A stretch of DNA of 64,000 nt from Savitreella phatthalungensis (lineage: Eukaryota). Position 1 is the stretch's first letter. Each line of letters begins with the position of its first letter. Position numbers and translations under genes: made by a program. Below are positions 1 to 64,000 of the stretch, one piece after another. The stretch spans positions 310,001 to 374,000 of the forward strand of contig AP039697.1 of assembly GCA_051599415.1 (NCBI GenBank), read 5' to 3'. Under the pieces are notes generated by a model. That model had not been told where the DNA came from. It made no database searches and saw only the letters and a program-made list of their open reading frames with translations.

Positions 1-179
1 TCGTATGTGTCTGGAGCCTTCATCTGAGAGCTGCCAGATGCGGGAGACTCGTGCTCGGGAGCTGGACTTTGACTTCGTCGCTGGCGCTTGGCATCAGGTT
101 GCTCAATTGTGAGGTCAGTATCAGCTTTAATTCGATCTTGTGCTGAGCCACCGGCATCGAATCGAGACCTGCGTGACAT
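1..179 (-). CDS. 5' end of a gene running off the window edge (MSRRSRFDAGGSAQ...)
   Basis: Manual translation: ATG at 179 and open to position 1. RRSRFD followed by a low-complexity Ser/Pro/Arg stretch, as in N-termini of RNA-processing proteins. Divergent from ILV6. Confidence 0.5.
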   Translation of the reverse strand, partial: MSRRSRFDAGGSAQDRIKADTDLTIEQPDAKRQRRSQSPAPEHESPASGSSQMKAPDTY

Positions 180-905
180 TGGCAGCGCTTCGCAAGAGGC
201 CTGTAGCTCTCTTTGCGCTGACGAGGCAGAACGTGATGCCGGTGACAGGGGAATGGCGTGTTTCTAAGGTGGAGTCATTGCGTTCGTGCATCCATCTATC
301 CATCCGTATGCCCGAACATGCTCGCATGTGACTCTCGAGTCTTACAGACTTGTATGATATAAATTCAGTTAGTTGTGCATCCACCGAAAGCCTGAGTGAG
401 ATTCTGAAGTCGATCATATCTAGGTCGATGCATGATTTACAGACTAATCGATTATGCAGGAAACTGAAGAACAGATCGAGCTAGACTAGATCACATGCGT
501 CCTGACAAGTTTTCCCTGTCGAATCGTTGCCTATGGGCTAGCTATATAAAACTTGTTCATCTGATACAAAGAGCAGAGAACTATTTAAATGATACTGGCT
601 ACTTCAAGATAAGTCTTCTCCACATATTTCATACAGTAAAATTAATTTTCGGATTTTCTTGCCAGAGCATTAGCTTTCCTTCAAGTCAAGCCTTTCTTGT
701 CTGGTCTGTCGAGCTATTCCTACAATTCTTTTCTGAGCAATCAACTTTTCCTTTATTGGAATCGATCTTTGTGACAATTGTCAGTCAGTGTTGTCGACGG
801 CAGCTGGACACGACACACCTTGGCCTGGTCCGGGAGATAACTCATCTGTCTTTGTCAGACCGCTGATAGCGTGCTTTACGCATAGGGGGACAAGTTTGCC
901 GACCC

Positions 906-1874
906 ATGCACTTTACATCGGTTGCCTTGCGGACCACCGCCGGTGCTGCTCGGTCGCGAGCGCTGTATAGGTCGACGACAACTTGCCGTGCTAAGTCCAC
1001 CGCCACATCGGCTTTACAGTACAAGGCTTCTCATCGAGGCCGCGTGCAAGCGCTGCCTGAGATCGACCCGCCGTCATGGTCCGTTCCTCAGGCCATCTCA
1101 AACATCCTCTACACGACACCGGCACCGTCGAAGGAGCCGCCGAAGCGGCATGTTCTCAACTGCCTTGTGCAGAATGAGCCGGGAGTACTGTCTCGTGTGT
1201 CTGGAATTCTGGCTGCTCGAGGATTCAATATCGACTCGCTCGTCGTTTGCAACACGGAGGTGGAAGACCTTTCTCGAATGACAATGGTGCTTCGCGGACA
1301 GGACGGTGTCGTAGAACAGGCTCGGCGGCAGCTCGAGGACTTGGTCCCTGTCTGGGCGGTTCTAGACTACACGCGTACTCCGATCGTCGAGCGTGAGCTT
1401 CTCCTGGCAAAAGTGTCTCTCCTCGGGCCGGAACATTTCCATGAGCTCCTTGCCCACCACCGCGCAGAGCTAGGCGACGAGGACTCTAGCACTCTCGCAG
1501 CTCAGCAGGCAAACGACGAGGATAGCGCTGGGCTGGGGCACCAGCCGCAGCAGGAGGCCTACCACCCTGCAAGTTTGGCGCCGAGTGAGGCACTCAGACA
1601 AAAACACCAGCACCTCAAAGCCATTAGCGATCTTGCTGCCAACTTCCGTGGCCACGTTGTCGACATCTCCACCAACACATGCGTTGTCGAACTCTGCGCA
1701 AAGCCAGCACGGATCGACAATTTCATCACGCTTCTGAGGCCATTCGGCGTTTTGGAAGCCGCACGCTCAGGTATGATGGCTCTCCCGCGAACCCCTCTTG
1801 AACATGCAGCTCGGCCAGAAGTCGAAATGGACGAAGCAGAGATCGTTGATGTATCAACTCTTCCGCCTGGATGA
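906..1874 (+). CDS. ILV6: Acetolactate synthase small (regulatory) subunit, mitochondrial
   Basis: HVLNCLVQNEPGVLSRVSGILAARGFNIDSLVV ACT domain; C-terminal LPPG; Arg/Thr-rich presequence. Confidence 0.96.
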   Translation: MHFTSVALRTTAGAARSRALYRSTTTCRAKSTATSALQYKASHRGRVQALPEIDPPSWSVPQAISNILYTTPAPSKEPPKRHVLNCLVQNEPGVLSRVSGILAARGFNIDSLVVCNTEVEDLSRMTMVLRGQDGVVEQARRQLEDLVPVWAVLDYTRTPIVERELLLAKVSLLGPEHFHELLAHHRAELGDEDSSTLAAQQANDEDSAGLGHQPQQEAYHPASLAPSEALRQKHQHLKAISDLAANFRGHVVDISTNTCVVELCAKPARIDNFITLLRPFGVLEAARSGMMALPRTPLEHAARPEVEMDEAEIVDVSTLPPG

Positions 1875-2050
1875 GGATCATGTAGCTTCCGAGACAATTC
1901 AGTTCTTGCCGGCAAGTCATTGGCTGCTTAGCCTAGGGCGGAATCATGAAGAGAGAGACAGTGAGCATTAATATATGGATACAAGGACATCATCGAATGA
2001 TCTTAAACGAATTGGTTGACCACATGCAACCGAGTGAGTGTATTTAGGCT

Positions 2051-4494
2051 CTAGAAGCCCACGCCGGCGCCGACGTCTTCCGCAGTCAGGTTCAAATTGA
2101 GCGGACCGAATTTACCGACGCGAACAACGGCTGATGCTGTTGCATTGAGCGTGAGTGTTCCGCCGAGGGCAGCCTTAAGAGCATCTCGACCTAGACCTCT
2201 CGCGGACCACTTGACCGGCAGCCGTGGTGTTTCAGTAGTCGGTGTGTCGCCACGAAGAACGATAGGCCCGACCGAGGGGTCTTCAGGCATATCGAATTGT
2301 GCATCAAAATCGAGAGCACCCACCTCGCTGCCGTGGTAAGTCGCAACGGCATGCAGGCTGTCGATTAAGACAGGCTCGTTTAGCGGATTGCGAAGTACGA
2401 AGCTTGCTGTCGAGCCGAAAAAGTGGAAGCTCGCCTTGACCAGAAACGGTGATTGCTTATGCTTGAGGAGCAGCGGGCTCTCATTAAGAATTTCAAGAGC
2501 GCGATCGGCGCCTAGCTCTTCGGAAACTTCTGTCGGAAGGTCGAGCTGAGGTAGCGGGATCTCCAGCTTGACAGGAACACGTCCTAGAGCGGCTCCCAGC
2601 TGAGGATGATTCGGTAGAGAGCCTTCGAAAGCCTTGAGCGTGACAAGCGTTTCGTTACCTGAAAGATAGCTGGACAACATTGATTCGCCTTCAGTCTTCT
2701 GGGCTGGCGTCGTACGATTAAACAAGATCGTCGCGCGGAGCGGAACTTTGCCCTCCTGCAATTGAAGGCCATGTGCCGTCAGGATGCCAATCTCGGTGTC
2801 ATGGAACTGAACAATTGCTCTCAGTTCCTTGACACTCACATCGTATGGAAGTGGGCTTTGTGCTTGACCCACGACTAGCATGGCCAGCGTCGACTCGCTC
2901 GACTGCGTAACGTTCATCTCACTGACTTTCGTCGCCACCTTTGTAGGCAAAGCAACGCGATCAAACTTGACCTCGACCTCTGGGAGGTTGATATTGTGGA
3001 GGCGGAAAGAACCCAGTGGAGTGTCGGCATTCACCGTAGCGACCGCCTGAACACCAAAGCATACCTGTTCATTGAGCAGCTGGCGTACGGCATTGGTCAC
3101 GTGCTCGTGGCTCAGAATGTCTAGCTGCGCATTCGAGACGCTTCCTGTGAGGTTTAGTAAATCGGACAGGTGTTGCGTGCCGATTAGCGCTTCGAGATGT
3201 CGCGTATGCACCCGGGCGATCGAATGGTTATCATAGATCAGACTGATTGCTGTGCTGCCTGAGAGACGCATGTCCGGCAGACTCATTGCCATTGGTAAGC
3301 GAATGTGTGCAGAACCTTTGACGTCAGCGTTAGCAACGCTTTGTTCGTCGTCAGTGACAGATATCGCCGCTTTTTCAACCGTGAGGTCGTCGAGCTTTAG
3401 CTGCGTATGAGAACGAGGCACTCGCACCGGCAGCTCAACATCGCGAAAGCACCTTTGACAACAATCCAATCTGCTCTCGTGCTCTCGGGCTGACTGTTAG
3501 CGCCACGAATGTAAACAATAGCATCCTCTTGCAGGAGTGAATCCAGAGGGGACCTGCCAGTCTCGTCGCATGTCTCTTGAACCCGTTTGCCAAGATTCTG
3601 AACACTAGCATGCACAGCAGCGTTCAGACTCTGACCTTTCCGACATCGTAGAGTGAGCTCTTCATTAGTCACAATTGTCAGAGACGTTCTTTGATGCTTG
3701 GTACAACCCGGAACCAAAATGTCCCAAGACAAAGCTGGGATCGTCATGTTCAGGGCCACTGGAGATCTGGACGAATGTGCAACCGCGGACGCTCTGATAC
3801 CCTCCATTTTCTTATCCGACATCTGCAGCTGATCGATTGTGATCCGTGGGATCGAGCTCTGGTGCTGGCGGACATCCACCTGGACAATTCTAGAGAATGG
3901 AATGTTGAAAGGCAGGATGCCGCCAACTTTGGCTTCGATACGGACAGGTACAACGAGCGGCTCATCAGCGAAGAACATAGCATGCCCCAGCCTGGCCGCT
4001 AGTCCTGCGTCGATGACCTTGACCACGCCGGGAAGCGCAAGCGATTGGAGGACGTGACGGTCGCCAGCAGGAAGATCAAATGGCTCGGCAATTCCTACTG
4101 CTGCTTCGCGTGTCAAATCATCAGGCGACAGCAAGAACCCACGAGCTTCCGCGATATGCAGCGACCAGCGATTTGACTGGCGCAATAGCCACGACCGATT
4201 GGTGTGCAATCGGAATGATGCGAGGAGCCTGCCGTGAAGCCCATTCAAACCGGGATACACGCCAGTAACGCCATCGATCTCGTAATCGACGAATTGCCCC
4301 AGATTGTTGAGATAAGAGCCAACGATCAGAATACCTGCGAGAATGACGAAAAGAAGACTTAGAAGCAGAGGGTAACCGATGCGCAGCTTGCGACTCTGTT
4401 TGTTGCGACGAGCGACTTCGGAGCCGTCGTAGCGTGTGATCTCGTGCGGAGATGCGCGAATGAGAGCTTCACGCTCATTGTGAACAGCGTTCAT
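2051..4494 (-). CDS. Tag1-like (DUF3712-type) single-pass membrane protein, split by a frameshift near 3400-3496
   Basis: Two overlapping same-strand ORFs (3397..4494 from the likely ATG, and 2051..3469). EREALI dileucine-like motif, one TM helix, beta-rich repeats, C-terminal FVLRNPL...ETPRLPVKW...ALGGTL...VGAGVGF. Confidence 0.7.
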
Positions 4495-4751
4495 GGCTTG
4501 CGCATGCCGTTGAATGACCTTTCGATTGTGCACGTCCCGCGTGCACTGCGTGTCAAATCTCCACAAATGACGCTGCTGTGCATGCCTGTAATTGCTGATT
4601 TCGATCATATTTAATGATGCATCGTTGAGGTCTACCGAATTTCATCGAGATCCGTTGCAAATACGCACTCACGCTCAACCAATGTGACGAAGTGCCCTGG
4701 ACTTGCAGGCGATTATATGCAGACACATGTGAGGCCGGTCTACGTAGTCGA

Positions 4752-5879
4752 CTAGTGGTCTTTGAGGAGGAATTCAAGCACAGCGATCATGATCCACTTG
4801 CGATTCTCGGCCTCGGGAAAGACTAGTGAGCGTGGGCTGTAAAAGACTTCGTCCGTGACTTCCTCCTGATGACGAGGCAGGCAATGCATGAATTTCCAAT
4901 CCTCTTTCGCCCCGCCGGACTGAGCCATTGCCGACGAAACCTGATATCCGTCGAATTCACGCATCTTCTGCTCCTTCTCAGACTCCTGTCCCATGGAGAT
5001 CCAAGTGTCGGTGACAATGATATCGGCGTCTCTGACAGCCTGGAGTGGGTCGCTGAGCGTCTCAATCACGGTCTTGCTGATATCAGCAGCCTCGCGGGCG
5101 AGATGGAGCACGTCCTCGTCGACTGGACGAGTCTTGGGTGTACATGCTGCAACGTTGATACCGGCCTTTCCACAGACGAGCATCAGATCATAGAGCACGT
5201 TGTTCGCATCTCCTACCCATGCGAGCTTCAGAGGAGTCTTTGAAGAGGTGGGACTGCCGCGTCCAGGAAATGCCTCCCGTATGGTCATGAGATCCGTAAG
5301 AGCCTGTAACGGATGGAACATATCACTGAGAGCGTTGATCACCGGAACTGTGGAAGCCTTGGCGAGCCCTGCGACGTCGTCATGGGCGTTTACGCGAGCC
5401 ACCATACAGCTGACCATGCTGGAAATGACGCGGCTTGTATCGTAGAGGCTCTCATTCACACCGAGCTGGATATCATCCTTGCCGAGGAACATAGCATGTC
5501 CACCAAAGTGAGCAACTGCTGCTTCGGTCGAGACGCGAGTGCGGGTAGAACGCTTACTGAACATCATCGCAACAGATTGGCCGGAGAGCATTCCATAACC
5601 TGGGTTTCCCGTGTGCCCATGTTTGACGACACCCTTGATCTCGCGGGCGCGATCGATGATGTGATCTACCTCGCCGGCCGAAAGATCTGCGACGGATAGG
5701 AGATGGCGAGGTGCGAAGGGAGATGTCTCTGGAGTCGAGATTGTCGCTGTGCTGTTATTTGTTGTTGTGGTATCAGAGGGGCCAGACATTGCCCGACTTG
5801 CACGAGGTTTGTTATAGGGCTTTGAGCGAGCACTTGTGCGAAGGCCAACGTTGGCAAGAGCGACTGGAGGACGAACCAT
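4752..5879 (-). CDS. ARG3: Ornithine carbamoyltransferase
   Basis: FSKRSTRTR carbamoyl-phosphate motif, HPLQAL, WISMG, FMHCLPR. First ATG at 5879 gives a basic presequence-like N-terminus. Confidence 0.96.
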   Translation of the reverse strand: MVRPPVALANVGLRTSARSKPYNKPRASRAMSGPSDTTTTNNSTATISTPETSPFAPRHLLSVADLSAGEVDHIIDRAREIKGVVKHGHTGNPGYGMLSGQSVAMMFSKRSTRTRVSTEAAVAHFGGHAMFLGKDDIQLGVNESLYDTSRVISSMVSCMVARVNAHDDVAGLAKASTVPVINALSDMFHPLQALTDLMTIREAFPGRGSPTSSKTPLKLAWVGDANNVLYDLMLVCGKAGINVAACTPKTRPVDEDVLHLAREAADISKTVIETLSDPLQAVRDADIIVTDTWISMGQESEKEQKMREFDGYQVSSAMAQSGGAKEDWKFMHCLPRHQEEVTDEVFYSPRSLVFPEAENRKWIMIAVLEFLLKDH

Positions 5880-6063
5880 GGACTGAGGAAGTCGAAGTGA
5901 AATTGGAGATTGCTCAGGAAAGCTGACCAAAGATAGCAATCCCAGATGAAAGATGTCTCGTTGGACCCAAAGACGAGCAAGTCTACGGAGCACTACTGGA
6001 CGAGATGACGCTGGTTTGGACCGAGTACAACGGTTCTTGAAGGCACGGATGAGTGGAGATTAA

Positions 6064-6080
6064 TGACTCGGATTGACTCA
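6064..6080. promoter_or_regulatory. Tandem TGACTC / TGACTCA (Gcn4/Cpc1-type bZIP) sites upstream of ARG3
   Basis: TGACTC at 6064 and TGACTCA at 6074, ~190 nt upstream of the ARG3 ATG; further copies at 6441 and 6475. Confidence 0.5.
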
Positions 6081-6786
6081 ACCTTCCGTGTGCAACGGCT
6101 AATGCAAGTTTAATCGCAGATATGTGCATAATTTTAGCTGCTGATGATGCTGGATCCAAGAGATCCCGTGAGTGCCGGGCTCAGTAGAATACAACATACG
6201 GCTATGCGCGGCTGTGCGAAGAGAGGTTTGCTGAAAGAAATCGATATGATGACCACCAATTGAAACCTGTTTTATCTTCAGCCAGAACTCTCGCCTACCT
6301 GGCCTACCTTTTCCCAGTGACCAATCTAGACACCTTTCATCTGAGTTTTGGTGTAAGTCATGATAATCTTCCGCTTATTGGCTCGAGATAAAAAATTAAA
6401 AGAAGCAAGAAACAGAATTGAAGAGCGCAGGAAGAAATTCTGACTCTCCAAGGTGTGATTGATTCATGCCTAATTGACTCAAATCATCAATTCAGCTACA
6501 CTCAGTCAATCCAACCTGGAGACGACCACAACTAAGCAAAGTTGACGAACCTGCATCCATGCGCAAACACGATCGAATGCACAAATTGTAACCACCCGCT
6601 ATTCACCTGTGACTTTCCTGAATCTCCACATATGACTGGGCTCAGCAGCGTACACGCGACCGAGTACAAAGTTTCAGATAGCCGTCGCTATCACGATACT
6701 GCTCATCTGCTTTTGACTATTGTTCTTGAGGCCTCCAACACCAACATGTCTGCATAAGTTCGCTCATGCGAATGACCATCTGAACA

Positions 6787-8571
6787 ATGATCTCCATTTT
6801 TGCCGCATTGTCGGCTTGCCTCATTTTGGCTGGAAGCCTGGTCATGGGCGATCAGCAGGCCTTCGCCGTCGGATCACTTCCAGGGGTTGAGCCAGCCGAC
6901 CTAGTGCCTGGTATGCACGCTGGCCACATCGATGTCGACCCGCAGTTTCACGGCGCCATGTTCTTCTGGGACGTCCCATCAAGGGATCCTCTGGGCAGAT
7001 CTCGGACAATTATCTGGCTGAACGGAGGTCCTGGCTGCTCGAGCATGGATGGAGCGCTCATGGAAGTCGGACCATATCGAGTACACGATGGCGGCAAACT
7101 CACGGCGAATCCAGGCAGTTGGCACGAAGAATCAAACGTCCTTTTTGTTGATCAACCTCTCGGAACAGGCTTTTCCTTCGTCGATACAGATCACTACCTA
7201 CATGAGCTCGAAGAAATGGCACAGCATTTCCTGAGTTTCATGGATGGCTGGTTCCAGGAATTTCCGGAGCGTAGACACGACGAATTCTGGCTTGCAGGCG
7301 AGTCCTTTGCAGGGCAATACATTCCGTACATTGGACGTGCAATGCTTGACAGGCAACACATTCGTCATCCCAACGCGCTGAATCTCCGAGGCGTGATGAT
7401 CAACAACGGCTGGGTTGAGCCGCTGACCATGTACAAGTCGTACTTGCCCAAAGCAGTGGAGGCTGGTCTGATTGCGCCGGGCTCGCCGGAACATCAAGCC
7501 GTAGAGGCCGTCATTGCCGAATGTGACAAAGCCATTGAGAAAGGCGGTACGCAGGTCTCAATAGGCGAATGTGAGTCCATCCTGAGCAAGGTCACGGATG
7601 TCACGCTCATCAAAGGCAATAATGATGAGAATGTGTGCGTCAACGTCTATGACATGCGTCTCCGGGACAAATACCCTGCATGTGGCATGTCATGGCCACC
7701 TGATCTCGAATTTGTAACACCGTACCTTCGCAGACAAGACGTCATCAATGCCCTGCATGTCAATCGCAAAACCTCAGGCTGGTCAGAGTGCAGTGGCGCG
7801 GTCTCCTCAGCGTTCCGCGCACAAAACTCTCGACCTGCATCGTTCCTGATCCCTGACTTGGCAGCAGAGATACCGGTGCACTTCATTTCTGGCGACCAGG
7901 ACCTGATTTGCAACAGCCTTGGCCAGACCTATTTCCTCGATCAGCTCATATGGAATGGCGAGCGAGGCTTTGCAACGAAGGATGGCTCTCCTTTGTCCCC
8001 GGTACCCTGGCGTTCGGACGGCGTAGTCGCTGGTACATATGTTGAGGCGCGTAATATCAGCCACGTCATCTTCCACAATGCTTCTCACATGTCGCCCTTC
8101 GACTGGCCTCTTCGAGCGCGCGAGCTCGCATACGGCCTCATGGGCGTGCAGAAGCTCGACCTGGCTAAGATGACACTTGCGCAAGAGCAGGCGGAAAATG
8201 AGAGCACGGCCGCACGATACCTGAAGCTACTCAAGGACTACAGAAATGGCGCGATCGCCTTAGTCCTCCTGCTTGTCATTGTTTCAGCACTTGTCGGCTT
8301 CCGCTTCCGCCATAGCCTCACGCGATACGGTCATCGACTCATTTTGAGGGCAAGAGGTCAGAGCCTGAAGCCTTCAGGTCGCGTGCATGGTCAAGCGCAG
8401 GAACTCGATGAATTCAGGCTCGGACAACCACTGTTCGAGCGTGGCGATGACGACGACGACGCGTTCGCACTCCATGATGGAGATCTGGACGAAGAGAATG
8501 ATGATGATAATCAAGATGACCGACTTAAACGTGACGCTTCCAATGGACGCTACAGTCGAGCTGCGACATAA
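6787..8571 (+). CDS. KEX1: Pheromone-processing serine carboxypeptidase (S10)
   Basis: Signal peptide, WLNGGPGCSS, GESFAG, GDQDLIC, NASHMSP, C-terminal TM and acidic cytosolic tail. Confidence 0.92.
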   Translation: MISIFAALSACLILAGSLVMGDQQAFAVGSLPGVEPADLVPGMHAGHIDVDPQFHGAMFFWDVPSRDPLGRSRTIIWLNGGPGCSSMDGALMEVGPYRVHDGGKLTANPGSWHEESNVLFVDQPLGTGFSFVDTDHYLHELEEMAQHFLSFMDGWFQEFPERRHDEFWLAGESFAGQYIPYIGRAMLDRQHIRHPNALNLRGVMINNGWVEPLTMYKSYLPKAVEAGLIAPGSPEHQAVEAVIAECDKAIEKGGTQVSIGECESILSKVTDVTLIKGNNDENVCVNVYDMRLRDKYPACGMSWPPDLEFVTPYLRRQDVINALHVNRKTSGWSECSGAVSSAFRAQNSRPASFLIPDLAAEIPVHFISGDQDLICNSLGQTYFLDQLIWNGERGFATKDGSPLSPVPWRSDGVVAGTYVEARNISHVIFHNASHMSPFDWPLRARELAYGLMGVQKLDLAKMTLAQEQAENESTAARYLKLLKDYRNGAIALVLLLVIVSALVGFRFRHSLTRYGHRLILRARGQSLKPSGRVHGQAQELDEFRLGQPLFERGDDDDDAFALHDGDLDEENDDDNQDDRLKRDASNGRYSRAAT

Positions 8572-8743
8572 CATCATGTAGTCAAAATTGGAATAGATCA
8601 ACGGATTGATATGGCAGCGATGCTGGAGTATCGAAGCGAGTCTCATGAATAGGGTCATGCATTACAAGGTTTCTACTTTCGCCACCGACGTCGGCAGTCA
8701 TATACATCGGTCTCCGTAATCTACTGGCGAATCAGGGATCTAG

Positions 8744-10765
8744 TCAAGGCATCTTGCTGCCCTTAATGACGCCGTCCTTACCAATGACTTTGACATCGCC
8801 ACGCTTGATCATCTTGCCAAGGCCTTGTTCGTCTTGCTTCTTCTTCGAGATTCCCCCACGGCCGTTGATAGTGGCCGAAAGGTTCTTGGCCTCTGTCTGC
8901 TTCCGCCTTCGTTCCTTCTCACGCCGACGCTGTCGGCGTTTCTGGTCGACCGACATCTCCGAACGCGAGATGGGAAGACCATCCTTGCCGAGGACTTCGC
9001 TGCGCTCAGCTTTTGCGGTGTACTGCTCCTGTGGGGCGAGCGTGCTGGAGACGCCAGCGTTGAGGGCGAGTGGCTGCTGGTCCTCCATGGCAATCGCAGC
9101 AGCATCGGTAACGATCGAGATGGCCTCTGCCGGCGGCCGTGGCGTGTAGTGCCACGAAGACAGGCTGTCAAGTGCGTAAGATGCCTCTTTCCAGAGCTGC
9201 TCAATCTCTTTGCGCTCTGCCTCGGATACTTTTGACCCAGCGTCCGGTCCTTGCTCAGCATCGTCAAGCGTCTTCGCTCGTCGAGAGTCTGCAAATTCAT
9301 CCTCATACAGTTGAGCAAGTGACTTTTGAGATTTCTGATCGCTCAATTCGAAGTCGGCGCTCTGCTTGAATCGAGCATGACCTGCGAGCTCAGGCACCTT
9401 GCGGACCACGGTATCGAAGTTATCAGCGACGATGCGCTGCTTAATCAACTGCTCCAAATCTTGAACCACCTCCTCAGTGATCACGGGTACGGGCCGTTTA
9501 TTGCCTTCGAATTCGACGGGCGCCTCGAGCAACGAATCCACCGGTCGACTTCGAGCTTGTGCTTCACCGGACATCTGCCACGATTTTGGAGCAACGTTCT
9601 CGGCCTCCAGTGCACGAATCTCGGCCGCAAGTTGCTGCTGTCTCCGAGCGTGCTTCGACAGATTGCCACGACGGTGTCCACCGATACTCTCGTCAATCTC
9701 GTCCCCAGACTCATCCTGATCGTTGTCCACTTCGAACAGATCCATTTGCACTCCTCGCATGGCTTCATTCTCGAGCTCTGGGTCATTCAGTGTATCATCT
9801 GCATCGATATCAGGATCATCTTCTTCGGGTTCTTCACGCTGTGCTCGTCGACGATGCGGTTGATATTGTTGCCGGCGTTCGCGCCTCCGTCCTGGTGGCG
9901 GAGCAAAGAAGTCTTCGTACTTGAGATCTGCGGGATCTGCCTCATCATCCAGATCATCAACATCAAAGTTGTCCAAATCGATTTCCTCGTCAGTGGCTTC
10001 CTCCTCGTTCTCATCTCCGACAGCACCTCCGCGGGAGGACTTGTCCCTATCAGTCCGCCGACGACCGTCACTGAAAGGGTCTTCTTCGTCCATGTTTTCC
10101 ACTTGCCGAGTGACCTCGTCTGGATTGAAAAAGACTTTGTGAATGTCTTGCTCCTCACCTAGGTCAGAATCTGACGATATTTCTCTAGAAGCCATGGCGT
10201 TCAGATCATCTTCGACGTCATCATCGTCGCCTTCGAACTGCATATGATCGTTTTCAAGATCGTTGACAAATTCGGATCCAACGCTCTCTTCTTCGAGTGT
10301 GTCTTCCGAAATGTCATCGATTCCCTCCAGATCTGACGAAGCATTGCTCGGCTCTAGATCTTCTTGATCGACGTCGCTGTTCATGAATACTTCGTCAAAT
10401 GGCTCACTATCTCCCTCGGTTGACCCGTCACTTTCTTCCTGGTCAGAATCCACTTCATCGGCTGCTGCAGCCTTTTCGTAGCCGGATAGATCAGCCTCCA
10501 GAACCTGCGCTGCTGTTTGCTCCGTAAGCATTTTGATTTGTTGCCAGATCTGGTCAAGGTGCATGTCGCGAATGTACAACTCATCTAACAGACCGCGAGC
10601 TCTTGCGAGAGGATCCGTCAGGATCTTTGTCTGAGCAAGAAGCTCTTCGGAAAGCGCCTGGTCCATGGAAAGCAGACGTTCTGGAGCATCGACGAGCGAA
10701 TCGATCGAGGTTGCGACTCTCAGCTCGGGGACATTGGGCGCTGCAGACACCCTGGTCGCAACCAT
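8744..10765 (-). CDS. MPP10: U3 snoRNP protein Mpp10
   Basis: DQIWQQI, long acidic region, KSWQMSGEA..RSRPVDSLLE, LSDQKSQKSLAQLYE, LDSLSSWHYTP, LAPQE. First ATG at 10765. Confidence 0.93.
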   Translation of the reverse strand: MVATRVSAAPNVPELRVATSIDSLVDAPERLLSMDQALSEELLAQTKILTDPLARARGLLDELYIRDMHLDQIWQQIKMLTEQTAAQVLEADLSGYEKAAAADEVDSDQEESDGSTEGDSEPFDEVFMNSDVDQEDLEPSNASSDLEGIDDISEDTLEEESVGSEFVNDLENDHMQFEGDDDDVEDDLNAMASREISSDSDLGEEQDIHKVFFNPDEVTRQVENMDEEDPFSDGRRRTDRDKSSRGGAVGDENEEEATDEEIDLDNFDVDDLDDEADPADLKYEDFFAPPPGRRRERRQQYQPHRRRAQREEPEEDDPDIDADDTLNDPELENEAMRGVQMDLFEVDNDQDESGDEIDESIGGHRRGNLSKHARRQQQLAAEIRALEAENVAPKSWQMSGEAQARSRPVDSLLEAPVEFEGNKRPVPVITEEVVQDLEQLIKQRIVADNFDTVVRKVPELAGHARFKQSADFELSDQKSQKSLAQLYEDEFADSRRAKTLDDAEQGPDAGSKVSEAERKEIEQLWKEASYALDSLSSWHYTPRPPAEAISIVTDAAAIAMEDQQPLALNAGVSSTLAPQEQYTAKAERSEVLGKDGLPISRSEMSVDQKRRQRRREKERRRKQTEAKNLSATINGRGGISKKKQDEQGLGKMIKRGDVKVIGKDGVIKGSKMP

Positions 10766-12109
10766 ACCGATAGCAGATGATATCCGGAGCACAATCGTGG
10801 AATGCAATGCTTGATGATTTGTAGAAGAATCAGTTCGTCTTGGCTGTGCCTGCCGGTGGCTGATCGTGCATGTTGCCGTGACCCATCCAATATGATGATT
10901 GATCGAGTCGAGTTCGATCTCGATCAAATCTCGTACACCTATATTGTATGCATTCAGTATGTATCGAAGTCGCTAACCATACACGTGTTCTTCGTCACGG
11001 TGGAACCAGAATTCACATGACAATTAATCCAACCAATTAATTTATGCATGTCATTCGCGCACGCAGTCCATTTTCGTCATTTTTGCCGTGCATTGATGAT
11101 CGAATGTTTGAAAACTTTCAAGTTTGACGTCCCATGTATCTGCTGTAGAAGCAAAATAGCATGCTAATGCTCTCCGAGCCATCTTTCCCAGGACTGCTAC
11201 GGTGCAATCTTGACCTGCATGGCGGCCTCCATATGAGAAGACCACCAGAATCATTATCACTCACTGGTGCAATTATCGGCGGCTCTACGTACGCGTGACT
11301 CGAGATAAAGCGTTAAACGACCGGTGGATAAGCGTTCCGACGCGTAGAATTCGACGACTTTTAAAATCATGTAATGTAGGGGCAGATGTTGATCTAAGCC
11401 ACGTCCGAAGTTTTCGTGGCAGGGCGCAGGAGAGAGTTGCGAAGCTCTCGGGCCACTTCAATTTTCAACTGGTCAGTGTTTTGCTGCACTGCCTCGGTGT
11501 CATCGAATCAGAGCTGGCCTGGTGCTAATACGACTGAGGGAACTAGAATCAGCCTTGGAGACTTCTGGTTGACCCAGCTTCACAAAAGAATTCGAGGGCT
11601 GAGCAGAGTTGAATAGAAGGTTGTGTAGAAAAGAGCGCAGGAGACAAGTCAAGCAAGCCGGTGAGCGCCGAAGTCGAAATTGAGAGAGAATAATATTGAT
11701 ACATTCTGATCATATATGAATTGAGTCAATCCTATCTAAACCATTCCATGATGCACGGCTTCTGATCAAAACAGTGCTTTTGTTTCTACAGTGGTTGCAG
11801 CTAGTGAACGGAGACTGGTGCACGCGCCCACAAGTCAGAGCTTCTTCTACTATTCATCCACATCCAGATGTAAATCGATGTTTGTATCCACATCCAAACA
11901 GATACGTACTGGTACGCGAATAAGCCGTTAGCCAGGGGTCGAGGCGCGCAACGGCGATCCATACCTGCGTCCCTTGGATGTGTGAATGTGTATGTGAGCG
12001 CACGAAATTGAATATGCACTATTATCACAACCGTGGTAGAGGTCTCGATTGTATATACTCTGAGCAAAAAAGTCAACGCACGCGCCGCGTAGCGTCTCTT
12101 TGACCGTCG

Positions 12110-12139
12110 TTCGTCATCGTCATCGTCATCGTCATCGTT
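12110..12139. repeat. (TCGTCA)n microsatellite
   Basis: About 4-5 tandem TCGTCA units in intergenic DNA. Confidence 0.8.
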
Positions 12140-12532
12140 CGTGGTCAAAGCTGACAGCTTTGATTATCTCACGATTACGAAGCGTCGACAACCACCGCAT
12201 ATCTGCCAACGCGTGACCTGGAAGCTTGATCGGAAACAAAAGAAACGTAACTCCTCATCACGAGATTGTCCGACCTGACGCAGACCAGCTTGACATCATT
12301 CTTCACAAGCTGGTCGCGTGCTCTTGCTCAGCATCATCATTCGCCGGAATACGTTTTCGACCCGACGATAGTTCGAGGGAGAGCGCGCAAATCTGACCAG
12401 ACCTGACGCGTCTCCTCGTCTCGTGCCAACAGCGACACACGGGATGAATACATAACCCGACCGCAGCATCTTCATCATTCATAGGACTGACGACAAAGTC
12501 GACGTGCGTGACTACACACAGATCCGTCCAGC

Positions 12533-15475
12533 ATGATCGCCTTGCATCACCAGCGGCTGAACACCGTCGGCAGCAATGCGCAACAGATGCCGCCGTCGCC
12601 CGGCTCTTCACGCGTGTCGAGTCTCTCGTCGGCTGTATCGACCCTGATAATCGGTGACTACCAAGATTTCTATCGTGCCATTCATCCATTCGAAGCCCCG
12701 ACCGAAGCAAGTAATCCTCGCACAAAGTGCCTTACCCTTCAGCCTGGCATGCTTCTCTACATTCATCATGTTCACGAGACCGGCTGGGCTGACGGCTCGA
12801 CGCTCGATGGTGAACGTGGTTGGTTTCCTTCCAATTTCTGTGAGCCAATCTTGCCTGCTCTATTGCGCAGCCTCGGTTCGGCGCGCGACACCCTGCTCGA
12901 CCAGCTCAGCTCAGAAGATACCACACGGCTCGGTGTCGCCGTTCAGTCTGTCGTGGCAGAGGTCCGACAATTGCTAGAGACAACCGGATGTCTGTCGCGC
13001 ACTGGTGACCTTGTGCAGGCCGACGACAACGTGCGGAGGCAACGCAAATTGCTTCTTCATGAGCTTGCTGCCCTCACGCGATCCCTTAAGCGAGTCACGC
13101 CTACCAATACTCTCGACCTATCGTGGCATACGAGAAAGGTGTACAAAGCAGCTGCTCGATTGCTTTTCTCCACAGCTATGGCTGGTCGCACAAGCATCTC
13201 TCCAAACGATTATCTTCGTTCGCCAGCTGATCTTCTGACGCCTGTGTCTATGGACTTTCCACGATTCGGTGGCAGTGTATCGTTCGGCACGGCGCGGTCC
13301 TCCGCTGCCACAACGATCTCGACTGCAGGTGACCTCAATAAGCCGCTGCCTCCTGTGGATACTCAGACTGCGCCCTCTTCTAGCAAGTCTGCCGTCGACG
13401 CTGTCAATCAACTCCGCGAGACCTTGTTGTCAAGTCTCAGCAGATTGACAAGCGAATCGCAGCTGACTCTGAAGTTGGCCCGCCCGGGAGCTCTCGGCTC
13501 GACACTGAGAGGATGTGCCGACAGCATGCGTTCCTTCCTCTCGCTCGTCGAGGCTATCAACGGGCGGTGGCGTGATCGCAGGCTCGCGAGACAAGTCCAG
13601 CAGCTTTATCGGCTTGTCACTGAACTGGTTAGCTCGACAAAGCTTATGGTCACTTCCTCACACGACGATTTCCAGAATAAGCTGCGCCTCGGAGAGGATC
13701 CTCTGGCACCTCAGACCACTGCTCTTGTCCGAGCTGTCAACGAGTGTATCGCACGACTACAGGATCTTTTCTCAGTCCATGGAGATTTTCCACTTATGCA
13801 GGCTGTAACGGCAGAGATTGAGCACGAGCAGACAGCGCCAGCGATCACAATCACGCGCGATGCGACTGCCTCGTCTTTGGCCTCAAGCAACGGCACAAAC
13901 CCGGTAGACGAGCTGGAAACCCAGGTCAGTTCTCTGTCAGTCGCACATGCACGAACGAAACCAGAAACAGCTTATCCTATCCTGCCAGACACGCCTGCCA
14001 CGCCTGATCTGAACTTCGATCAGTCCGCGTCTGTTGTTTCAAGCAGTCCTCCGCCAGAGGTCGAGCAAATCGTCTACAGCTCGGATGGACGGCTCATCGG
14101 GGCGTCCCTCGCAGCACTCGTGCAACGGCTCACGCCACACGATCATTCACCGGAAACAAAGTTCGTCGATGCTTTCATGCAGACTTTCAGACTCTTCACT
14201 ACACCTGAGCAGCTCGCCGTTGTCCTTGAAGCCCGATTTGCAAATGCTCAAGACCTTGGCGAACTGGATGAAGAGGCTCGTGTCGGTCCGCAGCGACTCG
14301 TGCGCCTTCGTGCTTTCAATCTGCTCAAGAAGTGGCTCGAGGTGTACTGGCGGTCTGATACAGACGAGCCTGCCAAGCTTGTGATCACAAGATTGGCTAA
14401 TTCGCAAGTTGCGCAGGAACTGCCGGGCCACGAGAGACGACTTCACGCATTGCTCGAACGCACAACCTTGAGCAGTGAAGTCACGCCACCGCAGAGGAGC
14501 CCCGTCGACTCAAGTAGATGGCCTAAAACTAATCTCCAGAGCGATGTTGTTTCGAGACTCTCCAGTCCCGAGGAGTCCGTATCCGTCCTCGATCTCGACG
14601 CGTGCGAGCTCGCACGACAGATCACCCTGCTCGAAGCTGGAGTCTTCCTTGCAATCAAGCCAGAAGAGCTCTTAGGACAAGAATTTGAGAAGCCTGCGAA
14701 AGACTCTCGATCCATCAACATCAAACGCATGGGTGCGATGAGTACCGATCTCGCGGCTTGGGTTGCAGACTCAATTCTTAACGAAACCAATCAAAATTGT
14801 CGATCGCGTGCGCTGGCAAAGTGGGTTGCTGTGGCACGCTACTGCCTCGAGCTTCAAAACTACAATACACTCTTTGCCGTGCTCTGTGCCCTGGCCAGCA
14901 GCACCATATCTCGCCTCAAGCGTACTTGGAACGGGGTCTCCGAATCTGTCAGACAAGAATTTGCCAGTCTGAAGGTCCACACCGAACATGATCGCAATTA
15001 TTCGGCCTATCGAGCACGACTCCGTCTAGCAGTCGCCCCGTGTTTACCATTCGTTGGTCTTTTCCTGACCGACTTGACTTTCATCACACAAGGCAACCCT
15101 GACGCGCGGACGATTCCTGCGAGATCAAGCACAGGTGAACACGCCATGCTCCCTGTCTTGGGAGGATTCGGACGGCCTGTGGCGGCACCTACCAAGGTGA
15201 TCAATTTTGATAAATATGCACGCATTAGCGCGGTACTCTCAGACGTCCAACGTCTTCAAGTGCCGTACGACCTAAGGCCGGTGCCGGAGATGCAAAATTG
15301 GCTCGAGAAGCAGCTTCATTCGACAAAACAATCTGCGAATGATTTATACCGGCGTTCTCTCGTGCTCGAACCCCGAGCTGGAACAACAGCAGCTGGAGAT
15401 CCTTCCGCGACTGCGATGGCACGCAACGCCAGTCAATGCAGCGAAGCGTCCTCTGCGCTTGTCGGCGTGGCGTGA
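12533..15475 (+). CDS. SH3-containing Ras guanine nucleotide exchange factor (Cdc25 family)
   Basis: N-terminal SH3 (GWADG..GERGWFPSNF), REM (FMQTFRLF..LKKWLEVYW) and CDC25 domain (ELARQITL, LQNYN, ISRLKRTW, PCLPFVGLFLTDLTF, INFDK). Confidence 0.93.
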   Translation: MIALHHQRLNTVGSNAQQMPPSPGSSRVSSLSSAVSTLIIGDYQDFYRAIHPFEAPTEASNPRTKCLTLQPGMLLYIHHVHETGWADGSTLDGERGWFPSNFCEPILPALLRSLGSARDTLLDQLSSEDTTRLGVAVQSVVAEVRQLLETTGCLSRTGDLVQADDNVRRQRKLLLHELAALTRSLKRVTPTNTLDLSWHTRKVYKAAARLLFSTAMAGRTSISPNDYLRSPADLLTPVSMDFPRFGGSVSFGTARSSAATTISTAGDLNKPLPPVDTQTAPSSSKSAVDAVNQLRETLLSSLSRLTSESQLTLKLARPGALGSTLRGCADSMRSFLSLVEAINGRWRDRRLARQVQQLYRLVTELVSSTKLMVTSSHDDFQNKLRLGEDPLAPQTTALVRAVNECIARLQDLFSVHGDFPLMQAVTAEIEHEQTAPAITITRDATASSLASSNGTNPVDELETQVSSLSVAHARTKPETAYPILPDTPATPDLNFDQSASVVSSSPPPEVEQIVYSSDGRLIGASLAALVQRLTPHDHSPETKFVDAFMQTFRLFTTPEQLAVVLEARFANAQDLGELDEEARVGPQRLVRLRAFNLLKKWLEVYWRSDTDEPAKLVITRLANSQVAQELPGHERRLHALLERTTLSSEVTPPQRSPVDSSRWPKTNLQSDVVSRLSSPEESVSVLDLDACELARQITLLEAGVFLAIKPEELLGQEFEKPAKDSRSINIKRMGAMSTDLAAWVADSILNETNQNCRSRALAKWVAVARYCLELQNYNTLFAVLCALASSTISRLKRTWNGVSESVRQEFASLKVHTEHDRNYSAYRARLRLAVAPCLPFVGLFLTDLTFITQGNPDARTIPARSSTGEHAMLPVLGGFGRPVAAPTKVINFDKYARISAVLSDVQRLQVPYDLRPVPEMQNWLEKQLHSTKQSANDLYRRSLVLEPRAGTTAAGDPSATAMARNASQCSEASSALVGVA

Positions 15476-15550
15476 GACAGCGTGTATACTATCATGCACG
15501 TTCGAGAATACTCAGCTCTAGAATAGAAAGCCGGCATAGTTCTCTTTCAA

Positions 15551-16291
15551 TTATGTGGACAACTGCAAGGCCGCTGATGGCACCAGTTTCTGCTCACTGA
15601 GCGTCTTGTCGAGATCGAGCTGCTGTCCAAAAGTGCGAAATTTGGCCGACCCGGCAGCGATGCCGGTCTCAGCAGAGACATCTTCTGCTACTTGGCGTAA
15701 TGTCGTTTGCGGGTCAAATGTTCGTGTCAAAGGAGACCTGCCGACCACGCGAATCTGCAACCTGGCGACCGACAAATCGGCTTTCTTTGCCGCGGTCGGG
15801 AGATCTTGCCTGTGGGACGCGATAGTCGGCGCAGCCGCGGGCATGACCTCCCCTTTAGCACGAGCTGCCCGCTCCGCCTTGTCCTGAGCAATTTGCGCGA
15901 GAACACGCTGTTTGGCTTCGGCGTCCTCGCGTTTCTGTCGTTTCGCCTTCTCGATCTGTTTCAGCTCCTCCTTACGTTGTAGCTCTTCCTGCAATTGTGC
16001 AGACTCCTGGGTCTTCTTCCTTTCTATTGCGGCATTCTTCTTTGCATTCTCAGCATCTTCCTCAGCCTGCTTCGCGCGCTTTACGGCTAGTTTCTCGCGC
16101 AGATATGCTAGCTTTTCAGCTTTCTCCTCCTCGGTCAATGGCACGATTGGATCTGTCGATTCACTGAATGCTTGATGCCCCGTCTTATCGGCGTGCCAAC
16201 TCGCCAGCGTCGTGTCTTTTAGCAACTTTCCGCATTCATCACATTTGAAGGACTGTGCCTGAGGCTCGGTAGAGGATGGTTCAGACGACAT
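15551..16291 (-). CDS. C2H2 zinc finger / coiled-coil / UBX domain protein (UBXN1-like, no UBA seen)
   Basis: CDECGK..HADKTGH, charged coiled coil, RLQIR...KTLSEQKLVPSAAL UBX end. Confidence 0.82.
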   Translation of the reverse strand: MSSEPSSTEPQAQSFKCDECGKLLKDTTLASWHADKTGHQAFSESTDPIVPLTEEEKAEKLAYLREKLAVKRAKQAEEDAENAKKNAAIERKKTQESAQLQEELQRKEELKQIEKAKRQKREDAEAKQRVLAQIAQDKAERAARAKGEVMPAAAPTIASHRQDLPTAAKKADLSVARLQIRVVGRSPLTRTFDPQTTLRQVAEDVSAETGIAAGSAKFRTFGQQLDLDKTLSEQKLVPSAALQLST

Positions 16292-16809
16292 TCTTGACGA
16301 TTGAGAGCACGCACATCAAGAACTCTTTCGACTCTGTTTTGAGTCTACATGGCTCGAAGGTGTCTCCAGAGAGCCTCAGCTGCCTAAGCCATGGTCGTGT
16401 GCATGCGCCACTCGCTGAGTTGTGGTTTGCAATGACGTACGCCACTGATCACTTTTTGCATTTATATTTCGTCTGCCATCATTCAGTGCTAGGGATTCAT
16501 GGTCGCTAGCTATCGTAGCTGATTCCTGTTGCCTAGCGGATACGTCTGCGCACTGATACCCTGATCGGTAGATCGACCGCCTGCCACGGCGACAACGATC
16601 CTAGTGCTCGCTGGTCATTTGAGGTTGGAACAAGGCTTGCAAAACTAGGCGAGTTTGTTCGACGTTGTCAGCGCACCGGTAGAGATTTTCGACGCGAGCA
16701 TATAAGCCATCGTTCCGATACATCACAGGTATCAGCGTGCGTGGCATCCTCAAAAACTACAACAGCAGGGTTCTAAGCCTCCGGCACTCCTTTTACGAGC
16801 AACATCAAC

Positions 16810-17647
16810 ATGAGTGTCGAGTGTCCAAACCACCTCGGGGTAAGCGCCTATGAGCCCGGAAAAAAATCCCAGTTAGCTGACCTTCTAGTTCCACCGTCCG
16901 CTGACCGAGCTGGTGCGCGAGACTCTCAGAGTCCGCAACCCGAACAACACTCCGGTCGCTTTTAAGGTGAAGACGACGGCACCAAAGCTCTACTGCGTCC
17001 GCCCAAATTCGGGACGTATTGAGGCAGGCCAAGAGATTGAGGTGCAGGTTCTTCTTCAGGCAATGAAGGAAGAACCGCCCGCAGATTTCAAATGCCGCGA
17101 CAAGTTCCTTGTCCAAAGCACAGCCATTTCGCCCGAAGCCGAATCTGCCAGCATCTCGGAACTCTGGTCCGAACTCGAGCGCAGCGGCAAGCACGAGGTG
17201 CACGAGCGTAAGATCCGATGCTTATTTCTTCCGGCAGATGGCAGTGCAGCAACGCCATCTGCATCAATTACGAATGGCCACGGCGCCGCGTCAGTGGGCG
17301 GTAACACCCCAGTTTTATCATCTGGCGCCCTCTCACACGAAGGAGAGGCCCGTGCACCAGCAGAGCCCAGCGCTCCCACAGCAGTGTATGATTCCTCTTT
17401 CGTGTCGACAGCTCAAAGTCCGGTAGCAGCGGAATCATCTGGGCAACGCGAAAAATCTGCGTCTACATCACCTACGGAGGACCTCAATTCTCTGAGAGCA
17501 GAGAACGAAAACCTGCGTCAGCAATTACGCAGGGCACAACAGCACAGCGGTGGAAGCAAGACCGTCCAGGCAGCTCAAGGCGTGCCTGTGCACATTTCCG
17601 CTTTGCTCGCGCTCGTCGCTTTCTTAGCAGCATACCTGCTGTTCTGA
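16810..17647 (+). CDS. SCS2: VAP/Scs2 ER contact-site protein; intron 16840..16888
   Basis: Exon 1 MSVECPNHLG, intron GTAAGC..GCTGAC..TAG, exon 2 FHRPLTE..AFKVKTTAPKLYCVRPNSG MSP domain, C-terminal TM. Confidence 0.93.
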
Positions 17648-18151
17648 CGAGACACCAACTCCTGCTCGCTTACTCTCCTCACCACCTTCATCCGACTGCT
17701 GATAGTCCTTGCTGCAAGCGATGTAGAACGACTCTTTGATTTGGCCTCTCTAATGCTATCCACGTTGAGGCCAATAGGTGTGCATCCATGCCACGTGACA
17801 AGTGATGTGAAGCCGGTATTCCCGATGAGTCTCTTCGGGCGAATTCGCCCATACATGGAGAACCATATCGAATTCGTTTTTGACGGTCAAAGAGTTAAGC
17901 AAACACAAATGCCGGCATATCCGCTAGCGCCAGACGTCATGTGGCCCGTGCATCCAATCTGACTGAGCTGCTTTCAATGGTATCCTCTGTCCGGGGTCAG
18001 CAAAAGAACGACCTACCCCGGATTGGAGTGAGCTTCGCATTACAGAACGTTGACAGTATTCACGAGATGTGTCACGTTTGGTTTTGCGCCCGGACTTCCT
18101 CATCTTGTGAAAGAAAATCTTTCACATCGTCTACGACATCCTGTGCAGGCC

Positions 18152-19135
18152 ATGGAATCAAATGGAGACCTGGAAAGACAGGTAGAGTCGACCGCAGCAC
18201 AGCTCGACTACGAGCATCTCGACGAGCTTAAACGCGGCCGTCAGACACATCGGAAACGCTGGCGAGACCGGGCTAGGTGGCCAGGACTCGATGAAATCCC
18301 ATACCCTATTGCACACTTCCTCGGCCACAGAACGCCAGAAACGTCAGGCAAGCCGCTGCTGCCAGGCTTGTCATATCTACCAACGATCCTCGAGCAGTCC
18401 TTGATTCAATGGATTGGCGTATTCGCAGGCCTGAGCTTCATCATGATATTGTTCTCCCACTGGGACATCATCGACAATCGCATAAACGGTCCTTTGAGCG
18501 GGCAAACGCCGATTGTGATCGGCTCTTTTGGCGCATCAAGTGTGATTGTGTACGGAGCTCCCAACTCTCCATTTGCCCGACCAAGAAGCTTTTTCGGCGG
18601 ACAACTTCTGTCTGCGCTAGTTGGGATCTGCATCACAAAACTCTTTGCCTTGAGCTCGCACTACAATGTTCAGGATCCGGAATCCTATAGTTCTCTCGTC
18701 TGGGTGGCAGGCGGTGTCGCCACGGCCACGGCAGTGATTGCAATGATGTTAACCAAAACAGTGCATCCTCCGGGCGGCGCTACTGCGCTGCTAGCGGCCA
18801 CGTCGCCACCCGTCGTTCGCCTTTCGTGGTCCTATCTGGCGGTTGTGCTCATCTCTTGTCTCATGATGAAAGGTTGGGCGCTGTTTTGGCTAAATCTGGG
18901 TAGTGGACGATTTCCTGACTATTGGTGGTCGGACTCGAAGCAAAACGATTCAGTTTCGCCATCGGCACCCGTCTCGCCGCCGCCACAAGAAACGACGCAT
19001 AAAGATTCTCTGACGAGGCAGTGGACAGGAAGGAGCGAAGCGACCCTCGGCCCTCAGGATATGCAAGAAAAGGACACACGAGGCCAGGCTCTACGGACAC
19101 TCTCATGCCCGGCACTGAAATCACTCGTTTCCTAA
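18152..19135 (+). CDS. HPP-family integral membrane protein
   Basis: GSFGASSVIVYGAPNSPFARPR and TVHPPGGATAL motifs, several TM segments. Confidence 0.9.
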   Translation: MESNGDLERQVESTAAQLDYEHLDELKRGRQTHRKRWRDRARWPGLDEIPYPIAHFLGHRTPETSGKPLLPGLSYLPTILEQSLIQWIGVFAGLSFIMILFSHWDIIDNRINGPLSGQTPIVIGSFGASSVIVYGAPNSPFARPRSFFGGQLLSALVGICITKLFALSSHYNVQDPESYSSLVWVAGGVATATAVIAMMLTKTVHPPGGATALLAATSPPVVRLSWSYLAVVLISCLMMKGWALFWLNLGSGRFPDYWWSDSKQNDSVSPSAPVSPPPQETTHKDSLTRQWTGRSEATLGPQDMQEKDTRGQALRTLSCPALKSLVS

Positions 19136-19206
19136 ATTATCGGGATCACCGTGCGAGCAGTTGCAAGGACTGTTCTCGCCTTGCTGATGATAGACACGGA
19201 ATAATG

Positions 19207-19236
19207 ACATGGACATACGCACATGGACATACGCAC
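19207..19236. repeat. 14-nt tandem duplication (ACATGGACATACGC x2)
   Basis: Seen directly downstream of the HPP gene. Confidence 0.8.
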
Positions 19237-20141
19237 GTTGTCCTTGAGTTGCTTGTAGGTTCGGCTTGGCACACCATAATTTACGAGTGTGAAAGGTGAC
19301 ACGCGCATGCTGTTTGAGCACTCGACGGCAATGGCCAATGCCGTGTCCTCTAGACGGTGCGTGGTCGATCACATCAGATACCTGGAAGCAACAGATCATC
19401 TCTACATTGTAAACACGCGATTCAGCGTCTTGTCGCGTGCCAGCCTCTTGCAATGCATGACTCCAGCTTGACCTCTATTACATTGGTTCTCTCTTCAATG
19501 GCGTCAACTCGAATCTGGGAGATCATAACTCTATTGGCTGTGGTACGAGATCCAGGCAATGGTAAAATGAGCTGCTAAATTGGATCGCGGAAATTTCGGC
19601 ACTGATTAAACCATGTCTACAGATTGGTCGACTTCCTTTTCGCAGTATGATACCTCGCGCGTGCCGTTCTGACTCCAATCACATACAGATGACTTTCGCC
19701 CACGTTCCGTCATTCGAAATTGCGTCAAGTTTTCGAGTACGAGTAGTTTTGCAATGCGGATTTGACAAACTCAGTTGTTGACATCAATCCCTTAAGCTTC
19801 ATCAGATTGCCCAAAACAATTAAGAAAATACAATGAAAAGCGTGCTTCATTCCCCGGATGATTGACTTCCGAAGTCAAAGCCCCAGCCAATTTTTCTAGC
19901 CGGGCTGATGCAGGTCGAGCAATGCAGGATTCCTATTGACACATCCGAGCAGAATAGGACTCGACTGCAGACATCATCGCAAGCCTCGTATGGTTGTTGC
20001 TTCAGCCATGGGGCGGAACTTCGTTGGGAGGTCCGCGAAAGCCTTCGTCGATACACTTGATAATGACATCCAGGTCAGTATAAGAATAGCTTGTCGTCCT
20101 CACTTGCTAATAGTGTACCAGTCCTTTTTCTCACAATCAAC

Positions 20142-21089
20142 ATGAAATTCTCAACGGTTTCTATTGCCACTCTCGCTCTCGGTACTGTCGCTGCCTCTGA
20201 CATTGAGAAACGCCAAAATGCGGCAGGCATCAACGATGCAGTCATTCTCAACTACGCACTGACTCTTGAGCACCTTGAGAACGCCTTCTACAGCCAGGCC
20301 CTCGCTCGTTACAGCGCTCAGGACTTTATCAATGCCGGCTTCCCTGCGCCATTCTACCGTAATTTGCAGGAGATTTCCAAGGATGAGGCGGCCCATGTCG
20401 CCTTCTTGCAACAGGGCTTGACAGCTGCTGGCGCGACTCCAGTTCAGCCATGCACGTACAACTTCCCGTACACTTCGCCAGGTGGCTTCGTCACGCTGGC
20501 AAAGGCACTCGAGGGTGTCGGAGTATCAGCCTACTTGGGTGCGGCTCAGAACATCACCAGCAAGGCCTACCTCACCGCGGCTGCCGCCATCTTGACGGTC
20601 GAGGCTCGTCACACCGCCTACGTCCGCGCAGGTCTGCGTCTCTCGCCTTTCCCAGGACCATTTGATTCGCCACTTGACTTCAACGAGGTGTACACGCTAG
20701 CCGCTCAGTTCATCACTGGCTGCCCTGCTACTGGCGCAGCCTCGTCGCTCAACCTGCCAGTCAAGGCTTTCCCGACCCTGTCGTTCGCTTCGTCGACTCA
20801 GGCCACTTCTGGCGCCAGCCAGCAATTCACTCTCGGCAACACCGCCAACCTGCAGAACACGAACGGCCTCTCTGTTGCATTCATCTCGGGACTCAATGTT
20901 GTCTACGCACCAGCAGCTGTCTCTGGAAAGACCGTGACCGTCACTATCCCGACGTCCGGTCTCGATGGCCAGGTCTACGCGCTCCTGACCACTCAGTCAA
21001 CCGGCAGCACCGTGCTCGACTCCAATATCGTCGCTGGCCCAGCAATCGTCGAGATTGCCCTCCCCGGCGCAAATCCCCTTTCCGCATAA
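20142..21089 (+). CDS. Secreted ferritin-like Rds1-family protein
   Basis: Signal peptide plus KR site; ILNYALTLEHLENAFY, DEAAH, LEGVGVSAYLGAA, ILTVEARH di-iron motifs. Confidence 0.9.
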   Translation: MKFSTVSIATLALGTVAASDIEKRQNAAGINDAVILNYALTLEHLENAFYSQALARYSAQDFINAGFPAPFYRNLQEISKDEAAHVAFLQQGLTAAGATPVQPCTYNFPYTSPGGFVTLAKALEGVGVSAYLGAAQNITSKAYLTAAAAILTVEARHTAYVRAGLRLSPFPGPFDSPLDFNEVYTLAAQFITGCPATGAASSLNLPVKAFPTLSFASSTQATSGASQQFTLGNTANLQNTNGLSVAFISGLNVVYAPAAVSGKTVTVTIPTSGLDGQVYALLTTQSTGSTVLDSNIVAGPAIVEIALPGANPLSA

Positions 21090-21192
21090 AAAGTAACCTA
21101 ATATCAGTGGTCATTTGTCCTACCCATTGTTCAGTATAGTAGATAGTCTAATCCGATAAGTGTCCCAAGATCTCCGTAGTAGAACAAGTACA

Positions 21193-22221
21193 TCACAACT
21201 TTGAGGCCGCTGTCCGCACCTGCTTGACGAGCGATGGACGCCGGCGCTTCTGGAGATAGTCGACGTTCGCCATAGCCTCTTGGAAAACTGAGGCAACGTG
21301 CCGTCCACGCTTGTCCCACATGTGACCACGTACCAAAGTCCGTTTGTTACCCGTTTGGGGAGATCGCGTTTCAAACGTGATCCAATCGCCCTTATGATCC
21401 TTCGAGACATCTTCGGCAATGGCCAGTGATCTGTGGATGATGGTTGAATGGTCCAGACTGGCGACGCGGTTGAAAGAGATCTCTTCGGTGGCGGCATGCG
21501 CGTTCGTGGCAGTGAACAGAAAGTTTCGATCGCTCGCGTACAGCAGAATCACACACTGAAAGTTGTGACTCTTTTCAGCAACAGGGCGACGCGGACGGAA
21601 GTGATGTATCTGACGACGCTTCTGAACAGGCTGTCGCCGATTTTCAGTCCTGTGATCCTCCTTGCGTATGTCAAGTGGCATTTGCCAGTTCGACCTGTAT
21701 CGAGTAACGCCGGGCATGTCAACATCAGGACATGGCGGTACCTGGTCGATCTTGTGATATGGCACAGCGCGCTTCGTTCTTGGAGTGTCGTGCGCAATGC
21801 AGTCCTCATCCTTCGCGTCGTTGTTCATATCGGTTTTGAAGCTAGCGAAGCAGGTGTAGATACATTTGTCAAACTGCAAGGCTTCGATACGTCGCTGGCA
21901 ATAATTGCGACCCGTGCGCACGTCATACACCTTGTAAACAATGCGCTCATTTGCATTTCCCGGCCTGAGGAAATATCCGTGCGTCGAATGCAGGTCAAAC
22001 TCAGCAGACGGCAGAGTCTGACACGCTGCCCAGACGGTCTGCGCAATTGCGTGACCCCCATAGATGCCGTGATCATCATGGCGCTGGTCACCGAACGTCG
22101 GTATCCAAGCCAGCTCCTTGCCCATGAAAATGCGTGGCCATTCTTTTGGATCGCCAAGCTCTTCTAGCTGCATGATAATCTCAACATCGTCACAGTACTC
22201 TCCTCGTTCATCTCCAGCCAT
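21193..22221 (-). CDS. TES1: Peroxisomal acyl-CoA thioesterase II
   Basis: IYGGHAIAQ, LHSTHGYF, YASDRNF, ASLDHS, VFQEA; C-terminal PTS1 SKL. Confidence 0.92.
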   Translation of the reverse strand: MAGDERGEYCDDVEIIMQLEELGDPKEWPRIFMGKELAWIPTFGDQRHDDHGIYGGHAIAQTVWAACQTLPSAEFDLHSTHGYFLRPGNANERIVYKVYDVRTGRNYCQRRIEALQFDKCIYTCFASFKTDMNNDAKDEDCIAHDTPRTKRAVPYHKIDQVPPCPDVDMPGVTRYRSNWQMPLDIRKEDHRTENRRQPVQKRRQIHHFRPRRPVAEKSHNFQCVILLYASDRNFLFTATNAHAATEEISFNRVASLDHSTIIHRSLAIAEDVSKDHKGDWITFETRSPQTGNKRTLVRGHMWDKRGRHVASVFQEAMANVDYLQKRRRPSLVKQVRTAASKL

Positions 22222-22560
22222 CTTCAGAAGCGATGCCCTTTGCAATCAAGGCAGCGCTATGACCTTATGTCTTCGAATTTATAGTCGGTGCCGCAGGAAC
22301 CGCCGAGGTCACTCGAGACTACCCCACATTTCCAAACTCTATAATTTAGTACTTTTGACGTTTGCGATGATTGTGATCTAAGGAAAGTGCCGATATGTGG
22401 ACGCTTTTTCGAAATCAATGCAATGAATATTCATCGTGCGTTTTACCTTCAAAAGACGGACTCAATTGCTGGGACGATATTCGGCGCAGATGATCAGACT
22501 CACGTGAAGCGCTGGCACGGTATTCTCTCTGTGATTCGTCATGTCATTCATCAAATCTGT

Positions 22561-23790
22561 CTACGCTCTGTATCCGTACCTGCGGAGCTCATCGCAGTTT
22601 TTGAGCTTCATGTTTCGAGCTTCGTTTAGAGCTTTCTTATCGACTGAGAAGAATCCGTATGCATCGTTCATGCGTCGTTCCCGATCCTGGTGCTCCCACT
22701 CGCAGCTTTCTCGAAGACTGCGGATATATGTCGTCTCTGCACGTTTGTCAAGCTGCGCAAGTTTGGCAGCAGACAGAGGCGCAACTTGTGCAGGATCGAC
22801 GTAGAAAGGGATGTTGTGAGCCGGCGTGTGTCGAATGCTCGTGTACGGGACTTGCTCGGAGAAAGCATAGCCCGGCGCGTTATTGAAGAAGCCGGCAGAG
22901 TCGCCACCTCCGAACAGGCTCGAGAATAGAGATGAAAGGACTGAAAAGCCGAGAATGACTATCAAAGGCAAGAGCTGTATCCAAGACTGATTGCGCGCAC
23001 CACCTGCATTAGCCGCGCCTGTCTGTCCCGAGAATCCTCCGCCACCGAAATGATGCACGCGGATACCTGGTCCACCGAAGGACACAAAGGGCGAATCAAA
23101 GCCACCGCCATGCATACCTCGACCACCACCGAAGAACATATTGAACAAGTCCTCTGCAGCCATCTCATCTCCAAAGCCGCCAAAGCCTGGATGGCCCCTT
23201 GCCTGAGTGAACACGCTCGCCGCGCCTCCACCGCCTCCACCGCCGCGACTATCCGGATCTGCACCATATCGATCGAAATGCGACCTCTTATCTCCATCTG
23301 AAAGAATTTGGAAAGCGCGTGAGACCATCTTGAATGCCTCATCTGCCCCCGGCGCACCATTCTTGTCAGGATGCAGCTGAAGAGCCAGTTTGCGGTATGA
23401 CTTCTTGACCTCCCCGTCCGTCGCTTCTCTCTTGAGGTCGAGAATTTCATAGAATGCCGTATGCTTGCACTTGCGAATTCGTGACACAATACTCGCCTGT
23501 TCTGGGGTGTAGCTTCGTTCATTATCCGGTGTCGTGGTCTGCTGCGCCGCGTTTCGCCGCCTCGCTGCGGTAGCGCCTTCGGCAGACGTCGCAGCAGTCG
23601 TCCTGGCGCCGTTGCTATCATTTGCGGCGGACGTCGTCATGTGAGCGAGGCGACGGAGAAGGGCCTGGACTTCAGGAGAGTCATGCAAACTCTCCGCTTT
23701 TTTCGCAAAGCGCAGGGCTCCTGCCACGTCATTTTCGGCCAGCTTACGCTTCGCGATTGACACACAGCGATCAGCCTCGTCTTGGTTCAT
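22561..23790 (-). CDS. HLJ1: ER membrane J-domain co-chaperone (DNAJB12/Hlj1 type)
   Basis: MNQDEADRC N-terminus, J domain with HPD, G/F-rich region, TM, C-terminal DUF1977-like domain. Confidence 0.9.
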   Translation of the reverse strand: MNQDEADRCVSIAKRKLAENDVAGALRFAKKAESLHDSPEVQALLRRLAHMTTSAANDSNGARTTAATSAEGATAARRRNAAQQTTTPDNERSYTPEQASIVSRIRKCKHTAFYEILDLKREATDGEVKKSYRKLALQLHPDKNGAPGADEAFKMVSRAFQILSDGDKRSHFDRYGADPDSRGGGGGGGAASVFTQARGHPGFGGFGDEMAAEDLFNMFFGGGRGMHGGGFDSPFVSFGGPGIRVHHFGGGGFSGQTGAANAGGARNQSWIQLLPLIVILGFSVLSSLFSSLFGGGDSAGFFNNAPGYAFSEQVPYTSIRHTPAHNIPFYVDPAQVAPLSAAKLAQLDKRAETTYIRSLRESCEWEHQDRERRMNDAYGFFSVDKKALNEARNMKLKNCDELRRYGYRA

Positions 23791-24082
23791 AACAAGACAA
23801 AGTCAGGCGAGAAGCAACTCGAATCACAGCTTGATTGAGTGTCTGGGCTCAATCCTGTAAAAGCTGGACTCTCATCTTTGTCGAGATTGGATACGTGGAT
23901 GCTCGGGCACGCGAACTCACGAGTGGCGCAGTAAACCGCCACAAATCAATTCGAATGGATTTTTGAGTGCTGGTGCATCGATTATTAGAATGCCGCGGAA
24001 CGGCAGCGCTGGTGCTGGACGTGTGAATGAGGTCGGTGTGCCTTGTCAACATACGAGAACATTGAGCTCAAAGCATCATCGC

Positions 24083-25174
24083 ATGCAATCCGATGAGATC
24101 ATCAGCTTGATAGCGCAGAAAAGAGCGCAGGCCAGGGAACTCTTTGCCGAGGCACGTCAGCAGGGCGTTGTCCCAGATGGTCGAGCTATTCTGGCACTCA
24201 GAGCGGAAGAAAAGAAGCTCAGTGAACAGTTGAAGCAGTCGGGGCATGAAAAAGACGGAGCAGGGAGCATTACGGAGGTCGAGAATGGTTTGTTCCTTGG
24301 CGGCCTTGAATCAGTAAAGCTTGATGTTCTTCGACGAAATAAAATCACTCATGTCCTTACAGTCTGCTCGATACATCAACCACCAGTCGAGGTGCTTGCC
24401 GACCTCCGCTGCAAAACTATCGCTGTACTTGATCACGAGGATGCGAATCTTCTTCAGCACTTCAATACAGCCATTGCCTTTATTGACGAAGCACGCGGAA
24501 ATGGCGCTGTCCTAGTACACTGCCACGCAGGCCAATCTAGATCACCTGCTATCGTTGCAGCGTATCTGATGAGACAACGCGGATTGACACGTGATAACGC
24601 CATTGCGCAGCTTCACGCCGTGCGAGATCTTGAAATCAATGAGAATTTCCTCGAGCAGCTCAATGTTTTCCAGGCGTGCGGGTACACGACGGATCCGAAT
24701 CACCCTAGCTACATTCGATGGACATTCCTTCATCAGGCGCGCATACGCCAGGTCAGTCGCTTCAATGACACAATGCAGGACTCGACATCCACTCACAGCT
24801 CTGTGGGGCACACGGCGATTCGATGTCGACGCTGTCGGTACGTGCTCGCATCTGAACGCTACGTGATCGAGCATGAACCAAAGACACCGGGGCGGACTGT
24901 TAATGCATGCGCACATTTCTTCATCGAACCGATCCGATGGATGAAGAAGGAGCTCGATAAAGGCCAGCTCGAAGGTCGTTTCGACTGTCCAAAGTGCAGC
25001 ACGAAAGTCGGTGGTTATGCTTGGCAGGGCATGACTTGCTCATGTCGTCGCTGGATCCTCCCTGCTCTGGCGTTACAAAGGGCTAAAGTGGATGAAGTTC
25101 GTCAGCGTGAACCTGTCGAGCTGCTATGCAACAAGCGAGCTCAAGCTCCTGCCAAGCTTATTGGCCCCATGTAG
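24083..25174 (+). CDS. YVH1: Dual-specificity phosphatase with C-terminal zinc-binding domain
   Basis: VHCHAGQSRS active site; CRRCR, CAHFF, CPKC, CSC zinc ligands. Confidence 0.92.
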   Translation: MQSDEIISLIAQKRAQARELFAEARQQGVVPDGRAILALRAEEKKLSEQLKQSGHEKDGAGSITEVENGLFLGGLESVKLDVLRRNKITHVLTVCSIHQPPVEVLADLRCKTIAVLDHEDANLLQHFNTAIAFIDEARGNGAVLVHCHAGQSRSPAIVAAYLMRQRGLTRDNAIAQLHAVRDLEINENFLEQLNVFQACGYTTDPNHPSYIRWTFLHQARIRQVSRFNDTMQDSTSTHSSVGHTAIRCRRCRYVLASERYVIEHEPKTPGRTVNACAHFFIEPIRWMKKELDKGQLEGRFDCPKCSTKVGGYAWQGMTCSCRRWILPALALQRAKVDEVRQREPVELLCNKRAQAPAKLIGPM

Positions 25175-25696
25175 GATGGAATTTGTCGAGCTCGCTTATA
25201 CATCGCTCATCAAGTGCCGGTACCAAGTGAGATAAAAGATGCGGGAGATCGTGACGGACACTTTTCCCATCCAGGTACTGTTGACTGTCAATCTGTGCCC
25301 TGTCATCGGCAAATATTGCAGCGAATTCCACTGCTTCGGCATTTGCCCAGAGGTCGGATTTCGATTCTATTCGTTGATGCCGTGAGGGAGGGAGGAATCA
25401 GATCAATTCTATTGGCGGGTACCCAGGTTGTACTAAACGACGTACTTCAAATTGATACGAACCGCATTATTCATCTGAAGTTTTGATTTCTCGCACCCGC
25501 GTGTATCGAGGACCTCGATCAAACTAAAGTGCGCGTAATGGCTATCCCGTCAGTCTGAGTCTTTTCCTCCACTATATACAGAGCATGACGCGCAATATCA
25601 TTGTATTTTGAGAGACAGCTTCAAGACAAGGCACCTGTATGGACACCTGAGTTGTTTTGTTGATTGTTCTGAGGTCTGCTTCCATATTGAATACGC

Positions 25697-28600
25697 ATGG
25701 CGACACAACGGCCGGAAGAGTCATCGAGCGCGTGCTCTGAACCTGATAAGTCACATTCAGGGCAAGATGTGCGGCTGAAGAAGCTCTCCATATCAGACGA
25801 CGAATCGACCACCGCCTCCACAGAGCGACGTCCGCATCGGACGTTCTTGCAGAAACTCAATCCTTTAAGCAGAGCAAATCCGCCGCCGATACCGCAACAT
25901 GCTGGTGTTTCACCCGAGGCAACAGCTGGATTTTTCTCCCGCCTTACTTGGGGCTGGATGACGCATTTGCTATGGGTCGGCTATGCTCGCCCGCTGGAGC
26001 AAGGCGATCTATGGGACGTTGCGCCTAAGAACGAGTCCAGACTGCTCACAGAGACGCTCATGGCCAATTTTGCGAAACGACGAGCACGAGGCGGAAAATT
26101 TCCCTTGTTCTGGGCGTTGAGTGATTCACATTTTTGGATGTTTTGGACGGCAGGTATCATGAAAGTTGCTGGAGACACAATTCTCACCTTGAGCAGCATT
26201 GTAGTCAGACACTTGATTCAGTTCGTCGCCCAGGCATATTACGCTCGTCACGATCCAGCGATCCCGAAGCCTCACATCGGCAAGGGCATCGGTCTTGCAG
26301 TTGGACTATTCCTCATGCAAGTCGTCAATTCGCTCCTGCAGCATCACTTCTTCTATCAGAGTATGATGACAGGAGCACTATCTCGCGCCGGCCTGATAGC
26401 AGCAATCTACCAAAAGTCACTTGTTCTCAGCAACAAGAGTAGACTGGAATACACAAACGGCAAAATCACTAATCTCATGTCGACGGATACGTTCCGCATC
26501 GACTTCGCCGCCGGCTATGCCCATATTCTATGGGCGTCAATTATACAGCTCATTGTCATTCTTGTCATCTTGATTGTCAACATTGGGCCGTCAGCACTAG
26601 CAGGCTTCGGTCTACTACTCATCTCAACCCCGATTATGGGGAAAATTGTTGGTATGCTCGCTAAGAAGCGCAAGCAATCCACCATCTTCACAGACAAGCG
26701 GGTTCGTCTGATGCAAGAAATCCTGGCCTCCATGCGCATAATCAAATTCTATGCTTGGGAGAAGAGCTTCATGGACAAGGTGCAAAGTTTGAGGCTGCAA
26801 GAAATGGCGCTCGTGCAGTGGATGCTCGTATCTCGCTCAGGCGTGAATGCAGTCGCTATCACCATTCCAGTGTTTGCCACTATACTCGCTTTCGTGACGT
26901 ATTCGCTCTCGGGTCATGCTCTCAATCCTGCTGTGGTCTTCGCGTCTCTCACACTCTTCAACTTGTTGCGGATGCCGTTGATGTTCTTACCATTGGTCTT
27001 TGCATCCACAACCGACGCACACGTCGCCCTAGGTCGAATCGAGAAGATGCTAGTCGCCGAAGAAATTCCAAAGGATTCTGCGACCCAGGATATTGCTCTA
27101 CATCAAGGCGACCTCGCCGCGCAGACCGCAATTAGTGTGACTATGGGCGACTTCGTCTGGGACACGTCCACAGAGACAGGGAATGCCAAGAAAGAGAGTC
27201 AACATTCCGTGAAGACCAAACCAGGATGGATCTCGCGAATTCTTGGCAAGCAGCGCGCCACAGGACTTGAGCAGCAAGCAGTGGCTCCCTCAGCCGTCAA
27301 CGTCGGTCCACTCGCTGGCAAAGAGAAGCAGATTCATGCGAATGAGAAGCCCACGCTCTCTGACCTAGAAAGTGCTCGCGGCCCCGTCAGCTTCGGCCTG
27401 AGCAACCTCAATCTCAGCATCAAACGAGGAGAGCTTGTCGCGATCGTCGGCGCCGTTGGCTCGGGCAAGTCCTCCATCCTGTCTGCCCTGGTCGGCGAAA
27501 TGCGTCGTGTCAACGGCAAAATCACATTAGACGGCAGCCTCGGCTATTGCGCCCAGGTCCCATGGATACAAAACGCTACTGTCAGGCAGAACATTCTCTT
27601 CGGTCAAGAATTCGACCAGGAGCGATACGAAAGCGTCGTAGAGGCCTGCGCCTTGGAGCCTGATTTCGAGCTCTTTCCACATGGTGATGACACTGACATC
27701 GGAGAACGGGGCATCACTATATCTGGCGGACAAAAGCAGCGCCTCAATATAGCGCGCGCGGCATATTTTGATGCGGACATGATTCTACTGGATGATCCCC
27801 TGAGCGCCGTCGATGCGCACGTCGGTAATCACCTGTTCGAAAAGTGCATATGCGGGCTCTTGGCCGGGAAAACACGAATCCTTGTTACTCATCAGCTTCA
27901 CATATTGCCACGTGTCGACCGTATTCTCGTGGTCAGAGATGGACAGATTACCGAACAAGGTACGTATCAAGAGCTGATTGATCGTGCTCAGGACTTCGCT
28001 CGCATCCTCCGTGATTTTGGAGGAAGTGAACAGAAAGGCACAGATGCAGCGGAGACCCCCGAGATCCACGAGAAGCTCGCATCAGCTACACTGAAGCCTG
28101 CCACGGCCAAGCAAGGACCTATGCTGGAAGAACGCGAAACTGGCGCGGTCGCTTGGCGTGTCTACACTGCATACTTTCGTTCTGGCGGTGGTCTCTGGAC
28201 CGTCCCGGTCATCCTGGCCACACTCGTGCTAGCTGTTGTGGCGAACGTTGGTAACAATCTCTGGCTATCTTACTGGTCTAGCGACGAATTTAACAGGCCG
28301 GACCGATTCTACATCGGCATCTACGCCTCTTTCGGCTTTGCACAAGCTTTTGGATATTTTGCGCTCGGTTTTGGACTCACGGTGGTAGGCAACAGAGCTT
28401 CGCGCTGGATGCATCATGCTGCGGTCGAGCGCATCATTCGCGCCCCAATGTCGTTCTTCGACACAACCCCCCAAGGACGTATCATCAATCGCTTCAGCAA
28501 AGATTGCGATACTATGGACAATCTCTTGTCCGATTCGATACGCATGTTCTTGTCGACGCTCGGCGCCATCGTCGGCGCATTCGTCCTATCGATTGTGGTC

Positions 28601-29914
28601 TATCATTACTTTGCTGCCGCACTCGGTCCTCTGCTATGCATGTTCTATTGCTTCGCCCTATACTACCGTGCATCAGCGCGTGAGATCAAGCGACTGGACT
28701 CCATATTGCGTTCTTCAGTCTTTGCTCAATTTGGCGAGACACTCACGGGGCTAGCAACAGTGCGAGCCTATGGTGTGCAGCATCGGTTCATTCAGCAGAA
28801 CCTCAAGTTCATCGACCAGAACAACGCTGCGTATTTACTCACCATCACAAACCAGCGCTGGCTTGGGCTTAGGCTGGACCTGACCGGCAATTTGTTGATT
28901 TTCGTCGTCGCCATACTGGCAGTCACTTCGAGATTTGCCGTGGGCCCCTCTACCACAGGCCTTGTGCTTGCGTACACTATGCAGGTCATTGGCATGATTG
29001 GCTGGATGGTGCGTCAATTTGCAGAGGTGGAGAACAACATGAACGCGACTGAGCGGATCTATCACTACGGCACACAGCTCGAGACCGAAGCTGCATTGAC
29101 CAGCTCTGCCGATACAATGCCACCGCCAGCCTGGCCATCTGAAGGCTCAATCATGCTACGTGACGTCAGTATGGCTTATCGCCACGGATTGCCACTCGTC
29201 CTCAAGAATTTGAGTTTGACAATTCAAGGAGGCGAACGCGTCGGTATCATTGGCCGCACGGGTGCTGGCAAGTCGTCTATTCTTGCCGCCATTTATCGCA
29301 TGAGCGAGTTGTCCGCTGGCCAAATCATCATCGATGGTATCGACGTTTCAAGAATTGGTCTTCACGAGCTGCGCTCCAAGCTTGCGATTATCCCGCAAGA
29401 CCCTGTTCTCTTCGCCGGCACCATCCGCAGCAATCTTGACCCAGATGGCAAGCATTCTGACCACGATATCTGGCAGGCACTGTTGAAGTCACACTTTGCT
29501 CACAGCGCGACTTCGAGCCCGAGCGCAACCCCGATCATGGTCAACGGCGAGGACAAAATGAAGATCACCTTAGACGCTAGCGTCGACGACGAGGGTCTGA
29601 ATTTTTCGCTTGGGCAGCGACAGCTCCTGGCAATGGCCAGAGCTTTGCTCCGACGTGCACGTATACTTGTCCTCGACGAGGCAACGAGCAGCATCGATTT
29701 TGAAACGGATGCGCTTATTCAAGAGACCATCCGGCGCGAATTCGCTGGCACAACCATCTTGTGCATCGCTCATCGCCTGAAGACCATTGTTCACTTTGAC
29801 AAGGTCTGCGTAATGGAGGCAGGTCATGTCGCTGAATTCGACACACCCAAGCACTTATATGACCGTCATGGCATCTTCCGCTCGATGTGCGAGCGCTCGA
29901 AGATCGTTCTGTAG
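25697..29914 (+). CDS. ABCC/MRP multidrug transporter, Yor1-like
   Basis: TMD-NBD-TMD-NBD architecture; GAVGSGKS/ISGGQ/ILLDD and GRTGAGKS/FSLGQ/LVLDE. Confidence 0.95.
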   Translation: MATQRPEESSSACSEPDKSHSGQDVRLKKLSISDDESTTASTERRPHRTFLQKLNPLSRANPPPIPQHAGVSPEATAGFFSRLTWGWMTHLLWVGYARPLEQGDLWDVAPKNESRLLTETLMANFAKRRARGGKFPLFWALSDSHFWMFWTAGIMKVAGDTILTLSSIVVRHLIQFVAQAYYARHDPAIPKPHIGKGIGLAVGLFLMQVVNSLLQHHFFYQSMMTGALSRAGLIAAIYQKSLVLSNKSRLEYTNGKITNLMSTDTFRIDFAAGYAHILWASIIQLIVILVILIVNIGPSALAGFGLLLISTPIMGKIVGMLAKKRKQSTIFTDKRVRLMQEILASMRIIKFYAWEKSFMDKVQSLRLQEMALVQWMLVSRSGVNAVAITIPVFATILAFVTYSLSGHALNPAVVFASLTLFNLLRMPLMFLPLVFASTTDAHVALGRIEKMLVAEEIPKDSATQDIALHQGDLAAQTAISVTMGDFVWDTSTETGNAKKESQHSVKTKPGWISRILGKQRATGLEQQAVAPSAVNVGPLAGKEKQIHANEKPTLSDLESARGPVSFGLSNLNLSIKRGELVAIVGAVGSGKSSILSALVGEMRRVNGKITLDGSLGYCAQVPWIQNATVRQNILFGQEFDQERYESVVEACALEPDFELFPHGDDTDIGERGITISGGQKQRLNIARAAYFDADMILLDDPLSAVDAHVGNHLFEKCICGLLAGKTRILVTHQLHILPRVDRILVVRDGQITEQGTYQELIDRAQDFARILRDFGGSEQKGTDAAETPEIHEKLASATLKPATAKQGPMLEERETGAVAWRVYTAYFRSGGGLWTVPVILATLVLAVVANVGNNLWLSYWSSDEFNRPDRFYIGIYASFGFAQAFGYFALGFGLTVVGNRASRWMHHAAVERIIRAPMSFFDTTPQGRIINRFSKDCDTMDNLLSDSIRMFLSTLGAIVGAFVLSIVVYHYFAAALGPLLCMFYCFALYYRASAREIKRLDSILRSSVFAQFGETLTGLATVRAYGVQHRFIQQNLKFIDQNNAAYLLTITNQRWLGLRLDLTGNLLIFVVAILAVTSRFAVGPSTTGLVLAYTMQVIGMIGWMVRQFAEVENNMNATERIYHYGTQLETEAALTSSADTMPPPAWPSEGSIMLRDVSMAYRHGLPLVLKNLSLTIQGGERVGIIGRTGAGKSSILAAIYRMSELSAGQIIIDGIDVSRIGLHELRSKLAIIPQDPVLFAGTIRSNLDPDGKHSDHDIWQALLKSHFAHSATSSPSATPIMVNGEDKMKITLDASVDDEGLNFSLGQRQLLAMARALLRRARILVLDEATSSIDFETDALIQETIRREFAGTTILCIAHRLKTIVHFDKVCVMEAGHVAEFDTPKHLYDRHGIFRSMCERSKIVL

Positions 29915-29972
29915 ACATTCGAGCATCAAAATAATGTACAAATAACTCGTAATCTTCCGTCGAGGTGCGTGC

Positions 29973-30944
29973 TCAGCATGACTCAGCCGCATCATCTCGT
30001 TCGAGAGCTCGCTTCATGGTGCTGCTAACAAGCTCAAAAGTAACGAGTGTCAAAGCGGAGGCTGGAACAGTCCGGACCATATTGGCGCCCATGCCGACGT
30101 AAAATGTTCGCCACCCTTCTTCGACGAAGATTGTGCGTGCGGCATGCGCTATTCCGCGGTATCGGTTGCGTGGATCGCCTCGCGGATACGTTTGATTCTG
30201 CATCCGCGTACGAAGCACTTCATGCGGATAAGTGGTTGTCGATGCTATCACCTTCGACATCGATGATGCTAGGAGAAGCGTGCTGACATGCGCATCTTGC
30301 TCGTCGGCCCCGAAACTCAGCTTGAGCTGTTCGTAGAGAGGGAATTGGACTGCCACATGCCCAATACCCAGCAGCGACGGACCAAGCCCTTTGTAAAAGG
30401 TCATTAAGCCTTCTTCAGCGTACATGCGCTGAAATGCATGCAGTGTCGATCGATACTTCATGCCTCCTGTGTGGGATGGCGACTGTGTCATCATGCGCGT
30501 CTTGACGACCCAAATGGGATTGGTTAGTGTGGTCGACACCGCGCCAGCAGTCATGGCAGCGCCGATGTTCGCGACGGCAGACGACTGACCCGCTGAGCTG
30601 GAGTATATCTGACGACAATTCTGGTAAATAGCAAAGTAGCTTGCCCATGTTGGAAGATAGCCAAGAAGAACAGGACCAAGCCCTCTATACATTCCCCTGA
30701 TACCTTCTCCTGCCCAGATCGTCTTCAGTGAATTGATGATACCTTGATAGCGGACTTCGCTGCCTCCGATATTGCCAGAATGCTGAGCTTGCAATCGAGT
30801 CTTCACCACGTCAAGAGGACACGTGGCGATGGACGACACGAGACCTGCACACGCACCTGCGATCGCGTTGATTGTAGTGTCCGACAGCGGAATCACATAG
30901 TCGCGATGTGTGCCACCGACGTGGTACGGCCGCTCTCTGCCCAT
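29973..30944 (-). CDS. Mitochondrial carrier, NAD+ transporter (Ndt1/Yia6-like)
   Basis: Three PxxxxKTR-type signatures: PLDVVKTRLQ, PIWVVKTRM, PHEVLRTRMQ; GYLPTW. Confidence 0.88.
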   Translation of the reverse strand: MGRERPYHVGGTHRDYVIPLSDTTINAIAGACAGLVSSIATCPLDVVKTRLQAQHSGNIGGSEVRYQGIINSLKTIWAGEGIRGMYRGLGPVLLGYLPTWASYFAIYQNCRQIYSSSAGQSSAVANIGAAMTAGAVSTTLTNPIWVVKTRMMTQSPSHTGGMKYRSTLHAFQRMYAEEGLMTFYKGLGPSLLGIGHVAVQFPLYEQLKLSFGADEQDAHVSTLLLASSMSKVIASTTTYPHEVLRTRMQNQTYPRGDPRNRYRGIAHAARTIFVEEGWRTFYVGMGANMVRTVPASALTLVTFELVSSTMKRALERDDAAESC

Positions 30945-31171
30945 GAGAACCTCACGGAAGCATGACTCGTGATCAGCACTAAGGTTGCCAGTGACGCTGG
31001 CTTTTTGACGTAGGTCTTATCGGACATTCGTCAAGCTTGAACTGAAATGAATCGAATCGTCGATCAGAACGATTTGCGTGCATCTAGGAAGAGCGGGTGA
31101 AAGCACAACGGACGTCATTCACAAAACCAGGACAATTGATACTACCAAGCAGACCCTCTTTAACAATCACT

Positions 31172-31423
31172 ATGGCAAAGTTCACGGGCCGAACAGTCAT
31201 GGCACCGGTGGCTGCCTTCAGCATGGCCTGCATCGTCTATGCATACACCCGCTCATCTATTCATGCTGCCAAGATGGAAGTGGCGGATCGTCGACGCAAA
31301 GACGGAGGAGGTCTGGATCTGAGACGCGAGTCATTGCGTAAGCGTGGACTGAATCCAGATAAAGTTGATGACTACGACAGGGATGAGCAGCAAATTCGAG
31401 ACCTCATCAATCGCCGGACGTGA
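31172..31423 (+). CDS. Small single-TM protein of unknown function (83 aa)
   Basis: ATG in good context; hydrophobic PVAAFSMACIVYAY followed by a charged tail; fills the gap between the carrier and ADE12. Confidence 0.7.
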   Translation: MAKFTGRTVMAPVAAFSMACIVYAYTRSSIHAAKMEVADRRRKDGGGLDLRRESLRKRGLNPDKVDDYDRDEQQIRDLINRRT

Positions 31424-31480
31424 GTGACGATAAATCAGATTCCGTCTACTTTCTCTATATCGACAATTACTTTCAGAACC

Positions 31481-32840
31481 TCAGCACGCCTTTTCTAGCA
31501 TCGACTCGCGACCTGGCCCGACGCCGACCATGCCGACGGGTACGCCAACAAACTTCTCGATGAAACTAACGTAGTCCTTCGCAGCCTGCGGCAAGTCATC
31601 GTACGTTTTGCAGCCAGTCGTTGGGGTATTCCAGCCAGACAAGGTAACATACTCGACCTTGGCACGCTCCAAAGCATTCAAATCCGCAGGGAAATACTCA
31701 ATCTTTTTGCCGTCGACCTCGTAAGCAACTGCGACTTCAATTGACTCGAAACCATCCAGGACATCAAGCTTTGTGATGTTCAACCGGGTATAACCATTGA
31801 TGGCGGTCGAATAGCGAATCACGACGAGATCCAGCCAGCCACATCGACGCTTCCGCCCAGTGGTGACTCCCCATTCGCGACCCACGTCTTGCAGCTTTTC
31901 GCCGATCTCGTTCAACTGCTCGGAAGGAAATGGCCCGGCACCAACGCGAGTTGTATAGGCCTTGACGACGCCCCACACAGTGCCGATTTTCTGCGGTGGC
32001 ACACCTAGGCCAGTACAGACTCCACCGATCGAGGTTGGCGACGATGTGACGTACGGGTACGTGCCGAAATCGAGGTCAAGCATGAGCGCATTCGCGCCCT
32101 CAATCAGGATTCGCTTTTCCTCACGGAAAGCAGTGTGCATGAAGTGGACAGCATCGATAACGTAGGGAACAAGCGTCTTGCGAATGTCTCGATAGTAGTT
32201 CAGTTCCTCCTCAGCATCATAGTCGAATTTGCCGTAGCGAAGCGTCCGAGTAGACAGGTTTGTCCGGAAGCGCTTCTCAAATTCCTCCCAGTCGGTCATC
32301 AGATGATGTAATCGAACTCCGCTGCGCGACGACTTGGATGAATATGTCGGTCCAATTCCCTTGCGGGTGGTGCCTAGTGACTTGGAACCAAGTTCGCCCT
32401 CCTTGAGCCCGTCAACGACCTGGTGGTAATCGAATACGAGATGAGCACGGTCGCTAATGAAGATCCGGCCGTCCACGTTGAGTCCCTTGTCCACGATTGC
32501 CTGTAGCTCCTTGAAGAAAGCGGGAATGTGGACGACGCAGCCGGATCCGATCAAATTGACACATTTCGGGTTGACGAGACCGCTCGGCAAGATATGAAAG
32601 TCAAACATCTGGCCATCGACAACGATGGTGTGTCCAGCATTATTACCGCCTTGACATCTTGCACACACATCGCTTCCGTCAGTGAGGATATCGACTAGCT
32701 TGCCTTTGCCTTCATCGCCCTAGAAGCGGTCAGTCTTCATGAAATTCAGGTCTCCTCGACGGAGGTACAAGAGACTCGGCACATACCCACTGACTTCCGA
32801 GAACGACCGTGGCCAGGCCAGATTTTAGATTGACTGCCAT
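31481..32840 (-). CDS. ADE12: Adenylosuccinate synthetase; intron 32720..32786
   Basis: Splicing GTATGT..CTGAC..TAG restores [42 protein letters not shown]. Confidence 0.97.
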
Positions 32841-33775
32841 CCTTGGCTGAAAAATGCGTGAGCTGCGTTGACGACACCGTTCATTGAAATGATTTGAGAT
32901 TTCGAAAGCTATGCTGCGCTGCTTCCGGTTTCTGCCTCATTGCAACATATAGGATAAAATATTAATGGCTGTCCTGCATGCAAACCTGAACTTGACTCTG
33001 AACTGAATCAAATTCGATGGCTCAGCTGGCTCGACAAGAGAAATTTGTCTGAATCGTTGAAGATCGTGGTAGTAGAAGTGCCTATGTCCTCTAATCAAGT
33101 TATTGGATATTCCATTTCGAATCAAAGCGAATCAATTTGAACTCATCATCTGTAAGCCACCGCAAGGATTTTGTTCGGACTCCTCGTTTTGGTATTGTAG
33201 CTCTAAACCAGAGGTTTCGGACTTGTCCATACGCCGTCGAAGCCCAGTTAGCAGTGAAGGCTCAAAACCTGATTGCAAGTTTGGAATGCACGAATCGAAA
33301 GAAAAAAATTGAATCGATACGCCTCCTTGCTATGAGTGTCTGCTGTCCAGTGCGGAAAATTCAATGCTGTAGGCGACTTGATCTGTGCATCATGCATTGC
33401 AATGTGCATTTGCGCGCTAAACACTGCAAACGCTGACCAGCCATACTAATTCAGGCTCGCGCGTAACCGCAGTCAGGCCGTGGACGCTTTGGACACATCC
33501 TTGACGCTCGTGATCGCACGTACCGACTAGCACGTATCGAAATGTGTGAATAACGACGAAACCAGCCCTCATTGCTCGCAGCGCTGACGGGACCTCGAGA
33601 TACATACAGCACGATATAGCAGGTCATCTTAGGCCCGAGGCAGGATCTCCTCGAAGAACGATCAAATTAGTGACCAAGGACATTATCGTTAGCCCAGAGA
33701 ATTGTGGGCGCTGCAAGTCATCGTAGAAGGCGCTGCCGTCATCAATCAGGCTCAAGCGAGCTATGAAGTCGAAAC

Positions 33776-35368
33776 ATGGGTAAGAACAAGAACAAGAAAA
33801 ACAAGAGCAGCGCGACAGCACAGATCGTGCTCTCGGATAGTGCACTGCCTGCTGGAGCGGTGGACACGGCCTCAGATCGACAGGTCGATCCCGTTGCATC
33901 GTCGATGAGCGAAACGGAGACTGTGAAAACGCTTGTTGAAGACGACATCACGCACGCGCGTGCAGCACAGCTTGCAGAAGAGGGCAAAGATAGCCCTCAG
34001 CACGATTCTGTCCTTGAGATACCAATAGATTCGAGATCCAGCAATGCTGATTCCGGGCCATCGCTGGAAGCTCTACAGAAAACTTCGCCGGAGTTCCACA
34101 ATCCACTCGAAGCGACCGAAGCGCCTGTAGCAAGTGGAACGCCTGCCAAGGAGCCTCCAAGTACAATGCTGACGACAATCACGAATGGCTCACAACAACA
34201 CAATGAAGTGCTTGAAAAGGTGCGGTCAGAGCGCGATGCTGCGGTCGCACAGTATCGGAGCCTCTTATCAAAAGTCTCGCAGATGAAAGCGACTCTTGGT
34301 GAGCGACTGAAGCAGGATACAGAGGAAATCGCAGAGCAACGTACAATCATCAACGCACTCACATCGCAGAACGTTGAGCTCAGGGAGAAATTGGAAGAAG
34401 CGACAAAGACCCAAGACGAGGACGCATTTGCTCGATCAGAAAGCACTGCCCAAGTTGAGCTACTCGAACAGAAACTGGCAACACTGCAGCAGGAGAAGCA
34501 GGAGCATTCGCACGCGTTGTTACTTGCTCGTGAGGAGCATCGAATGCGGCTGGATACTTTCGAGACCGCCTCGCAGGAAGAAAAACATCTGCGCGAGCAG
34601 TTACGAGATCGCATTGCCGAGCTTGAAGAGCAACTCGTAGCGAGCAACGCTGCATATCAAAACGCTACGGAACGTGTCGACATCGCGATGAGTAGCAGAC
34701 AAGCACTCGAGCATGAATTACAAACTTTGCGCGATGCATCGAAGGCGGCGCAAATTGAGCACTTGCATGAGATTGAGTCGATCGGCAGTGATCACGATCT
34801 TCGATTGAACCAGTTGCGCAACAAGCTCGAGCAGTCCGACAAGGAGTCAGCAGACCTGCGGCGCGATCTGGATCGTATGCGCCCATACGAGCAAGAAGTC
34901 AAGGAGAAGAATCTGTTGATTGGTAAACTACGGCATGAGGCTGTAATCCTCAATGAGCACCTCACGAAGGCTTTGAGACTGCTTAAGCGTGGGTCATCCG
35001 GCGATTCTGTCGACCGTCAACTCCTAAACAATATTCTCTTGTCCTTCTTATCACTTCCGCGGCAGGACTCAAAGCGCTTTGAAGTGCTCAAAGTTATGTC
35101 CAGTGTGCTCGGCTGGTCAGACTCGCAGCAGGAGATGGCTGGTCTACTAAAGCCCGGAACGTCAGCCCTGGGCCAGTTGGCCGCTGCCGCGAGGTCGCCT
35201 CCAGCCAGTCCAAGCCTCAATCGTACCTCAACTATTCAGGCAGCGGATTTCGTGCCCTCGACACCTGGGGCAGAGAGTATGAGCCAGCTTTGGATTAACT
35301 TCCTGCAGTCCCAATCCGATGCAGGGATCACGGTAGCGGCAAATCCGACTGAGCAGGAAAAATCATGA
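33776..35368 (+). CDS. RUD3: GRAB-domain golgin (Rud3/GMAP-210 type)
   Basis: Long coiled coil, then EKNLLIGKLRHEAVILNEHLTKAL..VDRQL..KRFEVLKVMSSVLGW. Confidence 0.88.
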   Translation: MGKNKNKKNKSSATAQIVLSDSALPAGAVDTASDRQVDPVASSMSETETVKTLVEDDITHARAAQLAEEGKDSPQHDSVLEIPIDSRSSNADSGPSLEALQKTSPEFHNPLEATEAPVASGTPAKEPPSTMLTTITNGSQQHNEVLEKVRSERDAAVAQYRSLLSKVSQMKATLGERLKQDTEEIAEQRTIINALTSQNVELREKLEEATKTQDEDAFARSESTAQVELLEQKLATLQQEKQEHSHALLLAREEHRMRLDTFETASQEEKHLREQLRDRIAELEEQLVASNAAYQNATERVDIAMSSRQALEHELQTLRDASKAAQIEHLHEIESIGSDHDLRLNQLRNKLEQSDKESADLRRDLDRMRPYEQEVKEKNLLIGKLRHEAVILNEHLTKALRLLKRGSSGDSVDRQLLNNILLSFLSLPRQDSKRFEVLKVMSSVLGWSDSQQEMAGLLKPGTSALGQLAAAARSPPASPSLNRTSTIQAADFVPSTPGAESMSQLWINFLQSQSDAGITVAANPTEQEKS

Positions 35369-35420
35369 TTGCCATGGAGCGCCGTCGGTCCGGCTCTGTC
35401 GCTTGCACACACGATTTCAA

Positions 35421-37808
35421 TTATGACCTCCCGAATTTAATGCCGTCAGAAGGTGCCCACGTCGACCGCTTGTTCCGCTGCGTGCCTGAATTTGTCGTGG
35501 ACGACTGCGCCGCCGCTGCGGCTGCTGCTGCTGCTTCGTCGTGCTCAATCGTTTCGCGCGCGCCAATGGCCTCCTGCATGCGTTCCTCTACAAGACCTTG
35601 GACCTCGTCTCCAAGTCTGTTCAATGCGCGATGAAGGTCATTGTAGAATTTCCTGCCTTCATCAAGATTCACGCGCAGTTCCTGATACTTTTCCCAAGTC
35701 TGACTCAATTCCTGTAGGGCTCGACCGCGTGGCGAGTCTTGTGCGTCAGTCGAGTTCAGTGCGTGCTGCAGATTCTGCTCAAGCTCCTCGAAGCGGGACA
35801 AAAGGTTGTCGTCGTTGGCCTGTGATTCACAGAGCTGAGCAGCGCGCTCGTTGTATGGTTGCAAGAACTCCTGCATCGAATGCTCGAAATCCTTCGGTGT
35901 AAGAGCATCGGCATTGTTTTCCTGCAAAACTGTGGCTCGATTGAGAGCAGCAGCTTCGAAAGCGTCGTCGCTTGTCTGCTCCGAGAGGCAAATTGCCTCA
36001 TTTAGTACTGCTTTGCGCTCTGCCTGAACAGCCTCCCATTCTAACCACAGACGCTTCAAAGCTTCAACACACTGCACAACTCGCGGATCGTGCGTGACTC
36101 GTGCCGGAGGAATCATCCTTGCGAGCTCGGCCACGCTCAAAGAGAGCTTCTCCAATTGTGGCATCCACGCCGTCAACTTGTCATTGACGAGCTGATCGGA
36201 CGCCGCGGCTTGGTCCAGGAGTCCTCTGTATCGAAGTAAGCTTCCTCGCTGTTCTGAGAAAAAGTCAGCGGAGACTTCGCGCTCCCACCGGGCGCTTCCA
36301 TAGTATGCCCTCAAGCGCTGGTCTTCGATATTCTCCTCATCGATCACGTCATCGATCTGTTCGAGCAAGCCCTTATTTGCTTGCATGAGCGCCTGTACCT
36401 GGCTGCTTTGGCGCTTGAGGGCGGTTAAACCACCATCCCTTCGGAATTCATCGCAATGATTACACAAGCTGGCAGGCAAGCCGTCCGGCTGCTCAATCGC
36501 CATGAATTTGCCCGGCAAGCCCATCTTAACCAGCGTCGATTGCAGGCTGGCCAGCTGGTGCTGCAGCGGTTTAACTTCGTTTTCCAGAATACAGCGTCGC
36601 CGTCTGTCCAGATAGGTATCAATCACGTTCCTAACGACAAAAGGTTGTAACCGCTCGAATAGACCTGCCGTCGACTTGCTGACACAATCAGGTTTCGCTG
36701 CTTTCACCATTGAAATAGCAGGGACCGCTGTCAAAGGACCTGTCTCCGGCACGGCGGCCAGGTAGATCAAGTTATTGTCCTTTTCCGCTCTCGTCAGGCT
36801 CTCCGTGATATGCTTGGCGAGTGCATCGACTGGCTTCATAATATTGGCACCAGCTGCTTTGGCGTGTGACAGCGACTTTGAAGCAGCGTCCTGGGCAAGC
36901 TGAAGTCGCGCTACCTCTTCGCCGAACGATCGGGCAGATACTGCAGCAAGAGACATGCGAAGCTGGGCGACTGCGTTGAATTGTTGATATTTCGCCGAGA
37001 GGTAGTGGATGAGAGTGGGCGGTGGCGTCGTCAGTGTCTGAGCTTGTTCCAGTGATAAGAAGTAGTATTCGGCGGCTTGTTGCGCCAGTTGCGCTACAAG
37101 CTTATCCTTGAGCCCATCATAGGCAGCTTTCTGCCAAACGCACTCCTGCGCTTGTGCGAGCATCAAGTTGTGGATCATGTCAAGATATCGTTTAGTGAGA
37201 GTTTCGTCAAGAGCAGCCAACGGCTGCAATTGGCTTGCAAAGTGCTTCTCGATGTGATGCGCGCAACCTGCAGAAAGCTGGAAGAATGAGGCAGCCTGTT
37301 TGAGCCCGGTGAGACTTGACCTGTTGGCTTTGGCAGCCATTCGGGCATACTTTGCGCATAGCAGATACAGAATACTTGCACGTTCGAACGTGGGATTGTC
37401 GCTGACTACAGGCGTCTGGACCCGCCAGATGAAGTTTGTGCCTGTATGCAGTGGAAGCTTGATGGCCAGTGCACTGAAGTCGGAATAGTAATTTGCTACT
37501 TGTTGGATACCCGTCTCGTCATCTTCCGCATGCGTTGCAGCTCGACGGGAAGAGTGTAACTTTTCCAAGTCCGCAAGGAATTGCTCTGGCCTTTGTCTGA
37601 AGTGGTCAGCTATCAGAGAGGTGAAAGCATCGCGCATATTGACCTCGCTGGTAGTTCTGCAACCGAGGCTTGCCATGTCATCTTCCACAGACACCCGGAC
37701 GTGATCCGAATTAGATGCTGCATGTCCTGCACCGTCGCGGTGCTTGTCGAGCGCGGCTTTGGTCCGATTAATGAAGTCGGCCATGCGTTGACGGCGAGAT
37801 GCGGTCAT
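35421..37808 (-). CDS. RIM20: BRO1/ALIX-V domain pH-signalling protein PalA/Rim20
   Basis: FERASILY, LMLAQAQECVWQKA, FGEEVARL, AEKDNNLIY, NLDEGRKFYNDL; C-terminal TWAPSDGIKFG. Confidence 0.88.
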   Translation of the reverse strand: MTASRRQRMADFINRTKAALDKHRDGAGHAASNSDHVRVSVEDDMASLGCRTTSEVNMRDAFTSLIADHFRQRPEQFLADLEKLHSSRRAATHAEDDETGIQQVANYYSDFSALAIKLPLHTGTNFIWRVQTPVVSDNPTFERASILYLLCAKYARMAAKANRSSLTGLKQAASFFQLSAGCAHHIEKHFASQLQPLAALDETLTKRYLDMIHNLMLAQAQECVWQKAAYDGLKDKLVAQLAQQAAEYYFLSLEQAQTLTTPPPTLIHYLSAKYQQFNAVAQLRMSLAAVSARSFGEEVARLQLAQDAASKSLSHAKAAGANIMKPVDALAKHITESLTRAEKDNNLIYLAAVPETGPLTAVPAISMVKAAKPDCVSKSTAGLFERLQPFVVRNVIDTYLDRRRRCILENEVKPLQHQLASLQSTLVKMGLPGKFMAIEQPDGLPASLCNHCDEFRRDGGLTALKRQSSQVQALMQANKGLLEQIDDVIDEENIEDQRLRAYYGSARWEREVSADFFSEQRGSLLRYRGLLDQAAASDQLVNDKLTAWMPQLEKLSLSVAELARMIPPARVTHDPRVVQCVEALKRLWLEWEAVQAERKAVLNEAICLSEQTSDDAFEAAALNRATVLQENNADALTPKDFEHSMQEFLQPYNERAAQLCESQANDDNLLSRFEELEQNLQHALNSTDAQDSPRGRALQELSQTWEKYQELRVNLDEGRKFYNDLHRALNRLGDEVQGLVEERMQEAIGARETIEHDEAAAAAAAAAQSSTTNSGTQRNKRSTWAPSDGIKFGRS

Positions 37809-38074
37809 CTTGCGCGCACGGCAGCCAGCCGCTGCGCGACGGCGTCAAAAACGTAGTGTCAATAAATATACGTGGAGGTCCAAAGTCATTTTAACAGGAC
37901 GGCACATGAGAACAACGAGCAAACGACACAAAGGAACATGGAAGTTGTTGCAGGACAATTTGCAGTGAATTCGTAATGACTATGCGTGGTGAAGTAGCGA
38001 CGAGAGCAACTTTTGTCCCTCGCAGCTCGTGACAGTTGGGAGCGTGTGGGTCCGGTGAAGCGGAGGGAACACAC

Positions 38075-38506
38075 TTATGAACGTGGCTTTTCCTTCTTCT
38101 CCTTCCACAGGGCGAGAAGGCCTACTCCAGAGACCTTGACAACCTTGAAGCGGACACCGGGGATGTCACCCTTTGCCTTGCCCTTACGACCGAAGCCAGA
38201 AATGAGGACCTCGTCGTTCTCGTCGACAAAGTTGAGGCAACCGTCGTTTGGCACGAAGGCGGTGACCTTCTTTCCGTTCTTGATCAGCTGCACACGAACG
38301 GCCTTGCGAATAGCCGAGTTTGGTTGTTTAGCCTCGACACCAATCTTCTCGAGCACGATACCCTTTGCATGCGAGGCGTTACCGAACGGGTTGGAGCGGA
38401 AGGCAGTGCCTAACAGACGCTTCTTGTATGACTCGTCAGACCATCTGTTCTCGCGACGGTAATTGCGCAGCTTGCGACCGGTATTGATACCGCTCGGCTT
38501 ACCCAT
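38075..38506 (-). CDS. RPS23: 40S ribosomal protein S23 (uS12), intronless CDS
   Basis: [32 protein letters not shown]. Confidence 0.98.
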
Positions 38507-39412
38507 ATTGTCGATGTGAAAAGCTTGGTAATGTGGTGAGGTTCACTCTTGAATACACAGGGTGTCGGGAGGGTTACGCTGCCGCTGTGCGGGCCACACT
38601 TGCGCCAGCTTCGGGAGCTATGGAGGTTGTGAAGCATTCAGCAATATCACCAGTCCGAAAAATTCCCACACTGTATCACACGTGCAAGCTGGATCATATT
38701 GGCGCGGTACCTACTCGGTGATCTATTGAGCTGTCCAGGAAACTTGTGGCTGAAAATTGGTTAACTATAGCAATGAATCCAGCACGTGCGGCGGCTGAAA
38801 ACTTCCTGCGCCATGGTGCGCGTCAGGCCTGGCTGGGTACGTGTTCGAGCTCTTGACGTACCCGGCCGCGGTTCGGTCTGATGGAATTGATGCCATGCAA
38901 TGATTGCACGACTACACCCTAGTTGTGCATTAGCCCCGAGCTCAATTGCAATATTGAGCTCCGTCTTGATCAACCCAATGCCGAATGAATCCAGCTTGAT
39001 CGAACAAATCAGGACGGCGTGCTCGAGATTGCGCTAGACCATTCGCTGGTCGACCAGTCGTGCAGCTGCTTGCTTTTACGGGCGTCCACGATGCATGCAT
39101 CGTGTCACAGAGATGGCTTGCTTGGACCGACGTTCATGTCGCATTCACAAACATTGAATATGAAGCATAGGGTACCTGATAATGCTTGACTATATGATTG
39201 CTCCCGGGATTAGATGTACGGCGATTGGAGGCCAGGGCTGCGCGTGACTTCGATAGATTCTTCAGCCCTAGCGCATGATCGGCGAACGAGTAATTGAATT
39301 GCTCTATGGTACTTATCGCCGTCCTCGCTAATGGCCTCCTAGCCCTTCGGTGAGCGCTCTAGTGCTTGTCGTTCAGACCAGGACTCAGAAACACAGCACT
39401 TTCACTCAGCAT

Positions 39413-40270
39413 CTATCCGGAAAATTCGAGGGACGAACCGACCTTGTGGACGGGCTCGTTGAACTTCTGTGTGTCAAGCGCCAGACCGAGACCGAGACGG
39501 ACTCCGGGGCGGACGACTTGGAAGTACGAGAGCTGTGCAATACCTGCGTTGTTGACCTTTGCCTTGACAGACGACAACCTATCGAGCGTGTACTTGCCGC
39601 CAACCTCAGCGAGGACGGCACTGCCGGCCTGCGAGTCCCAGACGACACGACCTCCGGCCTCGACGTTCGTGTTGACACGGTGGTAATAATTAGCAGTGTA
39701 AATGCTCAGCTTGTTCGATGCCTGAACGGACACGCCGACAAGAGGCGTGGCGTATCCAATGCCGAGCGAATACTTCTGAATGTCACCGGCCTTGATATCA
39801 TAGGAACCTTCGGCACCTGCGAAGTAACCTTCGTGCGAGACGACGGCGTCAGAAGTCAGGATCGGTCCGATCTTCGAGGTCATATCGAGGTATGAGCGAC
39901 CGTGGAAGTTTGGCCTCTTGTAGATTAAGCCAAGCTTACCAGCACGAGCGGTCGAAGCAGGCTCAAAGGCTGTGGCTACCTCGAGCTTGAGGCCCTTGGC
40001 GAATTGGTCCTCCAGCTCGAGCTTCGAGTTGAGCTTGTTTTGCGTCGTCCAGGACTGCGTTAGCGTCAAACCGTTCGGCTTGTCAGCCCATTTGGCCTCA
40101 ATTTCGCCAGCAACGGCGCCCTTCTCATTCTTTTGACCCTTTGCAGTGAAGGAAACGTTGTTGGGCGCAAAGGTCTTGACCTCGAGCTTGTGGCCAGCGA
40201 CGGGGAAGTCTTTGCCGAGCAGGTCGTTGGTCGGCTTAGCCAGATCTGAGAAAGCCATTGGAATCGACAT
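39413..40270 (-). CDS. POR1: Mitochondrial porin (VDAC)
   Basis: FSDLAKPTNDLLGKDF helix, beta-barrel pattern, KAKVNNAG, HKVGSSLEF. Confidence 0.95.
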   Translation of the reverse strand: MSIPMAFSDLAKPTNDLLGKDFPVAGHKLEVKTFAPNNVSFTAKGQKNEKGAVAGEIEAKWADKPNGLTLTQSWTTQNKLNSKLELEDQFAKGLKLEVATAFEPASTARAGKLGLIYKRPNFHGRSYLDMTSKIGPILTSDAVVSHEGYFAGAEGSYDIKAGDIQKYSLGIGYATPLVGVSVQASNKLSIYTANYYHRVNTNVEAGGRVVWDSQAGSAVLAEVGGKYTLDRLSSVKAKVNNAGIAQLSYFQVVRPGVRLGLGLALDTQKFNEPVHKVGSSLEFSG

Positions 40271-40549
40271 GATGCTTGAGTGCGGAAAAGAACAGTCTGT
40301 AGCGCTTTGATTATATGGTCGCAACGACTGTTCTATGGATTCGCTGCGACAAACACAACGACGGGCACACACACAATGCAGCTGAATCCACGGACAATTG
40401 GTCCACGGGTGCACACATGCACCAGCACGGGCAATTCGACACCCGGGTGGGTCCGATCGAATTTGCGAGACTATATCGTAGAGATCAATATGTCAAAAGG
40501 CGAGCGACATTCCATATATGCAGCTTTTCATACCGCATCTGGTAGAGGG

Positions 40550-41191
40550 ATGAGTGCGCTTGCCGAGGCGTACTCAGACGATTCTGCAAGTGACATTGTC
40601 AGTTGGGTGGACTGGTTCCTCAGAGCACGCGGAAATGAGTTTTTCTGCGAGGTCGACGAAGAGTACATCTCCGATAGGTTCAACTTGACAGGCATTGCAG
40701 GAGAGGTTCAGCATTTTCAGCATGCTCTAGAGCTCATCACCGACGGACTTGACTTCGACCTGGACGATGAGGTGCGCGATACGATCGAACTCTCTGCCAG
40801 ACACCTGTATGGCTTGATCCACGCGCGCTACATCATCACTCCGCGCGGCCTGAGTAAGATGCTCGAAAAATACAGGCGCGGCGACTTTGGGCTATGCCCG
40901 CGCGTTTTGTGTGGCTCACAGCATCTCTTGCCCATCGGCCTCTCCGACGTCTCCAATGTTAGGTCTGTCCAACTCTATTGCCCGCATTGCGAAGACATTT
41001 ATTCTCCGAAGTCCACAAGGCACAGTGACATAGACGGTGCCTATTTCGGTGCGTCCTTTCCGCACATCCTTCTCCTCAGCAACCCATCCTACGTGCCTCC
41101 GAAGAGTGTGGAGCGCTATGAACCGAAGATCTTCGGGTTCAGGGTTCATGCTGTTAGCCAGGTCCATCGAGCACAGGACGTGTCGCGCTGA
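40550..41191 (+). CDS. Casein kinase II regulatory (beta) subunit
   Basis: SWVDWF..GNEFFCEVDEEYISDRFNLTG, LYGLIHARYI, CPRVLC/CPHC zinc finger, DGAYFG. Confidence 0.94.
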   Translation: MSALAEAYSDDSASDIVSWVDWFLRARGNEFFCEVDEEYISDRFNLTGIAGEVQHFQHALELITDGLDFDLDDEVRDTIELSARHLYGLIHARYIITPRGLSKMLEKYRRGDFGLCPRVLCGSQHLLPIGLSDVSNVRSVQLYCPHCEDIYSPKSTRHSDIDGAYFGASFPHILLLSNPSYVPPKSVERYEPKIFGFRVHAVSQVHRAQDVSR

Positions 41192-43193
41192 TATGACGAG
41201 TTGATAGCGATCCAGCCCTGTCCAAAAATCGCAGCACTTCCCCAATAAGTGCATACTCCTTGGCTTCAACCAATAATGGGAACAGCTCATCCGCGAGCGA
41301 AGCGACATCATGCTCTGATGTAGAGGCCACTGCCAACATCATGTTCACTGAGGCTCTGAAATCTCTTTGCTCAAGCGCGATCGCGAATATCGTATAAGCT
41401 GGCCCGATTGCGTTGAAAATGGCTTTCCACGCAGGCAGATCTGTCTTACGCAACAACGACGCTAGCACGCCCGGAAGCCGATCGCAAAAAAGCCACACCT
41501 TTGCCAATAGGTCGGGCTCGTAAATGGTCTCATATAGCATCTGCTCGAGAGTGGCGCTTTTAGCACTTGTGAGCGCAAGATCCCTTCGAGCCTCAGCTTC
41601 ACGGCGTAAAGCTAGCAGAGCCACCAAATATTTTGCTCTGAATGGAATCACGTCAAGGTCCTGTATGTCTGTCGCCGGGGTCCGAACATTGGGAAGGTAT
41701 TCAATTATACCGCGAGACCAGTCCATATGAACAGGCATACCGGGCACTTCAAGGACGAATAATGTCTTGAGCGTCTTGATATCAATGAAGGACATCATAC
41801 CTCGGCCAAACGTCCAGACTCCGTGCTCATCCAAATTGAAGAAGTCTACGCCCTTGAACAGCACGCCCTCCAGGCTGTACAGCGTATTTGCGCTCAGATA
41901 AATTACCAGTTCCCGACTGATCCGGGCAAGCTGTGATACTTTACGCTCGAGAGATTGTATCCATATTTTACTCAGCCGATGTATGCCGTCGTTGTCCAAC
42001 GTCACTTTGAGCGCGTACATCGTTTTGTCTGCGAGCACAACGTCAATACCATGAGAAGACGCCGAAAGCCAAATGCAAGCATACGGGAGAGCGACAATGT
42101 CTGTCAACTCGAATGCGCTGATGAGCAGCAGCTCATTGCTTTCAGTCGCCACAACCAAGTGCTCTCCATGCCACGCAAGGGCTTTGACAATTCTGTCATC
42201 CGTGGCCACATCTGTCCAGGATCCCGTGCGGAGCGTCAGAATGTGCACCGAAGGCATAGATGCTGCAACCGCGAGATAGACGGATTCCGAAGCCGCGGCT
42301 ACTCTTACGTCGATTGGCACGTCTGCATTATACCAGATAGCTCCCTCTGAGTTCGGCCTCCGAAAGGTGACACGGTCTGAACCCACAAGGGTAGCCGTTG
42401 AAAGGGGTGCACTGTCGATGACGAGCTCGAGCAGCTGGTAGTACAAGACTTGCCCTTCGGCGAGGAAATACAGACAAAGTCCCAGCGCCACTGTATCGGC
42501 TCTAGTCTCAATGACACTGACATGCGATCCGTTCTTTGTAAAGAGATGAATTTCTTGCTGGCGGGTGATACACACAAGGCCGCGGTTCTCGGTGACGGTG
42601 CGAACCCCAGCCATCGGAATGCGAATGTCACCGATGATCAATTCCGACGAGGTTGCGTGCGTTGCGCCCCAAGCACATACGATCTCTCCGGCGAGCTCAC
42701 AAAACTCATGCAAACTGGCCCCAGACTCATCGACAACAAGTAGATGATCGCCAGCTCCTTGTATGCGAATGATTGGCTTTGCAGTCGCTGTAACCTTGGA
42801 TGACAGCGTCTCTCTATTCGACGACCATGGAATCTGTCTGATTTCTCGCTGACCTGTAGACGTGAAGTGAAGTCCCTGTGTAGTGGCCTCGATGTGATCG
42901 GGCTTCCCCTTGAGACGAATGGCTTGCAGGAACTTGACGCCGTCAGCCTGAATGGCATAGCGAAGCACGACATGCTTGTCCGTCACCACAACGACCATGT
43001 CTCTTGTTGGACAACCCCCATGTAGCGCGACGTTCAGTCCATCTTCGACATCGCGCTCCAGAACTTCGATGATGCGCCCGTCGACCAGCAGTGCGATTGA
43101 TAGATCGCGCAGCACAACAAGCCCATGAGATGTTGCGGCAATATCGACCACGCCATGCAGAGTGAGGCGTGCGGCGTGGCCGTAGGGCAGCAT
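41154..43193 (-). CDS. RIC1: Ric1-like Rab6/Ypt6 GEF subunit, short and divergent
   Basis: Beta-propeller-like N-terminal two thirds; C-terminal LEQML..LLRKTD..WKAIF..GP..F..AL..DFR resembles the RIC1 domain. Confidence 0.68.
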   Translation of the reverse strand: MLPYGHAARLTLHGVVDIAATSHGLVVLRDLSIALLVDGRIIEVLERDVEDGLNVALHGGCPTRDMVVVVTDKHVVLRYAIQADGVKFLQAIRLKGKPDHIEATTQGLHFTSTGQREIRQIPWSSNRETLSSKVTATAKPIIRIQGAGDHLLVVDESGASLHEFCELAGEIVCAWGATHATSSELIIGDIRIPMAGVRTVTENRGLVCITRQQEIHLFTKNGSHVSVIETRADTVALGLCLYFLAEGQVLYYQLLELVIDSAPLSTATLVGSDRVTFRRPNSEGAIWYNADVPIDVRVAAASESVYLAVAASMPSVHILTLRTGSWTDVATDDRIVKALAWHGEHLVVATESNELLLISAFELTDIVALPYACIWLSASSHGIDVVLADKTMYALKVTLDNDGIHRLSKIWIQSLERKVSQLARISRELVIYLSANTLYSLEGVLFKGVDFFNLDEHGVWTFGRGMMSFIDIKTLKTLFVLEVPGMPVHMDWSRGIIEYLPNVRTPATDIQDLDVIPFRAKYLVALLALRREAEARRDLALTSAKSATLEQMLYETIYEPDLLAKVWLFCDRLPGVLASLLRKTDLPAWKAIFNAIGPAYTIFAIALEQRDFRASVNMMLAVASTSEHDVASLADELFPLLVEAKEYALIGEVLRFLDRAGSLSTRHISATRPVLDGPG

Positions 43194-43325
43194 TACATGT
43201 CCTTTGCTCGATCTGCGTCACAATGTCAGAAACTTTGAAGCACAATTATCGATAAGAGGTGAACGCGACCAGAGCAGCCGCAAAGACACATTGACTACTA
43301 GCAAAGGCTCGGTCAATACGGCAGC

Positions 43326-43874
43326 ATGTCTCTGTTTGCCAAATTCTCGAGCAAGGCAGACATCAAGTCGACTACGCCTGTCAAGTCTTCGGCTCAGCGC
43401 AACATCAAAAGCAGACTGGTGGAGACGTATTCAGAATTGGGGGATAGCATCGACGATGTCATCCCGAAGAAGTCTCAGCTACAACACGTGAAGTGTGAGG
43501 ATCGCGTGAGCCTGTACAGCCTGGACGGGGACGTTCTTTTCTTTCAGCACTTCGACGAACAACTCATCCCTACACTCAAGCTCGTCCATTTGTATCCAAA
43601 AGCGTTCCCAACGGTTCGTGTCGACAAGGGAGCAGTGCGATTCGTTCTCAGTGGGGCTAACATCATGACACCAGGCCTCACGTCTGCTGGCGGCCAACTG
43701 CCGGAAGATTTACCAGCGAATAGCATTGTCATTATCGCGGCAGAGGGGAAGGAGCACGCATTAGCCATCGGCAAGACCAACATGTCAGCCGCTGAGATGC
43801 GCGAAAAAAACAAAGGGATCGCCATGGACTCTCTACACTACCTTGGCGACTGGCTCTGGAAGCTCGAGTTATAG
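43326..43874 (+). CDS. TMA20: MCT-1/Tma20 PUA-domain translation factor
   Basis: VKSSAQRNI, PTLKLVHLYP, VDKGAVRFVLSGANIMTPGLTS, HYLGDWLW. Confidence 0.95.
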   Translation: MSLFAKFSSKADIKSTTPVKSSAQRNIKSRLVETYSELGDSIDDVIPKKSQLQHVKCEDRVSLYSLDGDVLFFQHFDEQLIPTLKLVHLYPKAFPTVRVDKGAVRFVLSGANIMTPGLTSAGGQLPEDLPANSIVIIAAEGKEHALAIGKTNMSAAEMREKNKGIAMDSLHYLGDWLWKLEL

Positions 43875-43915
43875 CATGGCGACTTCCTCGTTAAACATTT
43901 GTAAGTTCGCTGATG

Positions 43916-44221
43916 TCATGGCTCGACAAGTCTCACGAGCTCTTCGAGCGCTCTTCGTTCTGTCACACGAATTGTCTCCTTGGAGGCGATTGCAGTCGCG
44001 GCGAGCTGACCAGCTCTCGCTTTATCGCCCATGTAATATTCGTAGCACGCCTCTCTGCATACATCCTTTACGGTTGCGCTTGTCCGATCGAGTCTCAAGT
44101 CGTGATGCTCCGCCAAAGGTCGCCAATTATGGAGCACCTCTTGCTCAAATTCCTCACGAGTCGCGAGCAATCGACTTGGGCGAGGTCGCTCCTCCTCCAG
44201 CAAGTCACCCAAATCATCCAT
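43916..44221 (-). CDS. Small helical protein of unknown function (101 aa)
   Basis: ATG 44221 (MDDLGDLLEEE...); protein-like composition with a TPR-like helix pair; exactly fills the TMA20-kinase gap. Confidence 0.6.
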   Translation of the reverse strand: MDDLGDLLEEERPRPSRLLATREEFEQEVLHNWRPLAEHHDLRLDRTSATVKDVCREACYEYYMGDKARAGQLAATAIASKETIRVTERRALEELVRLVEP

Positions 44222-44297
44222 TGGATTTCCTGCTCTCTCGCGAACGGATACGGGATGCTTTTTATAGCCCAATTGGAAAATCATCAACTGGCCGACT

Positions 44298-46607
44298 ATG
44301 CGCTCCGTGGCCGTTGAAGGTGATGACTATCTTCTCGGGGATCTTCTTGGTCGCGGAGCGCACGGCCAAGTATACAGGGGCTTCCATGCTATCACCGGCG
44401 CGACAGTCGCAATAAAAGTCCTCAATGATCTCCACAGAACGGTGCTTGAAGAAATACGACTACTTAGAAGTCTGCGACACGATAATGTTGTACGATACCA
44501 TGCATCAACGACGAGCGGCCAGCAGACGTTCCTTGTCATGGAGTTCTGCGAGAACGGCTCGCTTTTTCATATGTGCCGCGCGCTTGGTACCTTCCCAGAA
44601 GGTCTGCTATGTGCTTTCCTGGGGCAAGTCCTGCGCGGTCTCATCTATCTACACTCTCAGGGCGTAGTACATTGTGATATCAAGGCTGCGAACATCCTCA
44701 CCACAAAGGAAGGCATCGTCAAGCTCGCGGATTTTGGGGTTGCATCAGTCGCAGATAGTTCGCACAATGTGTCCATTGCTGGGTCACCCTACTGGATGGC
44801 GCCAGAAGTCATTGAGCTGCAAGGCGCATCCCCTGCGGCTGACGTGTGGAGCGTTGGTTGCACAGTCGTAGAGCTTCTGACAGGCCACCCGCCTTATGCT
44901 GACCTAGATGCAGTCGCCGCCATGTTCCGCATCGTTTCGGATGGCCCAAGCGTGCCAGAAGTAGCCTCAAGTGCGTGCAGGCACTTTCTCGAGAAGTGTT
45001 GGCACAAGAGCCCGTCGCTACGTCCATCAGCGGCATCACTCAGCCGACATCCTTGGCTAAAACAAGCGCCTCACTCACACGTGAAAGCTGCAACAGCACA
45101 GATCAAGGCTTTTCATACGCGGGTTGATCGCGGGGTTGACGAGGGCGATTGGGAGTTAGACTTTGCCCACAACGCACTCGAGCGATTCGGCCCTAGACGG
45201 ACTTTGGACTTGGCCAAATATCGCGACAATGATGACGAGACCGCTGGGCTGAGCTTCGCACCTCGTGAATTGCCTGCTAGAGATCGAGCTCACATCAGCG
45301 ATCTGGCAAGTGAGCTCGATTCGTTCGATTCATTCGAAACGGAGTCGATCGATACTAATGTAGTCAGAGTTCGATCTGTAGCATGGGCAACGGCAGGTCG
45401 TGATATGGCTCAGGCTATTCGCACGAGTACAATCACGGCAGATGAGGTTCTGAAGAGGCTGAAGGACTCCACTCTGCGCCGATACTTCCTCCAGGCTCGA
45501 GGTTTGTCGGATTGCTTATCAGTCGGTGGTCCCTTCTTGAGAGTCGCCGCTAATCTGGCTCTTGAGGCTCCTGAGGATTTCGTTGCTCTCGGTGGATGCG
45601 AAGCAGTCTCTGTCGATCCTCTTTTAGCATGCCAAGTCGCGGAACTCTTGCCTGCATCTGCATTACGTCTCATTTTCCGCTGGATAGCACAAGGTCGTCA
45701 GGGATTTTTCAAGACTGCCTTGCGCATGCTCCGGCAAACCACGCATGCAGCGCAGAAGGATCTCATCCGTGATTTTGCGCGCCTTGGTGGCGTGCCGCAT
45801 CTCCTTGGAGATCAAGAACTTTTCCTTGCTGTTGTAAAAGTGCAGCAAGTCGACGTTCCACGAGAAGTTCTTCTTTCGCTGCTACAAGATGGAGCTCTGG
45901 ACATAGTTCGGCACATTTCGAGCTGGCCGCGCGCGGCTACATCTCTGCACGATGCTGGCATCTGGCGCGCTCTACAGCTTGACCTTCACTCGCTCACCAT
46001 TGCCGGAAATATTTGCAAAGCCGAGCGCAGACAAGCTGAATACGTTGAGGTTGGCTGGCTGAGCGCCGTTATGTCCCTGGATGCTTTCGGGGAGCTGATT
46101 TTGCCATTGCTTCACGCTGTCGCGGCTGTGGCTCCAGATAAGCTTTGGCAAGCTGGATCATTAGATTTTCTTCTCGCTGCTCTCGGAGCTGATCGTTGGT
46201 CGACTCAGGCTATTGAAATCTTGCAAATTTGGTCTTTGTCGACTCCTCGCATTAACGCTGCGCTCCTCATGCGATCTGACGAAGTGTTACCGACTTTACG
46301 CCGTGCCCTAGGGCTGCGATCACCTTCTGCAATGGGCGCAGTTCGGCTTTTGAAAAGCTGTACATCTCTTATACCACTGCTTGGACAAGAACTTGTCTCA
46401 CTTGCGCTCGAGGCTGATCCTGTGCGACCAGGTGTAACTTTGGAAGTGCTCAAGATCTTTCGGCATACAGAGCTCGACGTCATTGAAAGCATCCGGAGGT
46501 TGTGCGACTCCCGCTCTGTCCTGGTAAAGGATCTTGCGCTCGAGCTCACAAAAGTGTCAGATGCGTGTGGTCATTCCGCAAACCGCAGCGATCGAGCGCA
46601 CCACTGA
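44298..46607 (+). CDS. STE-group kinase, Cdc7/Cdc15 (SIN/MEN)-like, with helical-repeat C-terminus
   Basis: GRGAHGQV, VAIK, HCDIKAANILTTKEG.VKLADFGVA, GSPYWMAPEVIEL, AMFRIV; Leu-rich helical tail. Confidence 0.85.
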   Translation: MRSVAVEGDDYLLGDLLGRGAHGQVYRGFHAITGATVAIKVLNDLHRTVLEEIRLLRSLRHDNVVRYHASTTSGQQTFLVMEFCENGSLFHMCRALGTFPEGLLCAFLGQVLRGLIYLHSQGVVHCDIKAANILTTKEGIVKLADFGVASVADSSHNVSIAGSPYWMAPEVIELQGASPAADVWSVGCTVVELLTGHPPYADLDAVAAMFRIVSDGPSVPEVASSACRHFLEKCWHKSPSLRPSAASLSRHPWLKQAPHSHVKAATAQIKAFHTRVDRGVDEGDWELDFAHNALERFGPRRTLDLAKYRDNDDETAGLSFAPRELPARDRAHISDLASELDSFDSFETESIDTNVVRVRSVAWATAGRDMAQAIRTSTITADEVLKRLKDSTLRRYFLQARGLSDCLSVGGPFLRVAANLALEAPEDFVALGGCEAVSVDPLLACQVAELLPASALRLIFRWIAQGRQGFFKTALRMLRQTTHAAQKDLIRDFARLGGVPHLLGDQELFLAVVKVQQVDVPREVLLSLLQDGALDIVRHISSWPRAATSLHDAGIWRALQLDLHSLTIAGNICKAERRQAEYVEVGWLSAVMSLDAFGELILPLLHAVAAVAPDKLWQAGSLDFLLAALGADRWSTQAIEILQIWSLSTPRINAALLMRSDEVLPTLRRALGLRSPSAMGAVRLLKSCTSLIPLLGQELVSLALEADPVRPGVTLEVLKIFRHTELDVIESIRRLCDSRSVLVKDLALELTKVSDACGHSANRSDRAHH

Positions 46608-47030
46608 AGAATGTGGCAGGAGTGACAAGAAAGTCAGGAAGATTCGTCTCTCGCCGCTGAGACCCGTACTGCATCTCCATTATCTCACCAGAGCCTCGTC
46701 AAAGGATCCCTTGTCTACTCAAGGCGCTGTCAATTAAGTGATTGTTCTCTGGCTGCGAAAAACGACCTCGAGTGATCTCAGAGCTCCTCGGCAGGCGGTG
46801 CCGCGCAGACCTACCAATCGTGCAGCTCGCCCTGTCGGAGTGTCCTGTATTTGAATCGTCTGGTAGATTGACAATATAGCATATCATCGCTACGTTTGCG
46901 CGCGCTCGGTTATGGGACATCTTGCATGACCACCAGTCGGAAAATTTGTCAATGACAATCTGAGGCATTATCTACACGCGACTTGACCAGCGAATGCGCT
47001 AGAACTATCGACTTTTTATGTCCTCGCCAG

Positions 47031-47062
47031 TCTTCAGCGGGCCCAATCTTCAGCGGGCCCAA
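47031..47062. repeat. Perfect 16-nt tandem duplication TCTTCAGCGGGCCCAA x2
   Basis: Copies at 47031-47046 and 47047-47062, upstream of the Zn2Cys6 gene. Confidence 0.85.
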
Positions 47063-47331
47063 TTTTCACGGACGATGACAGACTCTGCATAAGCGACGAC
47101 ACAATCAAGCAGCACGTATACTCTTCGATCCCAGGCTGACACCATGAATTTGATCGAGTCGCCCCCGGGAGGTTTTAGCGAAAAAAAAAAACAGCCGAAG
47201 TGGCGCTGTGGAGCCGGTCCTGTCCGGCAACCCGTGGACCTTGGGCAATCGCCCGCAACAACCTCGGGCAGACCTCCCGAGCTCTAGAATGGTAAAGGAA
47301 CAATATTTCCTTTGTCTGAAACAAAGCAACA

Positions 47332-48876
47332 ATGCGGAAGCATCGAATTGGTGAAGGTCCTGATCTGCCACCAGCTTGCGATCGATGTAGGAAAAAGCAT
47401 CTCAAGTGCGACTTTGAGGAGCCTTGTCAGGGCTGCAGGCGAGCGCAAGCCGCATGCGCCCGGCCAACATCCGTGAACAAGGGTGGTCGACCGCGGAAAA
47501 TTCTCAGGACCACGACACACTGTGCCAATAGATACATGCGACGAGATTACGAAAACGGCTTGGTTGTCGAGCTCAGCGCGCGAGTCAGTCTTTCCCGTCC
47601 AGATTTTTTTGCGCATTGCTCAAACACGCCTCCCAGTCGGGTCTGGCTAGGCGCCGTGTCGAGTCGCGCCTCTTTATTTCTCCTCGTCCCAACATTCGAG
47701 AAGCTGCTGGGTCGTAGTGGTGTGTATCTGTCTACCTTGTCAGGTGTTTTGGCCTATGTCCATCAATTAGACCGAGATCTGGCGATGCCCGATGGAGCGC
47801 CGCTACCGACAAATTTGGGTCGCCCATATGATGTCCTGGAGCGCTGGTTGAGCAGAGCGCTTGATCTTCCCGGTACTCCCCCTCATCCGCTGCTCGTACG
47901 CGCTAGAAGGGCAGATGAAATTGTTGATCTGACTTTGTTGACTGAAGCTGAGGCCACGATTCTCGCAGTCCATCTCGCTTTGGGGTCTCATCTTGATGAG
48001 AACAGCTTTCCAGGCACTCCGGGAACCTATGGTCGCTGGCTGTTCTGCAGCATTCTCCCACTGCTGCCTCGACTTCTCTTGCCGGGAAGTGCTGGCAATA
48101 AGAATGGCAGCTTACCAGTTGAGATTCATGCCTGCGTCCTCATTTCGACCTACTACTTACGAGCATACAGAGGCGGTTCTTTGTGGCATATTTTGGGGGC
48201 TCTTGCCCGAAGCATTCAATTCATGGGCATCAATGACGACTTTCAGCCAGACATTCGTCGCGCCGGAGAGCAGCTTGAGGAGGCCGTATGTCTGTCGGTT
48301 GGCGGCGTGCCGGTCCTGAAGATGACAAGTCGGAGCGACGCAATCTCGATTTTCAGTACCGCTCTTCTGCATCACTTTGATGATACGGCTCCCCTTCCGC
48401 AAATTGATGGTCTTCCGAAGATTCCGTCACCAGGTAAAGATCGGCTAAGATGTGATCGCCTCGTTCTTGCGTGGTCGCGTGCGCAGCTTGCGCTCGTCCT
48501 TGAGCCTGGCAGTCCAACTGAGACAAGGAGGGGCGCGACCGAGGCTCAGCTCGAAAAAGCCTACAATATCAGAAGAGAAGCTAGAGCATGTGCACGCCGG
48601 GTCTGTGCAGACTCATCGATTGTAAGGGGCGACGTTCGACTGCAGGTTATCACGGGGCTCGACGCCCCAACCTTCTACGATGCAATCGTTTTCCTGCTGG
48701 TTGACGGCCTAAGCGATCCTTCGGCTTGCAAGGACAACGCTTCTATTTGCCTAGATTCTTGTCGGCGGGCGCTCGCGACATCGGCAGTGAAAGCGGCGAG
48801 TAGCTTCGAGGCTACGATCAGTTTCTTCCTCAGATGCGCAGAGATCGTTGAAATTGCCGCGGTAAGCCTCGGCTAA
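47332..48876 (+). CDS. Zn(II)2Cys6 transcription factor with degenerate middle homology region
   Basis: ACDRCRKKHLKCDFEEPCQGCRRAQAAC; GGRPRK; LWHILGALARSIQFMGI MHR-like segment. Confidence 0.85.
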   Translation: MRKHRIGEGPDLPPACDRCRKKHLKCDFEEPCQGCRRAQAACARPTSVNKGGRPRKILRTTTHCANRYMRRDYENGLVVELSARVSLSRPDFFAHCSNTPPSRVWLGAVSSRASLFLLVPTFEKLLGRSGVYLSTLSGVLAYVHQLDRDLAMPDGAPLPTNLGRPYDVLERWLSRALDLPGTPPHPLLVRARRADEIVDLTLLTEAEATILAVHLALGSHLDENSFPGTPGTYGRWLFCSILPLLPRLLLPGSAGNKNGSLPVEIHACVLISTYYLRAYRGGSLWHILGALARSIQFMGINDDFQPDIRRAGEQLEEAVCLSVGGVPVLKMTSRSDAISIFSTALLHHFDDTAPLPQIDGLPKIPSPGKDRLRCDRLVLAWSRAQLALVLEPGSPTETRRGATEAQLEKAYNIRREARACARRVCADSSIVRGDVRLQVITGLDAPTFYDAIVFLLVDGLSDPSACKDNASICLDSCRRALATSAVKAASSFEATISFFLRCAEIVEIAAVSLG

Positions 48877-49230
48877 TCGTGACTACGTTCTGGAGCATTT
48901 CCGCGATCATGAGTCTGCTGGGCGCGCGATGCGAAGGCCTCTTCACAATATTCAGACACATATCCACCGTTCTCGCACAGCCTCGATGTATTCACATGCC
49001 AAGGTAAGTGACACCAAGGTGCAAGTGTTGAATATTCTACTTCGCGCCCAGCGTTCGGCTCGTTGGACGACAACAAACAGCTTTTGCGCTATCACGACAA
49101 CCATCGCGCCACAGGGATGTCCCGGTCAGATGGATATTCCAAACAACAGCTAGCATTTTATTCCATTCTCCCCCACACACACCTTTCTCCAGCACATATC
49201 GCGCCCTAGATCCTCCTAGACATGCTTACT

Positions 49231-49648
49231 GTCGCGACCAATCTGTGGCCCGGGTCGATCGTATACGATTCGTACACGACGCCGTCACTTCCGCAATCAC
49301 TCGGTCTACATATGACAAAATAGTAGCCCCGTATGGAGCTGTCAAATAGTATCGTTCTGTGCTAGGTCCTGGTGATGGTGATCTCTGGCACGCTGTCTCT
49401 GTATGGCGTGATGCGTCCTCTTGTACCCTACCAACCTGCCATGTCAGCAGAGTTGTGGTATGTATTGGTTATAGCATGGTCAGTGTCACCGCCTAGATTG
49501 TCTCTTGTAGTCCCTCGTGTCTGTTTGTACTTGTTTGTATCTCCCCATGTTCTTTGGTGTACTCCGTCTGTGTTCTCCTGTGTTGTCTGGCTTGTGTCCG
49601 TGTCGCTTTGTCTGTCGCTCTCGGGCCCTGCGGCCGTCCTCCGCGACA
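49231..49648 (+). repeat. Repeat family copy A
   Basis: Aligns by eye with copy C directly and with B and D in reverse complement (e.g. GTCACTTCyGCAATCACTC, GGAGCTGTCAAATAGT, TGTCGCTCTCGGG). Confidence 0.9.
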
Positions 49649-50014
49649 ATCGGCAGATCTGGCAGCTGAAACGCACGTCTTGCTTATGACAACAGATTCT
49701 GTTAAGCCTTCTTTTGCAAGCCAGTTTTCATGCTGCTACCTGAACATCTGTGGCATATTGCAAATGGGCCTGTTGACTTCTCATGTGGGTTTTCAGAGCT
49801 CTTGAGTCATTCTGCAGTTCCTGTAGCATCTTATGTACTAAATCTTCCTTTCTGTCAAAACATCACTCAGTGACTTTGCAGTTGAGCCACACACATGTTC
49901 AAAGATGGTAGGTTGGAGTGACACAAGTCAATAGGAGGAACAAGAATGCGTAGGAAGAAAGTTGTAGATCTTTTGATATGGCAAAGCAACAGACCTTGCA
50001 AGCGCTGTTGTGTG

Positions 50015-50640
50015 TCGCGGACGACGATTGCAGGATCCGAGAGCAACAAACAAAGCAACACAGACACAACCAAGACAACACAGGAGAACCCAGATGGAGT
50101 CCAACAAAGGATACAAACAGATACAAATGAATCCTAATGGACGCATAGGGACCACAGGAGGCGGTATAGCTGGTGGTTCCACTTGTGCTATGACTGCTGA
50201 TGTGGCAGGTCAAGGGGTACAAGAGGATGCAACATGCTGTATGGAGACAGCATGCCAGATAACACCAACACCAGGACTTAGTACAGAACAATACTATTTG
50301 ACAGCTCCTTACAGGGCTACTATTTTGTCATATGTAGGTTGAGTGATTGCAGAAGTGACAGCGTTGTGTGCAAAGTGTATACAATTGACCCCGGCCACCT
50401 GGTGGTCGCGACATCTTGGCAATGTGTTCATGTGGCAAAAGTGAGCAGACCGCTCTGTAGCCATCAGCTCTTTGAGGGCACAGACTTTATTTGGTTTCAG
50501 TTCCATGTCTCTAATTAAGGTTGAAGAAGTTGAACAGTCTATGCAAGGACATTCAGCAAGCTGGAAATATTTTCGTCCACCCATGTCTTCTTGTTGTTTC
50601 CTCGAATATCCATCTGACTGGAACATCGCTTTACACAATC
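50015..50640 (-). repeat. Repeat family copy B (inverted relative to A/C)
   Basis: 50191-50388 is the reverse complement of 50995-51192 with 4 mismatches; flanks are more diverged. Ends approximate. Confidence 0.9.
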
Positions 50641-50819
50641 ATTTGAAAGTGAGTCAAATGGCACTGATGGCCGCAACAACTGGTAGATATAAGCAGTTTC
50701 GAATCGTGCTAATATTGTTCTATGAAATCGACCAATATAGTCTGATTTTGCGTTGATTTCGATCTGAAAGGCCACAATAGCCATCATTTGTCACTATACA
50801 AGTTCGAAAGTTCGAAGCT

Positions 50820-51369
50820 CTATGCATACAGAGCGATGTCCCGTTGAGATGCATGACTCTAGAGACAGCAACATCTCGACATGGGTGAGCAGATACAGCC
50901 ACATCTTGCTCAGTAAATGCAATGTACAGAGCTGTTTGGTCAGATGGGTTGTTTCCAAGCGAAACCCTCTGGAACAACCACTCTGTGGCCTGGATCGATT
51001 GTATACACTTTGCACACAACGCTGTCACTTCTGCAATCACTCGACCTACATATGACAAAATAGTAGCCCTGTAAGGAGCTGTCAAATAGTATTGGTCTGT
51101 ACTAGGTCCTGGTGTTGGTGTTATCTGGCATGCTGTCTCCATACAGCATGTTGCATCCTCTTGTACCCCTTGACCTGCCACATCAGCAGTCAAAGCACAA
51201 TTGGCACAACTGCCTAGATTGCTTCCTGTACTCCCTCCATGTCTGGTGGTACTTCTTTGTATCTCTCCATGTTCCTTGGTGGACTCTGTCTGTGTCCTCC
51301 TGTGTTGTCTGACTTGTGTCTGTGTCGCTTTGTCTGTCGCTCTCGGGTCCTGCGGTCGTCCTCCGCAAC
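50820..51369 (+). repeat. Repeat family copy C
   Basis: Matches B (inverted) and A (direct). Left end approximate, based on the shared CACCCATGTC...ACATCGCT segment. Confidence 0.9.
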
Positions 51370-51489
51370 AGCTAGTCACTACTGACATGGTATATTGACC
51401 CTAGATACAAAGGGACAGCACGCTGTATGTATACAGCGTGCAAGATTGTCATACATAGACCGAGTGCTTGCAGAAGTGACAGTATTGCA

Positions 51490-52045
51490 GAAGACGATCG
51501 CAGGACCCGAGAGCGACGGATAGAGCGACACGGACACGAACTAGACGACACAGCAGGACCCAGACCGAGCCGTACGAAGAACAAGAACGACTATGAACAG
51601 ATACACGAGTCCAAACAGACACAGAAGGAATATTAGAGAGGTCGTCTGGGCAGTGATTTTGGCCCATGCCGATACATACCACAACTCTGCTGATGTGATT
51701 GGTCATTGCTGACGTGGCAGGTTGTTCCTGCTACGAGAAGACATGGCACGCTTCATGAAGACGGCGTGCAAGATACCATCGGACAGGACCTAGCACAAGG
51801 ACACTGCTATTCGACAGCTCCTTACGCGGCAAACGTCTTGTCATGCGTGAACTGAGTGATTGCGGAAGTGACAGAGTCGCGTACGGAGTGTATATGATCG
51901 AATTGGACGAGTTAGCGGTCGCAAGATGGTGGTTCTCTGTCCTTAGTACAAGGTCGAGGAATGTAAAGTCTTCAAGTGCACTGCGCAAGATGTTTTGTTC
52001 ACCCATGTCTGTTTGCTGTTCTGAGTATTCATTTGACCGCGACAC
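51490..52045 (-). repeat. Repeat family copy D (most diverged, retains several CpGs); extra fragments at ~51378-51487 and ~52350-52410
   Basis: CAGGACCCGAGAGCGAC, GCTGACGTGGCAGG, GACAGCTCCTTAC, GAGTGATTGCGGAAGTGAC and CACCCATGTC are shared with B. Confidence 0.82.
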
Positions 52046-54081
52046 CCCAGTGGACAGACGGACACAGACACAGGAGGACTACAATATATGCTGCTTGATC
52101 TCGAGCTAGAAAAATTTGCTCCCATATTCAGGACAAAGCATTTCTAGACGCCTGCAGGGTGTCCATCGCAGCGGGACAAATGATGATGCGCACGATGTTG
52201 GCCTTTTTAAACTACGCGCTGAGCGGGACATCCGTGTATCTGATATGGCATCCTCTGGTTCAGATCACATCAGTGACTGTCTCTGATTGCTCTCTGTGGC
52301 TGTATGTAACATTTATCTCTATCGGACTTCTGGGTCCAGGACAGTCCTGTTGGTCTGCTGAGAGTGTCGCTTTGTCCCGTCGCTCTCAGGTCCTGCGACT
52401 GCCCTGCGCAAATTTACCAATGCAGAACTGTTTGCAAATGCATACAGATACAGGAATGCATGCGCACGGCCAGGGCGATCGACCACTTGCGATAGTGCAT
52501 TGTCTTGTCGCCAAATCACATTGCTTCCAGTACTCAGGCTCTTAAACAGGCCATCATGGAGTCTAAGCAAGAGAATTCGTAGGCTTGAGTGCTTGGGAGA
52601 ACCGTTAATCACAAACGAGTTTTTTGTCGTGGCGTCTGTTGTACAACCGTATGTATTTGTGCCCCTGGCACAATCGCGCAGTGCAATGTCTTCGGACGGT
52701 CGTACTCGTTCTTTGGCCCTTTGGGTTGAGTTGTTGCGCTTCTTACTGCCGCTACTTTGCATGCTATTCGTTTCGAGCTATGCTGAGTCTCCTCTGCAGT
52801 AAGGTCCGAGTCAGGCAAGATGGAACATCATACAGACGATCAAGCTATGTGATAGGCGATCCGAGGTAGGTGTTGGAGATGCAGGGGGCATGTATAGACC
52901 ATACTTCTTGTGCAATGTGTGTGTCGCATCAGCGCTCTTTTGCAGAATTCTCTGACTGGACCGCCCTGATCTCAGCTCCGACGCTTACCGCCTGTGCAGA
53001 CTGCCTCGGTGATCAAACAAGATGTGACATTCTTTTACTATCTCATGTTTCTCCGGCCGTGCCTGTCTACATGCTGCACGGCGTTCGTCAGAGTATCCTT
53101 GTGCTGCACTTTCAAACTTCTGTTTCTGTTCATTCCGGTTTTGGCAAAATGATCTCGTCTTAGTAATCTCACGGCCCTTTCGGGTATCAAAACTGCATCA
53201 AGACGCCGCGAAGCTCACTGTGTATCTCGTGACGATGAGCTCTCTTGCAAACCTGCTTCAGGGTCTCACACGATAATAGGATTCAATAAACTTGTATTTG
53301 CGCATACCACTCTCCAGTGTTTGATCTGTACGCAGAGTGTAGTAGCACGTGAGTTATATGCCGCAAACTCAAGGGGATGTGTCTGACGATTGTGTTGTAG
53401 GGCTTGATCGCCTCAAGCAATTTGAGACGAATCAACATGGAGAATCGAGTGATCTGGTGTCACCCCGACGGACAGAGGCAGAACCGCGTCTGGGTAAAGA
53501 AGTGCGGCGAAGTGCTCAGCTCATCATATCTTTAATTCCTTGGACACCAGAGACAGGGCATTTAGCAAGCATTTTCACGAGCCGCCTCAGTGGCAGCTCC
53601 ATTACTATAATTTCTGTCTCTGTGTGAATGAGTCAGTGAACTTGCCGCTCGACCGAATTGCGTTCGCAGTAGCATGAAGCCAATCAGGTCAGACAACAAT
53701 TCCACATCTCGCCTCGTCACCCACGGCAGACTGCGTTGAGGACACGTAGAAGACCAAGAGTTGCGGTATAACGTGTCTGGGCCAGTCTCGGAATTGAATG
53801 GGTGAGGAATGCTGCACGTGTTGTGAATCTGTCACTACCCAAGCGCTCTGCCGCCGTGTCCCGTTCTGGCGCTGGCTACATTTGGCAGTGAGCATAGTTT
53901 TCGGCTTGTCAACGTGTGCTACCACGAAGCCAAGCCACCGGTGATTCAGCTTGACAGGTGTGGAGCCGGAAAATGTCGGGGTCATAATCCGGCAGAACTG
54001 AGTAGTATTTCCGCTTGTGTCCTACGATAAATAGAAAGATCATATCCCGCCGGCGGTGGTCCACCTTGCTGCAGAATCACA

Positions 54082-55662
54082 ATGCTTTGGCTCACGCTTC
54101 TGCTGCAGGTGCGCTGTGTCCTGTGCCAGTCATCTCCTTCGCAGCCAGTAGTCGATATAGGTTATGCCCGTGTCCGAGGTTTCACCGAGACCTCGACCTC
54201 CACAGAGGCGTTCAAGGGCGTGAGGTATGCGGCACCCCCCAAAAGATGGCAGAGAGCGACGGCGCCTGCAACAAATCGCACGGCTATTATCGATGCCACA
54301 GCTTATGCATCTCGTTGTCCGCAATCTGCAAGCGCCGGCGGCAGCGACATCGATCCACTTGCGGGCGGATTAGCTTCTGAAGACTGCCTCTTCCTCAATG
54401 TTTTTCGACCTGCCAAAACGAATTCGAGCGCGATGTTGCCGGTTGCAGTGTACTTTCACGGAGGCGGCTATAGTCAGCTTACCGCAAACATCAATGCAAC
54501 CTACTTGTCCCGGCTCTCCGGTGAGAATTTCTTGTTCGTTTCTGTCGCTTATCGCCTTGGAGCCCTTGGCTTCCTAGCTTCACAAGAGCTTGTCGAAGGT
54601 GGAGGCATCCTCAACGTTGGCTTACTGGACCAAGAATTTGCGCTGCAGTGGGTCAATACGCATATCGCCGCCTTCGGAGGAGATCCTTCTCGCGTAACGA
54701 TTTGGGGAGAATCTGCCGGAGGCGGCTCTGTGATGCAGCACCTACTTGCGTATGATGGGAAACGCAATCGAACCCTCTTCAATCAAGCGATCCTGGCATC
54801 CCCTTCCCTGCCGCAGCAGCGCTGGTACAACGATAGCATTCCCACTGCCTATTATCGGGCTTTTGTGGACGCCGCTGGATGCACGAATAAAGCAAATGTT
54901 GTCGATTGCTTGAGGACAGCTGATCTCGCAATCGTTGCAGGTGCTTCGAATAATGTCAGTCGCACTGCTCCTTCGCGACGCTGGGCATTCAACCCCGTGA
55001 TCGATGGAACTTTCGTGACCGGGCGACCTAGCGAGCTTCTGCTCAGACAGCAAATCGTTCAAAACGTCAGTCTGCTGGTCGGCTCCAATTTCGATGAGGG
55101 CTCTGTCTTTATTCCGAGTAATATCACCAATGCGGAGTCTTTCGAAGATTGGTTGACAACACTGCTGCCGAAATTCACCAACCTAGCTCGCGCGAAGCTG
55201 AGGACGTACTATCCTGCACATGCATATGCGACACAGTTCCGTCGTGCTGCCTCTGTACTAGCCGACACGATCTATAATTGCCCAGCTGTCTGGCTGGCTG
55301 ATGCAGCACAAGTCTCGTGGCGCTATCAATACGACGTGGCGCCTGGATTACATGGCCTTGATCTAACGCACTACTTGCCGACAGCAGCTGGTATAGGTAC
55401 GCCAGGTGCAAGTGCTGTAGCTTTCGATACGGCATTCGCAACCATCTTTTCCAGCTTCATTGTACGGGGCAGACCTGTCAGCAATGGCACCTTCGCTCTA
55501 CCGCGCTGGGCAGTAAATGCGACAGACGACGTTCGCCAGGCCCGCTTCAATCGTACAACTACCGGGAGTCCGAACATCACTGTCTCAGCAGGCCGATACA
55601 TCACGAGCGGCCGCGACAGGTGTGACTTTTGGCTCGCTTACGCTCCATTGGTGCCAGAATGA
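54082..55662 (+). CDS. Secreted type-B carboxylesterase/lipase
   Basis: Signal peptide, FKGVRYAAPP, SEDCLFLNV, FHGGGY, WGESAGG, N-glycosylation sequons. Confidence 0.94.
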   Translation: MLWLTLLLQVRCVLCQSSPSQPVVDIGYARVRGFTETSTSTEAFKGVRYAAPPKRWQRATAPATNRTAIIDATAYASRCPQSASAGGSDIDPLAGGLASEDCLFLNVFRPAKTNSSAMLPVAVYFHGGGYSQLTANINATYLSRLSGENFLFVSVAYRLGALGFLASQELVEGGGILNVGLLDQEFALQWVNTHIAAFGGDPSRVTIWGESAGGGSVMQHLLAYDGKRNRTLFNQAILASPSLPQQRWYNDSIPTAYYRAFVDAAGCTNKANVVDCLRTADLAIVAGASNNVSRTAPSRRWAFNPVIDGTFVTGRPSELLLRQQIVQNVSLLVGSNFDEGSVFIPSNITNAESFEDWLTTLLPKFTNLARAKLRTYYPAHAYATQFRRAASVLADTIYNCPAVWLADAAQVSWRYQYDVAPGLHGLDLTHYLPTAAGIGTPGASAVAFDTAFATIFSSFIVRGRPVSNGTFALPRWAVNATDDVRQARFNRTTTGSPNITVSAGRYITSGRDRCDFWLAYAPLVPE

Positions 55663-55674
55663 GTCACGCGTCCT

Positions 55675-57939
55675 TCAAGTCTCCTGTGGCTCAACCACCT
55701 CTTCTTCCTCCTTCTCCAGAGCGCCGGACTGCTGCAGCTTGTCCACTGCTGTCCAGAAGCGCTGGAGAGTCGGCATAATGCTTGCGTACTTTGGGATATC
55801 GGATGTCTTCAGGCACAGACCGTCGTGAGCTACAACCATGGACGCCTTCGCCATAGTTTCCGCCTGGAGTGGAGAAACGATCGGGAATTTCGGATACCGT
55901 TGACTGATATGTGTCAAGACTGTGGTCTGAGCTCCCGCCTGTATGGCAATAGCCATTGCCTCGGCGAGCGTGCTGTGACGCTTCTTCACGGCCTCATCCA
56001 GTTTTGCGTCCTCCAGTGTAGCTTCATGTATCAGAAGCGTTACTCCTTTGGCAAGTGCTGCAAATTCCGGCAAGGGACGTGTGTCACCTGAGTAAGCGAA
56101 GCTCGTGCCATCTACTAAGTCGAAGCGTACGCATAAAGCACCCTCTGAGTGCGGCGTAGCCACAGCTGATATTTGCCTTAGATTGGCGGCAGCGGCGTAC
56201 TGCGCCGTCAAATTGTTAGCCTCTGTCAAGTTCGAGCTGTAGCTGAAATCAATGCGCGACAGAAGGGCCTCATCATCGAGGACGGTGTATTCGCCGACGG
56301 CGCGTGCGAGCTTTAAAGGGCAGCATATGACGAGTCTGGCTTCATTGTACTGATTGTTTCGGAGCCATTCTCGTATCAAGCCAACGAGTCCAAGGTGATG
56401 ATCAGCGTGCATGTGGGAGATGAACACGAGGCGAAGTTGCCGAAGGACGAGTTCGTAATCGTCCCCCAGAAGTCGCCGCATCTGACCAATCGTCGCCTCA
56501 CCACAGTCCAGCAAGAAACCTGTGCCGTCAGAGGCCCGTACAAGCGTTGCAGCCACATTTCTATAGCTTGAGGGACCTGCTGAGCCTGTACCAAGCGTGC
56601 ACACAGACAATGACGGTGCTTCACTCGGCAGAATTAGCTCTGTGCGGTGCTCCTCAAGCAAGCGACGATAGGTCTCGCCACGCGTGTCTATTAGCGGTGG
56701 AGCCCTTTGAATCTTCAGCTCTGGCCAGGTCGAGAGGAGCTGACCGCGGATGAGACAGCCTGTCATCCACTCCGGAGTAACCCGTGGCTTGGTATCCGGA
56801 GTAAGGCGTTCAACCACTCCAGGCAGCAGGTGAGCAAGATCACCAAGTAAATTAGCTGCTTTGACGTTGACCACTTCGTCGGGTACATGGTCCGGAGATG
56901 CCGATAGATGATGGTCTCCAAGGCTTCTCGCCCAGGAACTATACCGCACGTCCTGCATAACAGAGTCCGGACAACAATGTATCACGATCGTCGACGTCTT
57001 TAAGTCATTGACTGGCCATACGTGATCTTCGCGAATGAGAGATGAGATATACTCAACGGACGGACAGTGCAGAAGAATCAGTGGCGCTGACTTTCGCGGC
57101 TTTCCCATGACATGACCGGGAGTCACTATCTGACCGGAAGGCAGCGTGACATCTTTTCCCCGCTGCAATTCTCCATATAGCGGTCCCTTCATCACCCCGA
57201 GGGCTTTGGCCTTAGCTACGTCAAACTTGCCAGGCAGCTCTCTTGCCTGAACCCAGTATGATATGGCAGCCTTTCGCTGTTGCACGCGAGGCACCTCTGT
57301 ACCCTGCATGTACTTCCCAAATGCGCGCTTCTGGAGCAGCGAAGGCTCTCCATCGTCAGCCTCCTCGAGTGGCACGCACTCGGTCTCACGCTTACGCTTG
57401 AGATATGGTCGCCACTGACCGGACTCGGCGTCCTCTTGCAGAAACCTGCCAGTCCAGACAGATGTGGCAATGTTGTACAAGTTTCGATCCTGCGGAGGTG
57501 TCGCTCTTCTGTCGTGGTCGGGAGTGGCGCGCCTTGGCAATACCCGTATATTGCCATCCTCGTACACTTGTGGGTCATCGCCATACTCGACCACGTCGAA
57601 CGGAGCGGGTGAAGAATATCGCCAAGCGCGCTGCTGGCCCGCTCTTAGGGACACAAGATATTGCACGAGACCCTGTGGACCGTGGAGAGATATCGGCGGT
57701 AGTCCATTAGCATCGTGCAGCGATAGTAGCAAACCTGGCAGACCTGAATGGCTATCCCATCCCCAGCTCATGAAGATATTCTGAATCTTACGCATGGCTA
57801 TGCCTTGAGAGAGCAGCTGCCTCTGTGTGCCCTCTCCGCAGTTGAATAGATACTTGCGATCGTCAAAGGACAGTACGAGCGCGGGTAGGGATGAGGCATC
57901 TGCCGCGGGGACGGTTGCGACGTTCCACTGGTTGCGCAT
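55675..57939 (-). CDS. TRZ1: tRNase Z, long form
   Basis: YLFNCGEGTQR, GP-rich flexible arm, LGTGSAGPS.YRNV, SHMHADHHLG, YSGDTRP, IHEAT, THISQRYPK. Confidence 0.95.
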   Translation of the reverse strand: MRNQWNVATVPAADASSLPALVLSFDDRKYLFNCGEGTQRQLLSQGIAMRKIQNIFMSWGWDSHSGLPGLLLSLHDANGLPPISLHGPQGLVQYLVSLRAGQQRAWRYSSPAPFDVVEYGDDPQVYEDGNIRVLPRRATPDHDRRATPPQDRNLYNIATSVWTGRFLQEDAESGQWRPYLKRKRETECVPLEEADDGEPSLLQKRAFGKYMQGTEVPRVQQRKAAISYWVQARELPGKFDVAKAKALGVMKGPLYGELQRGKDVTLPSGQIVTPGHVMGKPRKSAPLILLHCPSVEYISSLIREDHVWPVNDLKTSTIVIHCCPDSVMQDVRYSSWARSLGDHHLSASPDHVPDEVVNVKAANLLGDLAHLLPGVVERLTPDTKPRVTPEWMTGCLIRGQLLSTWPELKIQRAPPLIDTRGETYRRLLEEHRTELILPSEAPSLSVCTLGTGSAGPSSYRNVAATLVRASDGTGFLLDCGEATIGQMRRLLGDDYELVLRQLRLVFISHMHADHHLGLVGLIREWLRNNQYNEARLVICCPLKLARAVGEYTVLDDEALLSRIDFSYSSNLTEANNLTAQYAAAANLRQISAVATPHSEGALCVRFDLVDGTSFAYSGDTRPLPEFAALAKGVTLLIHEATLEDAKLDEAVKKRHSTLAEAMAIAIQAGAQTTVLTHISQRYPKFPIVSPLQAETMAKASMVVAHDGLCLKTSDIPKYASIMPTLQRFWTAVDKLQQSGALEKEEEEVVEPQET

Positions 57940-58133
57940 TTTGGCCAGAGTCGGCGAACCTCGTCTGATGCCTCTGCCTCCAGCGGCTATCCGTTTGAGT
58001 GTGCTCTTCAAGGACGACAGGGCGATGATCTGAGAGACTGGTGCCTGAAGAAGCGTATGTCATCGTGAACAATTCTAAAGATATCAATGCGTCATACAAG
58101 CCTCAGACGGATTAGCCAAGAGACTCGAGCAGC

Positions 58134-58394
58134 ATGAGTCCCCTAAAAGAAGCTCTCGTTGCGCAGATTCTCTCGTACTTCGATGCAAGCGAAGGGCAAA
58201 TTACAGAGGGCGCGGTGCGAGCATCGCGTGCCTTGCTAGACACTTTTGTACGAGAGGCTGTTCTGCGCGCTCAAGCCAACAAACGCGACGAGTCATTGCC
58301 GGACACAGCGGACGATCACGCGGGCGCTACCATTATGCTCGAGACTGATGATCTCGAGAAGGTGCTCGGGCAAATGATAGTCGACTTTAGTTAG
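58134..58394 (+). CDS. MHF2: CENP-X/MHF2 histone-fold protein
   Basis: 86 aa; LDTFVREAVLRA ... LETDDLEKVLGQMIVDF. Confidence 0.85.
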   Translation: MSPLKEALVAQILSYFDASEGQITEGAVRASRALLDTFVREAVLRAQANKRDESLPDTADDHAGATIMLETDDLEKVLGQMIVDFS

Positions 58395-58476
58395 AAGTCA
58401 GGAAGGGCTTGACGACGCTGGAGAATTCTGATGCGCACTTAAATGACCGAGCTTGTCAGGACTATTCTGCGAGCGC

Positions 58477-59244
58477 ATGTTCACACTTCGTTACAAAGCA
58501 GGCAATAACCCTTGGAATACCGCCGACTTACGTCTCCCAAGCTCTGGCATAAGCGGGAGGCGGGTTGTCTGGGTTGTCTATCTACACGGTGGAGCATGGC
58601 GCGATGTTAAGCAGACAAAAGAGGAAGGCCACAAGCTACTCGAACGAATCCCGGAAGAATTCGCAGTTGCCTCGATCGACTACAGGCTGTCGATTGGCAA
58701 CGGCGTACGTCATCCTGCGCATATGGAAGATGTCGCCACGGCTTTGAGCTTCCTCCACACGAACTACGACATGGACAAATGCATTTTGGTCGGGCACTCT
58801 TGCGGCGCAACACTTGCCATACAAGTCTATCCGAAGCTCCGGCGCCATATCTATGGACTTGTTCTTTTGAACGGTATCTATGATCTCGAGGCTCTCGTTG
58901 ACGAATACCCTGAGTACAATGGATTCGTCGAAGCCGCGTTCGGCCCACTTGACCGAACTGATTGGTCAAAGCCGTCGCCGACAAGCATCGTGCGAAATCT
59001 GGACGCTCCAGTCCGGCATATCCGAGAACAATTCCTGGTGTGTCATAGCCAGATGGATGAGCTGCTTTCGATGCAACAGTCTGAGCTGTTCCTCGAAGCT
59101 CTCGCGGACGCTGCCATACCCAACTACGCTTTTCGCGAGATCCACGGTAAGCACGACGATTCTCCGGGCTCAGATGAAGTGCTAGGAATTGTCCTAGAAC
59201 AACTCGATAAATCGCGGAGTTCAGCACTACAATATTATAAGTAA
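58477..59244 (+). CDS. BNA7: Kynurenine formamidase-like alpha/beta hydrolase
   Basis: YLHGGAWRD, IDYRLS, HPAHMEDV, VGHSCGATL, GIYDL, HSQMDELL, GKHDD. Confidence 0.85.
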   Translation: MFTLRYKAGNNPWNTADLRLPSSGISGRRVVWVVYLHGGAWRDVKQTKEEGHKLLERIPEEFAVASIDYRLSIGNGVRHPAHMEDVATALSFLHTNYDMDKCILVGHSCGATLAIQVYPKLRRHIYGLVLLNGIYDLEALVDEYPEYNGFVEAAFGPLDRTDWSKPSPTSIVRNLDAPVRHIREQFLVCHSQMDELLSMQQSELFLEALADAAIPNYAFREIHGKHDDSPGSDEVLGIVLEQLDKSRSSALQYYK

Positions 59245-59294
59245 TCGACCAAAGTAAACAAAACGGGCGTAAACACCGTCACGGACAGTGTAAC

Positions 59295-60662
59295 ATGGAC
59301 CTCTCTCCACTGGTACCATGCTCGCATTTGCCTGCAGAGAGCTGCGGTCCTTACATCGCAGTCTGTCAGGCGCCCCGGCACATTCTCATCTACTCGTCAG
59401 TCTCTTTGCAAGTCAAGCGCTCGATTGAACTCGACGAAAGCACGAACACCATGAAATTTCTCGCGTGGGGAAAGACTGTGCTCGGCCGGCATCGGCTTCT
59501 CGTCGCGAGCGACACACGAATCCAGTGCTTTGAGATGGAGGATGACGATTGGACGACCAGCGTTTCAGAGTCAGAGGGCATTCATGCTGTACGTTGGATT
59601 GCAGATGCGGCGTCCTTGGCTATATTCTCAGCTTGCGCAACACGATTGACGCTTTGGTCGGTGGACGAAACAGCTGGATCAGTCTTTCGCTTCCCAAAAC
59701 TTACACCATCTTCCATCGTCCGTATGGCAAGCCCACGTCCAAGGTATGCCATCCTCGGTCGGCAGCTCCACGATGTCATCACAATCGCCGAGTACAACGG
59801 CAGCTGGCAGGTCCTGACGAGCTTTCAGGCGGATACAATTGATGCACAGGGTATCGCATGGTCGGATTCAAGCGGGCATCTGGTCGTATGGGACGCTGTG
59901 GTGGAGTACCGCGCGCTCTTCTACACAGCAGCTGGTTCGCTTATGCGAGACTTTCGGGCGTACGACATTGGTCTTGGCATTCGATCTGTTGCTTGGTCTC
60001 CGCAAGGAGATACCGTCGCCCTAGCATCGTGCGACGGCATCGTGCGTATGCTGGATTCTTTGACTTTGTCTCCCCTGGTCGAGATCAAGCACCCCATCAC
60101 GATCACAGACACAGCACCGGATGTCTGGCGCGAGCGCAGTTCTACCGCGACCCATTACGAGCATGTTCAGAGTTCTCTCAGTCTTCCTCTGATGGTCACT
60201 TCCTCAGAAGAACAAGCTCGTCAAGGCATTGGCCTGTTGAGCTTCTCCACGTCCGGTCGATATCTTGCAACGCGCAACGATAGCACGCCGACAACACTAT
60301 GGATCTGGTCGATAGAGGAACTGCGATGCACTGCGATCGTGCTCAATCAAAATCCAATCAAGCAAGTGCGCTGGCTGTCAGGAGATAAAGAGCAACTGGT
60401 CTTTACATCTGCGGACGATGGCGCACACAATATATACATTTGGACCGAACAAAAGCCACCAGTCGCCATCGCTGTTCCCAGTAGCGGCTTCGAAATCCAG
60501 TGGATGAGATCGATAGAACGTGACCCACCGGCGTTGCTCATTGGCTCGAGCAAGGCCTTCACAATTGCCCATACGATCGCTGATCCTCGAGACGAAGGGG
60601 ATGCCACGGGAACATACCTCGAAATTGACACGTGCGTAGATTCTCCTTCGATACGCGTTTAA
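59295..60662 (+). CDS. WD40 protein WRAP73/Wdr8-like
   Basis: TIDAQGIAWS, LGIRSVAWSP, GIGLLSFS..GRYLATRNDSTPTTLWIW. Confidence 0.82.
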   Translation: MDLSPLVPCSHLPAESCGPYIAVCQAPRHILIYSSVSLQVKRSIELDESTNTMKFLAWGKTVLGRHRLLVASDTRIQCFEMEDDDWTTSVSESEGIHAVRWIADAASLAIFSACATRLTLWSVDETAGSVFRFPKLTPSSIVRMASPRPRYAILGRQLHDVITIAEYNGSWQVLTSFQADTIDAQGIAWSDSSGHLVVWDAVVEYRALFYTAAGSLMRDFRAYDIGLGIRSVAWSPQGDTVALASCDGIVRMLDSLTLSPLVEIKHPITITDTAPDVWRERSSTATHYEHVQSSLSLPLMVTSSEEQARQGIGLLSFSTSGRYLATRNDSTPTTLWIWSIEELRCTAIVLNQNPIKQVRWLSGDKEQLVFTSADDGAHNIYIWTEQKPPVAIAVPSSGFEIQWMRSIERDPPALLIGSSKAFTIAHTIADPRDEGDATGTYLEIDTCVDSPSIRV

Positions 60663-60853
60663 ATCGATCAGATAAATGTTAATTAGATGCTGATACGATT
60701 GTAATTAATGCATGAAACGAAAAAGTTGCGTCCGGATCAAGCTGAAACCATACGATCAGCATATATTCAACACCCATCACCGTCAAGGAAATGCAATCCT
60801 TACCCCTTTATATAGCATCGACTTGAGCCTGTCCGACAAGTTGACACGCAAGC

Positions 60854-61864
60854 ATGTCGTCCACAACGACCGCAACTGCGACAGATGCAATGGTTTCACT
60901 CGAGCAGGACTTCTTTTACTCGTATACAGAAGAACCACATCGCTCGAGACGCCAGGCAATCATGAAGGCGCACCCTGAGATCGGGAAATTATGTGGACAT
61001 GAGCCGCTGACCAAATACGTCGTGTTGGCCGTCTTGATCTTGCAATTCGGGACTGCGATATACCTTCGCGACACACCAATCTTTTCTGCCAGGTTTCTCG
61101 GGCTTGCTTACGTCATTGGCGCGACGGCAAATCAGAACATCTTCCTCGCTATCCACGAGATCTCACACAATCTGGCTTTTAAGGATGCCCTGATCAACAG
61201 GTACTTCGCCATCATTGCAAATTTGCCAATCGGCCTGCCTTACAGCGCGGCCTTCCGGCCTTACCACCTCGACCATCATAAGCACTTGGGCGTGGACGGG
61301 ATCGACACAGACGTGCCGACCCGTTTTGAGGCTGTATTCCTGCAGAACGTGCTGGGTAAGGCATTCTTTGCAACCTTTCAGATCCTTTTCTACGCTATCC
61401 GTCCAATGATGATCAAGGCTCAGCCCTTCACCAACCTCCACGCCGCCAATTTGCTCACACAGCTCGGGTTCGACTACTGCCTGGTGACTCTGTTTGGATG
61501 GAAGCCACTAATCTATTTGCTGATGTCGAGCTTTCTTGCAGGCTCCCTCCACCCCTGCGCCGGTCACTTCATCGCGGAGCACTATGTCTTTGAGCAGGCG
61601 CTCTCGGCAGATTCTGATGCACCAACGGAGACTTACTCCTACTACGGCATTCTTAACAAATTCACCTACAACGTCGGCTATCATAACGAGCATCATGACT
61701 TCCCTTTCATTCCCTGGACGCGCCTGCCGAAGTTGCGAGCAATCGCTCACGAATTTTATGATGAGCTGCCACAACACTCGAGCTGGTCGTACGTCATCTG
61801 GCGGTTCATCACTGACGACCGCGTCGCCCTGTTCAGCCGCGTCAAGCGTAAACCGAAGGTCTGA
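60854..61864 (+). CDS. DES1: Sphingolipid delta-4 desaturase
   Basis: DFFYSYTEEPHRSRR; His boxes HEISH, HLDHH, HNEHH. Confidence 0.96.
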   Translation: MSSTTTATATDAMVSLEQDFFYSYTEEPHRSRRQAIMKAHPEIGKLCGHEPLTKYVVLAVLILQFGTAIYLRDTPIFSARFLGLAYVIGATANQNIFLAIHEISHNLAFKDALINRYFAIIANLPIGLPYSAAFRPYHLDHHKHLGVDGIDTDVPTRFEAVFLQNVLGKAFFATFQILFYAIRPMMIKAQPFTNLHAANLLTQLGFDYCLVTLFGWKPLIYLLMSSFLAGSLHPCAGHFIAEHYVFEQALSADSDAPTETYSYYGILNKFTYNVGYHNEHHDFPFIPWTRLPKLRAIAHEFYDELPQHSSWSYVIWRFITDDRVALFSRVKRKPKV

Positions 61865-61951
61865 CACGAGAGAGACGATCTGCTGATAGCAAGTCTGAGT
61901 AGAATTTGTACATACGCGAAGAACAACATGGAATGGAGCATGATGGCGAAT

Positions 61952-63400
61952 TTAGTGATCTTGGTCCTCGTACACATTAGTGATGCTCTCCGTATGGGTT
62001 GCGGCCCAGCCGCGCCCCTTGACCTTTGTCAAGTCCTCTTGTGTCACTTGTCGATTGCTGAAGTAGCCGGAATTGATTTTCGCCTCGCTGAAGTGGGTCA
62101 GTCATAAGCGTTCAATGGGAGTCGATCAGCATCGGTGCGCTTACATCTCCACCTTGGAATCTTCCGGAATCAGCTCATCGGGCAGCTCGACGCGTTCGTG
62201 TATTGGAATACCTGCTCCAACTATCGCGTCGCTTGAAAACGTTAGTTGCTGCGTGAGTGTTGGAGAGTGGACACGGGGTTAGACTTACTGCTTCATGTTG
62301 CTCATGCTGAGCATCTTATCGATCTTGCGCACGCCGAGCCAAAGAAGAATATCGGGCATGAGCTCTTGGAATCGCATGTCCTTGACACCTGCGACCTGTT
62401 CCGTTGACGAGAAATACTTGTCGGCGGAATCGCCAGTACGCTTCCGCAGATTGTACACCAAATACTTCGTCACCTCGCCAAGGGCACGACCTTCCTTGCG
62501 GAAGTAGACGACTAAGCCCGAGCCGCCTTCCTGTGCCTCCTTAGCGCATTCCTGGATGCCATACATGAGGTACGGTCTGCAGGTACAAATATCTGACATG
62601 AAGACGTCAGAGCCGTTGCACTCGTCGTGGATGCGACATGCCAGTCTGACCTTCTCGTCGCTCACCTTTGCCGGGTCGCCAAAAATGTAACAAGTGAGAC
62701 CGCCGATCGGCGGCAAAAAGACCTTGATGTCATTGCGGGTGATCAGCTCCGGGTACATGCCACCTGTGTATTCAAATAGACTCCGGCGGAGCGTGCTCTC
62801 TTCAACGCCGAAGCGCTTTGCCACACCCGGTAGATGCCAGACTGGGTCAACGGCGACCTTTGTGACAGCGAGTTCGCCCTTCTCATTCAGAACGACCTTG
62901 CCGTCCACCTTGAGATCGCCGTTCTTGACCGCAAGCTCCATCTCGAGCAAAGTAAGCTTAGCACGTGTGATTGAAATGGTCGGCCGAATATCGAGGCCGT
63001 CCTTTCCACTCATAAGGTCTTTGAAGATCGAGGGAACTTCATGGCCGAATGGATCCATGGCAACGATCTTGTCTGGATCTGACCATGCGGGCTGTGGACC
63101 AAACCTAACCGGTGGCTCAGTATGCGTGAAGTCGGGCTTGTAGTCGAAGGCAATATTGTTACTCGCATTGGCGAGCGCAAAGTACGTAGAATAGCTGCCG
63201 CCATGAGCGCCGATGGCGTTGCGACTGGCAAGAGTGTTGGCTTGACGGGATACGATCACGGGCCCACGCTTTTGAGGATCTGCCTCGCCCCACACCAGCG
63301 GGATCGGCTTGACAGTAGCCTGTCCTGGGTAGGTTGTTAGGACGATGCGCTTGCTGAAGCGCGATTCTGCTTGCGGCAGAGACTTTTCTGGCGCGTGCAT
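61952..63400 (-). CDS. URC1: GTP cyclohydrolase II-like uracil-catabolism protein (Urc1/urg1); introns 62232..62288 and 62088..62144
   Basis: RNAIGAHGGSYS, RIHDECNGSDVF.SDICTCRPYL, RKEGRALGEVTK. Two 57-nt GTAAG..AG introns restore MSNMKHDAIVGAGIPI..ELIPEDSKVEIEAKINSGYF. Confidence 0.9.
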
Positions 63401-64000
63401 GATCGATGGGAGATATAGGAGTTTCAGCAAAGATTGACACGCAATGAAAAGTCTGCTGCTGCTACGAGATGTCGAGATGTTGCTTGTGCTTCAACAGCGC
63501 TTTCTGAAAAGGTGATGGACTGAGGGATCGAGTAGACGAGTGATTGATCTAGTGGCTGTGTCAACGAGTGGATGATTGAGCGGATAATTGGGTGCGTGGA
63601 TGGGATGTGGGGCCGAGATACGGTGTTATCCCTGGATCCCGGGATCGGCCTCCTGCGACTGTCAATCAACCATTTCATGGGACGAGTGATGATTGTAAAA
63701 TCTAACCGCAGCCAGAACCAGACCAAGAAACGAAACAATTCACGCCTTTCAGAGCAAGACAGTCAATCTCGAAGCTGAACGGACAGAGATGAGAACGTCG
63801 AAAGCCGGAGGCATGGCTTCTGGAAGGCAGGTCCGAAGACACTGATCGGGTAGCAGCTCATTCATGCTCTAGCTAATACTCCACCTAGGTTCACTGGGAC
63901 TTTGAAGTGGTAGATACTTTTCTACCATGTTAAGATACAACCTGATTCGGGCCTTTTCTGGCTTGACTGGAATATCCTTCTTCGCCATCCTATCCGGGCG

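Follow-up and report, generated by a model that had tools for sequence, protein, structure and literature searches.

A cluster of repeats in the genome of the yeast Savitreella phatthalungensis has undergone a decay that is CpG-specific, directional, and restricted to part of the cluster. The cluster is located at 49.1 to 52.4 kb of the 64,000-nt stretch of DNA that we analyzed, referred to below as the window. The CpG signal is visible only after the changes between copies are polarized, and it belongs to the lineage of two sister copies, B and C. A preliminary description of this DNA took the host to be an early-diverging ascomycete, in agreement with its best named relatives, Taphrina and Protomyces, and with an ORF-identical protein labeled as that of a Taphrinales yeast.

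The repeated element

The cluster comprises four full and two partial copies, in mixed orientation, of a non-coding unit of 0.56 to 0.64 kb. It sits within a 5.2-kb gap without genes, in the interval that separates a Zn2Cys6 gene from a carboxylesterase gene, and no further copies were found elsewhere in the 64-kb window. The cores of the four full copies are approximately 400 to 440 nt long, with pairwise identities of 66 to 85%, and TG-rich sequence of low complexity makes up the 3′ half. The tails of copy A (positions 49095 to 49664, + strand; core 49230 to 49664) and copy B (49997 to 50640, − strand; core 49997 to 50413) are separated by the 332 nt of segment s1 (49665 to 49996). The 5′ extension of B, which reaches position ~50640, carries a 76-nt insertion. 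A unique 194-nt spacer, s2 (50641 to 50834), separates the heads of B and copy C (50835 to 51370, + strand; core 50977 to 51370). B and C are 85% identical and have a 37-nt deletion in common; they form a 394-nt inverted repeat, whose arms are 86% complementary with 570 nt between them. Copy D (51487 to 52050, − strand) is the most divergent, with identities of 66 to 72% and transversion distances of 38 to 40 to A, B, and C. The identity of A to the other copies is at most 83%. Partial copy E (51371 to 51486, − strand), which has internal deletions and adjoins C and D, represents a separate lineage outside that of B and C, and F (52364 to 52411, + strand) is a 48-nt piece of the repeat's 3′ end. 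E and F were excluded from all counts. No second copy of s1 was found in the 64-kb window, and neither the mutual homology of spacers and outer flanks nor the palindromy of s1 and s2 exceeded that of shuffled sequences.

The copies are relics of a single non-coding repeated element, which is probably what remains of a transposon. Like a solo long terminal repeat (LTR), the element starts with TG and finishes with CA, and its ends form a short inverted repeat: TGTC(C/G)CGG...CCGCGACA is present at the homology ends of A, where the ends TGTCCCGG...CCGCGACA are located at 49118 and 49648, and decayed versions of these ends are found in B, C, and D. At the repeat boundaries, neither flanking direct repeats of 6 nt or more nor an 8-bp duplication were detected. 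Searches for Pfam domains revealed no reverse transcriptase or integrase in 30 tested of the 50 ORFs listed between 48.9 and 54.1 kb. Of the 35 long ORFs retained across the window, 29 were searched and were likewise free of retroelement domains. The element may be a solo LTR: its ends fit this reading, but neither a target-site duplication nor a retroelement domain was found.

A hAT DNA transposon was also considered and rejected. The sole match among the 30 ORFs, to PF05699, was below threshold (18.8 bits for a cut-off of 21.4; E-value 0.0014). It lies in a stop-to-stop ORF on the + strand of D, for which a phmmer search against 1.84 billion representatives yielded three matches, all to repetitive proteins without a transposase domain. 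The homologous ORF of B had no match, the PF05699 domain would overrun the end of the homology, and the 8-bp target-site duplication was not found. The window contains no tRNA genes and no Rfam families, and hence no tRNA-linked integration hot spot. In the window, the motif TGTCGCGAC occurred no more often than expected (23 matches for 23.9), and exact matches were limited to two, at the mutually homologous starts of cores A and B. A conserved 19-mer matched three loci in metagenomes over just 19 to 25 nt, with no homology extending further. Finally, it is very improbable that this gene-free 5.2-kb inverted-repeat cluster marks a regional centromere of small size in which transposon relics are methylated.

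CpG-specific decay in part of the cluster

The observed-to-expected ratio (o/e) of CpG is 1.06 for the whole window, 1.08 for ORF-covered DNA, and 1.07 for other non-ORF DNA. It drops to 0.48 in the 2-kb segment from 49301 to 51300, which is thus poorer in CpG than other intergenic DNA of the window. This depletion is confined to B, C, and s1, with CpG o/e of 0.2 to 0.5 and TpG/CpA o/e of 1.55 to 1.65. The most depleted piece is s1 (CpG o/e 0.20, TG+CA o/e 1.55), which retains 3 CpGs for ~16 expected (Poisson p = 9e-5 against the CpG level of the window). The o/e is 0.48 to 0.50 for the core of B (p = 0.002) and 0.39 for its extension, and it is 0.37 to 0.38 for C (core p = 2e-4). The core of A (0.97; 0.81 to 1.12 for its segments) and that of D (1.18 to 1.19) are not depleted, and the value of 0.54 for E, over 116 nt, is not significant. 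Single-copy DNA within the 64-kb window showed no such depletion, the minimum for 2 kb outside of 47 to 53 kb being 0.88. In s2, the o/e is 1.08, with 8 CpGs mostly in TCG context; the chance of at least 8 CpGs would be 0.011 under depletion to 0.40.

Of all CpG-free runs in the window, the three longest lie within the cluster: 284 nt in C (51042 to 51326), 273 nt in s1 (49676 to 49949), which confirms a stretch of ~270 nt noticed earlier, and 200 nt at 50162 to 50362. Outside the cluster, the longest such run in the 64 kb is 125 nt. For s1, B, and C together, the dinucleotide o/e values are 0.38 for CG, 1.58 for CA, 1.55 for TG, and 0.59 for TA, compared with 1.06, 1.19, 1.18, and 0.57, respectively, for the window. 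This represents a deficit of ~56 CpGs and a surplus of ~77 TG+CA (counts of 151 TG and 143 CA). CpG loss is thus paralleled by a gain of TpG and CpA on both strands, as passive deamination of 5-methylcytosine (5mC) in CpG predicts. The GC content of the depleted pieces is 0.42 to 0.49, which the o/e measure takes into account.

Canonical repeat-induced point mutation (RIP), as known from Neurospora and other Pezizomycotina, changes C to T mainly at CpA and yields an excess of TpA. Its indices are TpA/ApT above 0.89 and (CpA+TpG)/(ApC+GpT) below 1.03. Between 49301 and 51400, both indices were negative (0.74 and 1.30, respectively), in line with the earlier view of a CpG-biased decay distinct from the CpA-type RIP of Neurospora.

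The differences between copies that were first taken to point to CpG are present as quoted: A at 49281 and C at 51021 differ at two CpGs, and the pairs GGCACGC/GGCATGC and GCGTCC/GCATCC were recovered. Tabulated by context without regard to direction, however, the C-bearing columns of the four copies were not significantly more often polymorphic in CpG context (48/88) than in CpH context (67/140; p = 0.34). We therefore replaced this count with polarized and pairwise-direction tests, in which the enrichment did appear. D was taken as the outgroup, based on transversion distances under a rough clock. The sample is one locus, with 12 polarized CpG losses and 36 unpolarized ones.

Comparison of A with C identified 18 sites with CG in A against TG or CA in C, and none with the reverse. 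The same asymmetry was observed from A to B (20:2), from D to B (24:4), and from D to C (20:2), whereas the pairs A-D (12:13) and B-C (4:5) were symmetric. Two control classes, GC to GT/AC and CpA to TpA, were symmetric as well, with 1 to 7 CpA-to-TpA changes per copy pair. At sites where A and D agree, CpG transitions affected 11/28 sites in B and 8/28 in C, compared with 9/74 (p = 0.004) and 5/74 (p = 0.006) CpH sites, respectively, and there were no transversions at CpG in B or C. With D as the reference, the proportion of CG kept was 0.42 in A, 0.09 in B, and 0.18 in C, and that of GC was 0.58, 0.50, and 0.50; among 16 sites with CG in D, 1 was lost in A, 13 in B, and 9 in C. On the shared branch of B and C, changes affected 7/28 CpG sites, 4/74 CpH sites, and 6/127 A/T sites, with background transitions going in both directions at a level of ~5%. 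The result was unchanged when only well-aligned blocks were used.

Where both B and C have changed, 13 sites are in the same strand state and 3 in opposite states. As the losses are mostly common to both copies and in the same state, most of them either arose before B and C diverged or reached both copies through gene conversion. The three opposite-state sites, together with four losses in B only and one in C only, indicate that the process continued after that divergence.

Strand choice and the base 5′ of CpG

At column 232 of alignment A1, D has CG, A has TG, and B and C have CA, and the same three states occur across the copies at columns 48, 203, 299, 328, and 385. The preliminary description interpreted the former site as the product of independent hits on either strand. 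The site is real and shows changes on both strands, but which strand is hit depends on the 5′ base. At CpGs preceded by a pyrimidine on one strand only, that strand had changed at 23 sites, the other strand at 1, and both at 3 (site-level p = 3e-6), and 32/36 events were on the strand with the 5′ pyrimidine. In the strict set, 7/10 YCG sites had changed compared with 2/13 RCG sites (p = 0.013), with 1/26 for YCH and 4/32 for RCH. By 5′ base, the counts were 5/7 for TCG, 2/3 for CCG, 2/6 for ACG, and 0/7 for GCG; TCG can be set against VCG (5/7 and 4/16), but the clear split is between pyrimidine and purine. Within the same 220 columns, the strand rule flips with context (9:2 compared with 0:3; p = 0.027).

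The three CpGs that survive in s1 are all RCGY, which fits the pyrimidine rule. The rule is without independent support in those depleted pieces that fall outside the alignment, as their YTG:RTG ratio (1.26) was no different from that of the background (1.23). Dependence on the 5′ base has been used to argue against passive deamination of 5mC, for which independence from that base served as the criterion (PMC3318451). Such independence was not observed here, and an enzyme-driven, RIP-like process fits the pyrimidine rule better than passive deamination does.

Mechanism and significance

Canonical RIP is confined to duplicated DNA of sufficient length and identity, and the preliminary description proposed local duplications as the target here; on this point, the pieces that were hit give a mixed picture. 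Copies B and C were mutated and the unique s2 was spared, yet A and D are undepleted in the same cluster, and s1, which is single in the window, is depleted the most. Given that A and D are intact, that the B/C losses are mostly shared, and that s1 is single, the targeting of local duplications is only partly supported.

The most likely explanation, which we put forward tentatively, is that CpGs of the B/C lineage were methylated and then deaminated with a preference for a 5′ pyrimidine over a long period. One element lineage, the ancestor of B and C with s1 probably attached, would have undergone CpG-directed C-to-T mutation, sparing the unique sequence nearby as well as A and D, which are older copies. 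The CpGs of the element may have been methylated by a cytosine methyltransferase of the Dnmt1 family (DIM-2-, Masc2-, or RID-like), and the methylated cytosines would have been deaminated to thymine, preferentially those preceded by a pyrimidine, in a long-lasting process still ongoing after B and C separated. We infer the methylation, the enzyme, slow kinetics as opposed to a burst, and the location of the copy at the time of decay. CpG signatures in fungal transposons have been ascribed to methylation followed by deamination (PMC4352252). In Tuber melanosporum and other species, the CpG signature at transposon C-to-T sites was attributed to methylation resembling methylation induced premeiotically (MIP) and then 5mC deamination, with a Masc2-like agent of the Dnmt1 family (Amselem et al. 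2015, PMC4352252). The present case resembles that of Tuber in that transposon decay in an ascomycete is of the CpG type rather than the CpA type; it differs in its 5′ pyrimidine rule, which is absent from the description of Tuber in the relevant part of that report, and in that our locus is known from sequence alone.

It is possible, albeit somewhat unlikely, that the decay instead resulted from a RIP-like, enzyme-driven burst with a (T/C)CG target, triggered by near-identical duplicates. Such a burst, the rival closest to the reading in the preliminary description, could be premeiotic, or mitotic as with Dim2 in Zymoseptoria, and would fall into one class with the TpCpG hypermutation seen in Pucciniomycotina. 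It would account for the pyrimidine rule, both in strand choice and in the YCG and RCG counts, and for the flip of the strand rule with context. RIP is said to require a minimum identity between copies; the mutated B and C are the closest pair, and the identities of A (at most 83%) and D (at most 72%) are near or below that requirement. In addition, the TCG-rich s2, unique and located between the arms, is intact. Several observations argue against a burst. The 13 of 16 both-changed sites of B and C in the same strand state predate the split unless gene conversion occurred, s1 has no partner in the window, and on the shared B/C branch, T-to-C and non-CpG transitions reach ~5%, a sign that much time has passed and not what a clean burst would leave. 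Moreover, the contrast of TCG alone with VCG is only 5/7 to 4/16.

Cytosine methyltransferase homologues, DIM-2-like and RID-like, have been reported for the related species Taphrina deformans and Saitoella complicata, which favors the methylation hypothesis as well as a RIP-like process; the same survey detected no RIP in the genomes of three Taphrinomycotina, albeit with CpA-type indices (PMC7882544). No RID-type methyltransferase homologue is encoded in the 64-kb window. The yeast named in the Taphrinales label is described as anamorphic (PMC8877625), a point against the RIP-like reading. In Zymoseptoria tritici, however, Dim2-dependent C-to-T mutation occurs at CpA in methylated transposons during mitosis (PMC8016269). 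Since mutation of this type needs no sexual cycle, it is relevant to an anamorphic yeast. The process proposed here would similarly be a methyltransferase-dependent, context-specific mutation of repeats without a sexual cycle (PMC8016269), differing in its (T/C)pCpG context from the CpA of Zymoseptoria and deduced by comparing sequences. The present decay shares with canonical RIP its transition-only effect on repeated DNA and the RID-like and DIM-2-like homologues of relatives (PMC7882544), but its target is CpG and not CpA.

The closest known case is the TpCpG RIP-like hypermutation of repeats in Microbotryum, Puccinia, Melampsora, and Rhodotorula (Horns et al. 2012, PMC3318451). There as here, C-to-T changes occur at CpG in repeated, transposon-like DNA without a CpA signature, the base 5′ of CpG matters, with T favored there and apparently favored here, and single-copy DNA is unaffected, in our case within the window (PMC3318451). 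Unlike in Pucciniomycotina, C appears to be favored along with T at the 5′ position in our strict set, the host is a Taphrinales ascomycete rather than a basidiomycete, and some copies only are affected, at one locus.

A context-specific process independent of methylation is improbable. One candidate is a cytosine deaminase that prefers pyrimidine-C and acts on the inverted repeat while it is single-stranded or folded into a hairpin; another is a repair of G:T or G:U mismatches that depends on context. The 5′ pyrimidine preference is reminiscent of deaminases of the AID/APOBEC type, and B and C could provide the arms of a hairpin. However, pyrimidine-C outside of CpG is not raised (YCH 1/26), so that the C must be followed by a G; the gains of TG and CA were equal; and s1 is depleted yet lies outside the hairpin arms. 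Lastly, the absence of any special process, with chance, base composition, selection on the repeat, or an alignment artifact producing the pattern, is very unlikely, since the nonsignificant direction-free count, the small numbers, and a TG-rich 3′ half that allows only pyrimidine-context CG/TG differences are outweighed by the Poisson probabilities for s1, B, and C, the location of the three longest CpG-free runs, the 18:0 and 20:2 asymmetries alongside symmetric controls, the same outcome with well-aligned blocks, and a measure that accounts for GC content.

CpG-type hypermutation, a kind of process known from other fungi, is without report for Taphrinomycotina in the literature searched. 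Surveys based on CpA-type indices class these fungi as RIP-free despite the RID-like and DIM-2-like genes of some members (PMC7882544). A CpG-type, pyrimidine-preceded signature would be invisible to those indices. In its broadest form, the hypothesis would be that Taphrinales yeasts have an active or recent repeat-directed (T/C)pCpG to (T/C)pTpG hypermutation, run by the RID/DIM-2-like genes of Taphrina and Saitoella to which surveys have assigned no output, that is the same process as in Pucciniomycotina and hence predates CpA-type RIP and was already present in the ancestor of Dikarya. We consider this unlikely; the present sample is one locus with a few dozen events. If the signature proved true genome-wide, it would represent a visible output for RID-like and DIM-2-like genes, and the range of TpCpG-type hypermutation, now a single subphylum of basidiomycetes, would come to include an ascomycete lineage that branched early. 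The age of repeat-directed cytosine mutation in Dikarya would then be testable in small, compact yeast genomes.

Anatomy and setting of the repeat cluster

The window is gene-dense, with housekeeping genes that form long unbroken ORFs (e.g., adenylosuccinate synthetase at 31484-32719 on the minus strand, porin, CK2 beta, and an ABC transporter), and neither a methyltransferase gene nor a transposon gene was found within its 64 kb. Its largest ORF-free interval (48877-54081; 5.2 kb, the runner-up being 1.5 kb) lies between the end of a Zn2Cys6 factor gene (48876) and the start of a carboxylesterase gene (near 54082). Its GC content is slightly lower (0.45-0.50 versus about 0.53), and no convincing ORF is present across it. 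When 30 of its 50 stop-to-stop ORFs of at least 60 aa were run against Pfam, two weak sub-threshold matches and no retroelement or transposase domains were obtained; tRNA genes and Rfam families were not found either.

By self-comparison of the window, we located four full copies of a repeat, with cores at 49230-49664 (A, +), 49997-50413 (B, −), 50977-51370 (C, +), and 51487-51922 (D, −), and two partial ones, the rearranged E (51371-51486, −) and F (52364-52411, +), which covers 48 nt of the 3′ end. There are no further copies elsewhere in the 64 kb. Some 100 nt upstream of every core, a weaker homology block brings the unit to 0.56-0.64 kb. Homology ends as TGTC(C/G)CGG...CCGCGACA, i.e., with LTR-like TG...CA ends carrying an 8-nt inverted repeat; a target-site duplication was looked for at the repeat boundaries and not found. 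In its present form the element is non-coding. Inverted pairs of repeats make up the interval (A and B tail to tail, B and C head to head, C and E-D tail to tail), which might conceivably be a small regional centromere or some other island of heterochromatin. No mutual homology was found among the outer flanks and the spacers between the A and B tails (s1; 49665-49996) and the B and C heads (s2; 50641-50834).

The A and B cores start with the palindrome GTCGCGAC (49230-49238 and 50405-50413), a possible terminal or protein-binding motif. Exact TGTCGCGAC occurs in the 64 kb only at these two core starts, and a related CGCGACA is found at the closing end of the unit. A stop-to-stop ORF on copy D (51759-52106, +) matched the C-terminal dimerisation domain of hAT elements below the Pfam threshold (E 0.0014, 18.8 bits), and B and D have a peptide-like stretch in common in this frame. 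A phmmer search against 1.84 billion representatives did not corroborate a hAT identity.

Copies B and C are sisters, with a common 37-nt deletion and 85% identity. Because transversion distances to D are 38-40, against 17-23 among the others (A-B 23, A-C 17, B-C 23), D is the outgroup under a rough clock. Within 51371-51490, copy E is joined to D by a short common stretch, CAATAC, and has two internal deletions; depending on the CpG site it shares its state with A, with D, or with B/C, and it is thus a separate lineage or a recombinant.

CpG depletion and direction of change

The preliminary description had proposed CpG-directed C-to-T hypermutation at 49231-52500, and all the strings it quoted were found in place. 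CpG observed/expected (o/e) is 1.06 in the whole window and hardly differs between DNA covered by ORFs (1.08) and the other non-ORF DNA (1.07); the genome thus has no general CpG deficit. It drops to 0.48 in the 2 kb from 49301 to 51300, the lowest 2-kb value outside 47-53 kb being 0.88, and the cluster contains all three of the window's longest CpG-free stretches (284, 273, and 200 nt, versus at most 125 nt elsewhere). By segment, o/e is 0.20 in s1, 0.50 in the B core and 0.39 in its extension, 0.38 in the C core and 0.37 in its extension, versus 0.81-1.12 in the segments of A, 1.18 in the D core, and 1.08 in s2. Only three dinucleotides depart from the window level in s1+B+C, CG (0.38 versus 1.06), CA (1.58 versus 1.19), and TG (1.55 versus 1.18), while TA does not (0.59 versus 0.57). 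The deficit of about 56 CpGs is of the same order as the TG+CA surplus of about 77, TG (151) and CA (143) being balanced. Canonical RIP indices are negative at the cluster (TpA/ApT, 0.74; (CpA+TpG)/(ApC+GpT), 1.30). In the rest of the gene-free interval (52051-54081), CpG is mildly low (0.65-0.91) and TG+CA raised (1.31-1.38); no repeat or domain is detectable there, and this stretch may consist of element DNA that is older and has decayed completely.

For each pair of copies, we scored how often CG in the first is matched by TG or CA in the second, and how often the opposite holds. The counts were 18:0 for A to C, 20:2 for A to B, 24:4 for D to B, and 20:2 for D to C, versus 12:13 for A against D and 4:5 for B against C; control counts (GC versus GT/AC; CpA to TpA) were small and symmetric. 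Taking agreement of A and D as the ancestral state, a polarity that hinges on D as the outgroup, transitions had occurred at 11/28 CpG cytosines in B and 8/28 in C, versus 9/74 and 5/74 at CpH (P = 0.004 and 0.006), with zero transversions at CpG. Limiting the analysis to well-aligned blocks left this result unchanged. The polarised counts and the pairwise asymmetry bear out the CpG-directed change, within the scope of a single locus whose four copies give a dozen events of firm polarity. A direction-free count of context over the four copies was not significant, because D is distant and has changes both ways on its long branch.

Relative to D, CG retention in B is 0.09, the lowest of the 16 dinucleotides, and in C 0.18, with only TT lower (0.16), versus an unremarkable 0.42 in A. 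Among the 16 CG sites of D not uniformly changed in the other copies, one was lost in A, 13 in B, and 9 in C (A versus C, P = 0.005). On these comparisons, the decay belongs to the B/C lineage.

Strand choice, extent, and timing

At CpG sites with a 5′ pyrimidine on one strand only, that strand was changed in 32 of 36 events; by site, 23 showed the favoured change only, one the unfavoured only, and three both (P = 3e-6). Strand and context are confounded in the 3′ half, which is rich in TG. In the first 240 alignment columns, where both site classes are interspersed, YCGY gave TG nine times and CA twice, and RCGR gave TG never and CA three times (P = 0.027). The strictest polarised set had changes at 7/10 YCG, 2/13 RCG, 1/26 YCH, and 4/32 RCH. 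As CpGs with a 5′ purine on both strands were lost too (2/2), the rule describes strand choice rather than immunity of RCG. It has no support outside the alignment (YTG:RTG, 1.26 in s1 and the extensions versus 1.23 in the background), where the sole hint is that all three CpGs remaining in s1 are RCGY.

The unique DNA of s2 kept eight CpGs versus 3.0 expected at its neighbours' level (P = 0.011), arguing that the main decay was either limited to the element or earlier than the flanking of s2 by B and C. It contains TTCGAA three times, and TCG, the context that the rule makes most vulnerable, accounts for 11 of its 16 CpG-strand contexts; even so, s2 is intact. Decay is strongest in s1, even though it occurs only once in the window; s1 probably belongs to the same element as B, and further copies may lie elsewhere in the genome. 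The proposal that local duplications are targeted is supported only in part: A and D are local duplicates as well and undecayed, and being duplicated locally is not in itself the trigger.

Of 16 sites changed in both B and C, 13 have the same state and three the opposite; polarised losses are common to both in seven cases, B-only in four, and C-only in one. Most decay thus preceded the B/C split, or gene conversion spread it between the inverted arms, and some decay is later. On the common branch, non-CpG transitions in both directions reach about 5% (CpH, 4/74; A/T, 6/127) versus 25% at CpG. At about five times the background, the excess at CpG built up over an extended period rather than in one clean burst, although neutral drift after an old burst would leave a similar picture.

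Candidate mechanisms and known fungal systems

The likeliest cause, which we favour tentatively, is that the element's CpGs would be methylated by a Dnmt1-family enzyme and the methylated CpGs then deaminated. Somewhat less likely, but not far behind, is a RIP-like enzymatic process set off by duplication. The 5′ pyrimidine rule speaks for it, being the 5′-base criterion by which Horns et al. judged the pattern in Pucciniomycotina to be RIP-like and not passive (PMC3318451); flank preference of a methyltransferase could also generate the rule. In Zymoseptoria, Dim2 sets the CpA context of mitotic C-to-T changes (PMC8016269). Since YCH shows no increase, a deaminase acting independently of methylation is unlikely, and chance or composition is ruled out by the Poisson and asymmetry tests.

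The host had been taken, correctly, for an early-diverging ascomycete: among named organisms, Taphrina deformans (38%) and Protomyces (36%) have the best homologues of the tRNase Z next to the cluster, and one source labels a database protein 100% identical to the adenylosuccinate synthetase ORF as Savitreella phatthalungensis, a yeast placed in Taphrinales incertae sedis. Judging by titles and abstract openings, the four papers found to mention the genus are taxonomic. The three Taphrinomycotina genomes in a genome-wide survey of RIP were classed as lacking it, and the survey reported DIM-2- and RID-similar sequences in Saitoella complicata and Taphrina deformans (PMC7882544); it relied on CpA-type indices, which our cluster fails too. 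CpG-directed repeat decay in Taphrinomycotina was not found described in the literature searched. CpG-type decay as such is already known from other fungi, with C-to-T signatures in the transposons of Microbotryum, rusts, Rhodotorula, and Tuber (PMC3318451; PMC4352252).
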